64,000 nucleotides of DNA from Vulcanimicrobiota bacterium (GTDB lineage: Bacteria; Vulcanimicrobiota; Vulcanimicrobiia; Vulcanimicrobiales; Vulcanimicrobiaceae), in contig PLCF01000085.1 of the NCBI GenBank assembly GCA_003135555.1, positions 88,587-152,586 on the forward strand, written 5' to 3'. The position numbers and the translations under genes were made by a program. Below the pieces are notes generated by a model. It searched no databases and was not told the DNA's origin. It saw only the letters and a program-made list of their open reading frames with translations. Shown piece after piece: positions 1 to 64,000 of this stretch. Numbering within the stretch: position 1 is the stretch's first letter; each line of letters begins with the position of its first letter.

Positions 1-318
1 TCGACGTTGGAACTCGCGCTGCGCTCGCATCTGAGCACCATCTTGCAAGTGCGGCCGCGCTTCAAGGAGTTCGTCGTCGGCTTCCCCGCCTTGATGCTGC
101 TGCCCGCGCTGGTCCCGGCCGATCGCGCGCGCTGGGGCTGGCTGTTCGCGCTGGCGATCGGCGTCGGCCTGGCCGACGTGGTCGACACGTTCTCGCACCT
201 GCACACGCACCTCTCGGTCTCGGTGCTGCGGCTGATCAACGGCGCCGTGATCGGCGTGATCGTCGGTGCGATCGCGATCGTGGCGTACCGCCGCTTCCGC
301 CGTGCCGAGCCCACGTGA
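1..318 (+). CDS. C-terminal part of membrane protein, DUF5693-like (truncated by window edge)
   Basis: Hydrophobic ORF with VRPRFKEF and TFSHLHT motifs; lies directly upstream of csaB, the usual context for this family. Confidence 0.7.
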   Translation, partial: STLELALRSHLSTILQVRPRFKEFVVGFPALMLLPALVPADRARWGWLFALAIGVGLADVVDTFSHLHTHLSVSVLRLINGAVIGVIVGAIAIVAYRRFRRAEPT

Positions 319-319
319 C

Positions 320-1435
320 TTGCGGTTCTTGATCAGCGGCTACTACGGCTTCGGAAATCTCGGTGACGAGGCGCTCTTGGAGGTGATCGTCGAGCGGCTG
401 CGAGCTCGCTGGCCCGCCGCTGCGGTCGACGTGCTCAGCGCCGATCCGGCGGGGACTGCGCGCAGCTACGGGGTGGAAGCGACCCCGCGCATGGATCTCG
501 GGCGCGTTCGCGCCGCGATTGGCCGCGCCGACGTCGTGCTCTCCGGCGGCGGCGGCCTGCTGCAGAACGTCACCAGTCTGGGGAGCCTGCTCTACTACGG
601 CGGCGTGATCCGCTCGGCGATCCGCGCGAGAAAACCCACCATGGTCTTCGCGCAATCGATCGGCCCGCTCGACTTTTGGGGCCGCGCCGTGGTGCGCACG
701 TTCTGCAAGGGGCTCAGCGCGGCGACGGTGCGCGACGAACGGTCGCGCGCGCTGCTCGGCGAGCTGCTTCCCGGGACACCGGTCGAGCGGACCGCCGATC
801 CCGTCTTTCTCATCGATCCGGCGCCCGAGCCGCTCGATCTGGCCAGCGAAGGCCTGGGCGATTCCGACGCGCCGCTGGTGGTCGTCGCGGTCCGCAAATG
901 GCAGGGCGCCGAAACGACCGCGCGTACGCTGGCGGCGGTCGTCGACCATCTGGCCGCCGTGCACGGCGCGCGCGTCGCCTTCCTCCCCTTCGGCGGCCCG
1001 CCCGACGCCGAGGTCGCTACCACGATCATCCGGCGCTGCGCCTCGACGCCGGTGCTGCTGCCGGACTACCCGCTCGCGCAAGCGGCCCAGGTCGTCGCGC
1101 GCGCCGCGCTGGTCGTCGGGATGCGACTGCACGCGCTGGTCCTCGCCGCGCGATTGGGCGTCCCCTTCCTCGCCATTTCGTACGATCCCAAAGTCTCGGC
1201 GCTGCTCGAAGACTTGCGCTACCCCGCCGGTCCGCTGTTCGTTCCGGGCCGGCCGCCTCCGGCCGCCGACGCGTTGCTGGGGCGCGTCGACGATGCTTGG
1301 CGGCGCCGCGACGAGCTGGCCGCGCATTTGCGCAGCGTCCGCCCCGAAATCGAGCGGCTCGCCGAGCGCAACTTCGACGTGCTTGGCGAACTTGTGACAC
1401 GCACGACACGCGAGGCGGCGGGAACCGAGGGCTGA
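320..1435 (+). CDS. csaB: Polysaccharide pyruvyl transferase CsaB
   Basis: ISGYYGFGNLGDEA N-terminus, LSGGGGLLQ, VGMRLHALV and ISYDPKV motifs; TTG start at 320 chosen. Confidence 0.9.
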   Translation: MRFLISGYYGFGNLGDEALLEVIVERLRARWPAAAVDVLSADPAGTARSYGVEATPRMDLGRVRAAIGRADVVLSGGGGLLQNVTSLGSLLYYGGVIRSAIRARKPTMVFAQSIGPLDFWGRAVVRTFCKGLSAATVRDERSRALLGELLPGTPVERTADPVFLIDPAPEPLDLASEGLGDSDAPLVVVAVRKWQGAETTARTLAAVVDHLAAVHGARVAFLPFGGPPDAEVATTIIRRCASTPVLLPDYPLAQAAQVVARAALVVGMRLHALVLAARLGVPFLAISYDPKVSALLEDLRYPAGPLFVPGRPPPAADALLGRVDDAWRRRDELAAHLRSVRPEIERLAERNFDVLGELVTRTTREAAGTEG

Positions 1436-1455
1436 CGCGCGAAGCGGCTGCGACT

Positions 1456-2214
1456 GTGGCGCGGCAGACTCTGACCCTGGGTCGTCTGTTCGATGTCCGC
1501 GTAGGCGTGCACGTTTCGTGGCTCGCCGTGTACGCGTTCATGACGTTCGCGCTGGCGCGTGGCCTGGGCATGCTGCCGCAGCCCGCCGCGTACACCTTCG
1601 CGGCGATCTGCGCCCTGGCGCTCTTCGGCAGCGTGGTCGCGCACGAGCTCGCGCACGCACTCGTCGCGCGCCGCTTCGGGGTGCGCACCAATGCGATCAC
1701 GCTGTTCCTGTTGGGCGGCGTCGCCACGCTCGAAGAAGAGCCGGCCTCGCCGCGGGCCGACGCGCTCATCGCACTGGCCGGACCGGCGCTCAGCGCGGCG
1801 ATCGCGATCCTCGCGCTGGGCCTGCTCTACGCGCTCGACCGGTTCGCTCCCGGCGGCTCGCTGCGCACCGCGCTGGGCACGCTCGACACCTACGTCGTCA
1901 TCGCCAACGCCGTGTTGGCGGTGTTCAACCTCGTCCCGGCCTACCCCATGGACGGCGGCCGCGTATTGCGCGCGATCCTGTGGCGCGGCTCGGGCGATCG
2001 GGATGCGGCGACCACCACCGCCGCGCGCGTGGGCATCGCGTTCGCGCTGCTGATCGTCTCCGCCGGCGTCTTGGTCGCCGCCGCGACGCACAGCCTCGTC
2101 TACGGCTGGTACGTTCTGCTCGGCGTCTTTCTGTTGCGCCATGGTTGGGCGCAGGAGCGAGCCGCGCGCACCTCGGGGCGCCGCAGCGACGCCGACGTCC
2201 CCGCCGCGGCGTAG
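1456..2214 (+). CDS. Site-2 protease (M50 zinc metallopeptidase, SpoIVFB-like)
   Basis: HELAH zinc motif and FNLVPAYPMDGGR motif in a multi-TM protein; GTG start at 1456. Confidence 0.9.
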   Translation: MARQTLTLGRLFDVRVGVHVSWLAVYAFMTFALARGLGMLPQPAAYTFAAICALALFGSVVAHELAHALVARRFGVRTNAITLFLLGGVATLEEEPASPRADALIALAGPALSAAIAILALGLLYALDRFAPGGSLRTALGTLDTYVVIANAVLAVFNLVPAYPMDGGRVLRAILWRGSGDRDAATTTAARVGIAFALLIVSAGVLVAAATHSLVYGWYVLLGVFLLRHGWAQERAARTSGRRSDADVPAAA

Positions 2215-2224
2215 GCGGCAGCCC

Positions 2225-2677
2225 GTGGTCCGCTCGCTCGTGAATCGATGCGTCCTCGGCGCCGCGCTCGGCGCCCTCGTCCTCGCCGCGCCGGTGGCGG
2301 CGCGCGCGGCGATCGACCCGTGCTCGCTCATCCCGACGGCGCAGGTTCGAGCGATGACCGGCGGCACGGGCAAGGGGAGTTGGCATCACGCCGTCGGTCA
2401 CGGCCGCTACGCGCAGGAGACCTGCCACTACGACGGACCGCTCAAGCGCGCCGTGCTCGTCGCCGTGCATCTCGACGCGCGGCCGTTCGCCACGGTGAAG
2501 TCGATGACCAAGCCGCTCCCCGGCGTCGGCGCCGACGCGATCTACATGGCCGGCCCGACGAGCGTGATCGCGTTCGTGAAGCACGGGCACTACGTCTCGA
2601 TGAGCTGGAACGCCGATCCCGGCAAACCGTCGCCGCAGTTTCTCGCGGCCGCGAAGGCGGCAGCCGCGAAACTCTAG
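2225..2677 (+). CDS. Secreted hypothetical protein, DUF3558-like
   Basis: Signal peptide ending AARA, then DPCSLI...TCHY...LPGVGADA pattern; start uncertain (GTG 2225 or 2240). Confidence 0.55.
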   Translation: MVRSLVNRCVLGAALGALVLAAPVAARAAIDPCSLIPTAQVRAMTGGTGKGSWHHAVGHGRYAQETCHYDGPLKRAVLVAVHLDARPFATVKSMTKPLPGVGADAIYMAGPTSVIAFVKHGHYVSMSWNADPGKPSPQFLAAAKAAAAKL

Positions 2678-2778
2678 TCCCGCGGGGTTGTGACCTCGGC
2701 GCCGACGATAGCCGAATATGGGAATAGGCGACAATCGCTTAGTGCGGCTTTGCCCGGATCGAGACACTGCTGATTGTC

Positions 2779-3117
2779 GTGGACCTGACCGTTGCAGGTG
2801 GCACGAAGTCCGGAGGCTGCACGCATGCGAAGACCCAGGCTCTAGGCCGTGCCAAAGCCGATTTAGGAAAGGGTCGCATCTCCCATCACGATGGCGCGAT
2901 GTTGACCGGGATCGTTATCGTCGCTGAGGTGCCGTCGCTGCGACTTGCGACCAGTGAAGTCTGCAAGGTCGCTTGGCCGACCGGGACGGTCCAATCCCTT
3001 CGGGGGACCTATCTAGCCACTGAGTCGAAACCACTTCAAGCGGACAATTTGGTGAACAAGTCTCGCGCTAAGTATATGAAAAAACTCTGGCACTTGTGGC
3101 CGGATCATCGGATTTAG
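2779..3117 (+). CDS. Hypothetical ORF or degraded gene remnant in lower-GC islet
   Basis: 112-aa ORF with no recognisable motif; atypical composition. Confidence 0.25.
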   Translation: MDLTVAGGTKSGGCTHAKTQALGRAKADLGKGRISHHDGAMLTGIVIVAEVPSLRLATSEVCKVAWPTGTVQSLRGTYLATESKPLQADNLVNKSRAKYMKKLWHLWPDHRI

Positions 3118-3160
3118 TGACAGCACCCGCTTGTCGGCCCCGTTGAGCAGGAGGTGCCTA

Positions 3161-3616
3161 ATGTCTGACGAGAGCTATCCCTTCATCGAGCGAGTGCTCG
3201 AGCACTGGAGGGCTCGTAGGGTGCCCTACCTTCCCGGAGTCGCCAAAGAGCAATTGCAGACGTTTGAGCGAGAGAAGAATCTGCGCTTGCCGGTTGAACT
3301 ACGTGCTTTCTATTTGGCAACAAACGGTGTTCGAGTGCCGGGAACCATGGAGGTCGACGACAAGAACTACGACTTCTGGCCACTCGAAAAGCTCCAAGTC
3401 GTCGAGGGAGAGCCATCAAAGCTCTACTTCGCGGACTTTCAACAGTCAACTTGGACATTTGCGATCGAACTCGAGGGCAATGAGACCGCTAATCCAGGTG
3501 CGGTGTACGTCGCTGACGCTAGGTTCATACCTATTGCGGATTCGTTCGCTGAGTTCATGAATCTATACATTGCGGACGACCCGTTGATCTATCCAATTAC
3601 CTGGAAGGCGCAGTAA
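3161..3616 (+). CDS. SMI1/KNR4 (SUKH) family protein, likely immunity protein
   Basis: PGVAKEQLQTFEREKNLRLPVELRAFYLATNG and IADSFAEFM motifs; strong AGGAGG RBS before ATG 3161. Confidence 0.85.
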   Translation: MSDESYPFIERVLEHWRARRVPYLPGVAKEQLQTFEREKNLRLPVELRAFYLATNGVRVPGTMEVDDKNYDFWPLEKLQVVEGEPSKLYFADFQQSTWTFAIELEGNETANPGAVYVADARFIPIADSFAEFMNLYIADDPLIYPITWKAQ

Positions 3617-3746
3617 CGGTGCACCTTCGGGCCGGGGGAGTTTCGCCACAAATCAGCCCTCTCTAGCGAGATCACTTGGCTGAACCAAAGCGTCGTCGCG
3701 GCCACGTTACACTTAACTGCGATCAGGTCATTAAAATGGCGTTGGA

Positions 3747-3770
3747 AGAGGCCGGCCTGGGCCGGCTTCT
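3747..3770. terminator. GC-rich hairpin downstream of the SMI1/KNR4 gene
   Basis: AGAGGCCGGC-CTGG-GCCGGCTTCT, ~10-bp stem with one G-U pair; no clear U tract. Confidence 0.4.
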
Positions 3771-3865
3771 TGGAGTCCCCGCGATAGACGCCCATAACCA
3801 CATGGATCAACCGGCCGCTGGGAAGGACGCGCAACCAAAGTAGATATGGCCGCATCGAGCACCCT

Positions 3866-4258
3866 ATGCACCGCCTAGGCTTGGCCCTCCTCGCAGACGT
3901 AAGTCTCGCTGCCGTGCTCTCCGCAGCGCAATTCATGATCTTATTTCAGATACAATTGGCATTCACAGCGGATCATGCCCTGCTCTATTTCGGCTCGCCG
4001 TTGGGTTTACTGCTGGGCCCTGCTTTGTACGTATTATGCCGACGAGGCAAGAAATCAAAACACCGTTTGATCCTTGACGTCGTCGTGGCTGCGGCGGTTC
4101 TGCTGCTATTAAGCGCAATGATTTTGAGCATCGGCCAAGGGATACCGAGTTTTTTCGAGGTGCTCACCTGGCTCGTCCTTCTCAGCCCGGCAGTGCTCGA
4201 GGCCGTGGGGCTAATTGTTTTGGAATGGCTGATTCGGAAGGGGCGTTCGGGTACCTGA
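3866..4258 (+). CDS. Hypothetical 4-TM membrane protein
   Basis: 130 aa with four hydrophobic segments and a basic loop (RRGKKSKHR); lower GC. Confidence 0.6.
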   Translation: MHRLGLALLADVSLAAVLSAAQFMILFQIQLAFTADHALLYFGSPLGLLLGPALYVLCRRGKKSKHRLILDVVVAAAVLLLLSAMILSIGQGIPSFFEVLTWLVLLSPAVLEAVGLIVLEWLIRKGRSGT

Positions 4259-4493
4259 AAGAGCGCGAGCGCCGTCGGCAGCTACGAACCGCTCGACGTG
4301 CTTGCGCATCGCTGAACCTTGGCACGATACGCGGAGAGGTCGCTCGCGTCAGCCTGTGGAGCGGAAGGCTCTGGCGATCGTCGCAGACGGCCGTGAAACC
4401 AGCCGCATAGAAGCAGGAACGGTGGCCAGGACGAGATGCCCATGCAATCAGAACAGGAGCATGTGACGGTCGCGCCCGAACGTGGGCCGTTCC

Positions 4494-7298
4494 ATGTCCG
4501 TGCCGCCCGAACGCGATTATCGCTGGTCCTTGAACCTGCCCAAGACCGAGTTTCCGATGCGGGCCGAGCTCCCCAAGCGGGAGCCGGCTCGCGTGCAGTG
4601 GTGGGCCGAACGCCACACCTACCTGCGCCGGCTCGAGCAGAACCGGCGCCGCGGCGGTGCGCCCTTCGTGCTGCATGACGGCCCGCCCTATGCCAACGGC
4701 GAGCTGCACATGGGACATTTTCTCAACCGCGTGCTCAAGGACGCGCTCGTCAAGATCCATCTGCTCGACGGCGAGTACGCCGACTTCGTCCCGGGCTGGG
4801 ACATGCACGGGCTGCCGATCGAGCGCGAGACGCTGGCGCACCTCAAGCTCGACTTCCGCCAAGCCGATCCGCTGACGCTGCGCCGCGCGTGCCGTGAGCG
4901 CGCGTTGTACTGGCTGAACCTCCAGCGCGAGCAGATGTTCCGCATGGGCGTCGGCTTCGGGCGCTACGACGATCCGTACATGACGATCGCACCGCAGTTC
5001 GAAGCCGCGATCGTCGAGACGCTGGCCGATCTCGCCGAGAAGGACTACCTCTACAAAGGGCTGCGCTCGACGCTGTGGTGCGTCTACGACGAGACCGCGC
5101 TGGCCGAGGCGGAGATCGAGTACAAGAACCACACCTCACCCTCGATCTACGTCCGCTTTCGCGCCGGCGACGCGCATCGGCACGCCTTGCTGAGCGCGTT
5201 CGGGCTCGACGACGACGGGACGCCGCTCTCGATCGCGATCTGGACCACCACGCCGTGGACGCTGCCCGCCAACGTCGCGATCGCGCTGCTGCCCGGCGCA
5301 ACGTACGGCCTCTATCGCGTCGGCGACGAAGACGTGATCGTCGCCGAGAAGCTGGCCTCCGACGTGCTCGCGCGTTTCGGCGCAGGCCCCGGCGTGCTGC
5401 GCGCCGAGACCGACGCGGCGGCGCTCGAGCGGCTCGCCGTGCGTCACCCGTTCCTGGACCGCGATGCGCTCGTCGTGCTCGCCGAGTACGTCGAGCTCGA
5501 GACCGGGACCGGCGCCGTGCACACCGCGCCCGGCCACGGTGCCGACGACTTCGAGACCGGCGTGCGCTACGAGTTGCCGATCATCAATCCCGTCGATGCC
5601 GGCGGGCGGTTCACCGCCGAGGCGGGGCCCTACGCCGGACTGCACATCTTCGAGGCCAACGCGCGCATCGTCGACGACCTGCGCGCTTCCGGAGCGCTTA
5701 TCGCCGGCGAGTCCTACGAGCATAGCTATCCGCACTGCTGGCGCTGCAAGAACCCGGTCATTTTCCGCGCCACCTCGCAGTGGTTCATCGGGATGGACCG
5801 CCGGGAGCTGCGCGAGCGCGCCGAGCAGGCCGTTCACACGGTCCGCTGGTCGCCCGCGTGGGGCGAGACGCGGATGTCGCAGATGGTCGGCAACCATCCG
5901 GAGTGGTGCGTCTCGCGCCAGCGGGTGTGGGGAACACCGATCCCGTCGGTCGTTTGCACGGCGTGCAACGAGTCGCTGCTCGATCCGCAGCTCGCGCGCA
6001 GCTTCGCGACGGCGATGCGCGCCCGCTCGTTCGACGAAGGCAACGCGTCGGATCTTTGGTGGACGCAGCCTTGGGAACGCTTCGCACCCCCCGGCCTGGC
6101 CTGTCCCGGTTGCGGCGCTACGGCGTTCGCCAAAGAGTTCAACATCGTCGACATCTGGTTCGAGTCGGGCGTGACGTGGCGCGCCGTGCTCGTCGAGCGC
6201 GGCATGAAATTCCCCGCCGACGCCTACCTCGAGGGCGCCGACCAATACCGGGGCTGGTTTCGCTCGAACCTTATCACCGCGGTCGCGACCCGCGATACCG
6301 CGCCCTACGAGAAGGTCATCTCGTACGGGTGGGTCGTCGACGAGCACGGCCGCGCGATGCACAAGTCGACCGGCAACTACCTCGCCGCCGACGAAGCGAT
6401 GACCAAGTACGGCGCCGACTTGCTGCGGCTGTGGACCGCCTCGACCGACGTCTCGGTCGGCGACGTGCGCTTGGGTGCGACGTTGCTCGACAACGTCGCC
6501 AACGTCTACCGCAACCTGCGCAACCGGCTGCGCTTTCTGCTGGGCCTCGTCGCGGACCTCACGCCCGCGACGCGCGTCGCCCGCGCGAAGATGGAGCCGC
6601 TGGACCGGCTCGCGCTCGCCGCGTTCGACGCGTTCGCCGCCGAGGTCATGGCCCACTATCGGGGCTTCCGCCTGCACGACGCCTACCTGGCGATCCAGCG
6701 CTTCGACAAAGAGGATCTCTCCGCGTTCTATGGCGACGCGCTCAAGGACCGGCTCTACTCGTCGAGCCGCGACGCGGCGCGCCGGCGCAGCGGGCAGTCG
6801 GCGCTCTTCGAGATCTTCCGCACGACCTGCGCGCTGCTGGCGCCGATCCTGTCGTTCACCGCGGAGGAGGCGTGGCAGCACCTTTCCGAGGACCTGCGCG
6901 GCGCCGACGAATCGGTGTTCGACCTCTCCTTCCCGCACGTCGACGCGGTCGACGCGGAGTCGCTCGCGGTGTGGAGTGCGCTCAAAGAGCTGCGGGCGCA
7001 GGTCGCGGCGAGCGAAGGCGTGCGCGACTTCGCGCTCGACGCGCACATCGAGGTCGCGCCGCCGTTGTACGACCGGTTCGTCGGACTGGGCGACAACCTG
7101 CGCGAGGCGCTGGTGGTCTCCGCGGTCCGCGGCCTGGGCGCCTCGGCCGACGGTGCGTCACGCGTCGCGCTCTTCCCCGCGGCGGGCGAGAAGTGTCAGC
7201 GCTGCTGGAAGTATCTCCCGCTGGGGCTCGATCGCGAGCACCCCGCGCTGTGCGCGCCCTGCGCCGCCATCGTGCGCGAGCTGCGCCCGAACGGATAG
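4494..7298 (+). CDS. ileS: Isoleucine--tRNA ligase (type 1, with C-terminal zinc finger)
   Basis: LHDGPPYANG-HMGH, GWDMHGLPIE, WTTTPWT, GTGAVHTAPGHG, SRQRVWG, AMHKS (KMSKS variant), CQRC..CAPC. Confidence 0.97.
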   Translation: MSVPPERDYRWSLNLPKTEFPMRAELPKREPARVQWWAERHTYLRRLEQNRRRGGAPFVLHDGPPYANGELHMGHFLNRVLKDALVKIHLLDGEYADFVPGWDMHGLPIERETLAHLKLDFRQADPLTLRRACRERALYWLNLQREQMFRMGVGFGRYDDPYMTIAPQFEAAIVETLADLAEKDYLYKGLRSTLWCVYDETALAEAEIEYKNHTSPSIYVRFRAGDAHRHALLSAFGLDDDGTPLSIAIWTTTPWTLPANVAIALLPGATYGLYRVGDEDVIVAEKLASDVLARFGAGPGVLRAETDAAALERLAVRHPFLDRDALVVLAEYVELETGTGAVHTAPGHGADDFETGVRYELPIINPVDAGGRFTAEAGPYAGLHIFEANARIVDDLRASGALIAGESYEHSYPHCWRCKNPVIFRATSQWFIGMDRRELRERAEQAVHTVRWSPAWGETRMSQMVGNHPEWCVSRQRVWGTPIPSVVCTACNESLLDPQLARSFATAMRARSFDEGNASDLWWTQPWERFAPPGLACPGCGATAFAKEFNIVDIWFESGVTWRAVLVERGMKFPADAYLEGADQYRGWFRSNLITAVATRDTAPYEKVISYGWVVDEHGRAMHKSTGNYLAADEAMTKYGADLLRLWTASTDVSVGDVRLGATLLDNVANVYRNLRNRLRFLLGLVADLTPATRVARAKMEPLDRLALAAFDAFAAEVMAHYRGFRLHDAYLAIQRFDKEDLSAFYGDALKDRLYSSSRDAARRRSGQSALFEIFRTTCALLAPILSFTAEEAWQHLSEDLRGADESVFDLSFPHVDAVDAESLAVWSALKELRAQVAASEGVRDFALDAHIEVAPPLYDRFVGLGDNLREALVVSAVRGLGASADGASRVALFPAAGEKCQRCWKYLPLGLDREHPALCAPCAAIVRELRPNG

Positions 7299-7358
7299 TT
7301 CCCGGCGCGTCCGCCCCTGTGACACGCACGTGGCACACCGAACCCGTACGCTCGTGGG

Positions 7359-7589
7359 GTGGCATATCCGTTACCGGCCGGCATCTCGGGGCTGGTGGAC
7401 CCCGATGACGAGCCCTACATCGCGATCCTCGAGGAATGCGCCGCGATGCGCCGGCGGCTCGGTTTTCCCAGCTACAGCCGGGCCGACATCGAGCGGCTCT
7501 TCGCGGTGAAGGACACGCCGGCACCGGACGATCCGCTCCCGCCCAAGGTGCGGCGACTCGCCCCGCGGCGGCGCCGTCCCAGCGACTGA
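7359..7589 (+). CDS. Small hypothetical protein (76 aa), probably leaderless
   Basis: GC3-biased codons; TACGCT -10-like hexamer (7347-7352) 6 nt before the GTG. Confidence 0.55.
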   Translation: MAYPLPAGISGLVDPDDEPYIAILEECAAMRRRLGFPSYSRADIERLFAVKDTPAPDDPLPPKVRRLAPRRRRPSD

Positions 7590-7667
7590 GTGCGTTCCTT
7601 TCGGCCATGGTTCGCGCATAGCGCGGTGCCGCGAGGTAGGCGCTAGGCTTCACGCGTACGCATTATC

Positions 7668-8306
7668 ATGGCTCTACGCGGAGCGGGTTGTCGCGCAGGA
7701 GGGTCAAACGTGCCGTCGGCATCCGCGCCGACCACCGCAGTGGCATTTTTCGATGCGCTGGCATCGTTAGAACGGTACCGCGAGCGCTTCGCAGCGGCCA
7801 TCGAGGACGCGCTGCGCCTGGCGCGGACCGGCGAGGTCTCGGACTGCCGCAATGCCTTGATCGTTCTCGCCGACGCGTGCGGCAGGTCCGACGCCGAACG
7901 CGCGCTGTGCCGGGCGCTGCTTGCGCTGACCTCGCTCGCGCTCGGCGACGACCACGCGGCGCGACGGTACGGCCGCCAGGCGACCGCGGCCTGCGCTCGG
8001 CGCCGCAGACGGATGCCGGAGTACGAGCTGCGCCACCTACGCTTGGCGCGCGCGCTGTTGGCGATGCTGGCGCGCGAACGTCGCGCGCTGCGGTCGCCGG
8101 GCGGACCGCTCACGGCGACCGAGATCGAGATCTTGAAGCTCGTCTCCGACGGGCGCAACGCGCCTGAGATCGCGACGATCACCGGACGCAGTCCACACAC
8201 CGTCAGAACGCACATCCGCAACGCCGGCGGCAAGCTCGAAGCCCGCGGCCGGGCCGGCATGGTGACGCGCGCACGGCAGTTGGGGTTGTTGCCGGTCAGA
8301 GCTTGA
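7668..8306 (+). CDS. LuxR-type HTH transcriptional regulator with short helical N-terminal domain
   Basis: C-terminal LTATEIEILKLVSDGRNAPEIATITGRSPHTVRTHIRNAGGKL; start uncertain. Confidence 0.85.
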   Translation: MALRGAGCRAGGSNVPSASAPTTAVAFFDALASLERYRERFAAAIEDALRLARTGEVSDCRNALIVLADACGRSDAERALCRALLALTSLALGDDHAARRYGRQATAACARRRRRMPEYELRHLRLARALLAMLARERRALRSPGGPLTATEIEILKLVSDGRNAPEIATITGRSPHTVRTHIRNAGGKLEARGRAGMVTRARQLGLLPVRA

Positions 8307-9123
8307 GGCGGTAGCCGATCACCGGCGCGAACCCGACGTTGCGATCGGCGAGCTGACCCGGGAAGTCGTCGTAGTGCGCGACGTAGTTCAAGTAGCGCAA
8401 ACCGTAGAGCAGCTCACCGCGCTTGGACAGGCGATGGCCGACGCGTATCGAGAGATCGACTTGCGACGCGTTTTCCGGGTCGGAATACGTGTTCTCGACC
8501 TGGGTGCAACCCGGGCCGGGCGGCGGGCCCGCGCCTGGCGAGCAGCGGAAATTGAAGGTCGGGATGCGCGTGAACTGCGTGCCGCGCATGCGCGGGTCCG
8601 CCGCCGCCCACATCTCGATCCGGTCCCGTCCCGACGCCAGCACGCGGCCGGCTTCGAGACGCATCCCGGTGACGCGCGAGTACTGCGCCTCGGAGCCGTT
8701 GATGGGAACGACGTCGGGACCGCGCGTGTAGAAAAACGAGCCGTTGACGGACCGATAGATCGTGATCTGGTTGTAGACCGTTTGCCCGATCCCGGCGAAC
8801 CAGCCGCCGCCGAACGTCTGCCGATAGGTGGCGTTGAGGATGCCCAGGCGCGTCGAAATTGCGCCGGTTCCGGCGGTGTTGTAGCCGAAGGTTACCGGCG
8901 GCAGGCCTTCGATCCGAATGCTGCTGCGTTTCATGGCGACCGTGAGCTCGGCCAGCGGTACGGGCGCGAAGACGAGCTTGTCGACGTGTGCGCCGTTGAC
9001 TTCGTGATGGCCGGTGAGTGGGTTCACGGTGAGCGCGAAGGTCGTCTGCACCGGATCGGCGCACGCGCTCGCACTCGTCCACGCAAACAGCAGCGCCGTC
9101 GCGCAGACCGACCCAAGCCTCAC
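8296..9123 (-). CDS. Secreted beta-rich protein, probable outer-membrane beta-barrel
   Basis: Signal peptide, alternating amphipathic beta-strands, C-terminal strand FAPVIGYRLKL; GTGA overlap with tgt. Confidence 0.6.
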   Translation of the reverse strand: MRLGSVCATALLFAWTSASACADPVQTTFALTVNPLTGHHEVNGAHVDKLVFAPVPLAELTVAMKRSSIRIEGLPPVTFGYNTAGTGAISTRLGILNATYRQTFGGGWFAGIGQTVYNQITIYRSVNGSFFYTRGPDVVPINGSEAQYSRVTGMRLEAGRVLASGRDRIEMWAAADPRMRGTQFTRIPTFNFRCSPGAGPPPGPGCTQVENTYSDPENASQVDLSIRVGHRLSKRGELLYGLRYLNYVAHYDDFPGQLADRNVGFAPVIGYRLKL

Positions 9124-10274
9124 GCGTCGTCCTTTGGGATCGCGCCCGCGCGCGCCTCCACGTGCGCGGCGTCACCGCCCGCTTCGAGCGCGTCGCGAAA
9201 CGCGGACCAGCGATCGCTCGCGATCGCCTCGCGTGCGGCTGCGACGAGCCCGGTCAACGCCGCGACGTTGTGATACGAGAGCAAGCGTTGCGCGAGCAGC
9301 TCGCCGGCACGAAACAGATGCGCCACGTAGGCCTTGGTGTGGGTGCTGCAAACGCGGCACGAACAATCGGGATCCAGCGGCCCGAAGTCGCGCACGTTGG
9401 CGGCGTTGCGGACGTTGTATTCGGCGCCGGCGCGCGTCAGCACACGTCCGTGGCGCCCGCTGCGCGTCGGGTAGACGCAGTCGAACAGATCGATCCCGCG
9501 GTCGATCCCCGCCACGAGATCGCGCACGGTCCCCACGCCCATGAGATAGCGCGGCTTGTGCGGCGGCAACAGCTCGGCGGTAAAGCGGGCGACGCGGTCC
9601 ATCTCGGCGCGTGACTCACCGACCGACAGGCCGCCGATGGCGTAGCCCGGCAGGTCCAGCGCGCACAGCTCCGCGGCGCTGCGGGCGCGCAGATCCTCGT
9701 CCAGCCCGCCTTGCACGATGCCGAAGAGCAGCGTGCGGTCCGCGTGGCGGCGCGCGCCGGCGCAGCGCTGCGCCCAGGCGCTGGTGCGCGCCACGGCGCG
9801 CTCGAGGTCGGCGGCGGCCGACGGCAGCTTCACGCACTCGTCGAACGCCATCGCGATGTCGACGCCCAGTTCTTCCTGAAACGCGACGACCGACTCGGGC
9901 GTGAAGCGATGTGCGCTGCCGTCGAGGTGCGAGCGAAACGTGACGCCGTCGTCGTCGACCTCGCGCCGCGACTCCAAGCTGAACACTTGATAGCCGCCCG
10001 AATCGGTCAAGAGCGGCCCGTCCCAGGCCATGAAGCGGTGGATCCCGCCGGCTGCGTCGAGCGTCTCGCGGCCCGGCCGCAGCCACAAGTGGTAGGCGTT
10101 GGCGAGCACGATGCGGGCGCCCAGCTCGCGCAGGTCGCGCGGTTCGAGCAGCTTGACGTCGCCCAGCGTTCCGACGGGCATGAAGCACGGCGTCGCAACG
10201 TCACCGTGCGCGGTGGTCAGCGTCCCCTGTCGCGCCGCGCCCGATGTCGCATGCAGGGAGAACTGCCCGATCAC
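9120..10274 (-). CDS. tgt: tRNA guanosine(34) transglycosylase
   Basis: TPCFMPVGT, DSGGYQVFSL, GGLSVGES, YLMGVG, DCVYPTR, CSCRVC zinc site; GTG start 10274. Confidence 0.96.
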   Translation of the reverse strand: MIGQFSLHATSGAARQGTLTTAHGDVATPCFMPVGTLGDVKLLEPRDLRELGARIVLANAYHLWLRPGRETLDAAGGIHRFMAWDGPLLTDSGGYQVFSLESRREVDDDGVTFRSHLDGSAHRFTPESVVAFQEELGVDIAMAFDECVKLPSAAADLERAVARTSAWAQRCAGARRHADRTLLFGIVQGGLDEDLRARSAAELCALDLPGYAIGGLSVGESRAEMDRVARFTAELLPPHKPRYLMGVGTVRDLVAGIDRGIDLFDCVYPTRSGRHGRVLTRAGAEYNVRNAANVRDFGPLDPDCSCRVCSTHTKAYVAHLFRAGELLAQRLLSYHNVAALTGLVAAAREAIASDRWSAFRDALEAGGDAAHVEARAGAIPKDDA

Positions 10275-11167
10275 GATGGGGGGCGCAGCATCGCCAGCGT
10301 GGCGACGTATTCCGGCGGGGGCTCGCTCTCGAAGTTCATCATCTGTTTGGTGCGCGGGTGCTTGAAGCGCAGCCGCCACGCGTGCAGCGCCTGACCGGGC
10401 AGCGGAAGCCGCGAATCGCTGCGCCCGTAGATCGGATCGTTGAGGACCGCATGTCCGAGTGCCGCCATGTGGACGCGGATCTGGTGCGTGCGTCCGGTTT
10501 CGAGCCAGAACGTCAGCTCGCTCGTCCCGATCAGCCGCTCGCGCAACGCATAGTGCGTCACCGACGGCTTGCCCTCGGTGCGGATGGCGTACTTCATCCG
10601 GTTGCGCGGATCGCGCCCGATCGCGCCCCGAATCGTCCCCTCCGGATCGTCCGGAACGCCGATCACGATGCCGCGGTACTCCCGCTCGATGTACCGCGCT
10701 TGCATCGCGCGGCCCAACGTCGCGAGCGCGGCGTCGGTCTTTGCCACCAGCAGCAGCCCCGACGTGTCGCGGTCCAACCGGTGCACCAGGCCGGCGCGGA
10801 TCCGTTCGCCCGGGAGCGTCTGCACGTGGGCGAGCAGCGCGTTGACCAGCGTGCCGTCGGTGGCACCGTGAGCGGGATGCGTCACCATCCCGGCGGCCTT
10901 GTCGACCACCAGCAGGTCGTCGTCTTCGTACACGATGTCGAGCGGCAGCTGCTCGGGCTCGGCCGACAGCGTGCGCGGCGCGTCGATCGCATACGCGATC
11001 GTGTCGCCCGGGTCGAGCAGGGTGCTGGGCTTGCCGGCGGCACCGTTGACGGTTGCCGCGCCGGCGCGCAGCGCGGCGGCGACGTGCGAGCGCGAGAAGC
11101 CCGTCAGCCGCGTGACGAGAACGTCGAGCCGGACGCCGGCATCGGCGTCGTCGACGAGGTGCGTCAG
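10271..11167 (-). CDS. rluD: RluA/RluD-family pseudouridine synthase with S4 domain
   Basis: RLDVLV S4 start, VVDKAAGMVTHP, HRLDRDTSG, LETGRTHQIRVH, QALHAW; probable CTG start overlapping the lspA stop. Confidence 0.9.
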   Translation of the reverse strand: MTHLVDDADAGVRLDVLVTRLTGFSRSHVAAALRAGAATVNGAAGKPSTLLDPGDTIAYAIDAPRTLSAEPEQLPLDIVYEDDDLLVVDKAAGMVTHPAHGATDGTLVNALLAHVQTLPGERIRAGLVHRLDRDTSGLLLVAKTDAALATLGRAMQARYIEREYRGIVIGVPDDPEGTIRGAIGRDPRNRMKYAIRTEGKPSVTHYALRERLIGTSELTFWLETGRTHQIRVHMAALGHAVLNDPIYGRSDSRLPLPGQALHAWRLRFKHPRTKQMMNFESEPPPEYVATLAMLRPPS

Positions 11168-11616
11168 GCGTGTTTCTCGCGGCGCAGCGAGGCCAATACC
11201 AGCAGCACGACGCCGACGGTGATGCAGGAGTCCGCGACGTTGAAGATGTTCGGCCAGATGTTGTGGAAATCGATGAAGTCGACAACCCAGCGGTGCTGCA
11301 GGCGGTCGACGATGTTGCCGATCGCGCCCCCGACGATCATCCCGAACGCGATGCGCACGACGTTGGAATGCTTGACCGCGTCGCGAAACGCGAAGCCGAA
11401 GACGCCCAGCACGATCAACGCCAGCACGATCAGCAGCACGGGCGAGTTCCCGAACAGCCCGAACGCGCCGTACGGGTTTTGCGTGTAGCTGAACCACAGC
11501 AGCCCCGGCACGATCACTCGGCCCGGCGCGCCGGGGACGAGATGCGCCATCACGAACGCCTTGGAAAAATGGTCGAGGGCGAAGACGCCGGCCGCGACGA
11601 GCCACAACAGGATCAC
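11164..11616 (-). CDS. lspA: Signal peptidase II
   Basis: NPYGAFG, GGAIGNIVDR, VVDFIDF, IFNVADSCI motifs. Confidence 0.95.
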   Translation of the reverse strand: MILLWLVAAGVFALDHFSKAFVMAHLVPGAPGRVIVPGLLWFSYTQNPYGAFGLFGNSPVLLIVLALIVLGVFGFAFRDAVKHSNVVRIAFGMIVGGAIGNIVDRLQHRWVVDFIDFHNIWPNIFNVADSCITVGVVLLVLASLRREKHA

Positions 11617-11648
11617 CGCCGCGGGCTTCGACGCGCCCGGCGTTGTTC

Positions 11649-12374
11649 CTAAAGGCCCGGGACCGGCACGTGCCCGTAGAACCAGCCCGCCACCCGCCCG
11701 AAGGTTCCGGTGACGAGCACCAGGCCGGTCAGCACTAGGAAGACTCCGGCCCCGATCTCGATCGCGCCCAGGTAGCGTTTGATCCGGTTGAGCGCTCCCA
11801 ACGCCTGCGTGATCGCGGCGGCGGTGATCAAGAACGGCACCGCCAAACCCATCGAGTAGACGAACAGGAAGAACGCCGCCGGCCCGTATTGCTGCTGTGA
11901 CGCTTTGAGGATGATGAGCGAGAGGATCGGGCCGATGCAAGGCGACCAGCCTGCCGCGAAGCCGATTCCCACCAGGAACGAGGCGAGCACGGAGCGGTTG
12001 GCGCTGCGGAACTGCAGCCGCTTGTCCATCATGAGCGCCGGAATCTTGAACACCCCGATCATGTTGAGCCCGAGCACGATCACCAGCGCGCCGCCGATCC
12101 GCGCGATCCAGTCCTTGTAGTCGACGAACACCGAGCCCAGCGCGCTCGCCGACAGCCCGATCGCCATGAACACCACGGTGAAGCCGGCCACGAACGCCAG
12201 CGCGTGCAGCATCACGCGGGCCCGGCTCGCTGCGTCGGACTGAGCTTTGAGCTCCTCGAGGCTCGACCCGGTGAGGAAAGAGAGATAGGCCGGGATCAGC
12301 GGCAGCACGCAGGGCGAGACGAACGAGACGAGCCCGGCGAGGAAAGCGGTCAGGACGTTGACGTTGGCGGCCAC
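11649..12374 (-). CDS. ccdA: Cytochrome c biogenesis protein CcdA (DsbD-like TM domain)
   Basis: SFVSPCVLPLIPAY and GWSPCIGPIL motifs in a multi-TM protein. Confidence 0.93.
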   Translation of the reverse strand: MAANVNVLTAFLAGLVSFVSPCVLPLIPAYLSFLTGSSLEELKAQSDAASRARVMLHALAFVAGFTVVFMAIGLSASALGSVFVDYKDWIARIGGALVIVLGLNMIGVFKIPALMMDKRLQFRSANRSVLASFLVGIGFAAGWSPCIGPILSLIILKASQQQYGPAAFFLFVYSMGLAVPFLITAAAITQALGALNRIKRYLGAIEIGAGVFLVLTGLVLVTGTFGRVAGWFYGHVPVPGL

Positions 12375-12436
12375 GAGCCCCTATACACCGCCCAAGGGGG
12401 AGGCGGTTCCGGCCCGGCGACCGTAACCAGCCCGCG

Positions 12437-13287
12437 GTGAGCCACTGGTTCGATTATCCGCACATCGACCCGATCGCGTTTCGAGTCGGGGTCGAGTTCC
12501 ACATCGGGTCGTTCACCTACCACCCGATCCCGGTCCATTGGTACGGGCTCTCGTACCTGTTCGGGTTCATCTGCGTCTACCTGTGGATGAACCGTCCCGA
12601 AGGGCGCCGCCGGCTCGGGCTGACCTCCGACGAGATCCAGGATTTCCTGGTCTACGCGCTCGTCGGCGTGCTGGTCGGGGGCCGGACCGGCTTCGTGATC
12701 GCCGACCTCATCACCAGGCACAATCTGGGCGACTACCTCGCCAACCCGGTGAACTTCATCGCGATCTGGCAGGGCGGGATGGCCTTTCACGGCGCGCTCG
12801 TCGGCGTGATCCTGGCGATCCTGATCTACCTGCGCAAACACCCCGGGCTCGCGTTCGGCATCCTGGGCGACGAAATCGTGCCGCTGTTGTCGATCGGCAT
12901 CTTCACGACGCGGCTGGTCAACTTCATCAACGACGAGCTGCCTGGGAAGCTGTGCCTGCCCGACCATCCCGTACTGCATCCTGTTTCCGGCGTATTCGCA
13001 ACGGCTACCGGTACCCATCGCAGATCTTCGAAGCGATCCTCGACATCCTGACGCTGCCGATCATCCTGCTGGTGTATCGCGCGCGCCCGCCGGCCGGCGT
13101 GGTGACCTGGACGTGGTTCACCATCTACGGCATCACCCGAGCGATCGCGGAGATCTGGCGCGAGCCGGGCTTCACCGTGATCGGACTCGACGGCGGGCAG
13201 TTCGTCGCGGTCGTGCAGATCCTCATCGGCGTCAGCGCTCCTCGTCTACACGCTATTCGGCGCGGGACCCGCGCGCAGGCGCGGTGA
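12437..13287 (+). CDS. lgt: Prolipoprotein diacylglyceryl transferase, frame-disrupted (probably sequence errors)
   Basis: HWYG, GGR, GGMAFHG, NFINDEL in frame 12437..13051; YPSQIFE and REP in frame ending 13287; indels near 12970, 12999 and 13232-13250. Confidence 0.85.
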
Positions 13288-13299
13288 AGCGATTCGCCC

Positions 13300-13983
13300 A
13301 TGTCCCTCGCCAGCGGAACGGTCGCCGAGCGCGTGGCGACAATGCGCGCTCGCGTTGGCGAGTTCGCCGTCGCGGCGGGGCGTGCGCGCGGGTCGGTCGC
13401 GATCCTCGCCGTCACCAAGTCCCAGCCGGCCGAGGCGGTGCGTGCCGCGCTCGACGCCGGGCTGTCCGACGTGGGCGAGAACTACCTGCAGGAAGCGCGC
13501 GCGAAGTATGCGGACCTGCCCCCCTGCACGAAGCACTTCGTCGGCCACGTGCAGACCAACAAGGCCAAGGCGATCGTCAAGGTGTTCGACGTCGTGCAAA
13601 GCGTCGACCGGCTCGATGCGGGCCTGGCGCTGGCGACAGGCCGCGCGCGACGCGGGGCGCCGTTTGCGCGTTCTCGTGCAAGTGAACGTTTCGCCCGGCG
13701 AACGCTTCGGAACCCGCCCCGGCCGACGCGCCGCGAGCTCGCCGCGCGGTTGCGCGCCGAAGGCTTGGCCGTCGACGGCGTGATGGCGATCGGGCCGCTC
13801 GAAGGCGACGTCGATGCCGCGTTCGCGACCGCCCGCACCGCGTTCGAGGCGGTCGGCGGCACGACGCTGTCGCTGGGGATGTCCGACGACTGGGAGCGCG
13901 CCGTGCGTCACGGATCGACCATGGTCCGCCTCGGGACCGCGATCTTCGGCCCCCGTCCCGCCCGAGAGAGGAGCCCGGCATGA
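13300..13983 (+). CDS. yggS: YggS/PLPBP pyridoxal-phosphate homeostasis protein (internal compensating frameshifts)
   Basis: LAVTK, GENYLQE, HFVGHVQTNK, LSLGMSDD, GSTMVRLGTAIFG; conserved VLVQVN segment lies in an alternate frame at ~13635-13720. Confidence 0.9.
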   Translation: MSLASGTVAERVATMRARVGEFAVAAGRARGSVAILAVTKSQPAEAVRAALDAGLSDVGENYLQEARAKYADLPPCTKHFVGHVQTNKAKAIVKVFDVVQSVDRLDAGLALATGRARRGAPFARSRASERFARRTLRNPPRPTRRELAARLRAEGLAVDGVMAIGPLEGDVDAAFATARTAFEAVGGTTLSLGMSDDWERAVRHGSTMVRLGTAIFGPRPARERSPA

Positions 13984-14399
13984 GCGCTTTCGCCAAAGTC
14001 CTGTCCTGGTTCGCCGTTCACGACGACGAAGAGGACGATCAGCTCTACGCCGACGAGGTCGCGGCGAAGCGCAACGTCGTGCCGCTCAGCGACGCGTCGC
14101 GGCGCCCGGGGGCTTCGGTCGCGGTATTCGCGCCGCGCTCGTTCGGCGACGTGACCGAGATCGCCGACGCGCTGCGCGCGCGCCAAGTGGTGATCGTCAA
14201 CGTGCAAGGCGCCGATCGCAACCTGCTCCAGCGCGTGGTCGACTTCACCTCCGGCGTCGCGTACACGATCGACGGCCGCATCCAAAAGCTCGCCGAGGCC
14301 ATCTACCTCGTGGTTCCGGCCGGCGTCCAAGTCAACTCCGCCGGCGTTCGCGAGCAACTCGACAACGACGGCATCCTGGGAATCAAGGATCTCCGCTGA
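13980..14399 (+). CDS. sepF: Cell division protein SepF
   Basis: PRSFGDVTEIADAL and RVVDFTSGVAYTIDGRIQK motifs; yggS-sepF-divIVA synteny. Confidence 0.93.
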   Translation: MSAFAKVLSWFAVHDDEEDDQLYADEVAAKRNVVPLSDASRRPGASVAVFAPRSFGDVTEIADALRARQVVIVNVQGADRNLLQRVVDFTSGVAYTIDGRIQKLAEAIYLVVPAGVQVNSAGVREQLDNDGILGIKDLR

Positions 14400-14965
14400 T
14401 GGCGAAAATAACGATCGTCGACATCCAGCACAAAGAGTTCAAGAAGTCGCTGCAAGGCTACGATCGCAACGAGGTCAACGAGTTCCTCGACGAGATCATC
14501 GAGGCGCTCGAAGACGAGAACCAGGTGCGCACGGCGCTGCAAGGTGAGATCGCCGACTTGCGCGAGCGGCTCTCACACTTCAAGGCGATGGAAGAGTCGC
14601 TGCAGTCGACGCTGCTGCTGGCGCAGCGCACCGCCGACGAAGTCAAAGCCGCGGCGCACAAGGAAGCCGACCTCATCAAGCAGGAGGCGCGCATCGTCGC
14701 GGAGCGCGAGATCTCGTCACTGTCCGACCGCATCGACGAGACGCGCCGCGACGCGCAACGCCATCAGGACACGGCCGAAAAGGCGAAGAGCGAGCTGCGC
14801 TCGCTGCTCATGTCGCACCTGTCGCTGCTCGAGCGCAATCCCAACGCGCCGGCGGTGGAACCCGCGCCAAGCGCTTCGACCGACGCGGCCAACACCGAAA
14901 CCGATGCCATCGAACAGCTCCCGCTCAACAACGGCGCGGGCACGACCCACAAGATCGTTCAGTAA
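14399..14965 (+). CDS. divIVA: DivIVA domain protein
   Basis: ITIVDIQHKEFKKSLQGYDRNEVNEFLD followed by coiled coil; TGATG overlap with sepF. Confidence 0.93.
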   Translation: MAKITIVDIQHKEFKKSLQGYDRNEVNEFLDEIIEALEDENQVRTALQGEIADLRERLSHFKAMEESLQSTLLLAQRTADEVKAAAHKEADLIKQEARIVAEREISSLSDRIDETRRDAQRHQDTAEKAKSELRSLLMSHLSLLERNPNAPAVEPAPSASTDAANTETDAIEQLPLNNGAGTTHKIVQ

Positions 14966-14980
14966 GCAGCGCGCGCCGCG

Positions 14981-15607
14981 CTAGGCGCGGGCGAGTTGCG
15001 CCTTCATCTCCTTGGACCCGAGCGGCTCGTTGTAGATCGGTGAACCGGGCTGCTGCTTGCGCCCGCCCTCAACGAGTCCGCCGTTGTCGACGGCGTCGAA
15101 GCCGATCTCGTCGATCAAGTCCATCACCACGCGCTTGGCCGCGGGGTCGTCCGACGCGACGGGGATCGCGAGCCGGCCGCTGGTACCGCCGGGTTTCCCT
15201 TCGGTCGCCAGCCGCTTGTAGTAGATCGTGTTGAACGCCTTGACGACGCGCGCCCCGGGGACCAGCGCGCGCGTGAACTCGGTCGAGGTCTTCGAGCCGA
15301 GGTCTTCGATCTCGAAGTCCTCGGTGTACGCGTTCATCGCGTCGATCACGATCTTGTCGTCCCAACCCTCGATCTCGCCCAGCGCCTCTTCGCGCTTGGT
15401 CCACGGAACGGCGATGAGCACGACGTCGCTCGAATCGACAGCATCCTGTGCGTTGGCCGCCTCGGCGTTGGGGCCGATCTCCGCGACGAGCGACTTCAGG
15501 GACGCCGGACCGCGGGAGTTGGCGATCCGTACGTGATGGCCCGCGGCGGCGAATACGCGCGCAGCATTCGCTCCGATGTTGCCGGAGCCCAAGATCCCGA
15601 TCTGCAT
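14981..15607 (-). CDS. NADPH-dependent F420 reductase-like oxidoreductase
   Basis: MQIGILGSGNIG Rossmann start, ANSRGP, VIDAMN, VVKAFNTI motifs. Confidence 0.88.
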   Translation of the reverse strand: MQIGILGSGNIGANAARVFAAAGHHVRIANSRGPASLKSLVAEIGPNAEAANAQDAVDSSDVVLIAVPWTKREEALGEIEGWDDKIVIDAMNAYTEDFEIEDLGSKTSTEFTRALVPGARVVKAFNTIYYKRLATEGKPGGTSGRLAIPVASDDPAAKRVVMDLIDEIGFDAVDNGGLVEGGRKQQPGSPIYNEPLGSKEMKAQLARA

Positions 15608-15748
15608 CCCATCCTCATCCGGCGGGGGAGACCGCTCCCGCCGCCGCTCCCCGGGTTTACGCCACCGAGGAGGCAGCGTCCCGGCACCGGCGCCCGGGCC
15701 AGGCGCCACAGCCAAGCGGTATGGGTTATGCGGAATTGAATAAGCTAG

Positions 15749-15777
15749 TTTACAATTATGGGAATCGGTGCTACCCT
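15749..15777 (+). promoter_or_regulatory. Sigma70-type promoter for the XRE/RelE-like pair
   Basis: TTTACA (15749-15754), 17 nt, TACCCT (15772-15777) with extended TG, in an AT-rich patch; AAGGAG RBS follows. Confidence 0.55.
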
Positions 15778-15807
15778 TTTGGTCCACCCCGCCAAGGAGC
15801 CTACGCA

Positions 15808-16191
15808 ATGACTGTCGCTTCCGCACGCGCTCCGGCGCGGGAGGTTCTCCGTGTCAACGTCATCGTCTGGCGGGCAAAGGCTAGACTCTCCCAAGAACAG
15901 CTCGCGGATCGCGCCGGGATCTCCCGGCCAACCCTCTCCCGCGTTGAACGTGCGGCGGGCGATGTTGGGCTCGATGTTATCGAACGAATCGCCAGCGCGC
16001 TCGGTGTCGCCGTCGCGGAGCTCCTCGTTCCGCCGAGCGAAGCTCGCGTGGACGACCGCGAGCTGGCGCGGCGCGCGGCCGCAGCGGAAGACGAGTTTGT
16101 CGATGCCGACGCGCTTCTCGAAGCCATCGACGAAGCCGCCGGACCTATCGAACGCTACAGCCGCGCCGGACGACCGTCTTTGGCGCGTTAG
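15808..16191 (+). CDS. XRE-family HTH protein, probable antitoxin
   Basis: WRAKARLSQEQLADRAGISRPTLSRVER...IASALGVAVAELL; acidic C-terminal tail; AAGGAG RBS. Confidence 0.85.
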   Translation: MTVASARAPAREVLRVNVIVWRAKARLSQEQLADRAGISRPTLSRVERAAGDVGLDVIERIASALGVAVAELLVPPSEARVDDRELARRAAAAEDEFVDADALLEAIDEAAGPIERYSRAGRPSLAR

Positions 16192-16471
16192 GCTGCATCG
16201 CGAAGTCCAGAAAGTCGTGGCCCTGCACGGACAAGACTCTGAGATTTTTCGGCCGACCATCGGGCAGCTCATCGACGCGCTGAAGTCGAACCCAAAACAG
16301 TTCCCGAAGAAGAACGGCCCGCTCAAAGACGCCCGCGCTGCAGATCTTAGGTTCGCGAACGGTATCGTATGGCGCGCCGTCTTCACGGTATACGAAGCCG
16401 ACCGAACCGTGAAACTGTTGTCGCTGGCTCGGCACGACGACGCATACAATGAAGCGATGCGTCGCATTTGA
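16103..16471 (+). CDS. RelE/ParE-like toxin
   Basis: WRVRLHREVQK...LKSNP...GPLKD..WRAVFTVYEADRTVKLLSLARHDDAY fits the RelE pattern; start uncertain (nearest ATG 16103, core begins ~16178). Confidence 0.65.
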   Translation: MPTRFSKPSTKPPDLSNATAAPDDRLWRVRLHREVQKVVALHGQDSEIFRPTIGQLIDALKSNPKQFPKKNGPLKDARAADLRFANGIVWRAVFTVYEADRTVKLLSLARHDDAYNEAMRRI

Positions 16472-16508
16472 TTGCTAGCGGGCTGCGAGTCTCTTAGCCT
16501 CAGCGCGT

Positions 16509-16680
16509 CGCGCAGCGCGCCTTCGAGACGCCGCAGCGGACCTTGCTCGCGATCGACGCAACGCGCGAAGAGTCGGCCAACGACGTGGCGCGCGTCCAAT
16601 GAACGGCGCCATGTTCGCGGCGGCCAGCGGGATGGCGGCGCCAGCAGACGCAGCTCGAGATCGTCGCCGACAACCTCGCC
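16509..16680 (+). repeat. Degenerate direct duplicate of the flgF 3' end/flgG 5' end (copy of 19117-19287)
   Basis: ~172 bp aligning with 19117-19287 with scattered substitutions and a 1-bp insertion. Confidence 0.92.
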
Positions 16681-16729
16681 GCAGGCATTCGGCGTTCACG
16701 CGGCGGGGCACCGTCGGCCGCGGGGCGGA

Positions 16730-17500
16730 TCAAGTCGGCGCGTTGATCGGCTCGGGGGCACTCGCCCTGGTCCGGTTCGGGACCGAAGCGCGCATCACGA
16801 AGGGCTTGGCCGGCTCATTGGTGACGTCGGCGACGTCGACGAAACCCACCCCGCGTGTGAGGTTCTTGGCGCACTCCGGCGTCGGGACCCAGGCCACGGT
16901 CGGATCCCACAGGCGCGCCCCCTCAGGCCCGCTTTCAATGCCGGAAGGGTGGAACAACGCCAGCGAGAGGTCGCGGTACTTCGGATCGTCGGTCACCAGC
17001 GTTTGCAATAGCATGTCGCCGCTGCACACGTCGAAGATCTTTTCGAGCGCGTACCAGGGATGTCTGAGATGGTACAGCACCCCGAAGAACATGACGAGGT
17101 CGAACGTTCCGAACGTCCGCGGCGAGAGGTCGTACACACTGCAGAGATAGGGGTCGACCTTCGATCCGATCGCATCGCGCACGATTCCGAAGCGCTGGAT
17201 CGCGGGCGCGAACGAGTCGATGGCAACGACTTCGGCGGCACCCCGGCGCTCCGCTTCGAACGAGAAGAAACCCTCGGCGCAGCCGACGTCGAGCACGCGC
17301 ATGCCGTCCAGGCGTTCGGGAAGCCCGTAGTACGGCAGCTTCTCCACGACCGGGTCGGACCAACCCGGCGTTATCAGATCGTCGTAGATCTGAATGCGGT
17401 GGAACCAGTGCGGGTGTTGCGCGACGCGCGCCTCCACCCATGCTCGAAGAGGCTGAGCGGGATTCGCGCTAGTCATGCGAGTGAGCGATTCGTTCGGCAC
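16730..17500 (-). CDS. Class I SAM-dependent methyltransferase (CmoB/DUF1698-like)
   Basis: WFHRI..TPG, RVLDVGCAEGFFSFEA, FDLVMFFGVLYHLRHP motifs. Confidence 0.88.
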   Translation of the reverse strand: MPNESLTRMTSANPAQPLRAWVEARVAQHPHWFHRIQIYDDLITPGWSDPVVEKLPYYGLPERLDGMRVLDVGCAEGFFSFEAERRGAAEVVAIDSFAPAIQRFGIVRDAIGSKVDPYLCSVYDLSPRTFGTFDLVMFFGVLYHLRHPWYALEKIFDVCSGDMLLQTLVTDDPKYRDLSLALFHPSGIESGPEGARLWDPTVAWVPTPECAKNLTRGVGFVDVADVTNEPAKPFVMRASVPNRTRASAPEPINAPT

Positions 17501-17533
17501 GGCACACTTCCTCGGCGCGTTAAGCTGCCCGGT

Positions 17534-18523
17534 TCACTTCGCTTCCGTCAAAGTGACTCGATCGAGCCGATACGCTCCTGATTGGGTGACAACTGTCCAG
17601 GTGCCGACATATCGGCTGGTGACCGTCCCGCTGCCGGTGTGGTCCGTCGATACGATCTCGACGCCGATCGCCATTGGTTGACCCGTGACCATCGTCTTTG
17701 TGGAGATGCTGACGACCGTCGAGTGCGACCGTTCCCACGCCGCATAGGGGTGCGCCGCCCGGTAGCCATTGGAGAGAAGCGCGTACGCCTCGTGCAAGCG
17801 ATGGTGGTTCCAGAGCTCGTAAAACGTCCGTACGACCGCCGCGGCTCCAGGCGAAACACGCGCTGCATGCACCGAGCAGTTGTAGATCGGGAACTTGCAC
17901 ACATCGGAAGCAGGCACTCCCTGCAATCGCAGGTCGTCGCCGCTCATCGCGCCGCCCCCGCCGGCAACGTGCTTCCACGCCTTACCTTCATGGCGATAGA
18001 GCGAGTCGCCGCCGCCGGCCCCGTAATGTTCCGTAACGGCGTAATCACCGATCACCACAGCGTAGGGCACGAACGGTGCGTCTTCTTGCGCACGGACGGC
18101 AGCGACGTCAGCGACCGGGCCGATGTCCCGGTCGTCACGCGCACATTCGGGACTGACGCTTTTGATGACCGGCATCCCGCGGAGCAACCGGGCGCGGACC
18201 GTCGGCGGAAGCTGGTCGACGACCTTCGCTGCGCAAGGACTTTGGAACGTGTCAACGGCCTGCCACCCGAACGAATATCTCTTCAAGAGAATGACGGCGT
18301 CGCTGTTGGTCTGACCCTCCATACTTCCGCCCCGGATCTCGGCGATCGCGTAGGAGCCGACAACGTTGGTGCGAACCGCGCGTGGTGTCGATGTGCCGGC
18401 ATAAAACACGTTCGCCGCCGCCGCTTGAGCAGACGCGTACCGACGGGCTTCGGACGCGCCGGATAAGCCACACAGACGAGCCGCCATCACGAGGGCGGCC
18501 AACACGATAAAGACCGGTTTCAT
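17534..18523 (-). CDS. Secreted hypothetical protein with two internal repeats and a possible NTF2-like C-terminal domain
   Basis: Signal peptide; VVGSYAIA...W and VIGDYAVT...W repeats; AAVVRTFYELWN..EAYALLS. Confidence 0.65.
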   Translation of the reverse strand: MKPVFIVLAALVMAARLCGLSGASEARRYASAQAAAANVFYAGTSTPRAVRTNVVGSYAIAEIRGGSMEGQTNSDAVILLKRYSFGWQAVDTFQSPCAAKVVDQLPPTVRARLLRGMPVIKSVSPECARDDRDIGPVADVAAVRAQEDAPFVPYAVVIGDYAVTEHYGAGGGDSLYRHEGKAWKHVAGGGGAMSGDDLRLQGVPASDVCKFPIYNCSVHAARVSPGAAAVVRTFYELWNHHRLHEAYALLSNGYRAAHPYAAWERSHSTVVSISTKTMVTGQPMAIGVEIVSTDHTGSGTVTSRYVGTWTVVTQSGAYRLDRVTLTEAK

Positions 18524-18622
18524 CCTGGACTAGCATAGCGCTAAGAGCCGTCGGCGCAAAGCTGCATCGTCTGCCATACGGCGTTCACAGGCCGGCAACC
18601 ACACGCTGCCTAGCATCGGGGC

Positions 18623-19210
18623 ATGGACGGACTGGAATGGACGGCCAGCGCGATGCGTGCGGCTCGGGCGCAGCTCGACCTCGCCACGCACAACCTGGCC
18701 AACGCCTCGACCGACGGTTACCGTAAGGCTGTCGCCCACGTCGCGCTGACCGCGCGCGGCCTCGCGGTCGCGTCGCAGGTCACCGACGAACAGGGCGCGG
18801 TCCGCACCACCGGGCGGCGCTTCGATCTCACGCTGCTCGGCGCGGGTGCGTTCCGGGTCGGCCAGGGCTCGACGCGCGAGGGCGCGTTCACCCGCAGTCG
18901 CGACGGCTTGCTGACCGACGACCGCGGGCGCGCTTTGCACGGCGCGTGCGGCGCGTTGCGCGTCTCCGCGGAAGCGACGATCGCCGCCGACGGCAGCGTG
19001 CTCGACCACGGCCGCGTCGTCGACCGCATCCCGCTCCCGGCGGGAACGCACGTGCTCCCCGGCGCGCTCGAGTCGAGCACTGTCAACCCGATCGATGAGA
19101 CGCTGGCGATTCTGGGCGCGCAGCGCGCCTTCGAGACGGCGCAGCGGACCTTGCTCGCGATCGATGCGACCCGCGAAAAGTCGGCCAACGACGTGGCGCG
19201 CGTCCAATGA
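18623..19210 (+). CDS. flgF: Flagellar basal-body rod protein, FlgF-like
   Basis: LDLATHNLANASTDGY, TGRRFDL, TREGAF, GALESSTVN..AQRAFE. Confidence 0.75.
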   Translation: MDGLEWTASAMRAARAQLDLATHNLANASTDGYRKAVAHVALTARGLAVASQVTDEQGAVRTTGRRFDLTLLGAGAFRVGQGSTREGAFTRSRDGLLTDDRGRALHGACGALRVSAEATIAADGSVLDHGRVVDRIPLPAGTHVLPGALESSTVNPIDETLAILGAQRAFETAQRTLLAIDATREKSANDVARVQ

Positions 19211-19932
19211 ACCGCGCCATGTTCGCGGCGGCGAGCGGGATGGCGGCGCAGCAGACGCAGCTCGAGATCGTCGCCGACAACCTCGCCAATGCCGACGTCG
19301 CCGGTTTCAAGGGTGCCAGCGCGACCTTCGCCGACGTGCGCGCCGGCGCGCTGGGGTTGGGGACGACCAGCGTCGGCAAGCACGCCGTGTTCGCGCAAGG
19401 AAAGCTCGTGCGCAGCGGCGGCCCGTTCGATCTGGCGATCGACGGACCGGGCTTCTTCGCTGTGGAGCGCCACGGCGCGCGCGGTTACACCCGCAACGGC
19501 GAGTTCGCTCGCGACGCCGACGGAACGCTGCGCAATAGTGCCGGCTGGGCGCTCTCGGGCGTGCGCATCCCCGCCGGCGCGCTGGCTGCGCGGGTCGAGC
19601 GCGACGGGCGCGTCGTGATCGACACCGCGGCTGCGAAGGGACGCACCGTTGCGCATTTGCGCCTAGCGGCCTTTGCTTCGCCTGAGGCATTGCGCCCGCT
19701 CGGTGCGACGCTGTTCGCGGCGACCGAGGGATCGGGACGCGCGCGCCTGTTCGCGCCCGGCGCGCACGATGGTCCGTCGATCGCGTTCGGGATGCTCGAA
19801 CGCTCCAACGTCTCGATCATCGAGGCGATGATGCAGATCCTCGGCGCGCAGCGCGCGTACGAGGCGAACGCCAAAGGGGTGCAAGCCGCCGATGAGATGC
19901 TGCGGATCGCCAACAACCTCCACCGCGGCTGA
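19207..19932 (+). CDS. flgG: Flagellar basal-body rod protein, FlgG-like
   Basis: AASGM..QQTQLEIVADNLANAD..GFK, DLAIDGPGFF, YTRNGEF, LERSNVS..AQRAYEANAK. Confidence 0.85.
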   Translation: MNRAMFAAASGMAAQQTQLEIVADNLANADVAGFKGASATFADVRAGALGLGTTSVGKHAVFAQGKLVRSGGPFDLAIDGPGFFAVERHGARGYTRNGEFARDADGTLRNSAGWALSGVRIPAGALAARVERDGRVVIDTAAAKGRTVAHLRLAAFASPEALRPLGATLFAATEGSGRARLFAPGAHDGPSIAFGMLERSNVSIIEAMMQILGAQRAYEANAKGVQAADEMLRIANNLHRG

Positions 19933-19957
19933 GCCCGCGGCCATCCGCGCGCAGGAT

Positions 19958-20077
19958 GTGGTCAACGCGGTCCTGTTCCGCGAGATTCTCAAGCCGCTGG
20001 CGCAGGGGCTCGGCCCGCTTGCGGAGGTCGCGCTGGGGGCGGTCGCGGACGAGCTGTTCGTGCGCCCGCGCCGATGA
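19958..20077 (+). CDS. Very small protein, possibly a minimal FlgJ-like rod-binding protein
   Basis: VNAVLFREILKPLAQGLG between flgG and fliA; ATGA overlap with fliA; start uncertain. Confidence 0.4.
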   Translation: MVNAVLFREILKPLAQGLGPLAEVALGAVADELFVRPRR

Positions 20078-20766
20078 GCGTCGACACACGTGAGGCGCGC
20101 ATTCGGGAGCTGCTGCCGCTGGTGCGGCAGGTGGCGCGGCGCGTCCGCCGGATGGTTCCCGGCGCCGAGGTCGACGAGCTCGTCGGCGACGGTAACGTCG
20201 GACTGATCCGCGCCGTCGACAGCTTCGATCCGGCTCGCGGCGTTCCGCTCGAGCAGTACGCGCGCCGCGTGATCCTGGGTGCCATGCTCAACGGCGTGCG
20301 CCGGATGGATCCGGTCGCGGAGCGAATGCGCCGCACGATCCGCATCGCCGAGCGAGCGCGCTACGCGCTCGCGCATCGGCTGGGGACGCTTCCGACGTAC
20401 AACGCGATGGAAGCGCAGGTGCCGGCGCTCGCGCGGGCGCGCACCGAGGCGCATCGCCGCGTCCCGCTCTCGCTCGACGCGCCGTTGCCGATCGGCGAGC
20501 GGCTCGCGCCCGATGCGAGCGGTGACCCGCAAGCGGTCGTCGCCGCAGCGGTCGAGCGCGAACGGTTGCGCGGCGCGATCGCGGCGCTGCCGCAGCGCCA
20601 GCGCCACATCGTGCTCGCGCACTATTTCTGCGAGCGGCCGCTGCGCGAGCTGGTGGCGCCGCTCCACGTCTCGCCGCAGCGCGTCTCGCAGTTGCACCTG
20701 CTCGCGGTCGCGCGGCTGCGCGCTGCACTGACGGATGTCACGCTGCGCGCGAGCTCGGGCCCGTGA
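20074..20766 (+). CDS. fliA: Sigma-70 family factor, FliA/WhiG (sigma-28)-like
   Basis: DELVGDGNVGLIRAVDSFDPARG, RVILGAMLNGVRRMD, SLDAP, region 4 VSPQRVSQLH. Confidence 0.82.
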   Translation: MSVDTREARIRELLPLVRQVARRVRRMVPGAEVDELVGDGNVGLIRAVDSFDPARGVPLEQYARRVILGAMLNGVRRMDPVAERMRRTIRIAERARYALAHRLGTLPTYNAMEAQVPALARARTEAHRRVPLSLDAPLPIGERLAPDASGDPQAVVAAAVERERLRGAIAALPQRQRHIVLAHYFCERPLRELVAPLHVSPQRVSQLHLLAVARLRAALTDVTLRASSGP

Positions 20767-21062
20767 AGGACGCCGCCGCCCCCGGTCCCCCGCGCGAGCC
20801 GTTGCTCGCGGCGGCAACCCCGGCCGTCCTCACCGCCCCGTTGGGGCCGTATGCGGACGTCGAGCCGGCGTCGTTGCCGCGCGACCACCCCGCCTGGCCA
20901 CGCGACGTGCTCGCGGTCTCGGCGCGCGTGCGCGCCGTCATTGCGCAGCTGCGTCCGGTCGTCGTGCGCGTGCTGTCGTTTTGGGACCACGCCGTCCGCG
21001 GCGTCACCGTCGGCGCCCGGCGCCTCGAGATCGACCCGAGCGGCTGCTATCGCCTGCGTTAA
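20763..21062 (+). CDS. Hypothetical protein (99 aa)
   Basis: GTGA overlap with fliA; no recognisable motif. Confidence 0.5.
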   Translation: MKDAAAPGPPREPLLAAATPAVLTAPLGPYADVEPASLPRDHPAWPRDVLAVSARVRAVIAQLRPVVVRVLSFWDHAVRGVTVGARRLEIDPSGCYRLR

Positions 21063-21155
21063 AGTCCGCTTCCCAAGCGAGGGCTGATATGGGCTAATCC
21101 CGACTGTTTTGAGGCAGTGGCTCATTTGCGCCACAAATCCGTTGGGAGATTCACC

Positions 21156-21293
21156 ATGACCACCATCCTGCTGGCTGCCGCCATCGTGGCGGGCCTGCTC
21201 TTGGGCGCCCCCGCGACCGGCGCCAACTCGGCGGCGACGAACACCCCAGCCTCGAGCAGCGATGCTCTTTCCGGAAACGGGCCTCCGGGATAG
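21156..21293 (+). CDS. Small secreted peptide MTTILLAAAIVAGLLLGAPATGANSAATNTPASSSDALSGNGPPG (45 aa)
   Basis: Translated by hand; GGGAGA RBS before ATG; hydrophobic signal-like N-half and polar Gly/Pro C-terminus; followed by a terminator. Confidence 0.8.
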   Translation: MTTILLAAAIVAGLLLGAPATGANSAATNTPASSSDALSGNGPPG

Positions 21294-21307
21294 CCTGTTC
21301 TAGGCAG

Positions 21308-21340
21308 GAGGAGGCGCCCGTGGTGGCGCCTCCTCTCTTT
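21308..21340 (+). terminator. Intrinsic terminator between the peptide gene and the TPR-LuxR gene
   Basis: Perfect 11-bp stem GAGGAGGCGCC/GGCGCCTCCTC, 6-nt loop, followed by TCTTT. Confidence 0.75.
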
Positions 21341-21347
21341 GGTCACC

Positions 21348-22904
21348 ATGCCCCGAGCTATTCGAGCCGAGCCGAAGCTGGAGCACGCCGTCACGGCGTT
21401 CGAGCAAGGCCGTTATGAAGAGGCCCGAGAGGTCGCGTCCCGATTAGCGGCGCGTCCAGGCGCGGTCGCGCTCGATGCGACGTTGCTAGCGGCGCGCGTC
21501 GACCTACGGCTGGGTGACGTCGCGGCGGTGATCGAGCGGCTCGAACCGCTGGCTCGCCGCTTGCCGCCCGACGTGACGGCGCAGACGTTGCTCGGTATCG
21601 CATTGTTCCGGCAGGGTGAGGAGTCGAGGGGTGCGCTTATGATCGAAAACGCGCATGCGGGCGCGCGCGATGCCGTGGGGCGATCCGAGGCCGCTTACTA
21701 CCGCGCCTGGGCCGCCTACGCGCAGCGCCGGCTCGACGACGCCGAACGCTGGATCGCCGAATCGCTCGACGACGCGCAGGGCGTCGTGTACGCACGCGGG
21801 CTCGCGCTGAGCGCGTGGGTGGTCGAGGCGCGTGGTGACTATCCCGGCGCGGCCCGCGCATTTCGGCTCGCGCTGGCCGCACTGCGCAGCGGCACCGAAC
21901 GCGACGACGAGCTCGTCGCGCGCATCCTGCACATGCTTGCGGTGTTCGCAGCCGAGCTTCCCGACGCGTCGCTCGCGGCGTACTTTCGGACCCAGCAGCA
22001 CGGGTTCGCGTGGCCGCCCAGCCGGGTCGACGACGCCTTTAACGCGCAGCTGCACTCGGGTTTGGCCTTCGTCAACGACGGCGACGCCGACGCCGCATTC
22101 GATGCGTTCGACGCGGCCGAAGGCGTCGCGGCGGAGCGCTCCGTGCTCGCCGCGCAGGCGCGGCTGGAGACGGCCGAGCTGTTTCGCGTGCTGGGCGAAG
22201 CGACCGCAGCGCGCCGCGCGATGCGTGCGGCGTCGCAGATGTTGCGCGCCGTCGCCTGGAACGAGGCCGGCATCGCGGAACACATGGGGCTGCTCGAGGC
22301 GACCTGCGTCGCGGCGCGCTTGGATCCGATGACGGCGTCGGAGTGGCTCGTTCGCTACGCGGCGCTCCCCAAGAACGATGTGAGTTGGCATGCGCTCACG
22401 GGCGACATGCGGGTCGCGGCGACCGAGCTGCACGCGCGGGGGATCGTCGAAGCCGCTTTGGGCCGCAAGAACGGCGTGGCGCGGCTGCATGAAGCATTCG
22501 CGCTGTGGCAGCGGCTCGGATACCGCCGGCGCGCCGCCTATGCCGCCGCCGATCTGGCCGCCGCCGGAGACACCGCGAGCGGGGATCGGATTGCCTCGCT
22601 GCTGGAAAAAGCGCCGCATCATCCGCTGCTCGCGCAGCGCCACGGCGGGGCCTCCGGCCTGCCGCACTCCGCGTCGGCCGCGCCGCGCGCGAACGCCTCG
22701 GCGGCGGAACGAAAGGTTCTCGAGGCGCTATGCGCGGGCTGGTCGGTTCGTCAGATGGCGCAGGAATGGGACCGCAGCGAGTTCACGATCCGTAACCACC
22801 TCAAACGCTTGTTCGCGAAGTACGGTGTGCGCAGCTCCGCGGCGCTGGTGGCCAAGGCGATGAGCGGCGGCGCCGCGGCACCGCCGCTGGAGCGCGTGCC
22901 CTAG
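21348..22904 (+). CDS. TPR-like helical-repeat protein with C-terminal LuxR HTH
   Basis: AFEQGRYEEA, AQTLLGIALFRQG, AAYYRAWAAYAQRRLDDA TPR-like helices; SAAERKVLEALCAGWSVRQMA..RSEFTIRNHLKRLFAKYGV HTH; no NTPase or receiver motif. Confidence 0.85.
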   Translation: MPRAIRAEPKLEHAVTAFEQGRYEEAREVASRLAARPGAVALDATLLAARVDLRLGDVAAVIERLEPLARRLPPDVTAQTLLGIALFRQGEESRGALMIENAHAGARDAVGRSEAAYYRAWAAYAQRRLDDAERWIAESLDDAQGVVYARGLALSAWVVEARGDYPGAARAFRLALAALRSGTERDDELVARILHMLAVFAAELPDASLAAYFRTQQHGFAWPPSRVDDAFNAQLHSGLAFVNDGDADAAFDAFDAAEGVAAERSVLAAQARLETAELFRVLGEATAARRAMRAASQMLRAVAWNEAGIAEHMGLLEATCVAARLDPMTASEWLVRYAALPKNDVSWHALTGDMRVAATELHARGIVEAALGRKNGVARLHEAFALWQRLGYRRRAAYAAADLAAAGDTASGDRIASLLEKAPHHPLLAQRHGGASGLPHSASAAPRANASAAERKVLEALCAGWSVRQMAQEWDRSEFTIRNHLKRLFAKYGVRSSAALVAKAMSGGAAAPPLERVP

Positions 22905-22915
22905 CCCTGTCGAGG

Positions 22916-23731
22916 TCAGGGGAGGTTCGCGACGATCCCTTCGATCATGCGAGCTACGTTCTCCGCGCTGCGCGCGGACGCTTCGAGAACCTCCTCGTGC
23001 GAGGTCGCCGCCCCGCTGCCGTGGACGTTGGTGATGAGCGAGAAGCCGACGACGTCGCGCCCCAACGCACGGGCGGCGATCGTTTCGAGGACCGTCGACA
23101 TACCGACCGCGTCGGCGCCGATCGTGCGCAGGTAGCGCGCCTCGGCCGGAGTCTCGTAGGCCGGCCCGACGAGTCCGGCATACACCCCCTCGCGCAACGT
23201 GATCGCGTACTCCGCCGCCATGTGGCGGGCCAGCTCGCGCAGGCGCGGCGCGTACGCGTCGACCATGTCGACGAAGCGTGCGTTCGCGCCCGTCAGTAGC
23301 TCCGGGCCGATCAGCGGGCTGGTACCGGTGAGGTTGAGCTGATCGGCGAGCAGCATCAAGTCGCCCGTCTGGTAGTCGGGATTGACGCCGCCCGCGGCGT
23401 TGGTCAGGACGAACGTGTGCGCGCCTGCGTGCGCCGCCGCCACCACGGGATAGACGACGTCGTCGGTGTCGCGCCCCTCGTAGAGGTGAAAGCGGCCGCT
23501 GAACGCGACGATGCGGCGCCCGTGCAAGACGCCGATGTGCGCTTCACCGGCGTGGCCCGCGACGCGCGCCTCCGGCATCCCGGCGATCTTCTTGTACGGG
23601 ACCGTGATGCCGCCGAGCCGCTCGCTCAACACCGCACCCAGCCCCGAACCCAGGACGATCGCGCAATCCAGCTCGCCGCCCGCTTTGTCGCGCAGGTACT
23701 CGGCCGCGATTTCGAGTCGCTTGCGTTTCAT
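22916..23731 (-). CDS. punA: Purine-nucleoside phosphorylase (trimeric type)
   Basis: VLGSGLG, GRFHLYEG, TNAAGG, GPAYETPAE, VGMSTVLE motifs. Confidence 0.94.
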   Translation of the reverse strand: MKRKRLEIAAEYLRDKAGGELDCAIVLGSGLGAVLSERLGGITVPYKKIAGMPEARVAGHAGEAHIGVLHGRRIVAFSGRFHLYEGRDTDDVVYPVVAAAHAGAHTFVLTNAAGGVNPDYQTGDLMLLADQLNLTGTSPLIGPELLTGANARFVDMVDAYAPRLRELARHMAAEYAITLREGVYAGLVGPAYETPAEARYLRTIGADAVGMSTVLETIAARALGRDVVGFSLITNVHGSGAATSHEEVLEASARSAENVARMIEGIVANLP

Positions 23732-25290
23732 GGCCGCGCGTCCTGTGCGTGTGGCGGCATGCCGGGCACGAGCAAGTTGGTCCCGGTCATCTCGTGCGGC
23801 ACCGCCAGGCCGAGCAGTGGTAACAGCGTGGGGGCGAGGTCGCCCAGCTTCCCTGCGGCGCCCAACGTGCCCAATGGTTGCGCGCAGATCAACACCAGCG
23901 GCACGGGATTGGTCGTGTGCGCGGTGAGCGGTTTGCTGTCGGCATCGAGCTTTTCCTCAGCGTTGCCGTGGTCCGACGTGAGCACCAGGATCCCGCCCGC
24001 CTTGATCACGGCCTGCTCCAGGCGGCCCAATGCGACGTCGAGCGTCTCGAGCGCGGAGATCGTGGCGTCCCAGACGCCGGTGTGCCCGACCATGTCGGCG
24101 TTGGCGTAGTTCATGACGATCACGTCGTGGCGGTGGTGCGCGACGTCTTCGACCGCCGCCGTGGTGATGTCGGATGCCGACATCTCCGGCGCGAGGTCGT
24201 ACGTCGCGACGCTGCGGTTCGAAGGGATCAAGATGCGGTCTTCGCCCGGGAACACGTCCTCGCGGCCGCCGTTGAAAAAATAGGTCACGTGCGCGTACTT
24301 CTCGGTTTCCGCGAGCCGCAGCTGCGTCAGCCCCGCGTCGGAGACGATCTCGCCGAAGACGTGGTACTGCGGCCGCGGTCCGAACAGCACCGGGTTGGGA
24401 AAGTTCTCCTCGTAACGCGTCATGGTTGCGAACACGAGGTCGGCGTAGCGGCGCGCCGGGAAGTGGTCGAAGGCCGGATCGCTGAACGCCAGGGTGAGCT
24501 GGCGTGCGCGGTCCGGGCGGTAGTTGAAGAAGATGCACGCGTCGCCGTCCCGCACCGAGCGCGCGTCGCCGACGATCGTGGGCACCACGAACTCGTCGGT
24601 CTCGCCGCGTGCGTACGCCGCCGCCAGCGCCTCGCGCCACGTTGCAAAGCGATGCGGCGATTCGTCACCGGCGAGCGCATCGTAGGCCTTGCGCGTGCGC
24701 TCCCAGCGCTTGTCGCGATCCATCGCGTAGTAGCGCCCGCTCAGCGTCGCGATCGCGTCGCCGCGGCCGTGCTGGGTCAACCGGCGCTCGAGCCGCTCGA
24801 GGTATGCTTGCGCGGAGCTGGGCGGGGTGTCGCGGCCGTCCAGGAACGCATCGATCGCCAGCCTGACGCCGGCACCGCACGCCGCGTCGACGAGCGCTTC
24901 GACGTGATCGAGCGAGCTGTGGACCTTCCCGTCCGAGACCAGACCCATCAGGTGCAGCGTCCCGCCCGTCTTGCCGACGTGCTCCAGACACGCGTGCAGC
25001 GTCGGGTTCGCCGCGAACCTGCCGCCGGCGATCTCCTCGTCGATCACCACGACGCCTTGCGGAACGACCCGTCCGCTACCGATGTTGATGTGGCCGACCT
25101 CGCTGTTGCCCATCACCCCCGCGGGGAGTCCGACCGCCTCGCCGCTGGCCTCGAGCAGCGTGTTCGGATAGCTGGCCAAGATGCGGTTCCAGTTCGGCAG
25201 GTCGGCGGCGAGGATCGCGTTGCCGTGCACGGTGGTCGTTGTTCCCCAGCCGTCGAGGATCGCCAAGACGAACGGCGGGCGCCCTTTCAC
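23728..25290 (-). CDS. gpmI: 2,3-bisphosphoglycerate-independent phosphoglycerate mutase
   Basis: [46 protein letters not shown]. Confidence 0.97.
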
Positions 25291-26057
25291 GCTGCAACGC
25301 CTTTGCGCGCGCCGTCGAGCAGCGCCGCGAACGACGCCGGCTCGAGGCTGGCACCCCCGACGAGCCCGCCGTCGATGTTGGGTTGCGCAACGAACGCCGC
25401 CACGTTCTCGGGCCTGACGCTCCCGCCGTACAGCACGCGCACCTGCGCAAGCCCGGGGACGGCGGTGCGGATCTCGCCCATGATCTCGTCGGCCTCCTCG
25501 GGGGTATCGGCGATCCCGGTCCCGATCGCCCAGATCGGCTCGTAGGCCACGACGCAGCGCGCGACGTCGTCGCGCGGCATGCCCTCGAAGGCGGCGCGCA
25601 CTTGCGCGACGACTTTATCGCGCGCACCTCCGGCCGCGTGTTCCTGCGCGGTCTCGCCGACGGCGACGATCGGCGTGATGCCGTATGCGAGTGCCGCGCG
25701 CGCCTTCTCGTTGACGCGATAGTCGAGCTCACCGAAGAGATGCCGCCGCTCGGAGTGCCCGATGACGACCCACGTCACGCCGCACTCGACGAGCATCGGC
25801 GGCGCGATCTCGCCGGTGAACGCGCCTTCCTCGGCCCAGCCCACGTTTTGCGCTCCGAGACCGATCCCCGACCCCGCGAGCAGCTCGCCCGCCGCACACA
25901 GCGCGGTGAAGGGCGGACAGATCACCGCATCCACCTCGCCCAGCGGGAGGTCGAGCGCGCGCAGCTGCTCGATAAAGGCGCGCGTCTGCGCGATCGTCTT
26001 GTGCATCTTCCAGTTGCCCGCGATAAGCGGTTTGCGTGGGGCTTGCAACGAGGTCAC
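25287..26057 (-). CDS. tpiA: Triosephosphate isomerase
   Basis: [36 protein letters not shown]. Confidence 0.97.
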
Positions 26058-27235
26058 CGTTCCAGTGCCGCGATACCGGGGAGGGTCTTGCCTTCGAGGA
26101 ACTCCAGCGTGGCGCCGCCGCCGGTCGAGACGTGCGTCATCGCATCGGCGAAACCCAACAGGTGCGCTGCGGCGGCGGCATCGCCGCCCCCGACCACGCT
26201 GAACGCACCGCGGCGGGTCGCCTCGGCGATCGCCGCTCCCACCACGCGCGTCCCCTCGCGGTAGGGCGCCTTCTCGTAGACGCCCATCGGGCCGTTGAAG
26301 ACGATCGTCTTGGCGCCGCGCAGTACCTCCGCATACGCCCGGGCGGTCTGCGGGCCGATGTCGAGGATCATCGCCGCGCCGACGGCGTCCAGCGCGACCG
26401 TGCGCGCCGTGTCGTCGGCGTCGAAGGCATCGGCGACGACCGCATCGGTGGGAAGGTGGAGCGCGACGCCCTGGGCGACCGACATCGCGATGATCCGTTG
26501 CGCCGGGGTGAGGTCGGGATCGCGCAGCGACGCGCCGACCTCGATGCCTTGCGCGGCGAGAAATGTATTGGCCATCCCGCCGCCGATCACGAACGCATCG
26601 ACTTTCGCTACGAGGTGCTCGAACACGCCGACCTTGTCGACGACTTTGGCACCGCCGATCGCGCATACGAACGGACGCGCCGGCGCGTCGACGAGGCGCG
26701 CGAGTGCCGCCAGCTCGGCTTCCATCAAGAACCCCGCGTATGCCGGGAGCATGGCGGCCACGCCGGCCGTCGACGCGTGCGCGCGGTGGGCCGTGCCGAA
26801 CGCGTCGTTGACGTAGAGGTCTCCCGAGCGCGCCAGTTCGCGGGAGAAGCCGGGATCGTTGGCCTCTTCCTCGGCATGGAAGCGCACGTTCTCGAACACG
26901 GCAAAACCGCCGTCGGGGAGGCTGCGCGACGCGGCGACCGCTGCGTCGCCCACGCAATCCTCGACGAAACGGACCGGCGTTGCGAGCAGCTCGGCGAGCC
27001 GCGCGGCGATCGGGCGCAGCGAGTACGCCGGATCGGGCCCGCCGTCGGGGCGGCCCAAGTGGGACAGGATCACCGTCTTTGCGCCCTGCTCGTGCAGCCA
27101 CCGTAGCGTCGGCAACGCGGCGGTGATGCGGGTCTCGTCGGCGATCGCGCCGGCCTTCATCGGCACGTTGAGGTCCTCGCGCAAGAGCACGCGCCGGCCG
27201 CGCACCTCGGCCTCCCGCAGCGTCTTAAAGCGCAT
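26054..27235 (-). CDS. pgk: Phosphoglycerate kinase
   Basis: [43 protein letters not shown]. Confidence 0.97.
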
Positions 27236-28005
27236 CAGGCCGAGCCTTCGACGGGGGCGCCGCGATCCCACGGCGCCGCGAGCACCGCGTACGGCGTGCG
27301 GGTCGGCGGACCGCCGGCGAACAGCAGCACCGGCGGTCGCGCGGGCTCGCGCGGCACCGCGAGCAGCGCGCTGCAGACAGTCCCGAAATCGCCGGCGGGC
27401 GCGATGGTCATGGCGCGGTGCGGGTCGGCGTCGTCGTCGTTCCGCAGAATCTCGGTCCAGCTCGCCCACGCGCCCGCCGCCGGATCGGGCGGCGTCGCGG
27501 CGCAAAACGCGGCGAAGTGGGCGGCGTACCGGGGGGCGGTCGGGACGTCGCAACCCTCGGGCGTGATGATGTGGTGGCCCGGTGCGAGCGCATCGACCCG
27601 GATGCGGCGCTCGTCGCTGCTCAACGCGAACGCTTCGCCGCGATCGGCGACGAGCAGCGTGAAGCCGCGATAGCGTTCGGGCGGGAGCGTACCGAGCGCC
27701 GCGGCCGCGCTGCGCGCGTCGCGCGCGCCCAACGCGCGCACGACCAACTCGCCCCGCGTCGCCTTGCCGTGGAGCGGCCCCAGCCGGTAGGGTCCGTTCA
27801 CGATCGTCGCCACGACGCCGTCATCGTTTACCCCGAACCAACTCCCGCCGCCGAGCGCGTCGCGACCCGCAACGATCCCCGGAGCTTCGTCCCAATACCG
27901 GCCCGGCGGGTCGAAGACACGGTCGAGCCGCTCGTCGCGGTTCGCGCCGAGGATCAGCGGCCACGCGCCGTCCGCCGGACGCAGTAGCAACAGCACCGTG
28001 CACAT
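27235..28005 (-). CDS. NRDE/TANGO2 family protein
   Basis: MCT N-terminus, ANRDE, GRD..GGSWFGVN, RGELV, FGTVCS. Confidence 0.9.
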   Translation of the reverse strand: MCTVLLLLRPADGAWPLILGANRDERLDRVFDPPGRYWDEAPGIVAGRDALGGGSWFGVNDDGVVATIVNGPYRLGPLHGKATRGELVVRALGARDARSAAAALGTLPPERYRGFTLLVADRGEAFALSSDERRIRVDALAPGHHIITPEGCDVPTAPRYAAHFAAFCAATPPDPAAGAWASWTEILRNDDDADPHRAMTIAPAGDFGTVCSALLAVPREPARPPVLLFAGGPPTRTPYAVLAAPWDRGAPVEGSA

Positions 28006-28034
28006 CGCTCAGCCGCCGAAACGGTTCGCGGAGC

Positions 28035-30062
28035 TCATCGGAAGTGTCGGGCGATGTAGTCGATCCAGGTGGTGTAGACGTCCGCGGTGCGCACGGGGTC
28101 GCGCGGAAAGTGGCCGTCGATCGGCCAGGCGATGAAGCTCACGTCCTTGCCGTTGTCGCGCAGCGCGCGGAAGTACATCGATGAGGTCGCGAAGGGATCG
28201 CGATTGTCGCCCACGTCGGAGAGGATGAGCAGCGGCGTGGTTACGTCCTTGACGTAGCTCAGCGCCGAGGCGCGATCGTACTCGGCCTTGTTGTTGCCGA
28301 CGAACGGCGAGCCGTGAAAGAGCGCCTTGTCCGCATCCAGGTCGTCGGCGGTCCCGTAGTCCGTCGTCCAGTCGTTGACCGATGCGCCCGATACCGCGGC
28401 GCGCCACAGGTGATACTTGGAGATCATCCAGGCCGTCATGATCCCGCCGTAGCTCCAGCCGGATACGGCGATGCGGTGCTCGTCGACGATGCCGCGCGCG
28501 CGCACGGCGTCGACCGCCGCCATGATGTCCTTGCCGGGGCCGGCCTCGGGGTCGTAGCGCACGCCGCGCTGATAGGCCAGGCCAAGGTTGTCGCTGCCGC
28601 GGTAATTCGGTTCGAGCACGAGCCAGCCGCGGGCCGCCATCAGTTGGCCGAGCCGGTCGAACGAGCGCGTGGAGGCCGAGGTCGGCCCGCCGTGGATCAG
28701 CAGGACCAGCGGGTACTTCGTGCCCGGCGTGAAGCCCGGCGGCGTGAGCAGCACGGCGTCGCCCAGCGGCCCCAGCGAGGTCACAAAGGTGAAGCGCTCC
28801 GATGCCGCGAGGTCGAGCCCCGCGATCGCGGTGTTGTAGTCCGTCACCTTCACCGGCGCGGCGCCCGCCGCGCGGTAGTAGAGCTCGGCCGGTTGTTTGG
28901 TGCTCGTCGCGACGAACACCATCGAGCCGTCGCGCGCGATGGCACCGTCGAGCGGCGAGGCGATGTTCAACTCGCCGACGTCGAGGCGGACCGGCGGCCC
29001 CGAGAGCGGAGCGCGGACGATCGCGGTCGCCGTCGCGTCGTGGCAGGTGAAGACGATCCCGCTCGAATCCGGCAGCCAGGCCAGGTCGTGGACCGCGCGG
29101 TCGTAGGCGCGCGACAGGTCGTCGCCGGCGCCGCCCTCGCGCGTGGTGACGTAGGCTGCGGTCAGCGTGATCTGGTTGTCGTCGGTCGAGTGCAGGTACG
29201 CGACGTGCTTGCCGTCCGGTGCGACGTGCGGATCCGACTCGTAGCCCGTATGGGGCGTCAAACGACTGAGCTTGCCGCTCGCCACGTCGACCAGCTCGAC
29301 GTGCGCGCGGTCAGCGTCGTTGAGCACGGCATTGGGCGCGAGCAGGAACGCGAGCGACGTTCCGTCGGCCGACCACGACAGCGACGACTGCGCCTCACCG
29401 GTGGCGACGCTGGCGCCGCCGAACGTGAGCTGCTTCGCCGCAGCGTCGCCGCTCGTCGCAATCACGAACAGATGGACCGGGCGCGGCGGCTTGCGCGTCG
29501 TGATCGGCGTGTTCCCGACTGCAAACGCGTCGTGAAACCGTGCGGCGCCCTTGTTCTTGGGCAGCGCGTCGCTCGCGGCGTAGGCGATCGCGGCGCCGTC
29601 GGGACGCCATGCGAATTGGTCGACGCCTTCGGGGGCTTTGGTCAACGGTCGCGGGTCGCCGCCGTCCATCGGCATGACGAACACCTGCGCTTTGGCTTGG
29701 TCGCCGGCGCCCGTAGCCTGTGCTGAGTCTGTCGAAGCATCGGCGATGAAGGCGAGCTTCGTGCCGTCGGGCGACCAGCGCGGCTCGCCCAGGCCCTTGC
29801 GATGATAGGTGAGCGTGCGGCGCGCGTGCGTCGCGAGGTCGACGACGTCGAGATCGCGGTCGTAGCGGTCGTCGTTCCAATCGATGCGGCTCACGACCAC
29901 CACGGCGCGCTTGCCGTCGGGCGAGATCGCCGGCGACGAGACGGCGACGATCCGGCGCAGGTCGTCGAGCTGCAGCGGGCGCGCGGCTGCGGGCGCGCCG
30001 GCGCACATCGTCGCCGCGACGGCGGCGGCGCCGGCGGCGAGGAGCGAGCGGGGGAGCTTCAC
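28035..30062 (-). CDS. Secreted S9 family peptidase (beta-propeller plus alpha/beta hydrolase)
   Basis: Signal peptide, repeated WSPDG-type motifs, IHGGP, NYRGS, GWSYGG nucleophile, C-terminal GH. Confidence 0.92.
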   Translation of the reverse strand: MKLPRSLLAAGAAAVAATMCAGAPAAARPLQLDDLRRIVAVSSPAISPDGKRAVVVVSRIDWNDDRYDRDLDVVDLATHARRTLTYHRKGLGEPRWSPDGTKLAFIADASTDSAQATGAGDQAKAQVFVMPMDGGDPRPLTKAPEGVDQFAWRPDGAAIAYAASDALPKNKGAARFHDAFAVGNTPITTRKPPRPVHLFVIATSGDAAAKQLTFGGASVATGEAQSSLSWSADGTSLAFLLAPNAVLNDADRAHVELVDVASGKLSRLTPHTGYESDPHVAPDGKHVAYLHSTDDNQITLTAAYVTTREGGAGDDLSRAYDRAVHDLAWLPDSSGIVFTCHDATATAIVRAPLSGPPVRLDVGELNIASPLDGAIARDGSMVFVATSTKQPAELYYRAAGAAPVKVTDYNTAIAGLDLAASERFTFVTSLGPLGDAVLLTPPGFTPGTKYPLVLLIHGGPTSASTRSFDRLGQLMAARGWLVLEPNYRGSDNLGLAYQRGVRYDPEAGPGKDIMAAVDAVRARGIVDEHRIAVSGWSYGGIMTAWMISKYHLWRAAVSGASVNDWTTDYGTADDLDADKALFHGSPFVGNNKAEYDRASALSYVKDVTTPLLILSDVGDNRDPFATSSMYFRALRDNGKDVSFIAWPIDGHFPRDPVRTADVYTTWIDYIARHFR
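29721..29739. repeat. REP-like mini-hairpin TGCT-GAGTCTGTCGA-AGCA inside the S9 peptidase gene
   Basis: Matches 48207-48225 with a compensatory stem change. Confidence 0.55.
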
Positions 30063-31075
30063 GCGACCGAAGACGGAATCTTGGAGGCGATCATCCGCGC
30101 CAGATCGGCGAGGCGGCACGAATAGCCCCACTCGTTGTCGTACCAAGCGGCGATCTGGATCAGGTCGCCGTTGGCGTTGGTGAGCTTGCCGTCGATGATC
30201 GAGCTGTGCGGGTTCTGCTTGAAGTCGCTCGAGACGAGCTCTTCGTCGGTGTACTCGACGTAGTCTTTGAGTCCGTTCTCCGCCGCACCGCGCAGGATCG
30301 CGTTGAGCTCGTCACGCGTCGTGGGCTTCGCCGTCTGGACGACGAGGTACACCATCGACACCGTCGGCGTGGGGACGCGCAACGCGAACCCGTCGAAGGT
30401 GCCCTTGACCTCGGGGATCGTGAGGAAAAGCGCTTTCGCCGCGCCGGTCGAGGTCGGGATGATGTTGGTCGCCGCGTTGCGCGCACGGCGCCGATCCTTG
30501 TGCGGCGCGTCGAGGATGTTCTGGTCGTTCGTGTACGAGTGGATCGTGCACATGAAGCCCTTGACCCAGCCCAGCGTATCGACGATCGGCTTGACCGCCG
30601 TCGCCAGGCAATTGGTGGTGCACGACGCGTTGGAGATGATGTCGTGCTTGGCCGGATCGTAGGCTGCGTCGTTCACGCCGAGCACCAGGGTGACGTCCTC
30701 GCCCGTGGCCGGCGCCGAGATGATGACTTTCTTCGCGCCGCCGCCGTCGATGTGCGCGCGCGCCTTGGCGGCGTCGGTGAAGATTCCGGTCGACTCGACG
30801 ACGACTTCGACGCCGAGGTCTTTCCACGGCAGCTTGCCCGGATCGCGCTCGGCCAGCACCTTGATCGTCCGGCCGTCGATGACGATCGCATCGAGGCCGG
30901 CGGTGACGTCGCCCGCGTAGCTCCCGTAGTTCGAATCGTACTTGAAGAGGTGCGCGCACTCGGCGGCGCTGGTTAGGTCGTTTACCGCGGCGATCTCGAC
31001 CTCGGGATAGCGCTCCAAGAGCGCCTTGGTGAAATTGCGGCCGATCCGGCCGAACCCGTTGATACCGATGCGCAT
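30059..31075 (-). CDS. gap: Type I glyceraldehyde-3-phosphate dehydrogenase
   Basis: GINGFGRIGR, SNASCTTNCL, RVPTP, WYDNEWGYS. Confidence 0.98.
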   Translation of the reverse strand: MRIGINGFGRIGRNFTKALLERYPEVEIAAVNDLTSAAECAHLFKYDSNYGSYAGDVTAGLDAIVIDGRTIKVLAERDPGKLPWKDLGVEVVVESTGIFTDAAKARAHIDGGGAKKVIISAPATGEDVTLVLGVNDAAYDPAKHDIISNASCTTNCLATAVKPIVDTLGWVKGFMCTIHSYTNDQNILDAPHKDRRRARNAATNIIPTSTGAAKALFLTIPEVKGTFDGFALRVPTPTVSMVYLVVQTAKPTTRDELNAILRGAAENGLKDYVEYTDEELVSSDFKQNPHSSIIDGKLTNANGDLIQIAAWYDNEWGYSCRLADLARMIASKIPSSVA

Positions 31076-31087
31076 AGACCATCCGGT

Positions 31088-31987
31088 TTAGACGAGGGAA
31101 ACTTCCGGCTCCTCTCGCTCGCCGCGCAAGCGCTTGACGAGGCGCATGAGCGCGGCGAGCCGGCCGTTGAGGGTAGCTTTGCTTACCGGGGGATTGCACC
31201 TACGCCCCAGCTCAGCGAGCGTCTCGTCGGCGTGCGACAAGCGCAGCTGCGCCGCCTCGCGCAATACCGGCGAGAGGTTGCGCAGACCGTAGGCGTCGGC
31301 CAGGAATTGGATCGCCTCGCGCTGCGCCGCCGCCGCCGCCGCCGCGCGCACGACGTTGGCCGCCTCGGTGTTGACCAGGCGGTGGATGCGGTTCTTGGTC
31401 TCCTTGACGGCGCGGATGTCTTCGAGGTGAAAGACCGCGCCCGAGGCCCCGATCGCGCCCAGAACGGTCACGATCGCGTCGAGACCCTTGAGGTAGAGGA
31501 CGCGGCGCCCCTTGCGCATCATCCGGCGCGCCTCGATCCCTTCGGCGGCGAGGAGCGCGGCGATGCGGTCGGCGCGGCCAGCATCGGTCGTGACGAACTC
31601 GAGGTGGTACCCGTGCTGCGGCGCGGCGACCGAGCCCGTGCACAGGAACGCGGCCCGCAGTTCGGCGCGCCGCTCGTCTCGCCGCCGCGGCCGCGCCCGC
31701 GGCGCCGCCGGTACCGGCCCCAGATCGATCTCGAAGGTGGTGGCCTTGTAGAGGCGCGCATCGTGTCCACGCCGGACCGGCGCGGCACTGCGCGCATCCT
31801 CGAAGAGCGTGCGGGCCAGACGCGCGACCGGCGGCCGGCGCGTTCGGAAGACCAGCTCGCCGCCGACGTCGATGCCGCCGTAATAGGCCAAGCCGTGGCG
31901 CAACGCATCGCGCAGCCGCTCGTCGCGCGGCACGTCACGCGCCAGCGCATCCTTGGCGTCCGAAGAGAGTCTCGAGCGTTGCGGCAT
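31088..31987 (-). CDS. whiA: DNA-binding protein WhiA
   Basis: LRAAFLCTGSV..P..GYHLEF, LYLKG, HRLVNTEAANV, LAELG..PPVSK. Confidence 0.92.
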   Translation of the reverse strand: MPQRSRLSSDAKDALARDVPRDERLRDALRHGLAYYGGIDVGGELVFRTRRPPVARLARTLFEDARSAAPVRRGHDARLYKATTFEIDLGPVPAAPRARPRRRDERRAELRAAFLCTGSVAAPQHGYHLEFVTTDAGRADRIAALLAAEGIEARRMMRKGRRVLYLKGLDAIVTVLGAIGASGAVFHLEDIRAVKETKNRIHRLVNTEAANVVRAAAAAAAQREAIQFLADAYGLRNLSPVLREAAQLRLSHADETLAELGRRCNPPVSKATLNGRLAALMRLVKRLRGEREEPEVSLV

Positions 31988-32266
31988 TTAGCGCAGCCAG
32001 GCGACGGGATCGTCCTTGCGCTCGTCGACGATCTCGTACAGGTCGGCGGGTTTGAGCGACGGCAGCACGCGCTCGGGCACCAGCAGCACGCGCACGGTCA
32101 GAAACTTCGTGCGGTAGTGGATCAGCAGCACGTTGCCCGCCTTGACCTCATAGCCCGGCTTGAGCGAACGCCCATCCTTGGTGATCCGCCCCGCCTCGAT
32201 GCCGTCCTTGGCCTCCGCGCGGCGCTTCGCCAGGCGCGAGACCTTCATGAACTTATCCAAGCGCAA
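31988..32266 (-). CDS. S4 RNA-binding protein (YabO/RqcP/Hsp15-like)
   Basis: LRLDKFMKVSRLAKRR..AK..IEAGRI..KPGYEVKAG; TTG start. Confidence 0.88.
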   Translation of the reverse strand: MRLDKFMKVSRLAKRRAEAKDGIEAGRITKDGRSLKPGYEVKAGNVLLIHYRTKFLTVRVLLVPERVLPSLKPADLYEIVDERKDDPVAWLR

Positions 32267-32410
32267 CGGAAGCCGCTTCCGTGCATCGCGGCGCGCTTCA
32301 TGCCGTCTCGATTGCGAAATCTTAACGATCGTCCAAGGGAGCAGAACGAGCGCTGCCGAACCGAAAAGCCCCGCATCGAGGGTATGCGGCGCGCACGGGG
32401 GTTTTCGCTG

Positions 32411-33475
32411 ATGCTTGGCAATGGCGAAGCGCTGACTTCGGACCGCGTGACGGCGGCGGGCCGGCCGGCGGGGCACTGGAAAGAGCGGCTGATCCATCGG
32501 TTCGGGGGCGCTGAAGCGCTGACGCCGTTCATCTTCGTGGTGGCCGGGTTCGTTGCGCTCACGATGCTCTTCGTACGGCTGCCCGCCACAGCCCGGCATT
32601 CCAAAGAATTCGACACGGCCATCGTCATCGCGACGGCGGTGCTGCTGGCCGGCCTCATCCAGGTGCTCACCGCGCTCGTGCGCTGGTGGAGCGTCAGCGG
32701 CGAGCGCAAGAAATTCAACCTCTTCTTCGGTGGTGCGCCGATGCTGGGTGTCGTTCCGGACCTCTCGGCACCGGAGATCACGACGAATTGGAGCCCGCCC
32801 GGCAGCAACGGCGCGCATCCGAAAGGGACCACCGTCGTCCCGTTTCAGGATTTGCGTGCCGCGATCTGGATTGCAGAGCTCTTCGAAGAGTTCGACACGA
32901 CCTTCACGATCATGCCCGATACATCTTTCGTGAACGGAACGCCGCCGCAGCGCGGATTTGTTGCGATCGGTCTCGGCTTCAATCGGCTAACGTACATGAT
33001 GGCTGCCATGAGCCAGCTGTTCGAGATCCTCTATGCCGACACGGATGAGTGCAAGGACGACTTCAAGCTCGATGGTGTCAAGCACGAAGAACCGTCTGCT
33101 ACGCGTGACTTCGCGCTGATCGTGCGCGTGCCCGTGACGATGAATCAGAAGGTGGCGCCCTCGTTCGTGTGTGCGGGCCGCACGGCGGAGGGGACCGCCG
33201 CCGCAGGCTACTTCTTGAAGAATTCCTGGCGTCTGCTCTGTGCGATATACGAAAAAGAGCGGCTGCGCTTCGCGGAAGACGCGCTTGCCGTCGAGCTCGT
33301 ATATACGCCGGGCGTGTTCATTCAGTCCGAAATTCGGAAGCACGTGTTCGGCCCCGTGAATCGCGTTGCCCCAGCCTCCCAGCGGGCGGCGGTCGAGCCG
33401 GCTCCATGCGCGGAAGTCAGAGCGGCCGAAGACCCTGAAGCGATGGTGGTTCCGAGCACGAACGGAGCGGGCTGA
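32411..33475 (+). CDS. Hypothetical protein, 2 TM helices plus soluble domain
   Basis: Two hydrophobic helices, then a domain with DFALIVR..VCAGRTAEGTAAAGYFL..W; lower GC; alternative ATG at 32384. Confidence 0.7.
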   Translation: MLGNGEALTSDRVTAAGRPAGHWKERLIHRFGGAEALTPFIFVVAGFVALTMLFVRLPATARHSKEFDTAIVIATAVLLAGLIQVLTALVRWWSVSGERKKFNLFFGGAPMLGVVPDLSAPEITTNWSPPGSNGAHPKGTTVVPFQDLRAAIWIAELFEEFDTTFTIMPDTSFVNGTPPQRGFVAIGLGFNRLTYMMAAMSQLFEILYADTDECKDDFKLDGVKHEEPSATRDFALIVRVPVTMNQKVAPSFVCAGRTAEGTAAAGYFLKNSWRLLCAIYEKERLRFAEDALAVELVYTPGVFIQSEIRKHVFGPVNRVAPASQRAAVEPAPCAEVRAAEDPEAMVVPSTNGAG

Positions 33476-33505
33476 GGCACACCCGATCGCGGCGAATGGC
33501 GCGTG

Positions 33506-34525
33506 ATGCCGTTCAGCACGACGATCGCCGGGAGTCTTCCGAAGCCCGCCTGGCTGGCCGAACCCGAACGCATCTTTCCGACCTGGCGGCTCGAAGGCCC
33601 CGACCTCGCCGACGCGCAGCGTGACGCAACGCGGATCGCCGTTTCGGAGCAGCTCCGCGCGGGGATCGAGACGGTAACCGACGGCGAGCAGTCACGGCGG
33701 CATTTCGTGCACGGGTTCGCCGAGCGCCTCGGCGGCGTCGACGCGCTCAAGCGCCAGAACCGCGGCATCCGCGACGACCGCTACGACGCCGTGTGCCCGA
33801 CGGTCACCGGCGAGATTCGCCGCACGGCGCCGATCCACGTCGAGGAGATGCGCTTCGCGCGCACGCTGACCGACGGTCCGCTCAAGATCACCATCCCCGG
33901 CCCGATGACGTTGGTGGATACGGTCGTCGACGAAGCGTACTCAAGCCGCGCCGAGCTCGGATTTGCGTTCGCGCGCGCGATCCGCGATGAGATCGCCGAC
34001 CTCATCGCCGTCGGGATCGACGTCGTGCAGCTCGACGAGCCGGCCTTCAACGTGTACTTCGACGAGGTCGCGGCGTGGGGGATCGACGCGCTCGACACCG
34101 CGCTGAGCGGAGCCTCGTGCGCAACCGCGGTGCACGTCTGCTACGGGTACGGCATCCCGGCCAACGTGCAATGGAAGGCCAACCTCGGGGAGCGCTGGGA
34201 CCAGTACGCGCACGTCCTGCCGCTGCTCGCCAAAAGCCAAGCCGAGCAGATCTCGATCGAGCTGGCCGGTTCGCACGTACCGGCCGAGGTGCTCGCGCTC
34301 GCCGGCGACAAGATCGTCGCGGTCGGCGTCATCGACGTCGCGAGCGAGCGCGTCGAAACGCCCGACGACGTGCGCGCGACGATCGAGCTGGCGCGGCGGT
34401 ACCTTCCCGACGAGCGCATCGTCTGCTCGACCAACTGCGGCATGGCCCCGATGAACCGCGACGTCGCCTACGCAAAGCTGCGCGCGCTCGCCGAAGGCGC
34501 CCTGCTCGCGAGCGTCGGCCTCTAG
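33506..34525 (+). CDS. Cobalamin-independent methionine synthase, single-barrel (core) type
   Basis: AGSLPKP, TDGEQ, PGPMT, QLDEPA, HVCYG and NCG zinc ligands; ~340 aa. Confidence 0.85.
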   Translation: MPFSTTIAGSLPKPAWLAEPERIFPTWRLEGPDLADAQRDATRIAVSEQLRAGIETVTDGEQSRRHFVHGFAERLGGVDALKRQNRGIRDDRYDAVCPTVTGEIRRTAPIHVEEMRFARTLTDGPLKITIPGPMTLVDTVVDEAYSSRAELGFAFARAIRDEIADLIAVGIDVVQLDEPAFNVYFDEVAAWGIDALDTALSGASCATAVHVCYGYGIPANVQWKANLGERWDQYAHVLPLLAKSQAEQISIELAGSHVPAEVLALAGDKIVAVGVIDVASERVETPDDVRATIELARRYLPDERIVCSTNCGMAPMNRDVAYAKLRALAEGALLASVGL

Positions 34526-34529
34526 CGGA

Positions 34530-34988
34530 TCATCGCGCCGGACGCTGCACTGCTTTCGGCACGACGCAAGTCCCTCGCGCGCGCACGACGAGAACCGGCT
34601 CGTCCAGCACGTCCGCCGCCGAGGGCGACTCGTCAGGGCGCGCGGCGATGACTTTGTGCGCTTCGAACTCCAGCGTGCGCGAGGTCGTACCGACCTTCGT
34701 GATGCGGCCGCGGGCTTCGATGTAGTCGCCCGCGTACACGGGTGCCTTGAACTCGACCAAATCGTACGCGACGAACAAGCCTTCGTCGCCGTCGTGACGG
34801 ATCAGCAACTCGGTCGCGACGTCGCCGAACAGGCCCAGGATGCGCGCGCCGTCGACGAGGTTGCCGCCGTAGTGCGCATCGTGTGCGCTCATCCGCACGC
34901 GGATGATAACCTTGTCACCCTGACGCGTGTCACGCTCCGCGTGAGCCCCGTCGAAGGGGCCTACGCCGCCGTCTTCGCTTGTTGCCAT
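34530..34988 (-). CDS. kal: Hot-dog fold 3-aminobutyryl-CoA ammonia-lyase (Kal)-like protein
   Basis: [49 protein letters not shown]; start uncertain. Confidence 0.8.
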
Positions 34989-36157
34989 AGATCCTCGAGC
35001 TCGTCGAGCGTCATCTCGTTGAGTTGGCGCCCGCTCGCGGTCGCGTAGGTTTCCATGTAGCGGAAGCGGCGCTCGAACTTCGCGTTCGCGTCGCGCATCG
35101 CGCCTTCGGCATCGACCCCCAGCCGCCGCGCCAGGTTCACCACGGTGAACATCACGTCGCCGAGCTCCTCGCGCACGTGCGGGTCCTCGGGCTTGAGATC
35201 GCCGGCTTTGAGCCGCGCCTCGGCCAGCTCGCGCAGCTCCTCGGACAGCTTCTCGGTGATGTCGCGCGGGTCGGTCCAGTCGAACCCGACGCGCGCGGCT
35301 TTCTCCTGCATCTTTTGTCCGCGCTGCAGCGCCGCCATGTGCTGCGGGATTCCGTCGAGCTTCGACGTGCGCGACTGTCCGGCGGCTTCCTGGGACTTGA
35401 GCTGTTCCCAGTTCGCCCACACGGCCGCGACGTCGGCGACGGCGACGTCGCCGAAGACGTGCGGGTGACGGCGGATCATCTTGTTCGACAGCCCGTCGAT
35501 CACGTCGGCGACGGAGAACTTCCCGCGCTCGGTCGCAAGTTGGGAGTGGAACACGATCTGGAACAGCAGATCGCCCAGCTCTTCGCACAGGTCGCCGTCG
35601 CCGCCGTGCTCGATCGCGTCGACGACTTCGTAGGTCTCCTCGATGAGGTAGCGCACCAGCGATGCGTGGGTCTGCTCGCGGTCCCACGGGCACGAGCGGC
35701 GCAGTCGCGCCATGATCTCGACGAGGTCGTCCCAATTGTGGTGCGTCGAACCCGGCGGGAGCGGGACGAGCGGCATCGTGATCGACGCCGAGAGCGTAGC
35801 GCGCGGCATCCCCGGGATGATCTCGGCGCCCACGCCGCGCCGGTCGAGCGCGCGCAACAGCATCGGCAGCCCCAGAAAATCAGAGAGCGGGTTCCCCAAC
35901 ACGCCCAAGCCGAGGTCGCGCTCGTCGACGCGCTCGACGAAACCGTCGATCACCTCGCTCGAGCCGCGCGAGAACAGTCCCTGGTCGGTGATCATCGTCC
36001 GTTCGATCACCACGCCGTCGCTTTCGAGGAAACGTACCAGCTCGGGCGGGGCGAGCACGGTCGCCGCACGGCCGACGGCGCGCAGCGACTCGCGGCTGCC
36101 CAACGTAAGAAGCCCCGGATCGCCCGGTCCGAGGCCCACGATGCGGATCACGCCCAC
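34961..36157 (-). CDS. mazG: Nucleoside triphosphate pyrophosphohydrolase MazG (YabN-type, N-terminal methylase-like domain)
   Basis: IVGLGPGD start, [31 protein letters not shown], second ELGD, FERRF. Confidence 0.93.
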
Positions 36158-36162
36158 AACTT

Positions 36163-36196
36163 CGCGAGGCGGGGTCGATCCGACTCCCGCCTCGCG
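36163..36196. other. Long GC hairpin between prsA and mazG
   Basis: CGCGAGGCGGGGTCG-ATC-CGACTCCCGCCTCGCG, 15-bp stem with one bulge, ending 5 nt before the mazG start. Confidence 0.6.
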
Positions 36197-36214
36197 TGCT
36201 GTTGGGGCTGGGCG

Positions 36215-37213
36215 CTACTTCTTGGTAGCGGCCGGGGCGGGCGCGGCGCTGGCCGGAGCCGGCGCGGCGGTCGCGGCCGGGGTGGCCGGCGGTGTGGGCG
36301 CGCTCTCGGGGAACGCGGCCTTGTAGCGGTCGTCGTAGACCTCGATCTTCGCGCCCGACCGCAGTTGCTGCAGGAACAGCGGCACTTGCTGCGCCTGCTG
36401 CTGCTGGGTAAGCTGCTGCTTGATCTGATCGTGCACGGCCGCGAGCGACGCCTTGGTAGCGGGCTTCTTTTCCTCGACCTGGATCACGTGATAGCCGAAC
36501 GGCGATTTCACCGGCCCGATGATCTGGTTGACTCCGGCGGCGAAGGCGGCTTTCTCGAACGGCGCGACCATCTGGCCGCGACCGAAGAAGCCGAGCTCGC
36601 CGCCCTTGTCCTTGCTCCCCGGGTCGGTCGAATACTCTTTGGCCAAGGCATCCCAGTTGCCGCCGGCCTTGACTTTGGCGAGCACTTCCTTGGCCTTGCC
36701 TTCATCGACGGTCAGGATGTGGCGGGCGCGGATCTGCTCGGGCTTGTCGAACTGCGCGCGGTTCTTGTCGAAGAACGCCTTGATGTCGCTCTCGCTGATG
36801 TGGATCTGCGGGGCAATCGCCTTTTCGAGGATCAGCTGCTGCTTGAGGATCAGCTGAACGTCTTGTTCGGTGAGGCTCTGCTGCTTGAGGATCTGCTCGA
36901 ACTGACCGGCCGGAAACTTGGCCTTGGTCTCGGTTTCTTTCTTGTCGATCTCGGCCTGGCTGACGTCGACTTTCTTGTCGCGCGCGTACTGATCGATGAG
37001 CGCTTGCTGAACCATTTGGGTGAGGACTTGCTTTGCCGCGGGGCTGGACTCCAGCTTGTGGTCGAAGTCGGCGTGCGTTATCGCTTGCCCGTTGACGCTG
37101 GCGACGTTTCCGCCGGCGGAGCCGCCGCCGGTGGAGCTATTGTTGCACGCGGCGAGCGAGACGCAGAGCGCGATCGCGCTGAGGGCGGCAGCGCCGCGGT
37201 GAATACGGGACAT
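36215..37213 (-). CDS. prsA: Parvulin-type foldase lipoprotein PrsA
   Basis: Lipobox LAAC, ARHIL, LAKEYSTDPGS..KGGELG, MVAPFEKAAF, VKSPFGYHVI. Confidence 0.92.
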   Translation of the reverse strand: MSRIHRGAAALSAIALCVSLAACNNSSTGGGSAGGNVASVNGQAITHADFDHKLESSPAAKQVLTQMVQQALIDQYARDKKVDVSQAEIDKKETETKAKFPAGQFEQILKQQSLTEQDVQLILKQQLILEKAIAPQIHISESDIKAFFDKNRAQFDKPEQIRARHILTVDEGKAKEVLAKVKAGGNWDALAKEYSTDPGSKDKGGELGFFGRGQMVAPFEKAAFAAGVNQIIGPVKSPFGYHVIQVEEKKPATKASLAAVHDQIKQQLTQQQQAQQVPLFLQQLRSGAKIEVYDDRYKAAFPESAPTPPATPAATAAPAPASAAPAPAATKK

Positions 37214-37332
37214 CGGATCTCCGTCAGTAAGGACGACGTGGAAAAGGCGGCTGCCGTGTGAGTCCGCAGCGACCTGCCCCGGATTCGGGGCGCGCGGCGT
37301 CCCTCCTCCGGCGCTTTGCGGACTTCGCCGTT

Positions 37333-37875
37333 CTAGTCCGCCGGGAGCTCGCCGCGCGCCGGAGTCCGCTTTTCCAGCTGCTCGGCGACTTCGTGCGGGT
37401 CGGCCGGAAGGGTCAGCTCCTCGGCTTCGGGGTCCTGGCGATTGCGCACCGACGGCATGTCGTAGCGCAGCTCTTCGAGCAGCTGGATGAGCTTGGCGGC
37501 CTTGCGCTCGCCGAGCATGCTGATCTGCAAGTGCAGCCGGGAGCGCTGCTCCTGGATCTCGCTCATGCGGTTCTCGGTCGTCAGGATGAGGATGGTCATG
37601 AGAAGCGCCGCCAGCGCCACCACGCCGTCGAGCCAGAAATACGGCGGCGGGTCGATCTCGTGGTGCCCGGTTAGCCGCAGCGCGACGTTGAGCGCGATCC
37701 AGGCCGCCGCCGACGCGATGATGATGTAGACCGTGCGCGGCCGGCCGATCGCCAGCGTGAAGCGTTCGATCGCTCGCTGGTGCAGCGACGCCGCCGCGAG
37801 CGCCTTGCGTTCGAGTTCGGCGATCGACTCGATCGCGTCGTCGACCTGACCGGGGAGACCGCCGTCGGGGTGCAC
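37333..37875 (-). CDS. DUF1003 membrane protein
   Basis: WIALN..DPPPYFWL..LAALLMTILILTTENR pattern. Confidence 0.8.
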   Translation of the reverse strand: MHPDGGLPGQVDDAIESIAELERKALAAASLHQRAIERFTLAIGRPRTVYIIIASAAAWIALNVALRLTGHHEIDPPPYFWLDGVVALAALLMTILILTTENRMSEIQEQRSRLHLQISMLGERKAAKLIQLLEELRYDMPSVRNRQDPEAEELTLPADPHEVAEQLEKRTPARGELPAD

Positions 37876-37952
37876 CAACGGTGAGTACCCGCTTGCCGGC
37901 CGGCGCACGCCTTTTGAAGGCTGCCGCAGGCCGTTCGGCGGATCGGCGTTCG

Positions 37953-39545
37953 ATGAGCGAGCCGGTCTTGCTGGTCCTGGGGCTCGCGGCGGCGGTCGCG
38001 TTCGCGATCGTCTCCAAGCGGCTCGGGGTTCCGTACCCGATCGTGTTCGTGCTCGCGGGCGCCGCGCTGGCGTTCGTGCCGGGGCTGCCGCCGGTGCGCA
38101 TCGCGCCCGACTGGATCTTCCTGTCGATCCTGCCGCCGCTGCTCTTTAGCGGCGGCTGGACGACCGACCTGACGCTCTTTCGCGCCAACCTGCGGCCGAT
38201 TCTGTTGCTGGCGGTCGGACTGGTGGTCGCCAGCACTGCGGCGGTCGCGCTGCTCGCGCACGCCGTCGTCCCCGGGCTGGGCTGGGCCGCCGCTTTCGTG
38301 TTGGGCGCGATCGTCTCGCCGACCGATGCGATCGCCGCGATCGCCACCTTCGAACGCTTCGCGGTCCCGCGCCGCATCGTCGCGATCCTCGAAGGCGAGG
38401 GCCTCGTCAACGACGCGGCGGCGCTGGTGATCTACGCCTACGCGGTCGGCGCCGTCGTCGCCGGCGGGTTCTCGCTGCTCGACGCTGCCGGTTCGTTCGT
38501 CGTCGTCGCGCTGGGCGGCATCCTGGTGGGGATCGCGATCGAGTGGTGCGTCGAGCGGCTCGCGCGCGTGCTCGACCGGCTCGAGTTGAGCGATTCGCTC
38601 ATCGACAACTTGATCATCATCGCCACCCCCTATGCCGCGTATCTGAGCGCCCAAGCGCTGCACGTCTCGCCCGTGCTGGCCGCGGTCGTCGCCGGGATCC
38701 AATTGGGGCGGCGCTCGGCCGTCATCTACTCGCCCGAGACGCGGCTCGTCGGCGAGAACGTCTGGCGGTTGTGGATCTACGTCATCAACGCGTTCGTCTT
38801 CATGGCGATCGGCCTGCAGCTGCGCGGTTTCGTGCACGGCGGCGCGCACGCGGCGGCGGCCCTGCTGCCGGCCGCGCTGGCGATCAGCGTGGTGCTCATC
38901 GTCGTGCGGCTGCTGTGGATCTTCCCGATGGCCTGGCTGCCGCGCGCGCTGATACGCCGGCTGCGCCGCGACGATCCGATGCCGCCGCTCGCCGACGTCG
39001 CGCTGATCGGCTGGACCGGGATGCGCGGCATCGTCTCGCTCGCGGCGGCGCTCGCGATTCCGTTGTACGCGATGAACGGCGCGCCGTTCCCGGCGCGCGA
39101 CGCCATCGTCTTCATCACCTTCGTGGTGATCTTCGTGACCTTGGTCGGACAAGGGCTCACGCTCGCCCCGCTGGTGAAGTGGTTGCGGCTCGGACGCGAA
39201 GGCGACGGCGAACAACGCGAGATCGAGGTCCGCGTCGCGGCGCTCGAAGCCGGCGTCGCCAAACTCGACGAGTTGCGCGCTGCGGCCCACAGCGACGCCG
39301 AGCACGAAGTGATCGAACGGCTGCGCGACGAGTACGTGCACCGGATCGATCACCTGCGGTCGCATCGGCCTCAGGCGCAGCCGCATGAAACCGCGGCGAG
39401 CCGCTTCGACCACGTCGCGCAGAACGAAGCGCTGCTCGCCGAGCGCCAAGCGATCATGCGATTGCGCGACCGCGGCGAAATCCCCGACGAGATCTTCCGC
39501 AAGGTGCAGTACGATCTCGATCTGGCCGAGACGCGCTTGTTCTGA
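37953..39545 (+). CDS. Na+/H+ antiporter, CPA1 (YjcE/NhaP-like)
   Basis: LPPLLF, GAIVSPTD, LEGEGLVNDA, GMRGIVSLAAAL, C-terminal LDLAE. Confidence 0.92.
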   Translation: MSEPVLLVLGLAAAVAFAIVSKRLGVPYPIVFVLAGAALAFVPGLPPVRIAPDWIFLSILPPLLFSGGWTTDLTLFRANLRPILLLAVGLVVASTAAVALLAHAVVPGLGWAAAFVLGAIVSPTDAIAAIATFERFAVPRRIVAILEGEGLVNDAAALVIYAYAVGAVVAGGFSLLDAAGSFVVVALGGILVGIAIEWCVERLARVLDRLELSDSLIDNLIIIATPYAAYLSAQALHVSPVLAAVVAGIQLGRRSAVIYSPETRLVGENVWRLWIYVINAFVFMAIGLQLRGFVHGGAHAAAALLPAALAISVVLIVVRLLWIFPMAWLPRALIRRLRRDDPMPPLADVALIGWTGMRGIVSLAAALAIPLYAMNGAPFPARDAIVFITFVVIFVTLVGQGLTLAPLVKWLRLGREGDGEQREIEVRVAALEAGVAKLDELRAAAHSDAEHEVIERLRDEYVHRIDHLRSHRPQAQPHETAASRFDHVAQNEALLAERQAIMRLRDRGEIPDEIFRKVQYDLDLAETRLF

Positions 39546-39689
39546 CGCCGGAGGTGCCGGGCGGGGCTGCGCGGAGCGGCCGCGCGCTTGCGTTGCCGGA
39601 CACCTGCGAGGGTCTCCTCGGCGGGACGCCAAGCGAAGAATCTGCACGAAACCCTTCCGCCGGTGAGCGCGATCCGCTAGAATGCCGCG

Positions 39690-41240
39690 GTGAACCAAGG
39701 GACTGCGCGGGCGTCGAGGTCCTATTTGCGGCTCGTTACGCTCGCGGTGCTGATCCCGAGTTGGATGGCACTCATCGACGGGACGGTCGTCAATGTCGGG
39801 CTCGATACGATCGCCGGCAACCTCGGCGTGTCGATCGACGAGATCTCGTGGATTTCTTCGATCTACGTCCTCGCCGGTTTGTTCGTCATGCCCTTGACCG
39901 GCTGGGCGGCGGCGAACTTCGGGCGCAAGAAGGCGATGCTCTTCGCGATCGCGGTCTTCAGTGTCGCGTCGCTGTTGTGCGCGCTCTCGACGTCGCTGCT
40001 CGAGCTCACCGCGATGCGGTTCCTGCAGGGCGTCGGCGGCGGATTGATGCTGCCGTTGGCGATGGCGGCGCTCGTCGACGCGTACCCGGCCGCGGAGTTG
40101 TCGCGGGCCTTCAAAACCTACGGCGTCGCCGTCATGGTCGGCCCGGCGATCGGGCCGGCGCTGGGCGGCTGGATGCTCGCGAACGCGAGCTGGCCCTGGA
40201 TCTTCCTCATCAACGTGCCGCTGGGCATCGTGTCGTTGTTCCTGGTCGGGAGCGTGTTGCGCGACCAGAGCGAGCGCGGCGAGCGCAGCCCCTTCGACTG
40301 GACCTCGCTGGCGATCATGATCGCCGGCTTCGCCGGGTTGCAGTTTGTGTTGCAGGAGGGGCCGCGTCAGGAGTGGTTCGCGTCCCCGAGCGTCGCCGGC
40401 GCGTTCGTCGTCTCGGTGCTTGCGCTCTACGTGTTCGTGCGCATCCAGCTCGCCGCCCGAGTCCCGTTCGTCGATTTTCGCCCGCTGGCGATTCCGTCGT
40501 ACGCCGTCGCGATCGTGCTGGCGGTGATCACCGGGATCGGGTTCACCGGGACCGCGCTCATCGTGCCGCTCTACATGCAAGACGTGCTCAGGTACGCGCC
40601 CGACCTGGCGGGCTACATCATGGTTCCAGCCGCGGTCGGCAGCATCATCGGCACCGAGCTCTCCGGGCGGCTGAGCAAGACCGTCGCGCCGATCTGGGTC
40701 GCCGCGGTCAGCCTCGCGCTGTGCGCGGCGGGTACGCTGTGGTTCGCCTATCTGGGCGACCGGGCCGGATTCGATCACGCGCTGCTGCCGCGCTTCATGC
40801 AAGGGATCGGGATCGGTTTGCTCTACGTTCCGCTCAATGTGCTGATGATGGCGCACGTGCCCAAGCGCTTGGTCGACGCCGCCTCGGGGCTGGGCAGTCT
40901 GGCGCGTCAGGTCGGGATCGGCTTCGGCTTCGCGATTCTGAGCAGCCTGGTGGTGCACAGCCGCATCGCCACCCTGGCCGCCGCGGCCTCGCGCATGCGG
41001 CACACGACGGTCAACGATCCCGGCGTCGCCGCGATCGAGCGCTGGTTCACCGCGCACGGCTATTCGGCCGCTGACGCGGCCACGATGTCGGCGTCGGTGC
41101 TGCAGGAGCTGGTCGTGCGCGCCGCCACGTCGGCGGCATATTCGGAGACCTTCGTGATCGTGGCGTTGCTGTTCGTGCTGTCGATTCCGTTCCTGATCTT
41201 GTTTCGCTGGGCGCCCCGCAAGGAAGCGCGGTCCGCATGA
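39690..41240 (+). CDS. DHA2 MFS efflux permease (EmrB/QacA family)
   Basis: DGTVVNVGL, RFLQGVGGG, GPAIGPALGG, WPWIFLINVPLG; TAGAAT 6 nt upstream of the GTG. Confidence 0.92.
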   Translation: MNQGTARASRSYLRLVTLAVLIPSWMALIDGTVVNVGLDTIAGNLGVSIDEISWISSIYVLAGLFVMPLTGWAAANFGRKKAMLFAIAVFSVASLLCALSTSLLELTAMRFLQGVGGGLMLPLAMAALVDAYPAAELSRAFKTYGVAVMVGPAIGPALGGWMLANASWPWIFLINVPLGIVSLFLVGSVLRDQSERGERSPFDWTSLAIMIAGFAGLQFVLQEGPRQEWFASPSVAGAFVVSVLALYVFVRIQLAARVPFVDFRPLAIPSYAVAIVLAVITGIGFTGTALIVPLYMQDVLRYAPDLAGYIMVPAAVGSIIGTELSGRLSKTVAPIWVAAVSLALCAAGTLWFAYLGDRAGFDHALLPRFMQGIGIGLLYVPLNVLMMAHVPKRLVDAASGLGSLARQVGIGFGFAILSSLVVHSRIATLAAAASRMRHTTVNDPGVAAIERWFTAHGYSAADAATMSASVLQELVVRAATSAAYSETFVIVALLFVLSIPFLILFRWAPRKEARSA

Positions 41241-42547
41241 GCGCCGGCCTGACGGTGACCCGCCGCGTGTGGCTGCGCGTGCTCGCGGGCGCGGCGGTGC
41301 TGGTCGTCGGCGCGTACTTTGCCGGGCACTGGCTGCTCTACGATCGCCATCGCGTCTACACCGACGACGCCATGATCGACACCGACCAAGTGTTCGTGAC
41401 GAGTCGCATCGCCGAGCGCATCGCCCGGGTGCTCGTCGAGCAGAATCAGTTCGTGCATCGCGGTCAGCTGCTGGTCGCCCTCGACGACGCCAACGAGCGC
41501 GCGGCGCTCGACCTCGCGCAGAGCAACTTGCGCTCCCTGCGCGCCGGCGCGAGCGCGGCGCGTCACGCCGCGACGCTCGAAGGCGAGCTGCAGTCGGCGC
41601 AGGTGCGCGAGGGAACGGGCGGGGTCGAGATCGCGCGTCAGTCGACGTCGCTCTCGCGTTCGCAGGCCGATGCCGCGCAGCGCGCGATCGCGGTCGCGCA
41701 AGCGCAGGTCGCGGCGGCAGAGTCCGGGTTGGCGTCCGCGACGGCCGCGGTTCCGGCGGCGGCCGAGGCGTTGAAGAAGGCCGAAGCGGATCGCAATCGC
41801 GCGCTCGTTCTGGCACGCGAAGGATACGTTGCGACCTCGGCCGTCGACACCGCGCTAGCGGCGGTCTCGCAGGCTCGCGCCACCTACGACGCCGCGGTCG
41901 CGCAGGTGAAGACCGCGCGCGCCGCGGTCACGATGGCCGTCGCGGCGCTGGCGCAACAGCGCGCGAACGTCGTCGCGGCGCAGCGTGGTACGAGCGCCTC
42001 GGCGGCGCAGATCCCGATGGCGCAGGCCAAGGTCGACGAGTCCGCGGCGCCGTCGCGGGTGGTCAACAAGCAAGACACGGCGGTCGCCGCCGATGCGCAA
42101 GCCGACGCGATGGGCGCACAGGTTCGTCTGGCCCAGCTGGCGTTGCGCGACACGCGCATCACGGCGCCTGTCGACGGCTGGGTCTCGGCGCGCAACGCCG
42201 AGGCGGGCCAGACGCTCACCCCGGGCCAAGCCGTCGTGACGATCTCGCCGGCCAACCGCATCTACGTCACGGCGAACTACAAGGAGACGCAGATCCATCG
42301 CATCCATCCCGGCATGCGCGCCGAGATCAGCGTCGACGCTTGCGGCGGCGCGAAGGTGCAAGGCACGGTGATCGGGTTCGCGCCGGTCGCGCAGAACGCA
42401 CTCTCAACGCTCCCGACCCTCTCCGCACCGACCAACTTCGTGAAAGTAGCGCAGCGCGTCCCCGTCCGAATCTCGCTGCCGCGCGACGCGGGTACGTGCG
42501 TTTTCCGCCCCGGCACCGCCGTTGAGACGGCGGTCGTCGCGGACTAG
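41237..42547 (+). CDS. HlyD/EmrA-family membrane fusion protein
   Basis: N-terminal TM, YTDDA, long coiled coil, ITAPVDG, ANYKETQ, NFVKVAQRVPVRI. Confidence 0.92.
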   Translation: MSAGLTVTRRVWLRVLAGAAVLVVGAYFAGHWLLYDRHRVYTDDAMIDTDQVFVTSRIAERIARVLVEQNQFVHRGQLLVALDDANERAALDLAQSNLRSLRAGASAARHAATLEGELQSAQVREGTGGVEIARQSTSLSRSQADAAQRAIAVAQAQVAAAESGLASATAAVPAAAEALKKAEADRNRALVLAREGYVATSAVDTALAAVSQARATYDAAVAQVKTARAAVTMAVAALAQQRANVVAAQRGTSASAAQIPMAQAKVDESAAPSRVVNKQDTAVAADAQADAMGAQVRLAQLALRDTRITAPVDGWVSARNAEAGQTLTPGQAVVTISPANRIYVTANYKETQIHRIHPGMRAEISVDACGGAKVQGTVIGFAPVAQNALSTLPTLSAPTNFVKVAQRVPVRISLPRDAGTCVFRPGTAVETAVVAD

Positions 42548-42556
42548 CCGCGTACC

Positions 42557-42668
42557 AAAGTAACGTTGCTTAACTCGCTTAGCAGATTATTGCTACTGCG
42601 CCGTTTGCACGCCGATTCTGCGCCCGTACTGAACAGGAGTTCAGGCAGCGTTCGGAAAGTGACGTTGC
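42557..42668 (+). promoter_or_regulatory. Operator-rich region: 13-bp direct repeats and a GAAC-N4-GTTC palindrome
   Basis: AAAGTAACGTTGC (42557-42569) and AAAGTGACGTTGC (42656-42668); CTGAAC-AGGA-GTTCAG (42629-42644). Confidence 0.5.
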
Positions 42669-42770
42669 GATGGGCCGCGCCGGGGAATTCTGCGGCTTGT
42701 CGCGCCCTTGCGGGCTCGGTCAGGTGATCGGTGCGTCGGTAGAGCGCGGCGGCCGCTTCCAACCAGGACG

Positions 42771-44258
42771 ATGCTGAACGGTCCCGAGCACCAGCCGATC
42801 GTTTCGCTGGAGCGCTTCTATGAGGTCGCAAGCGAGGGCCACCCGGCCGAGATCGATGCGCTGCTAGCGCGTTTTCCGGCCTCGGCGCGGATCCGCGATC
42901 CGATTGCGATTGGCTTGCGAGCGATGAAGTCGGTGACGGGCGGCGATATCCCGGGTGGCCTGGCGCTCCTGAAGCGCGCGGTGGGCCACTGCGAAGGCAG
43001 CGTGCGCCAATATCTTCTCGAGCTCCTTATCCCCTTGCTTTTCAGCACGCACCAAATTGACGCGGCAGAAGAAGCGCTCGATGAGGTCACCGATGAGGTT
43101 GCGGAGCTGCGGCCGGCCTTCGCCGCTTTGCGAGCCGTGGTTGCCGCCCGCAAAGGAAACGACACAGCCAGCGCCTGGTTCGCTCGCGAGGCGCTCGCGA
43201 CAGGGCGCGGGGTCGACAATCCGATCATTGTCGGTAAGGTACTGCAGCGCACCGCGATGGCGGCATTCTATCGTGAAGACTTCGAAGAAGCGCAGGATCG
43301 CGCGCTCGAATCGGCACGGTGGCACGAGCGCCTCGAATCACACCGCAACGCCGCGCGGTCATACTCGATCCTGTACGTCATCGCCCACGACCTCGTCGGC
43401 GATGCAGACGTGGCGAGGTACTATGCTCGACGCATGACCATGAGTGCGCACCTCGCGGAAGACCGGTCGTTGGAGAACTGGGGCGTGCTGGCACAGCTCG
43501 ACGTCGCTGCCGAGGCAGGCGACGAACGGCGTCTGACATCGCTGCGCGGCCGTCTCCTGGCCAACCCGCTCAACGAACAATACTACCGCGAACGCTTTCA
43601 GTACATGATCGCCGACGTGCTTTCTCAAGGCTGGAGCGGCCGCTTCGACGCCGTTCGCGTTGCCTTGACGTCGCTTCGGAACGTGCAAGACCTTTCGCTT
43701 GCAGAGCGCTCGCTGTGCGACGCGCTCTTGGCAGTCGTCGCGCTGTCGGTCTGGCACACCGACCTGGCTCGGCGATTGGCGCGCCGCACCATCAGCCAAA
43801 CAGTCGAGCGTTCCGGGAAGGAGGCGCTCTTCGACGCCCGCCGCCGGCGCCTGGCGCGCATCCTCGCAGCCGCGGTCTGCCTCGTCATCGGCGACACGGT
43901 GCGCGGCCGGCGTGCGCTATCGCGGGCGGCCGATCCCGAGCAGATATTCGCGGGGATCATCGACGTTCACGGCATGGACGAAAGCCGCACGCCCCCCGTT
44001 ATGCTCGGCTACGCGAAATTCCTCAACGAGGCGTGTCGTGCCGCGAGCAGCGCGCGCCCGCGTCACGGGTTGACAGTTGCCGAACTCGAGATCCTCAACG
44101 CCTTGCCTGCCGGGCTGACCCTGGCCGCAATCGCATCCACGCTTGGTAAGTCGAAGAAGACGGTCGAGCGACAAGTGGGAAACATCTATGCCAAGCTGCA
44201 GGTCGGCAACCGGGCGCAAGCGATCCAGCGCGCGCGGGACCTCGGCATCTACTCCTAA
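42771..44258 (+). CDS. Helical-repeat (TPR-like) protein with C-terminal LuxR HTH
   Basis: All-alpha N-region (AMAAFYREDFEEAQDRALESARW); LTVAELEILNALPAGLTLAAIASTLGKSKKTVERQVGNIYAKLQV; no NTPase or receiver motif. Confidence 0.85.
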   Translation: MLNGPEHQPIVSLERFYEVASEGHPAEIDALLARFPASARIRDPIAIGLRAMKSVTGGDIPGGLALLKRAVGHCEGSVRQYLLELLIPLLFSTHQIDAAEEALDEVTDEVAELRPAFAALRAVVAARKGNDTASAWFAREALATGRGVDNPIIVGKVLQRTAMAAFYREDFEEAQDRALESARWHERLESHRNAARSYSILYVIAHDLVGDADVARYYARRMTMSAHLAEDRSLENWGVLAQLDVAAEAGDERRLTSLRGRLLANPLNEQYYRERFQYMIADVLSQGWSGRFDAVRVALTSLRNVQDLSLAERSLCDALLAVVALSVWHTDLARRLARRTISQTVERSGKEALFDARRRRLARILAAAVCLVIGDTVRGRRALSRAADPEQIFAGIIDVHGMDESRTPPVMLGYAKFLNEACRAASSARPRHGLTVAELEILNALPAGLTLAAIASTLGKSKKTVERQVGNIYAKLQVGNRAQAIQRARDLGIYS

Positions 44259-44393
44259 ACCTTCGCGGCCGACAAACCCGGTCGCGACGCGGCTTTTCGG
44301 CGGGAATGAGGCGTACGCCCCATGCGCGGGGCGGTGCCTATCGCATATGCTCTCCGTACTTCCCTCCCCCGGAGCTTTCTAGGAGAGCCGGTT

Positions 44394-44486
44394 ATGGTTG
44401 ATTTATCGCACCTGTTGGGGTCGGTCCTCAACACGGTGCTTGCCCTCGTCCACGGCACGGGCAGCATCCCCCCGATCCTGGGTTAA
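44394..44486 (+). CDS. Small peptide MVDLSHLLGSVLNTVLALVHGTGSIPPILG (30 aa)
   Basis: Translated by hand; AGGAGA RBS, TATGCT -10-like hexamer at 44346-44351; next gene starts 6 nt after the stop. Confidence 0.7.
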   Translation: MVDLSHLLGSVLNTVLALVHGTGSIPPILG

Positions 44487-44492
44487 CGCGCC

Positions 44493-44867
44493 ATGTATCA
44501 GCTAGCAGAAGACCGCCGCCCGATCGACAAGACGCGGCTTTTCATCGACTCGTGCACCTCGATGCTCCCGACCGCGGAGAACATGCACCTCGTTCGCTCC
44601 GCAGCCGCGTTGGTTCGCAGCGTCGTCAACGGCGCCGACATCAAGCCCCTGCGCGAACTCGTTCGCTGCGCCGGTGAGTGGTGCGCTGAGATCGACGACG
44701 TGCTCGCAGCCGCCGGCCAGACCGTGGTCGACGAGATGTCCGAGCTGTCGCGTATCAACCTTCACGACGTCATTCGTCGCGTCGCCCAAATCGAGCGTGA
44801 CGTGCTCGCGACCACCGGGTGTCGCCGTGATATGGAAGGGAACGTCCGCACCGCTTACGCAGGGTAG
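44493..44867 (+). CDS. Hypothetical all-alpha protein (124 aa)
   Basis: GC3-biased ORF between the peptide gene and the HD-GYP gene. Confidence 0.65.
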   Translation: MYQLAEDRRPIDKTRLFIDSCTSMLPTAENMHLVRSAAALVRSVVNGADIKPLRELVRCAGEWCAEIDDVLAAAGQTVVDEMSELSRINLHDVIRRVAQIERDVLATTGCRRDMEGNVRTAYAG

Positions 44868-44931
44868 CGCACGCCGCGGCACCCGCGCCGCACAGCGTCG
44901 CTCTGCGAACCGCAAAGACGGATCTACGCGC

Positions 44932-45987
44932 ATGCATGACGACAACCGCTCGCACGGCCACACCAGCCGCGCTCAGATAGCCGAACTCCTCGACGAACGA
45001 CGCGTCGAGGTCGCCAACGCCATTGTCGCACGGATGCGCCAATGCGATGAAGTTTGCGTGTCGCCGCTCATCGTGCGCACGCTGGTCCATGCGCTCTCGC
45101 AATCGATCGCCGAGAGCTCGCCCGACGTCGTGGTCCATTGGTCCCGCATGGTCTCACACGCGCACCCAGCGCCGATCGTCCTGGCGATGGTCGAGACCGC
45201 CTGCGAGGTCGCCGAAGAGCTCGCGCACGCCGAGCACGCCGACATGGCGACGATCGTCGTCTTCCTCGAGATCGTCAAGTCGCGCGCCGCGACGCAGTCC
45301 CTCGATGACGTGGTGTCGTCGGGCGCGGACGAGCCGGCGCTGCAGACCGCGATCCAGAGTTTGCTCGCGATGCTGCGCGCACGCGACGACGCAACGTGCA
45401 ATCATTCACGCGCCACGGGCGAGTGGGGCGGACGAATCGCGCGCCGGATGGGCCTGGCCCCCGGAGTGTGCGAACGCATCGTCAAAGCCGGCATCCTCCA
45501 CGACATCGGCAAGATCCGCGTCCCCGACGCGATCCTGTTCAAGCCTTCCGCCCTCGAGGCCGACGAGTGGGAGATCATGAAGCGCCACGCGCAATCCGGC
45601 GCCGACATCCTCTCGGAGATCCCCGCGCTCGCCGAGTACGCGCCGATCGTGGTCACGCATCACGAGCGCTTCGACGGCCGCGGCTACCCGTTCGGTCTGT
45701 TCGGTGAAGAGATCTCGCTGGAGTCGCGGGTGGTATCCGTCGCCGACTCCTTCCACGCCATGGTGAGCGACCGCCCCTACCGCCGCGCGCTGACCTACGG
45801 CGAGGCGATCGCGGCGTTGACCGACGGGCGCGGACAGCAGTGGGATGCCGAGATCACCGACATCATGGTCGCGCTGGCGGCCGAGGAGCGCAACACCTCC
45901 GCCGACGCCGGCCTGATGGCGATCTCGACCTCGTTCTTCGCCGACCCGGCCCGCATCTCGCTCCCCGGAAGCTTGCGCGCGATCTAG
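44932..45987 (+). CDS. HD-GYP domain phosphohydrolase with helical N-terminal domain
   Basis: HS.., LHDIGK, HHERFDGRGYP, VADSFHAMVSDRPYR motifs. Confidence 0.92.
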   Translation: MHDDNRSHGHTSRAQIAELLDERRVEVANAIVARMRQCDEVCVSPLIVRTLVHALSQSIAESSPDVVVHWSRMVSHAHPAPIVLAMVETACEVAEELAHAEHADMATIVVFLEIVKSRAATQSLDDVVSSGADEPALQTAIQSLLAMLRARDDATCNHSRATGEWGGRIARRMGLAPGVCERIVKAGILHDIGKIRVPDAILFKPSALEADEWEIMKRHAQSGADILSEIPALAEYAPIVVTHHERFDGRGYPFGLFGEEISLESRVVSVADSFHAMVSDRPYRRALTYGEAIAALTDGRGQQWDAEITDIMVALAAEERNTSADAGLMAISTSFFADPARISLPGSLRAI

Positions 45988-45988
45988 G

Positions 45989-49546
<3,558 letters not shown>

Positions 49547-49600
49547 AGGCCACCGAGGATATCACGGCGCGGTCGCCGTCGCCATGCCTCTGCGGCCGGG

Positions 49601-51151
49601 TCAGCGCTCCAGGCGGACCGGGATCGTATAGGTGCTGGTTCGGCCGTCGCCCGTCGAGGCGATGAACTCGATGTCGTAGTTGCGGTTGAGCAAGAAGAAC
49701 GGGATGCCGCCGGGCAGCTGTTCCTGGCCCGCGAACACGCCCGGCGACATCTGCGGGATGCCGATCTCCCGGCCCATCGTGCGTGCGATCAAGGTGACGA
49801 CGTCGGGGCTCGTCATGACGCGCACCAGCAGCCAGCCGCCCTTGTGCAGCACCCGGTCGTTGAGCGCGATCTCGGTGATCCTAGGCGCGCCGTTGGGCCC
49901 GGGCGTCGGCGTTACGAAATAGGTGAACGGGTTGGGCGTGCCGGTGGCCTGCGGCGAGGGCGACGGTGGTACCGGCGTGGTGGTGGCCGCCGGCGTCGGG
50001 GCCTGGGTCGGCGCCGGCGCCGCGGTCCGCGCGACCGGCGGCGGCTGCGGCTGGGGGGCGGGTGCGGGCTGCCACAGCGCCACGGCCAGCGGGATCACGT
50101 ACAGGGCGAGCATCGTTCCTCCCACCAACGCCGGGTTCGCGAGGTCCGTTCCCGGGCCGAGATCCCCAACGTACCCCGCCAGCCCGGTGATCGAGGCGGC
50201 GAGGAGCGCGCGGGAGGCGGGCGTCCAATCCGCCAGCGCCACGACGCCGACCAGCCAGACCGCATACCAAGGCTCGGGCGACGGCAGGAGCAGCCAGCCC
50301 GCCAGCGCCGACCCGGCGAGCAGGTCGCTGTGGCGCCAGGCCTGCACGAGAGCGGCGATCGCCGCCGCCGCGAGCCCGGCCCCCACCACGAGCGGGAGCG
50401 GCGAGCCGCACCACGCCGCGAGCGCCGGCGCGTGCACCAGCGAGATTCTGGGCGGACCGCCGGAGCGGTCGAGCCCGTGCGCGAGCACGGACCACACCAG
50501 CGGCGCGTAGGCGGCGACGAGGGCGAGCAGGGTCGCGCTCGCCGCGACGAGCCGCCGGCGGCGCGGCTGGATCGCGAGGGCGGCTGCCAGCGGTACGAGC
50601 GCGACCGCCTTCACGGTCGCCGCGGCCGCCAGCACCGCCAGGCGCAGCCGCTGGTCGCGGACCCGGTCGGCCGCCAGCACGAGCGCCAGCCACCAGACAT
50701 CGTTGTGGCCCTCCGCCGCGCTCCAGAGGACCACCGGGTGGTAGGCGAGCAGCGTAGCGAGCCGCCGGCGCGTCCGAGCCGCCAGCGCGACGCAGGCCAG
50801 TAGCGCCAGGGCGGACGCGATCCGCAGCGCCATGACGATCCCGCCCGGTCCCAGCGGCCGCAGCGCCGCTACCAGCAGCGCGCACGGCAGCGTGAAGGCC
50901 GGGCCGTAGACGTCGCGGGGCAACGAGCCGTCCCAGGCCTGCAAGGCGGCGTCGAGCAGCGGGTCGTGCAGCGTCGTGACGTCGGCGGTGCGGTACGCGC
51001 GCGCCCAGGGGTCGATCCCGTGGCCGAGCAGCGCGCCGTACGCGGCGTACGCCCAGACGTCGGCCGAGAGGCGCAGGGGCACCGCCAGCGCGCACGCGAG
51101 CGCGAGCGCTGCGACGACGAGCCGAGACGACACGCCCAGGCGAGCGAGCAC
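49601..51151 (-). CDS. GT-C-type membrane glycosyltransferase (MptA/B-like) fused via a Pro/Thr linker to a beta-sandwich domain
   Basis: SADVWAY..G.DPW, VYGP, EGHND, PWY motifs; PT-rich linker; C-terminal domain resembles 54560-54952. Confidence 0.72.
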   Translation of the reverse strand: MLARLGVSSRLVVAALALACALAVPLRLSADVWAYAAYGALLGHGIDPWARAYRTADVTTLHDPLLDAALQAWDGSLPRDVYGPAFTLPCALLVAALRPLGPGGIVMALRIASALALLACVALAARTRRRLATLLAYHPVVLWSAAEGHNDVWWLALVLAADRVRDQRLRLAVLAAAATVKAVALVPLAAALAIQPRRRRLVAASATLLALVAAYAPLVWSVLAHGLDRSGGPPRISLVHAPALAAWCGSPLPLVVGAGLAAAAIAALVQAWRHSDLLAGSALAGWLLLPSPEPWYAVWLVGVVALADWTPASRALLAASITGLAGYVGDLGPGTDLANPALVGGTMLALYVIPLAVALWQPAPAPQPQPPPVARTAAPAPTQAPTPAATTTPVPPSPSPQATGTPNPFTYFVTPTPGPNGAPRITEIALNDRVLHKGGWLLVRVMTSPDVVTLIARTMGREIGIPQMSPGVFAGQEQLPGGIPFFLLNRNYDIEFIASTGDGRTSTYTIPVRLER

Positions 51152-51193
51152 GCCGAGGGCTTCGCGCCCCGGGCGCGCGAATCCGACGCGACG

Positions 51194-52495
51194 ATGCACG
51201 ACCACCCCTGGCTGCGGCTCGCGCTGGCGGCGAAACGTGACGGCGCGGCGCTCGACGCCGGCGTCTGGCGGCGCATCATCGAGGGGTACGTCGCCGGCGA
51301 GATCGACGACGCCCCGGTCGCGGCGCTCGCCATGGCCTGCACGATCCGCGGGATGGCCGACGCCGAGATCGCCGCATTGACCGACGCGATGGTGCGTTCG
51401 GGCGACGTCTTGTCGTTCGGTTCCACCCGCACCATTGTCGACAAGCACTCGTCGGGCGGCGTCGGGGACACCGTGTCGCTCATCGTCGTGCCGCTGGTCG
51501 CGGCGTGCGGCGTCCCGGTCGCCAAGCTCTCCGGCCGCGCGCTCGGCCACACCGGCGGTACGCTCGACAAGCTCGAGGCGATCCCGGGGGTGCGCACGGA
51601 CCTCGACAACGACGCCTTCGTCGCCCAGGTCAACCGGATCGGCTGCGCGGTCGCCGCGCAGTCGCGCCGGCTGGTCCCGGCCGACCTCAAGCTCTACAGC
51701 CTGCGCGACCGTACCGGTACGGTTCCGTCGATCGGGCTCATCGCCGCGTCGATCGTCTCCAAGAAGATCGCCGGCGGCGCCGACGCGATGGTGTTCGACG
51801 TGAAGGCCGGCAGCGGCGCGTTCATGCGGACCGTCGAGAAGGCGACGGAGTTGGCGCAGACGCTGGTGCGGCTGGCCGCGTCGTTCGGGCGCCGCGCGAG
51901 CGCGTTGGTGAGCGACATGGAGGAGCCGCTGGGCGCCGCGGTCGGCAGCGGGATCGAAGCGGTCGAAGCGCGCGACTTTCTGCGCGGGGACGAGCGCGAT
52001 CCGCGCCTCGCCGAAGCGATCTTCGCCGTCGCGCACGAGATGCTGCGCGTCGGCGGGGTCGCCGCGGCCGAGATCGAGCCGCGCGCGCTGGACGCCTTGC
52101 AGTCGGGCGCCGCGTACGAACGGTTCGCGCTCTTGGTCGAGGCCCAGGGCGGCAGCCGCGCCGCGCTCGACGGAATCGCCGCGCACCCGCATCGCGCCAC
52201 CGCCGCCGCCACGGGCGACGGCGTGGTGACGCGGATCGATGCGGCGGCCATCGGTGAGCTCGCGCGCGAGCTTACGACCGCCGACGGCCCGTTCGCGGGG
52301 ATTCGCATCATCGCGCGCGTCGGGACCCCGGTCCGAACCGGCGACGTTTTGGCGGAATGCGCCGGCAGCGCGGTCGATCCGGCCGCGGTCGCGCGCGCGT
52401 TCACGCTGGGAGCGCACGCTCCGCCGGCACGCAAGCTGGTCGAAGCGATCGTCCGGGATGCCGACCTCGCCGCCTCGTCGAACGCGCGCAGCTGA
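51194..52495 (+). CDS. pdp: Pyrimidine-nucleoside (thymidine) phosphorylase
   Basis: DKHSSGGVGD, KLSGRALGHTGGTLDKLE, SIVSKKIA, DVKAGSGAFM. Confidence 0.93.
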   Translation: MHDHPWLRLALAAKRDGAALDAGVWRRIIEGYVAGEIDDAPVAALAMACTIRGMADAEIAALTDAMVRSGDVLSFGSTRTIVDKHSSGGVGDTVSLIVVPLVAACGVPVAKLSGRALGHTGGTLDKLEAIPGVRTDLDNDAFVAQVNRIGCAVAAQSRRLVPADLKLYSLRDRTGTVPSIGLIAASIVSKKIAGGADAMVFDVKAGSGAFMRTVEKATELAQTLVRLAASFGRRASALVSDMEEPLGAAVGSGIEAVEARDFLRGDERDPRLAEAIFAVAHEMLRVGGVAAAEIEPRALDALQSGAAYERFALLVEAQGGSRAALDGIAAHPHRATAAATGDGVVTRIDAAAIGELARELTTADGPFAGIRIIARVGTPVRTGDVLAECAGSAVDPAAVARAFTLGAHAPPARKLVEAIVRDADLAASSNARS

Positions 52496-53538
52496 TGGCG
52501 ACGCACGCGGCCCACACAACGATCGTTACCGGCGGCGCCGGGCTGATCGGCAGCGCGCTGCTGCGGCAGCTCAACCTCGAAGGGCTCGAGGACTGCGTGG
52601 TCGTCGACCGGCTCGGGACGAGCGAGAAGTGGCGCCACCTGGTGCCGCTGCGCTTCGCCGACTACCTCGACGCCGAGGAGTTCTACGCGCGCATCGTGGC
52701 CGATCCGGGCGCGTTCGGGGCGATCGCGACCGTGTTCCATCTGGGCGCCTGTTCCTCGACGACCGAACGCGACGCTTCGTACTTGATCGCCAACAACGTG
52801 CGGCGGTCGCAGGAGATCGCGCGCTGGGCGTTCGAGCGCGGCGCGCGGTTCGTCTACGCGTCATCGGCGGCGACCTACGGCGCGCGCGAGCAGGACATGC
52901 GCGAGGATCTCGATCCCCACGCCTTACGACCGCTCAACATGTACGGCTACTCCAAGCACCTCTTCGACCTGTGGATGCGCCGCGAAGGTTTGCTCGACCG
53001 CGCGGTGGGCCTCAAGTACTTCAACGTCTACGGCCCCAACGAGGACCATAAGGGCAGCATGCGCAGCGTCGTCGCCAAGGCCTACGAGCAGATCGGGGAG
53101 CACGGCACGATCGGGCTGTTCAAGAGCTATCGCGACGGGATCGCCGACGGCGAGCAGACGCGCGACTTCCTCTACGTCAAGGACGCCGCCGAGATCACCA
53201 CGTTCCTCGCCCGCTCGGAGCGGGCCGGCGGGCTCTACAACGTCGGTTCGGGGATCGAACGGAGTTGGAACGACCTCGCGCGTGCCGTGTTCAACGCGCT
53301 CGGACGCAACGTGCGGATCGACTACATCGACATGCCTGAGGCGCTGCGTGGAAAGTATCAGTACCGCACGGTAGCGACGATCGACCGCTTGCACGCGGCG
53401 GGTTGGACGCGCCCGATGACCCCGCTCGAGGACGCGGTCACGGACTACGTGCGCAACTACCTCGTGGGCGGCACCGTGCTGGGCGGCGAGTCCGACCTCG
53501 CGTCGAGCCCGGCACCGACGTTCTCGGCGACGAGGTAG
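52495..53538 (+). CDS. rfaD: ADP-L-glycero-D-manno-heptose 6-epimerase
   Basis: VTGGAGLIGS, HLGACSSTTE, YASSAATYG, PLNMYGYSK, KYFNVYGPNEDHKGSM, RDFLYVKD. Confidence 0.92.
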   Translation: MATHAAHTTIVTGGAGLIGSALLRQLNLEGLEDCVVVDRLGTSEKWRHLVPLRFADYLDAEEFYARIVADPGAFGAIATVFHLGACSSTTERDASYLIANNVRRSQEIARWAFERGARFVYASSAATYGAREQDMREDLDPHALRPLNMYGYSKHLFDLWMRREGLLDRAVGLKYFNVYGPNEDHKGSMRSVVAKAYEQIGEHGTIGLFKSYRDGIADGEQTRDFLYVKDAAEITTFLARSERAGGLYNVGSGIERSWNDLARAVFNALGRNVRIDYIDMPEALRGKYQYRTVATIDRLHAAGWTRPMTPLEDAVTDYVRNYLVGGTVLGGESDLASSPAPTFSATR

Positions 53539-54485
53539 AGCGGGCGGCCTTTGATCTCGTCGTAGACGCGGCCGACGTATTCGCCCAGGATCCCGATGGT
53601 GATGAGCTGCACGCCGCCCAAGAACAAGATCGCGACGATCGTCGAGGTGTAGCCGGGAAAGTTGTAGCCGGTGAAGATGCGCAGCCCGACCTCGTACGCG
53701 CCGACCAAGAACGCGAACACGCTGACGATGAAGCCGAACCAGGTCGCGATGCGCAGGGGGATCTCGCTGAACGCGGTGATCCCGTCGATCGCGAACTTGA
53801 GCATCTTCGAGACCGGATACTTCGACTCGCCCGAATGGCGCTCGGCGCGCTCGTACTCGATCCCGGTCTGCGCGAAGCCGACCCACGAAACGAGCCCGCG
53901 GATGAAGCGGTGGCGCTCGCGCGAGTCGCGCAGCGCCGCGACGACGCGCCGGCTCATCAAACGGAAGTCGCCCGTGTCGACGGGGATCGAGACGTTCGTC
54001 AGGCGCCGGATGAGCCGGTAGAACACGGCCGCGGTGAAGATCTTGAAACGGCTCTCGCCCAGGCGCCGGCGCCGCGTCGCGTAGACGACGTCGAAGCCCT
54101 CCCGGAACTTCGCGAGAAACTCCTCGATCAGCTCGGGCGGATCCTGAAGGTCGCCGTCCATGAGGACGACCGCGTCGCCGCGAGCGGCGTCCAGCCCCGC
54201 GGTCGCGGCGATCTGGTGGCCGAAATTGCGCGAGAGCGAGATGACGCGCAGGTGCGGGTCGGCGCGGGCCGCGCCGCGGAGCTTTTCGAGCGTGGCGTCG
54301 CGGCTGCCATCGTCGACCAGGATCACCTCGTAGGCTGCCGGCGCAACCGACAGCCCGGCGATCACGGCGCCGATGCGGCGCAAGAGCTCGTCGACGTTGT
54401 CGGCCTCGTTGAAGAGCGGGACCACGACGGAGAGCGTCGCATCCGCGCCGCGGCGCACGGCGAGGTCGTGCGGGAGAGAGGCCAC
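53457..54485 (-). CDS. GT2 polyprenol-phosphate glycosyltransferase (GtrB/YkoT-like)
   Basis: SVVVPLFNE, VDDGSRD, SRNFGHQ, MDGDLQDPP, DTGDFRL, two C-terminal TMs, GEYVGR..RPLY. Confidence 0.92.
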   Translation of the reverse strand: MASLPHDLAVRRGADATLSVVVPLFNEADNVDELLRRIGAVIAGLSVAPAAYEVILVDDGSRDATLEKLRGAARADPHLRVISLSRNFGHQIAATAGLDAARGDAVVLMDGDLQDPPELIEEFLAKFREGFDVVYATRRRRLGESRFKIFTAAVFYRLIRRLTNVSIPVDTGDFRLMSRRVVAALRDSRERHRFIRGLVSWVGFAQTGIEYERAERHSGESKYPVSKMLKFAIDGITAFSEIPLRIATWFGFIVSVFAFLVGAYEVGLRIFTGYNFPGYTSTIVAILFLGGVQLITIGILGEYVGRVYDEIKGRPLYLVAENVGAGLDARSDSPPSTVPPTR

Positions 54486-54559
54486 GCCCGGTTGTTCTCG
54501 GCGCTCGCCGGGTCTCCCGGCCGTGCCCTGCCGGGCTCGGCGTACGTTGCAGCGAAAGG

Positions 54560-54952
54560 ATGACGCACATGCTCGCGCCGCTGCTCGGCCTCGTTCTGGT
54601 GCTCGGTCAAGGTCCGGCCGAATCGCCCGCCCCTTTCGCGCACGTCGGCCCAACCCCGCCGCCGCACGGGTATCCGGCGATCAAAGCGTTCTCGATCTCG
54701 ACCACCGACGTCCGCGCCGGGCGGCCGGTGCGCGGCGACGTCGAGACCTCCGACAACGTCCACTACGTCGAGGCGCGGGTGGAGTACCGCGCCGTGGCCA
54801 TGCACGAGGACGCGCCGGGGAGGTTCTCGCTGACCTACACCGTGCCGTGGTGGTTGCCGCCCTGGCTGCGTCACGGCTACACGTTGCAGATCATCGCGCG
54901 CAGCGTCGACGGCGTCGAAACCAGCCGCGCGATTCCGATCAGCGTACGCTAG
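54560..54952 (+). CDS. Secreted hypothetical beta-sandwich protein
   Basis: Signal peptide plus a domain similar to the C-terminus of 49601-51151. Confidence 0.7.
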   Translation: MTHMLAPLLGLVLVLGQGPAESPAPFAHVGPTPPPHGYPAIKAFSISTTDVRAGRPVRGDVETSDNVHYVEARVEYRAVAMHEDAPGRFSLTYTVPWWLPPWLRHGYTLQIIARSVDGVETSRAIPISVR

Positions 54953-57276
54953 AGGCGCTCTAGCGCCGCGACCGTTTCGGCGTGGAAGGCAGCCTGGTAG
55001 GCGACGATGTCGGCGACGCCGGGGAAGCGCGGATCGGTGCGCCGCGCGCCGCGCCGGTAGCGCCCGCCGTCGTCGAGCAGCAGCCCGCGTGCCGCCAGAT
55101 TTGCGAGCGCATCGTCGACGCACGCGCGCGCGTCGCGTGCCAGCTCGGGATCGACGAACGCGCCGCGCGGCAGCGCGTCGCGCAGCCGCACGACGCCGTC
55201 GGCCGCTTCGTGCGCGCCGAACGGCAGATCGACGGCCAGCAGCCAGGTGGCGAGCAACGCGCTCGTGGTGACCGTCCGCGCCGCGGCCAGCGACGTCGCG
55301 AGATCCGCCGGGGCGGCGGGCTGGACGACGCGGTAGAGCAACGGCAGCCTGCGGCCGCGGAACGGGTCGAAGGCGATCGCCGCGAACCACACCGTGGCGA
55401 GCGGGACGAGGTGCTCGACGATCCCTTTGAGCGGGCGCATCCGGCCGTCGGTGCTGTAGAATCCTTCGGGCGTGACGAAGAACGTCGCGCCGCGGCGCAC
55501 CACGTCGACGATGCGCGCGATGTCCGCGTCGACCCCCGCGCGCAGTGCGACCAGCGCCTCCCGGCGGTACGGTTCGAGGACGTGTGAGAGCCGCACGCGT
55601 GCTTCGCCCGCGATGAAAAACGCCGGCGCCAGCAGATCGGCGAGCGTCCGCGCTCCGGCGGGCAGCGCGGCGAGCGCGTCGGGCCGGAAGACCAGCTCGA
55701 GTGGGAGATCACCGTGCCGTGCGTGTACGTCGAGCGCCAGGCTGCGCAGCGGCCGCGCCGACAGCTCGTTCTCGAGCGGCAGCATCCCGATCGCGACGAA
55801 CAGCGGACCCGCGTTCACCCCGCGCATCAGCGGGGCGAGCCACGGCATACGGATCGCAAAGAAGCCCGGCTCGTACATGCGGCGCGAGGACGCGGTAAAC
55901 GCCGGCCGGCCCCGCGATTGCAGGTACGTGCGCTCGACGATGATCTCGGACTCGTCCTCGTGCTGATGGTTGGCGATGAGCACCGTCGGGCCGCGGCGTA
56001 GCGGCAGACGGCCCCACTGGCGCACGCGAATGCGCGTCGCGATGAGCGGCTGGCGGATCGCCGAGGTCAACCCGACCAGCAGCACCGACCAGATCGAGAC
56101 GAGCGGCTTGTGCCCGACCCGCAGCACCCACAGCGAACCGATCGCAAAGCACATCCCCGCCGAGGCGAACAGCCAGCGATAGCCGTCCGCGGTCGTCGCG
56201 CCGTGGGCGATGATCCAGGCGCCGATCGGCGGCGCCGCGATCAACGGCAGGTTCGAGAGCGTGCCCCATACCCCCAAGTCGCGGGCGACGTCGCCCAGCT
56301 CGGGGATCGCATCGAGCGTGAGCGCCCACCCGACCGACGACACGCCGCCGAAACCCAGCCCGAACAGCAGCGCGTACACGAAGATCAGCCGTACGTCGGG
56401 AACCAGCGCGAAACCCAGAGCCGCCAGCGTCATCGGCACCCCCGAAAGCGCGACGGTGACGCGCCGGTCGAGCTTGTCGGAAAGCTTCCCCGCGCCGATG
56501 CTCGAGACGATCGCGCCGAGCAGCGCGGCGCCGGCGACCATGCCGGTGCCCACCGATGCGTTGGCGACGCGCAGCACGTCGCTGAAGAAGTACAGCACGT
56601 AGGTGTTGAGCAGCGTCATGCCGAGCACGATCCAGCCGCGCGCGACGACGGTCACCCAGAGGTCGTGACGATCGCGGATCACCGCGTGCGGCGGCGGCGG
56701 CGCGCTCGGCGCCGGTGCCGGGATCGCCGTCAGCGAGACGCCGGCGAACGCGACGGCCGCCGCCATGGCGAGCAGCGCGTGTTGCGGCGCGAGCAGCGCG
56801 GCGGCGAGCAGGCCGAGGACCGTGCCCGCCAGCGTGAACGCCCCGCGCACGCCGGCCGAGGCTCCCCACGCGGAGCGCGGCACCAGCTCGGGCAGCAGCG
56901 CCTGATAGATCGTCTGTGCGGCGGTGATCGCCACGGTCGCCGCGAGCAGCGCCACGCCCAGCGCGCCGGTCGACATCGCGAACGCCATCGCGACGATTGC
57001 GGCCACGTCGAATCCGAGTGCGACCGCGGTCTCGCGGCGCCGGTCTCCGCCGCGGCGCTTCGCGCGATCCGAAAGCCAGCCTGCCAGCGGCGGCACCAGC
57101 GCGACCGCCGCGCCGACCAGCGTCGCGAGCACCGACAAGACCGCGGTGTGATCGTGCGGCGCGATGCGCAGCACGATCGCCGGCACGACGATCGCGATGA
57201 GCGCCGTGTCTTGAAAGTGGATCCCGAGCCACAGCGCGTTGAGCGCTACGTGGTCCCGTGCGCGGAACGCGCTAAT
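54949..57276 (-). CDS. MFS transporter fused to a lysophospholipid acyltransferase-like domain
   Basis: GWLSDR and GKLSDKLDRR MFS motifs; LIANHQHED and TPEG acyltransferase motifs; first TM lies upstream of GTG 57186, possible ATT start at 57276. Confidence 0.8.
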   Translation of the reverse strand: MSAFRARDHVALNALWLGIHFQDTALIAIVVPAIVLRIAPHDHTAVLSVLATLVGAAVALVPPLAGWLSDRAKRRGGDRRRETAVALGFDVAAIVAMAFAMSTGALGVALLAATVAITAAQTIYQALLPELVPRSAWGASAGVRGAFTLAGTVLGLLAAALLAPQHALLAMAAAVAFAGVSLTAIPAPAPSAPPPPHAVIRDRHDLWVTVVARGWIVLGMTLLNTYVLYFFSDVLRVANASVGTGMVAGAALLGAIVSSIGAGKLSDKLDRRVTVALSGVPMTLAALGFALVPDVRLIFVYALLFGLGFGGVSSVGWALTLDAIPELGDVARDLGVWGTLSNLPLIAAPPIGAWIIAHGATTADGYRWLFASAGMCFAIGSLWVLRVGHKPLVSIWSVLLVGLTSAIRQPLIATRIRVRQWGRLPLRRGPTVLIANHQHEDESEIIVERTYLQSRGRPAFTASSRRMYEPGFFAIRMPWLAPLMRGVNAGPLFVAIGMLPLENELSARPLRSLALDVHARHGDLPLELVFRPDALAALPAGARTLADLLAPAFFIAGEARVRLSHVLEPYRREALVALRAGVDADIARIVDVVRRGATFFVTPEGFYSTDGRMRPLKGIVEHLVPLATVWFAAIAFDPFRGRRLPLLYRVVQPAAPADLATSLAAARTVTTSALLATWLLAVDLPFGAHEAADGVVRLRDALPRGAFVDPELARDARACVDDALANLAARGLLLDDGGRYRRGARRTDPRFPGVADIVAYQAAFHAETVAALERL

Positions 57277-57868
57277 CGATGTCGGCCCAGGCGGGGATGG
57301 TCACGGTGACGTGCGCGTCGGGCTCGCCGGGCGCGATGTGGGCCGGCGGCAACGCGCGCGCCTCGTTGCGCTCGATGGTGCCGTACGATCCGCGCGTCAC
57401 GCGGAACGCGAGCCGCGCGCCGCGGTGCAGCTGCAACGCCAAGCGGAAGTGCCGCGCGTCGACCCGGTCCATGCGGATCTCCGCGGGCGACCAGCTGCTG
57501 CGCTCGGTGCTGATGTAGATGTCGTCACCGGGCGGCGTGCGCGGCGGCACCAGCACGTCGATCGTGGTCGTCACCAGCGCCGTCTCGTCGGCGTCGCGGC
57601 CCGCCGCCGGCGCCAGCACGTACGCCGCCCGCGGGATCTTCGCCGCCGCAAGCGCGGCGGGCGTCAACCGCTGCGGTGTCACCCGGTTGTCGGCGTCGAG
57701 CGCGATCGCGGTCGCGCGCCCGGGGACGAACGCGCTGCACGACGTTCCCTCCGCCAAGCGCAGCACCCCGGCCCCGGCGACCGCGAGGCGGTCGCCGTCG
57801 CACGCTAGCGGGACGATTCGGAAAATCGCGGCCGCCGCCGCCGCCGCGAGCGTCACTGCGTGCATCAC
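57272..57868 (-). CDS. Secreted protein with C-terminal CBM20-like domain (paralog B)
   Basis: VLVPPRTPPGDDIYIS....W....RMDRVD...F....G....FRVTRGSY..IE. Confidence 0.65.
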   Translation of the reverse strand: MMHAVTLAAAAAAAIFRIVPLACDGDRLAVAGAGVLRLAEGTSCSAFVPGRATAIALDADNRVTPQRLTPAALAAAKIPRAAYVLAPAAGRDADETALVTTTIDVLVPPRTPPGDDIYISTERSSWSPAEIRMDRVDARHFRLALQLHRGARLAFRVTRGSYGTIERNEARALPPAHIAPGEPDAHVTVTIPAWADID

Positions 57869-59472
57869 GGCGTGATCGCAAAGCTCCAGCGCGGTTGCCA
57901 GCGCGTCCCGCCCCAGGCGAAGTCATAGGCGCGCGAGACGTCGATCCCGATGTTGGGGAAGGGCCGGAAGCGGGCGCCGCCGCGCACCTCCCACTGCGGC
58001 CGGCCGAAGCCGTTGAACTGCGGAAAGTCGGCGGTGTGCGTGACCGTCAAGCGCAGCGAGGTGCCGTTGGGGGTGAACTGCAGCTCGCCGCTCTGCGCGC
58101 GAAACGTCGTCGCGCCGCTGAAGGCCGCGTAGCCGAAGTACGGCGTTCCGTCGGGCGTGATGAGCGGCGTCGTGGGGGTCGGATAGAAGAGCCCCTGCGT
58201 GTTGGGGTAGACGTCGGCGCCCCACGAGCCCTGGTAGTTCAGGAACAGCTTGAGGTTGCGCGCCAGCGGGCGCGTCACGTTCACGCTCGCGCCCAACGCG
58301 TCGCGATGGTGCGGAAACGAGAACCAGGTCCGCGAGGTGTCGAGCGACGTCGCCATCGTGGCGCCCAACGGCACGCGCACGACCGGCGTCGACACGCTCA
58401 AGTCGAGACCGTGTCGCCACACGGTGGCGTAGTTGTGGGCATCGGGGAGCAGTCCCAAGAGCCCGCCGCGCTGCGCGTCGAACCCGAAGTCGCCGCGCAG
58501 GCGCCAGGTCGCGCCGCCGGGGAGCGGGCGATCCGGCGTACGCAGGCTGGCGTTGAACGACGACCCGCCGCCGGAGACCCGCGTGTAGTCGAGCCGCCCC
58601 CCGGCCGCGCCGAACGCGGCGGTGAAGCCGGCGTGTGCGACCGTGCCGTAGATGGTTCCGCTGGCGTCGGCGATCGCGGTGAAACGCGAGCCGATCCGGC
58701 GGTAGGCGGTGAAGCCGTGCACCGAGTAGCCGTGCAGCGGCGCGTCGATCGATGCGGCGACGTAGGCGTCGTCGCCGGAGACGATCTGTTGCTGCAGCGC
58801 CAGCGCCGCGCCGGGACCGTCCTCCCAGCGCGCGTGCAGCGCGGTGAGCGAGGTCGGCGAACCCCACAATCCGTAGGGCTGGTCGAAGGTCGCGCCCGCC
58901 AAGCTGGTCGAGCCGAACCCCGCGCCCGTCGCGAAGGTGTGCAGGTACGACGGCACGGGCACGCCGCCCACCGATGTCGGGAACGCGGCGGGCGAGAAGC
59001 GTACGTCGGCGTGCGGCGTGATCGTCGCGTGCTTGGACTTGATGAACGCGTAGCGGTCGTCGACGTCGGGGAAGACGAAACGTTCGGCGTCGAAGTCCGC
59101 CGCCGTCGTCGGGCCCAGCGCGCGCGTCGTGCGCCCGACGCCCGACGCGGCATCGAGCACGTCGACGCGCGTGCCGTCGAGTTCGAGCGCGATCGCGTCG
59201 CCGTCGATCGCGGCGGCGCCGCGTGCGACGTGGGCGCGGCCGGCCAAGACCAACCGGTCGGTGCGCAGATCGAGGTACGCGGCGTCGGCGTGGGCGCGCG
59301 TTCCGTCGGCCAGCTTCACGGTCGCGCCGTCACGCACGATCAGCGCCAAGGTGTCGGAGAAGAAGACGATCGAGCCGTTGACCGTCGCGGTCGGGCGCGC
59401 GTCGGCCGCACCCGGAGCCGCCGTGAATGCGAGGCACGCAAGCGCCGCTCGCGTCAAGCCCCAGCGCGTCAT
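57865..59472 (-). CDS. LptD-like outer-membrane protein (paralog B)
   Basis: Signal peptide, OstA-like jellyroll N-terminus, beta-rich body, C-terminal WQPRWSFAITP; homologous to 60349-62109. Confidence 0.6.
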   Translation of the reverse strand: MTRWGLTRAALACLAFTAAPGAADARPTATVNGSIVFFSDTLALIVRDGATVKLADGTRAHADAAYLDLRTDRLVLAGRAHVARGAAAIDGDAIALELDGTRVDVLDAASGVGRTTRALGPTTAADFDAERFVFPDVDDRYAFIKSKHATITPHADVRFSPAAFPTSVGGVPVPSYLHTFATGAGFGSTSLAGATFDQPYGLWGSPTSLTALHARWEDGPGAALALQQQIVSGDDAYVAASIDAPLHGYSVHGFTAYRRIGSRFTAIADASGTIYGTVAHAGFTAAFGAAGGRLDYTRVSGGGSSFNASLRTPDRPLPGGATWRLRGDFGFDAQRGGLLGLLPDAHNYATVWRHGLDLSVSTPVVRVPLGATMATSLDTSRTWFSFPHHRDALGASVNVTRPLARNLKLFLNYQGSWGADVYPNTQGLFYPTPTTPLITPDGTPYFGYAAFSGATTFRAQSGELQFTPNGTSLRLTVTHTADFPQFNGFGRPQWEVRGGARFRPFPNIGIDVSRAYDFAWGGTRWQPRWSFAITP

Positions 59473-59488
59473 CCTAGTGTGCAGCACA

Positions 59489-60352
59489 CTAGCGCGGCGG
59501 CAGGTTCGGCGGCTGCCCGGGTCGTGGCGTCGGGAAGCCGCCCGGCGGCGTCGCGCGCGGCTTGGGATACAGTCCGCCGCCGGGGAACGGATTGGGATTG
59601 AACGGGGTCGGGATCGCGCCGGGCTGCGCGGCCTGCGGCTCGTTGGGCCGGTCGTCCGACCACGCGTAGACCGTCACCGGAACGCTTTGCGCGTCGACTT
59701 CCTTGGTGAAGTACGGATGCGGCGAGGGGCGGATCCCGTTCTGCCCCAGCTCCACGGAGTTCCAGGAACCGCGCGTGATCACAAACGCGAACTTGGTCCC
59801 CGAAGCGAACCGCCGCACGGCGCGATAGCGCTGTCCGTCGATGCGGTCCATCTTGATCGCCCGCGGGTTCCAGCCGCTGTAGTCGGTGCTGATGTAGACA
59901 TCGGTGGCCAGCCGGGTCGTGGGCGGGACGGTGACGACGAACTCGACGGCGACCTCGCGCCCGGTGATGCTCTGCCCGACGATCTCGGGTGCGCGCACGG
60001 TCACCGCCTGGGTGGCGGAATACTGCGTGACGCTCGCATACGCGACGTCGGGCGGCAGCCGGCGCGTGGTGAGGTCGAGCTCGACCACCTCTTTGGTCGC
60101 CGGGTCGAGGATCGCGCGCGCGAACAACTTGGGGCGCGGCTGCAGCGCCGTGGGCTGTCCGGTGTCGTAGTCGGCGATGCGCGGTGCAGCCGCCAGCTTG
60201 AACGCGTCGCCGGTGGTGAAGTACACGAAGCCGTTGCGCACGTCGAGGAGCTGGCCGGTGAAGCGCACGACCGTTCCCTGCGCGAACGACGGCAGGGCGA
60301 GCACGATCACCGCGGCGGCGGCGAGCAGGGACGAGACGAAGCGGATGGTCAC
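59489..60352 (-). CDS. Secreted protein with CBM20-like domain and Pro-rich tail (paralog A)
   Basis: Signal peptide; VEFVVTVPPTT....DVYIS....GWNP..IKMDRID...Y.......GTKFAFVITRGSWNSVE. Confidence 0.7.
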   Translation of the reverse strand: MTIRFVSSLLAAAAVIVLALPSFAQGTVVRFTGQLLDVRNGFVYFTTGDAFKLAAAPRIADYDTGQPTALQPRPKLFARAILDPATKEVVELDLTTRRLPPDVAYASVTQYSATQAVTVRAPEIVGQSITGREVAVEFVVTVPPTTRLATDVYISTDYSGWNPRAIKMDRIDGQRYRAVRRFASGTKFAFVITRGSWNSVELGQNGIRPSPHPYFTKEVDAQSVPVTVYAWSDDRPNEPQAAQPGAIPTPFNPNPFPGGGLYPKPRATPPGGFPTPRPGQPPNLPPR

Positions 60353-62109
60353 GGCGAAAATTGAATCCCGAACTGCGGTGTCCAGCGTTCGTTGGCGAAG
60401 TTGAAGTAGTAGGCGCGGGTGAGGTCGACCAGCACTTGCTTCGACATCCGCAGGCGCAGATCAGCCGAGAGCTGCCAGGGCGGCTGACCGTACAGCCCCG
60501 GTACCGGCGCCGGAAAATCGGAGAACCGCGCCAGCGTCAGGTTGAGCCCGAAGTATTGCGTCGGCGTGTAGACGAACGAACCGGTGAGGCCGCGCGAGGT
60601 CGCGAACCCACGAAACGCGTTCTGCCCGCCGAAGGTCCCGAATTCGGTCGTCACCGTGTCGCCGCCCAGCGGCAGCGGGTATGCGGCGAGCTGCGCGCCG
60701 CCCCAGTAGTCGGCGGTGGTGCGGCTCTCGTAGGCCAGGAACGTGTTGATGTGCTGGCGGTCGAAGGTGCGCGAAAGCGAGACGCGCGCGTCGGTCAGGT
60801 CGACTTGGTGCGGCACCGAGTACCAGGTGCGCTGCTTGTCCAGCGAGGTGCTGACCGAGATGCCGTTGCGCAGCTTGATCGGCGCGGTGTAGACGGTCGC
60901 GCCGGCGTAGTGATACCACGCGCTGGGCGGACCCGGCTGCTCGTTGAGGTAGCCGCCCTCGCCGTAGATGTCGTGCGCCATCCCGATCCCGCTGCGCAGC
61001 CGGAACAACAGCGGCGCTCCCTTGAAGAAGCGGTTTTCGAACCCCGTCCACGCCAGCAGCGCGTCGGTGGGATGTTCGCGCCAACGCGGGTCGTAGGCCC
61101 CGGTCGGCAACGCGTCGTTGACGAGGTTGGGCGTGAAGCCCAGGATGTACTGATAGTAGTTGTCGGTGGTGAGGCTCAAGCCCGAGCGCCGCAGGCCCGC
61201 GTTGAGCTGCAGCTGGCCGAACGCCGCCGCGTTGATCGGCCGGTTGATGAGCCCGGGCGACCCGGCCGACTCCTGAAGAAACAGACGGCCGGTGAACGTC
61301 GGCGAGAACTTCTTGTAGCCGATGAGGTTGTACTGGCGCTGTTCCTGGGTGAGCGGGTCGATCGAAGCGACGATCCAGTCGTCGTTCCACACGAAGTGCT
61401 GATCGATGGCGAAGTACGTGCCGTTGAACGCGTCGTTGCGCAGGTGCAGCGCGCTGACGCTGTGCTCCGAGCCGTTGAACGGCAAACCCACGTCGGCGCG
61501 CGCCCCGGCGAACCCGTTTTCGTTGAAGTGCGGGTTCGGGGAGAACGTGACGAGATAGCGCGGCAACGGCACGTACGCGCCGGCCGTGTAGACGCGCGCG
61601 TTGTCGAAGAGCACGTCGGTCTTGGGCACGATGCGCGCGCCGTGAGCGATGATGTAGGGCCGCTCGCCGGTAAGGTCCGGGAAGTAGAACGCGTCGCCGG
61701 GTTGTTCGCGCCCGACGCGCGGGGTGCTCCAGTCCAGCCCGAAGTAGGTGACGCGCGCCGGCGTGCTGTCGGCCGGAAGGAAGTACGAGCGGTCCAGGTC
61801 CGGGTAGCCGGCGAAGGCCGCCCCGGCTTGGTGGATCGCCGGCCCGTCGACGTGCACGTCGCCCGCGACCAGATAGCGGTTGAGCTTGAGGTCCATGGTG
61901 AAGGTCTGCCCGCGCACGACCGTACCGTCGGAGAGCCGCACGCGCACGTCGCCGTCGGCGGTGACGATGAAGCGGTTGAAGTAGAAGTCGACCGTCTTCG
62001 CGCTCACGTCGAGGCTGGTCGGCGGGGCGGCGGCCGCGAGCGACGTCGCAGCCGCGAACGCGGTGGAGACGAACGCGATGATGGCCGGGAAGCGCATGTG
62101 CAGCTTCAC
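60349..62109 (-). CDS. LptD-like outer-membrane protein (paralog A)
   Basis: Signal peptide, LDVSAKTVDF..ADGDVRV..DG..V.G....DL....Y...GDVHV OstA-like repeat, aromatic beta-strands, C-terminal WTPQFGIQFSP; ATG 62097 is an alternative start. Confidence 0.65.
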   Translation of the reverse strand: MKLHMRFPAIIAFVSTAFAAATSLAAAAPPTSLDVSAKTVDFYFNRFIVTADGDVRVRLSDGTVVRGQTFTMDLKLNRYLVAGDVHVDGPAIHQAGAAFAGYPDLDRSYFLPADSTPARVTYFGLDWSTPRVGREQPGDAFYFPDLTGERPYIIAHGARIVPKTDVLFDNARVYTAGAYVPLPRYLVTFSPNPHFNENGFAGARADVGLPFNGSEHSVSALHLRNDAFNGTYFAIDQHFVWNDDWIVASIDPLTQEQRQYNLIGYKKFSPTFTGRLFLQESAGSPGLINRPINAAAFGQLQLNAGLRRSGLSLTTDNYYQYILGFTPNLVNDALPTGAYDPRWREHPTDALLAWTGFENRFFKGAPLLFRLRSGIGMAHDIYGEGGYLNEQPGPPSAWYHYAGATVYTAPIKLRNGISVSTSLDKQRTWYSVPHQVDLTDARVSLSRTFDRQHINTFLAYESRTTADYWGGAQLAAYPLPLGGDTVTTEFGTFGGQNAFRGFATSRGLTGSFVYTPTQYFGLNLTLARFSDFPAPVPGLYGQPPWQLSADLRLRMSKQVLVDLTRAYYFNFANERWTPQFGIQFSP

Positions 62110-62165
62110 GCGTTGCGCGTTACGGGAGGCGCGGTCCTGCGCCGGATGGAACCGCGGTGGACGGC

Positions 62166-63293
62166 ATGCCGCGCATTCTCGCCTTTGTCATGGACTCCGC
62201 CGGCGTCGGTGCCCTTCCGGATGCGATCGCCTACCACGACGCAGCCAACGCGAATACGATTGGAAACGTCGCGCATCGGTTGGGCGGCCTTCACTTGCCC
62301 AATTTCGAGCGGTTGGGCCTCGGGCACATCACCCCGGTGCGCGGTCTCTCCGCCTCCGACCAGCCGGCTGCCGCCGTCGGCCGCCTTAAAGAACGCTCAA
62401 AGGGCAAGGATACGATCACCGGTCATTGGGAGATGGTCGGGGTGATCACCGAGGTCCCGTTCCCGACCTATCCGCAGGGCTTCCCGCCCGAGGTGATCGC
62501 GAGCTTCACCGCGATCGCCGGCCGGCCGCCGCTGGGTAACCGGCCCGCCTCGGGGACCGAGATCATCGCCGAGCTGGGGGAGGAGCACCAGCGCACCGGC
62601 CGGCCGATCCTCTACACCTCGGCGGATTCGGTGTTCCAGGTCGCGGCGCACGAGGAAACCGTCCCGCTGGCGACGCTCTACGCCTGGTGCGAGCGGGCCC
62701 GGGCCATGCTCGTCCCGCCGCACGAGGTCAACCGGGTGATCGCGCGGCCGTTCGTCGGGACCCCCGGAAACTACAGCCGGACGCCGAACCGCAGGGACTA
62801 CGCGATTCCGCCGCCGCCGACGGTGCTCGACAGGCTTGAGCAGGCCGGTGTACCTGTGCATGCGGTCGGGAAGATTTGTGACATCTACAGCGGTCACGGG
62901 ATCGCGTCGTCCGTCCGCGTCGCCGACAACGGCGAGGCGGTCGATCGCGCGCTCGAGCTCGCCGACAGCACGGATCACGGCCTGGTGTTCGTCAACCTCA
63001 ACGACTTCGACAGCAAGTATGGACATCGCCGCGACGTGCGCGGGTACGGCGACGCCCTGGCGCGCCTCGACGCCCGCGTCCCCGAGCTGCTCGAGCGGAT
63101 CCGGCCCGGCGACGCGCTGATCTTCACCGCCGACCACGGCTGCGATCCGACCCAGCCCGGCAGCGACCACACCCGCGAGTTCGTCCCGTACCTCGAATAC
63201 GGAGCTGGGGCCGGGCGCGATCTCGGCGTCGTCGAGGGCCTGGGCTACGTCGGGGAGCGGATCGAGGCGATCCTCGCCGCGGTCCGCACGTGA
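62166..63293 (+). CDS. deoB: Phosphopentomutase
   Basis: VMDSAGVGALPDA, GKDTITGHWE, YTSADSVFQVAAHE, RVIARPF, DSKYGHRRD, TADHGCDP, HTRE. Confidence 0.96.
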   Translation: MPRILAFVMDSAGVGALPDAIAYHDAANANTIGNVAHRLGGLHLPNFERLGLGHITPVRGLSASDQPAAAVGRLKERSKGKDTITGHWEMVGVITEVPFPTYPQGFPPEVIASFTAIAGRPPLGNRPASGTEIIAELGEEHQRTGRPILYTSADSVFQVAAHEETVPLATLYAWCERARAMLVPPHEVNRVIARPFVGTPGNYSRTPNRRDYAIPPPPTVLDRLEQAGVPVHAVGKICDIYSGHGIASSVRVADNGEAVDRALELADSTDHGLVFVNLNDFDSKYGHRRDVRGYGDALARLDARVPELLERIRPGDALIFTADHGCDPTQPGSDHTREFVPYLEYGAGAGRDLGVVEGLGYVGERIEAILAAVRT

Positions 63294-63982
63294 GCGTCGT
63301 CGAGCTGCGTCGCGAGCCGCGGGCCGGCTCGGGCGACCTGCCGGCCGGGGTTCCCTTCCCGGCGGCGCCGGCTCGGCCGGGTTGGTTCGCCCCCGCGAAG
63401 CGCACGCTCGACGTCGCGATCTCGGCCGGCCTGCTGATCCTCGCCGCGCCGGTCGTCGTGGGCGCGATGATCGGCATCGTCGCCGTGAGCGGCGGCAGCC
63501 CGATCTACCGGCAGGACCGGGTTGGCTTGGGCGGACGGCGCTTCCGCATGTTCAAGTTGCGCACGATGATCCGCGACGCCCACGCGTTGCTCCCCGAGCT
63601 GCGCCGCTTCAACGAGGCCGACGGGCCGGTCTTCAAGATGCGCGACGACCCCCGGCTCCACAAGCTGGGCGCCTTTTTGCGGCGCACGTCGATCGACGAG
63701 CTGCCCAACTTCCTCAACGTCCTGCTCGGCGACATGGCGATCGTGGGGCCGCGCCCGCCGCTGCCCGAAGAGGTCGCGCACTACGATGGGTACGCGCTGC
63801 GCCGGCTGGTCGTCAAGCCCGGAGTGACCTGCCTATGGCAGATCTCGGGGCGCTCGCACCTCTCGTTCGAAGAGTGGATGGCGCTCGACAACGCTTACAT
63901 CGACGCGTGGTCGCCGTGGTACGACCTCGCGATCGTCGCCAAGACGGTCCCGGCCGTGCTGCGGGGGGTCGGCGCGCATTAA
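63290..63982 (+). CDS. Priming polyprenyl glycosylphosphotransferase (bacterial sugar transferase)
   Basis: KRTLD, FKLRTM, DDPRL, LRRTSIDELP, VGPRP, KPGVTCLWQISGRS. Confidence 0.93.
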   Translation: MSVVELRREPRAGSGDLPAGVPFPAAPARPGWFAPAKRTLDVAISAGLLILAAPVVVGAMIGIVAVSGGSPIYRQDRVGLGGRRFRMFKLRTMIRDAHALLPELRRFNEADGPVFKMRDDPRLHKLGAFLRRTSIDELPNFLNVLLGDMAIVGPRPPLPEEVAHYDGYALRRLVVKPGVTCLWQISGRSHLSFEEWMALDNAYIDAWSPWYDLAIVAKTVPAVLRGVGAH

Positions 63983-64000
63983 CCGCCGCCTGACCGTCGT

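Follow-up and report, generated by a model that had tools for sequence, protein, structure and literature searches.

Peptide signalling via cytoplasmic TPR receptors is regarded as a hallmark of the Bacillota and of their mobile elements. We asked whether a locus from a Ca. Eremiobacterota MAG, in which a small open reading frame (sORF) precedes the gene of a TPR-LuxR regulator, belongs to a peptide signalling system of comparable design in this diderm candidate phylum, as the first-pass annotation of the DNA had proposed. The window, i.e. the whole stretch of DNA analysed, comprises 64,000 nucleotides. Similar pairs of a small gene and a regulator gene are found in many soil bacteria of this candidate phylum.

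The sORF and its product

The sORF is located at positions 21156-21293 of the + strand (45 codons, ATG start and TAG stop) and codes for the putative pre-peptide P0001. A Shine-Dalgarno-like site, GGGAGA, is present at 21144-21149 (+), 6 nt 5' of the ATG. The earlier report of an unlisted small ORF with a ribosome-binding site was thus borne out, with a translation identical letter for letter to ours. P0001 is composed of a hydrophobic, signal-like N-terminus (approximately residues 1-23), assigned as a signal peptide by inspection, followed by a polar spacer and by the C-terminal unit L-S-G-N-G-P-P-G (residues 38-45; 21267-21290, +). The latter is conserved and is predicted to represent the core of the mature or recognised peptide. 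The exact 45-residue sequence was not found in a collection of 15 billion proteins, and a direct tblastn search of the first 30 loci with P0001 detected none of its relatives at E<=1e-5. The peptide family is detectable only by motif- and anatomy-based scans, which were run on the flanks of the regulator genes on both sides and both strands.

Domain composition and predicted structure of the regulator

The gene of the regulator P0002 spans positions 21348-22904 (+) and encodes 518 residues from its ATG. An alternative in-frame TTG at 21339 would yield a 521-residue protein; the equivalent ATG is the start in all five full-length orthologues (5/5). Pfam analyses revealed a GerE/LuxR HTH signature (PF00196) at residues 451-502 (E = 3.7e-7, 30.1 bits for a cut-off of 23.5), sub-threshold TPR matches at the N-terminus, and no ATPase, receiver or autoinducer-binding domain at E<=1. 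The AlphaFold2 model (mean pLDDT 90.9, pTM 0.80) predicts an all-helical, TPR-like superhelical sensor domain at residues 9-418 (21372-22601, +), a disordered linker at residues 435-444 and a LuxR/GerE-type HTH DNA-binding domain at residues 446-506 (22683-22865, +). Pfam and AlphaFold2 therefore agree with the initial description of a 518-residue TPR-like protein with a C-terminal LuxR HTH and devoid of ATPase or receiver domains. As judged from its sequence, which harbours an HTH and lacks a signal sequence, P0002 is probably a cytoplasmic receptor.

The GerE/LuxR HTH was recovered in all 56 family members, with C462, G464, A471, R476, S477, T480 and N483 invariant in the 56 sequences. N-terminal to the HTH, E114, W157, R162, D186, D206, Y337 and R355 are likewise family-invariant. 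Most regulators among the best 150 of 550 family representatives are approximately 480-560 residues long. A search of the PDB with the family profile returned the DNA-binding domains of GerE, NarL, DevR and FixJ, and none of the Rap, NprR, PlcR, Rgg or AimR chains at E<=1. Similarly, no RRNPP-specific Pfam family was matched in P0002 (E<=1) or in the 56 family members (E<=0.01), and TPR_MalT had no matches in the latter at E<=0.01. The nearest language-model clusters, with a score of 0.92 that we treat as a lead only, are actinobacterial TPR proteins named 'ATPase AAA' and 'LuxR C-terminal-related'.

Comparisons of the P0002 model using VIA-align yielded Z scores of 19.3 for RapI (324 aligned residues), 17.0 for AimR, 15.3 for NprR and 16.6 for MalT domain III (1hz4; over 319 residues), with a phage Rap bound to its pheromone also among the structural matches. 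Generic and eukaryotic TPR proteins match the model equally well or better (Z up to 21.6), and the likeness of the modelled fold to RRNPP receptors is that of TPR folds in general. We count this generic likeness, combined with the lack of sequence similarity to RRNPP receptors, against a signalling function. Complex predictions of the TPR region (residues 1-430) with the pro-peptide (residues 16-45), run without controls, gave scores of 0.35, 0.03 and 0.13 for a mark of 0.32, which speak neither for binding nor against it.

Pairing of regulators with sORFs

To have homologues without adjacent peptide genes would have spoken against the proposed system, and we scanned the flanks of homologous regulators. 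The outcome did not refute it. A family sORF adjoins 5 of 6 regulators of the window's clade. Of the 52 non-redundant regulators flanked on each side by 400 nt or more, 33 are accompanied by a similar sORF at <=750 nt, one of which (L018) is dubious. Identical criteria applied to 3.57 Mb of the window's genome (G000) gave a background of 30 detections, or 0.0126 per 1500 nt. A G/P-rich motif is of low complexity for a genome of high G+C content, an objection which is met by a genome-wide control: G000 has 287 sORFs of 25-90 residues with a hydrophobic N-terminus, of which only 2 harbour G-[GSNA]-G-P in their last 16 residues, and both adjoin its only two family regulators. By these counts, the sORF-regulator pairing is far above chance, and P0001 does not represent a chance ORF.

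A detectable adjacent sORF is lacking for 19 of the 52 regulators, including a subclade in which this is the case for 12 of 13 members. We count these regulators against the proposed peptide-receptor signalling. The gene order depends on the clade. Members of the window's clade have the sORF upstream and in the same orientation (5/6), while it is downstream and convergent in 21 of 25 and 5 of 9 loci of two other clades. The arrangement first described, a peptide gene directly before that of its receptor, is therefore valid for the window's clade but not for most others, where the sORF is downstream and convergent. The label 'locus 1' also implied further loci, but the window contains no second family member: the sole paralogue of P0002 in G000 is found on another contig, C90. 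A PAS-GGDEF-EAL gene is present beside the sORF of the latter and recurs in only 2 loci.

The pairs extend beyond this genome. Of 20 additional loci, taken from 19 other genera, 8 have a clear motif sORF, and the g2 regulator, from another genus, is preceded by an sORF that has a lipobox and contains a different 7-residue unit in triplicate. The pairs are conserved across loci whose regulators are 26-57% identical, and the family is expanded to up to 21 matches per genome. No match was obtained in G020, the only genome of the genus in the sample that consists of a single contig (99% complete). Flanking genes vary between loci, and conserved genes for modification, immunity or dedicated export are absent beside the pairs. 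By tblastn, no regulator homologues were found in phage and plasmid collections. As evidenced from sequence comparisons, the pairing is conserved and specific in dozens of divergent paralogues, drawn from many genera of one Eremiobacterota family.

Anatomy of the precursors

Downstream of the hydrophobic N-terminus, the conserved core of the precursors is a C-terminal [S/T/N]-x-x-G-P motif. All 38 precursors share G42 and P43 but vary in their N-termini and middle parts, and L38, G42, P43, P44 and G45 are invariant in the 6 clade-A precursors. The motif predicted initially, D-x-x-x-G-x-G-P-P, has to be revised, since neither its Asp nor its second Pro is conserved; in 12 of the 38 precursors, the last G-P is not followed by another proline. 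At the DNA level, the third positions of the G-P-P-G codons vary synonymously among orthologues, with the residues fixed.

The initial proposal that the C-terminal ~10 residues may be the mature signal holds in that the C-terminal unit is conserved and often repeated, but the repeat unit is of 8-9 residues. Repeats occur in 8 of 38 precursors, and 3 of the 6 clade-A members have the unit in duplicate; copy numbers are two, three or seven, and one precursor among the 20 loci from other genera has 7 tandem 8-residue units ending with G-G-G-P. Peptide tails differ between regulator subclades and group by subclade on the tree.

Translation signals are present in most cases, with an SD-like 4-mer at -20 to -4 in 36 of 38 unique family sORFs, compared with 14.1% of all ATG triplets of the genome, and an ATG start in 34 of 38. 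Public data contain 59 related small proteins predicted by gene callers, and any name given to them is 'hypothetical'. The basic n-region typical of Sec signals is absent, with no K/R at residues 2-7 in any precursor (0/38), which leaves not only the route of export but also the topology uncertain. Many precursors harbour A-x-A-like sites after the hydrophobic core, and lipobox-like signals (L-A-G-C or L-A-C) occur in two more distant relatives, from loci L094 and L111.

Elements in the leader and intergenic regions

Two DNA elements of the locus are absent from the first-pass annotation. An 18-bp imperfect palindrome, or 5'-UTR hairpin, is found at 21117-21134 (+), just 5' of the Shine-Dalgarno-like site, and ends 21 nt before the sORF ATG. 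Its arms are separated by 2 nt and can pair at 7 of 8 positions, and equivalent palindromes occur at the same distance from the sORF in 4 of 5 other clade-A loci. It is a candidate operator for a LuxR-type HTH or a candidate RNA stem, and comparison of 39 sORF leaders supports a stem at this site. The IUPAC pattern RTNGCY-N6-[A/C]G[C/T]NAN, built post hoc from such sequences, is present in 15 of 39 sORF upstream regions, compared with 0.032 per 160 nt in the remainder of these loci; an earlier, stricter pattern matched 5 of 39 leaders only.

The second element, a G+C-rich hairpin (12 bp, 6-nt loop), is located at 21307-21336 (+), between the sORF stop codon and the regulator ATG. The 71-nt stretch that contains it has a computed folding energy of -36.6 kcal/mol (z -3.0), and a near-identical hairpin ends 3-12 nt 5' of the regulator ATG in 6 of 6 clade-A loci. 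It is possibly a terminator, an attenuator or a processing element; a clear U-tract is absent. A scan for consensus promoters and terminators found nothing relevant at the locus and did not call this hairpin, and Rfam had no matches over 20500-23500 at E<=1. GG-N10-GC-like elements are present 5' of some sORFs. Control of the sORFs by sigma-54 was considered and rejected because Sigma54_DBD is unmatched in G000, which is 84% complete.

Genomic context and supporting machinery

Neighbouring genes code for flagellar rod proteins, a sigma factor, a phosphorylase, iPGM and TIM, and no gene for a RiPP-type modification enzyme is present beside the locus of the window. The lineage is diderm, as had been assumed: an Omp85 homologue is encoded in the genome, and the outer membrane of a cultured relative is described as covered with LPS in the account of PMC9758169. 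G000 encodes 3 signal peptidases I and Opp/Dpp-type binding proteins (16 SBP_bac_5 matches, at least 11 of which are near full length). Three peat metatranscriptome contig sets, searched at 85% likeness, had nothing on the stretch and are silent on expression.

Proposed mechanism and alternative explanations

We propose that the sORF and the regulator probably form an RRNPP-like peptide-receptor signalling module with a different receptor family, present in up to 21 matches per genome. The signalling function put forward by the first-pass annotation is supported by the comparative data, from which we infer it. The 45-residue pre-peptide would be exported by means of its hydrophobic N-terminus, and proteolysis would release the C-terminal unit of ~8-9 residues, here ending with L-S-G-N-G-P-P-G. 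The peptide would build up extracellularly and then be re-imported, for which the numerous Opp/Dpp-type transporters are plausible candidates. Once inside the cell, it might bind to the concave side of the P0002 superhelix and alter the activity of the C-terminal LuxR-type HTH, the likely targets of which include the promoter or leader of the peptide gene itself, with its conserved palindrome. The diderm envelope would require an additional crossing of the outer membrane, outward and inward, which we count against this proposal.

Other explanations of the pairs deserve consideration. The peptide might be a secreted product without signalling function, e.g. an antimicrobial, an adhesive or a remotely modified precursor, whose gene is controlled by a TPR-LuxR regulator that senses another ligand. 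Pathway-specific LuxR regulators commonly adjoin small-peptide genes, and the G-P-P-G motif resembles collagen-like substrates of prolyl hydroxylases. However, the differing flanks lack the conserved accessory genes expected in that case, and the large number of matches per genome together with subclade-specific tails is the pattern of orthogonal pairs rather than of one effector and its regulator, making this explanation fairly unlikely. We also regard as unlikely that the small protein is a partner anchored in the membrane by its hydrophobic N-terminus as a transmembrane segment, the cytoplasmic G-P tail of which tethers or inhibits the regulator in the manner of an anti-activator, with neither export nor re-import. 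The cytoplasmic location of the receptor would suit such a partner, pairing and co-variation are compatible with any direct binding partner, and in the absence of K/R at residues 2-7 the topology is not fixed by the positive-inside rule. Nevertheless, many precursors have the A-x-A-like sites beyond the hydrophobic core, the lipobox-like signals of the two distant relatives imply export, the acidic or polar tails favour translocation, and short-spaced tandem units, up to 7 of them, better suit a cleavable polyprotein than a tether.

Two further explanations were considered. P-P-G is a stalling motif, and arrest peptides such as SecM and MifM are known; the sORF might be a cis-acting leader that combines a signal sequence with a P-P-G stall and the hairpin to control translation or transcription of the regulator gene, in the SecM or MifM manner or by sensing EF-P. 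Within the window's clade, the sORF immediately precedes the regulator gene in the same orientation, P-P-G is followed by the stop codon, and the conserved hairpin abuts the regulator ATG. However, the sORF is downstream and convergent in most clades, and action in cis on the regulator is therefore impossible there; moreover, 12 of the 38 precursors have no further proline behind the last G-P, and with internal unit copies, ribosomes would be arrested where this serves no purpose. This mechanism is thus disfavoured for the family as a whole and is compatible with the window's clade alone; overall, we judge it very unlikely. Finally, spurious ORFs are abundant in such G+C-rich DNA, with 90 ORFs of >=30 residues overlapping the 9 kb around the locus, and the exact sequence of P0001 is missing from the 15-billion-protein collection, so that the sORF might be a chance open frame. 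This extremely improbable explanation is refuted by the comparative data, namely cross-locus conservation, synonymous codon variation, SD sites, genome-wide specificity and the related called proteins.

Returning to the peptide-receptor module, a more far-reaching proposal, for which we consider the case evenly balanced, is that this Eremiobacterota family independently evolved peptide quorum sensing with TPR-LuxR receptors, G-P-core pheromones with variable specificity residues, derived from single or tandem pro-peptides, and as many as ~20 channels per genome. The receptor would possibly derive from an ATPase-less regulator of the MalT/LAL type, the channels would potentially be orthogonal, and 'orphan' receptors may eavesdrop. 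We found no description of TPR-LuxR and G-P peptide pairs in the literature searched. The peptide genes are mostly unannotated or labelled 'hypothetical', and standard annotation pipelines therefore miss the system. If the proposal is correct, RRNPP-style communication is not a speciality of the Bacillota, and an analogous, sequence-unrelated system in a diderm, largely uncultured phylum of soil and peat would indicate that this solution evolved more than once. It would also call for an explanation of the passage of short peptides through an outer membrane in both directions, and provide a testable handle on the social behaviour of Eremiobacterota by using synthetic 8-9-mers and purified receptors.

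Comparison with known systems

SecM and MifM act in cis on a downstream gene of their own transcript, whereas most sORFs of the present family are convergent with the regulator gene. In filamentous cyanobacteria, PatS and HetR provide a diderm case of a short peptide with a conserved C-terminal motif that acts on a cytoplasmic transcription factor. However, HetR belongs to neither the TPR nor the LuxR proteins, the action of PatS is between adjacent cells in a filament, and that system is not known to show paralogous expansion or tandem units of the present type.

P0002 has the four-helix GerE-type DNA-binding domain of the LuxR/GerE HTH superfamily. It shares the C-terminal position of this domain with AHL-type LuxR receptors and LuxR solos, and, as proposed here, ligand-controlled DNA binding. 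It differs from them by a 410-residue TPR superhelix in place of the autoinducer-binding domain and by its presumed ligand, a ribosomal peptide. The MalT/LAL (STAND) regulators similarly combine a TPR-like sensor with a C-terminal LuxR HTH, but they harbour an N-terminal NOD/AAA+ ATPase, while P0002 has none and its 518 residues are occupied by TPR helices from residue 9 onwards, up to the linker and the HTH. Furthermore, the ligand of MalT is a sugar, whereas that of P0002 is presumed to be a gene-encoded peptide.

The closest parallels are with the RRNPP(A) systems, for which we considered Rap/Phr, NprR/NprX, PlcR/PapR, PrgX, Rgg/SHP, ComR/ComS and AimR/AimP from Bacillota, phages and plasmids. 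RRNPP_detector, as its survey is outlined in PMC10075063, covered only Firmicutes and viruses. RRNPP(A) receptors have an N-terminal XRE-type HTH or a phosphatase effector function, unlike P0002 with its C-terminal GerE/LuxR HTH, and their hosts are Bacillota rather than a diderm candidate phylum. The present peptides have an invariant G-P core of their own, and their signal-like regions lack a basic n-region. In both cases, however, the module consists of two genes, coding for a cytoplasmic TPR-type receptor, here modelled and at the level of the generic fold, and for an adjacent pro-peptide, whose export is suggested here by sequence features and whose C-terminal part is the signal, as predicted for P0001. 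Same-strand, convergent and divergent gene arrangements all occur in Rgg/SHP systems, as they do here. The many paralogous pairs per genome are likewise common to both, with >25 RRNPP pairs in some Paenibacillus according to the account in PMC7425212. Lastly, the tandem duplication of the pheromone unit found in our precursors is also a feature of RRNPPA propeptides, as described in PMC11343458.

Genes of the locus and their surroundings

The 45-aa peptide put forward in the first-pass annotation is identical to the translation of positions 21156-21293 (+), and the ribosome-binding site claimed for this small ORF (sORF) was located as a GGGAGA sequence 6 nt 5' of its ATG. The next gene (21348-22904, +) codes for a 518-residue regulator described as harbouring a C-terminal LuxR-type HTH without ATPase or receiver domain. 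Pfam analyses bore this out: a GerE/LuxR HTH was found at residues 451-502 (E 3.7e-7), TPR matches are weak and restricted to the N-terminal part, and no ATPase, receiver or autoinducer-binding domain was detected. An NCBIfam search added nothing specific. A G+C-rich hairpin of 12 bp (21307-21336) lies between the two genes.

Flagellar rod genes (18623-19932), a gene for a sigma-70-family factor (20074-20766) and an ORF of 99 aa that matches no Pfam entry (20763-21062) directly precede the module, a context (18623-21062) that is not common to the orthologous loci examined. Genes for a phosphorylase, iPGM and TIM follow on the opposite strand. None of the neighbours of the module in the window resembles a peptide-modifying enzyme.

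Conserved pairing of sORF and regulator

The window's own genome (G000) codes for two members of the regulator family, namely the window's protein and a 33% identical paralogue on contig C90. Among 287 sORFs of 25-90 aa with a hydrophobic N-terminus in this genome, only two harbour G-[GSNA]-G-P within their last 16 residues, the window's and one located immediately 3' of the C90 paralogue, in convergent orientation. Orthologous regulators in other genomes of the genus are 46-55% identical to the window's. An upstream, same-strand sORF was found at all five full-length orthologues and at L007, a locus with a frameshifted regulator. The products of these orthologous sORFs have a hydrophobic N-terminus and end with L-[S/T]-x-x-G-P-P-G, immediately followed by the stop codon; in three of them the C-terminal, G-P-bearing segment of 8-9 residues, hereafter called the unit, is present twice. 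The motif codons vary between loci at synonymous positions.

The final collection was based on looser criteria: sORFs had to code for 22-100 aa, average a hydropathy of 1.6 or more over residues 3-16, have [GSNAT]-G-P among their last 22 residues and lie no farther than 750 nt from either end of the regulator gene. A motif sORF adjoins the regulator at 33 of the 52 non-redundant loci whose flanks both extend over 400 nt or more, one of the 33 (L018) resembling a false positive; six further loci were excluded for their short flanks, and four of them have a motif sORF. The same criteria yielded 30 detections in the 3.57-Mb G000 genome, a background of 0.0126 per 1500 nt. Among the 38 unique precursors, 34 start with ATG and 36 have an SD-like 4-mer at -20 to -4, as compared with 14.1% of all ATG triplets. 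The pairing, the synonymous codons and the SD sites exclude that the sORF is a chance ORF. At L058 (genome G013, contig C2) the peptide gene is frameshifted, with its N-terminus and motif tail in different frames, and at L007 (G003:C12) the match to the regulator is broken into three pieces. Both cases reflect either decay of the copies or errors of assembly.

The gene arrangement follows clades in a maximum-likelihood tree built from 56 regulators (quick search, SH-aLRT support). In the window's clade (6 rows, support 100), the sORF is upstream and on the same strand in 5 rows; it is downstream and convergent in 21 of 25 and in 5 of 9 rows of two other clades. In a 13-row subclade, only one row has an adjacent motif sORF. 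The regulators of this sORF-poor subclade (L020, L022, L030, L067, L069, L071, L072, L076, L081, L082, L086 and L087) could be 'orphan' receptors or have their peptide genes elsewhere. Peptide tails are similar inside small regulator subclades and different between them, and paralogues inside one genome have different tails. This pattern fits co-diversification of peptide and regulator, without proving binding, because neighbouring genes are inherited together.

Upstream of many convergent-clade regulators we identified by tblastn a small, divergent gene for a DUF1232 membrane protein (21 loci, duplicates included), such as that of the C90 paralogue (L096:1678-1965, -). Its product could act as a third component of the module or be a target of it. 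A PAS-GGDEF-EAL gene is found in the same locus (L096:4200-5990, -), 328 nt upstream of the paralogue's sORF and in the same orientation; L043 is the only other locus with an adjacent homologue.

Anatomy of the peptide precursors

The 38 unique precursors (alignment A5) range from 43 to 65 residues, with a median of 51. Their N-termini are hydrophobic and uncharged, with no Lys or Arg in residues 2-7 of any of them, which is atypical for Sec signal peptides. In many precursors an A-x-A-like site follows the hydrophobic core, then a variable polar spacer and the unit. G-P is invariant in the unit, and G-P-P is present in 26 precursors and absent from 12. The last G-P is at most 4 residues from the C-terminus in 23 of 38, the others having short extensions, and 8 of 38 harbour two or three copies of the unit. 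In another genus, the L098 sORF (G281:C219, oriented 2862-3080) codes for seven exact tandem 8-residue units ending with G-G-G-P, which start directly after a 15-residue hydrophobic N-terminus; this unit size agrees with the 8-9-residue repeat period found elsewhere. The sORF upstream of a more distant family member in another genus of the order (L094, G041:C11, 1501-1695) combines a lipobox-like signal with a different unit, which has 7 residues, ends with P-P-Y and is present three times. The principle of pairing thus extends beyond loci with the G-G-P motif. In another family of the class (L095), an ORF upstream of a distant regulator contains an internal S-G-G-G-P-V-G.

Distribution

A search with the single protein yielded matches (E<=1e-10) in 38 of 61 related genomes, among them 34 of the 36 in the genus. 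The highest number of regulator matches in one genome is 21, which is not a copy number. Of 301 genomes in the phylum, 173 match a profile of the regulator family (E<=1e-20). The rate is 170/206 in the window's taxonomic family, 1/3 and 1/22 in two other families and 0/69 in the remaining ones; by genus, it is 48/100. The unpublished genomes G245, G265, G273 and G275 enter these tallies only; unpublished G032 is the source of locus L023, whose peptide is also found in a public record (L044). G020 (single contig, 99% complete), the sole closed genome that the sample contains for the genus, has no member of the regulator family with either query, so not every genome of the genus has the system.

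A search of 1.84 billion cluster representatives retrieved 550 proteins at E<=1e-30; of the best 150, the majority have 480-560 residues, and one has 837. No regulator homologue was found in phage or plasmid collections. Public protein sets contain 59 related peptides (E<=0.01), all 'hypothetical' where named except for one Spy/CpxP chaperone label, and the window's own 45-aa sequence is absent from a 15-billion protein collection.

Predicted receptor fold and non-coding elements

In an AlphaFold2 model built from 56 family sequences (mean pLDDT 90.9, pTM 0.80), about 22 paired helices make up a TPR-like superhelix (residues 9-418), which a disordered linker connects to an HTH (446-506). The top structural matches are generic TPR superhelices, APC/C subunits and LGN (Z up to 21.6), and others include RapI (Z 19.3, 324 aligned residues), AimR (17.0 and 16.6), MalT domain III (16.6), a phage Rap with bound peptide (16.0) and NprR (15.3). 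Foldseek retrieved the phage phi3T Rap with its pheromone (TM 0.62, normalised to the target). The modelled fold is thus compatible with a peptide-receptor role and does not demonstrate kinship. The family profile retrieves only LuxR-type HTH domains and generic TPR proteins from the PDB. Language-model neighbours, a lead only, are TPR proteins of actinobacteria whose labels read ATPase or LuxR C-terminal-related, which hints at descent from a LAL/MalT-type ancestor with loss of the ATPase.

All six loci of the window's clade have a hairpin of nearly the same sequence between the two genes. The hairpin stops 3-12 nt 5' of the regulator ATG, no SD lies in between, and a clear U-tract is lacking; it might conceivably be an attenuator, a processing site or a stability element. 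A stem or palindrome immediately precedes the SD in every sORF leader. In a 39-leader alignment, which combines the window's clade, with its A+T-richer palindrome, and the G+C-rich stems of other clades, 72.3% of the cells of a helix of 8 pairs are paired, vs 61.7% in shuffles; the helix has a covariation score of 0.348 vs 0.174, with 0 of 500 shuffles reaching 0.348 and slid controls at or below 0.18. Of the 39 leaders, 15 contain an 18-bp palindrome pattern, vs a background of 0.032 per 160 nt, an enrichment that is overstated because the pattern was derived from the same sequences. Its distance from the ATG is clade-specific (about -40, -75 and -93). The recognition residues of the HTH do not vary within the family, so that a shared operator is to be expected, and the palindrome is the best candidate for it.

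Proposed mechanism and comparison with known systems

The cultured relative Vulcanimicrobium alpinus belongs to the Elarobacter clade and has a typical Gram-negative wall, with an outer membrane covered with LPS (PMC9758169). An Omp85 homologue is present in G000 (84% complete), and the lineage is therefore diderm. We propose that the pre-peptide would be exported via its hydrophobic N-terminus, the genome having three signal peptidase I genes, and that proteolysis would free the 8-9-residue units. Opp/Dpp-type systems, for which there are 16 SBP_bac_5 matches in G000, could take the peptide up; it would bind in the groove of the TPR superhelix and change how the LuxR HTH binds DNA, with feedback on the peptide gene among the effects. 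The three Peptidase_S26 genes are in tandem (G000:C66:116849-119233).

The pairing and the missing basic n-region would also be accounted for if the sORF product were a membrane-tethered partner of the regulator with its C-terminus inside, but the lipobox variants, A-x-A sites and tandem units fit poorly with such a tether, which we consider improbable. That the peptide is a secreted product merely regulated by the neighbouring TPR-LuxR protein is unlikely too, as this would leave the many distinct pairs per genome, devoid of accessory genes, without an account. A SecM-like arrest or leader peptide is compatible with the window's clade only; the convergent arrangement in other clades, the tails without P-P in 12 of 38 precursors and the internal unit copies contradict it, making it highly implausible.

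No description of the system was found in openly accessible articles, supplements aside, on RRNPP/quorum sensing, LuxR-TPR peptide pheromones, Eremiobacterota or Elarobacter. The words 'quorum' and 'LuxR' do not occur in the V. alpinus paper (PMC9758169), nor do LuxR, Actinobacteria, Gram-negative, phyla or MalT in the mBio 2022 paper on RRNPPA evolution (PMC9765709). With the RRNPP receptors of Bacillota, the family shares a generic TPR fold according to the model, but none of its 56 members matches an RRNPP-specific Pfam family (E<=0.01). With MalT, it shares a domain III-like TPR sensor, whereas MalT-specific Pfam families are likewise absent from the 56 members and the window's regulator lacks the ATPase. 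We rate the principle as already known, and the receptor family, the peptide family and the phylum as new.
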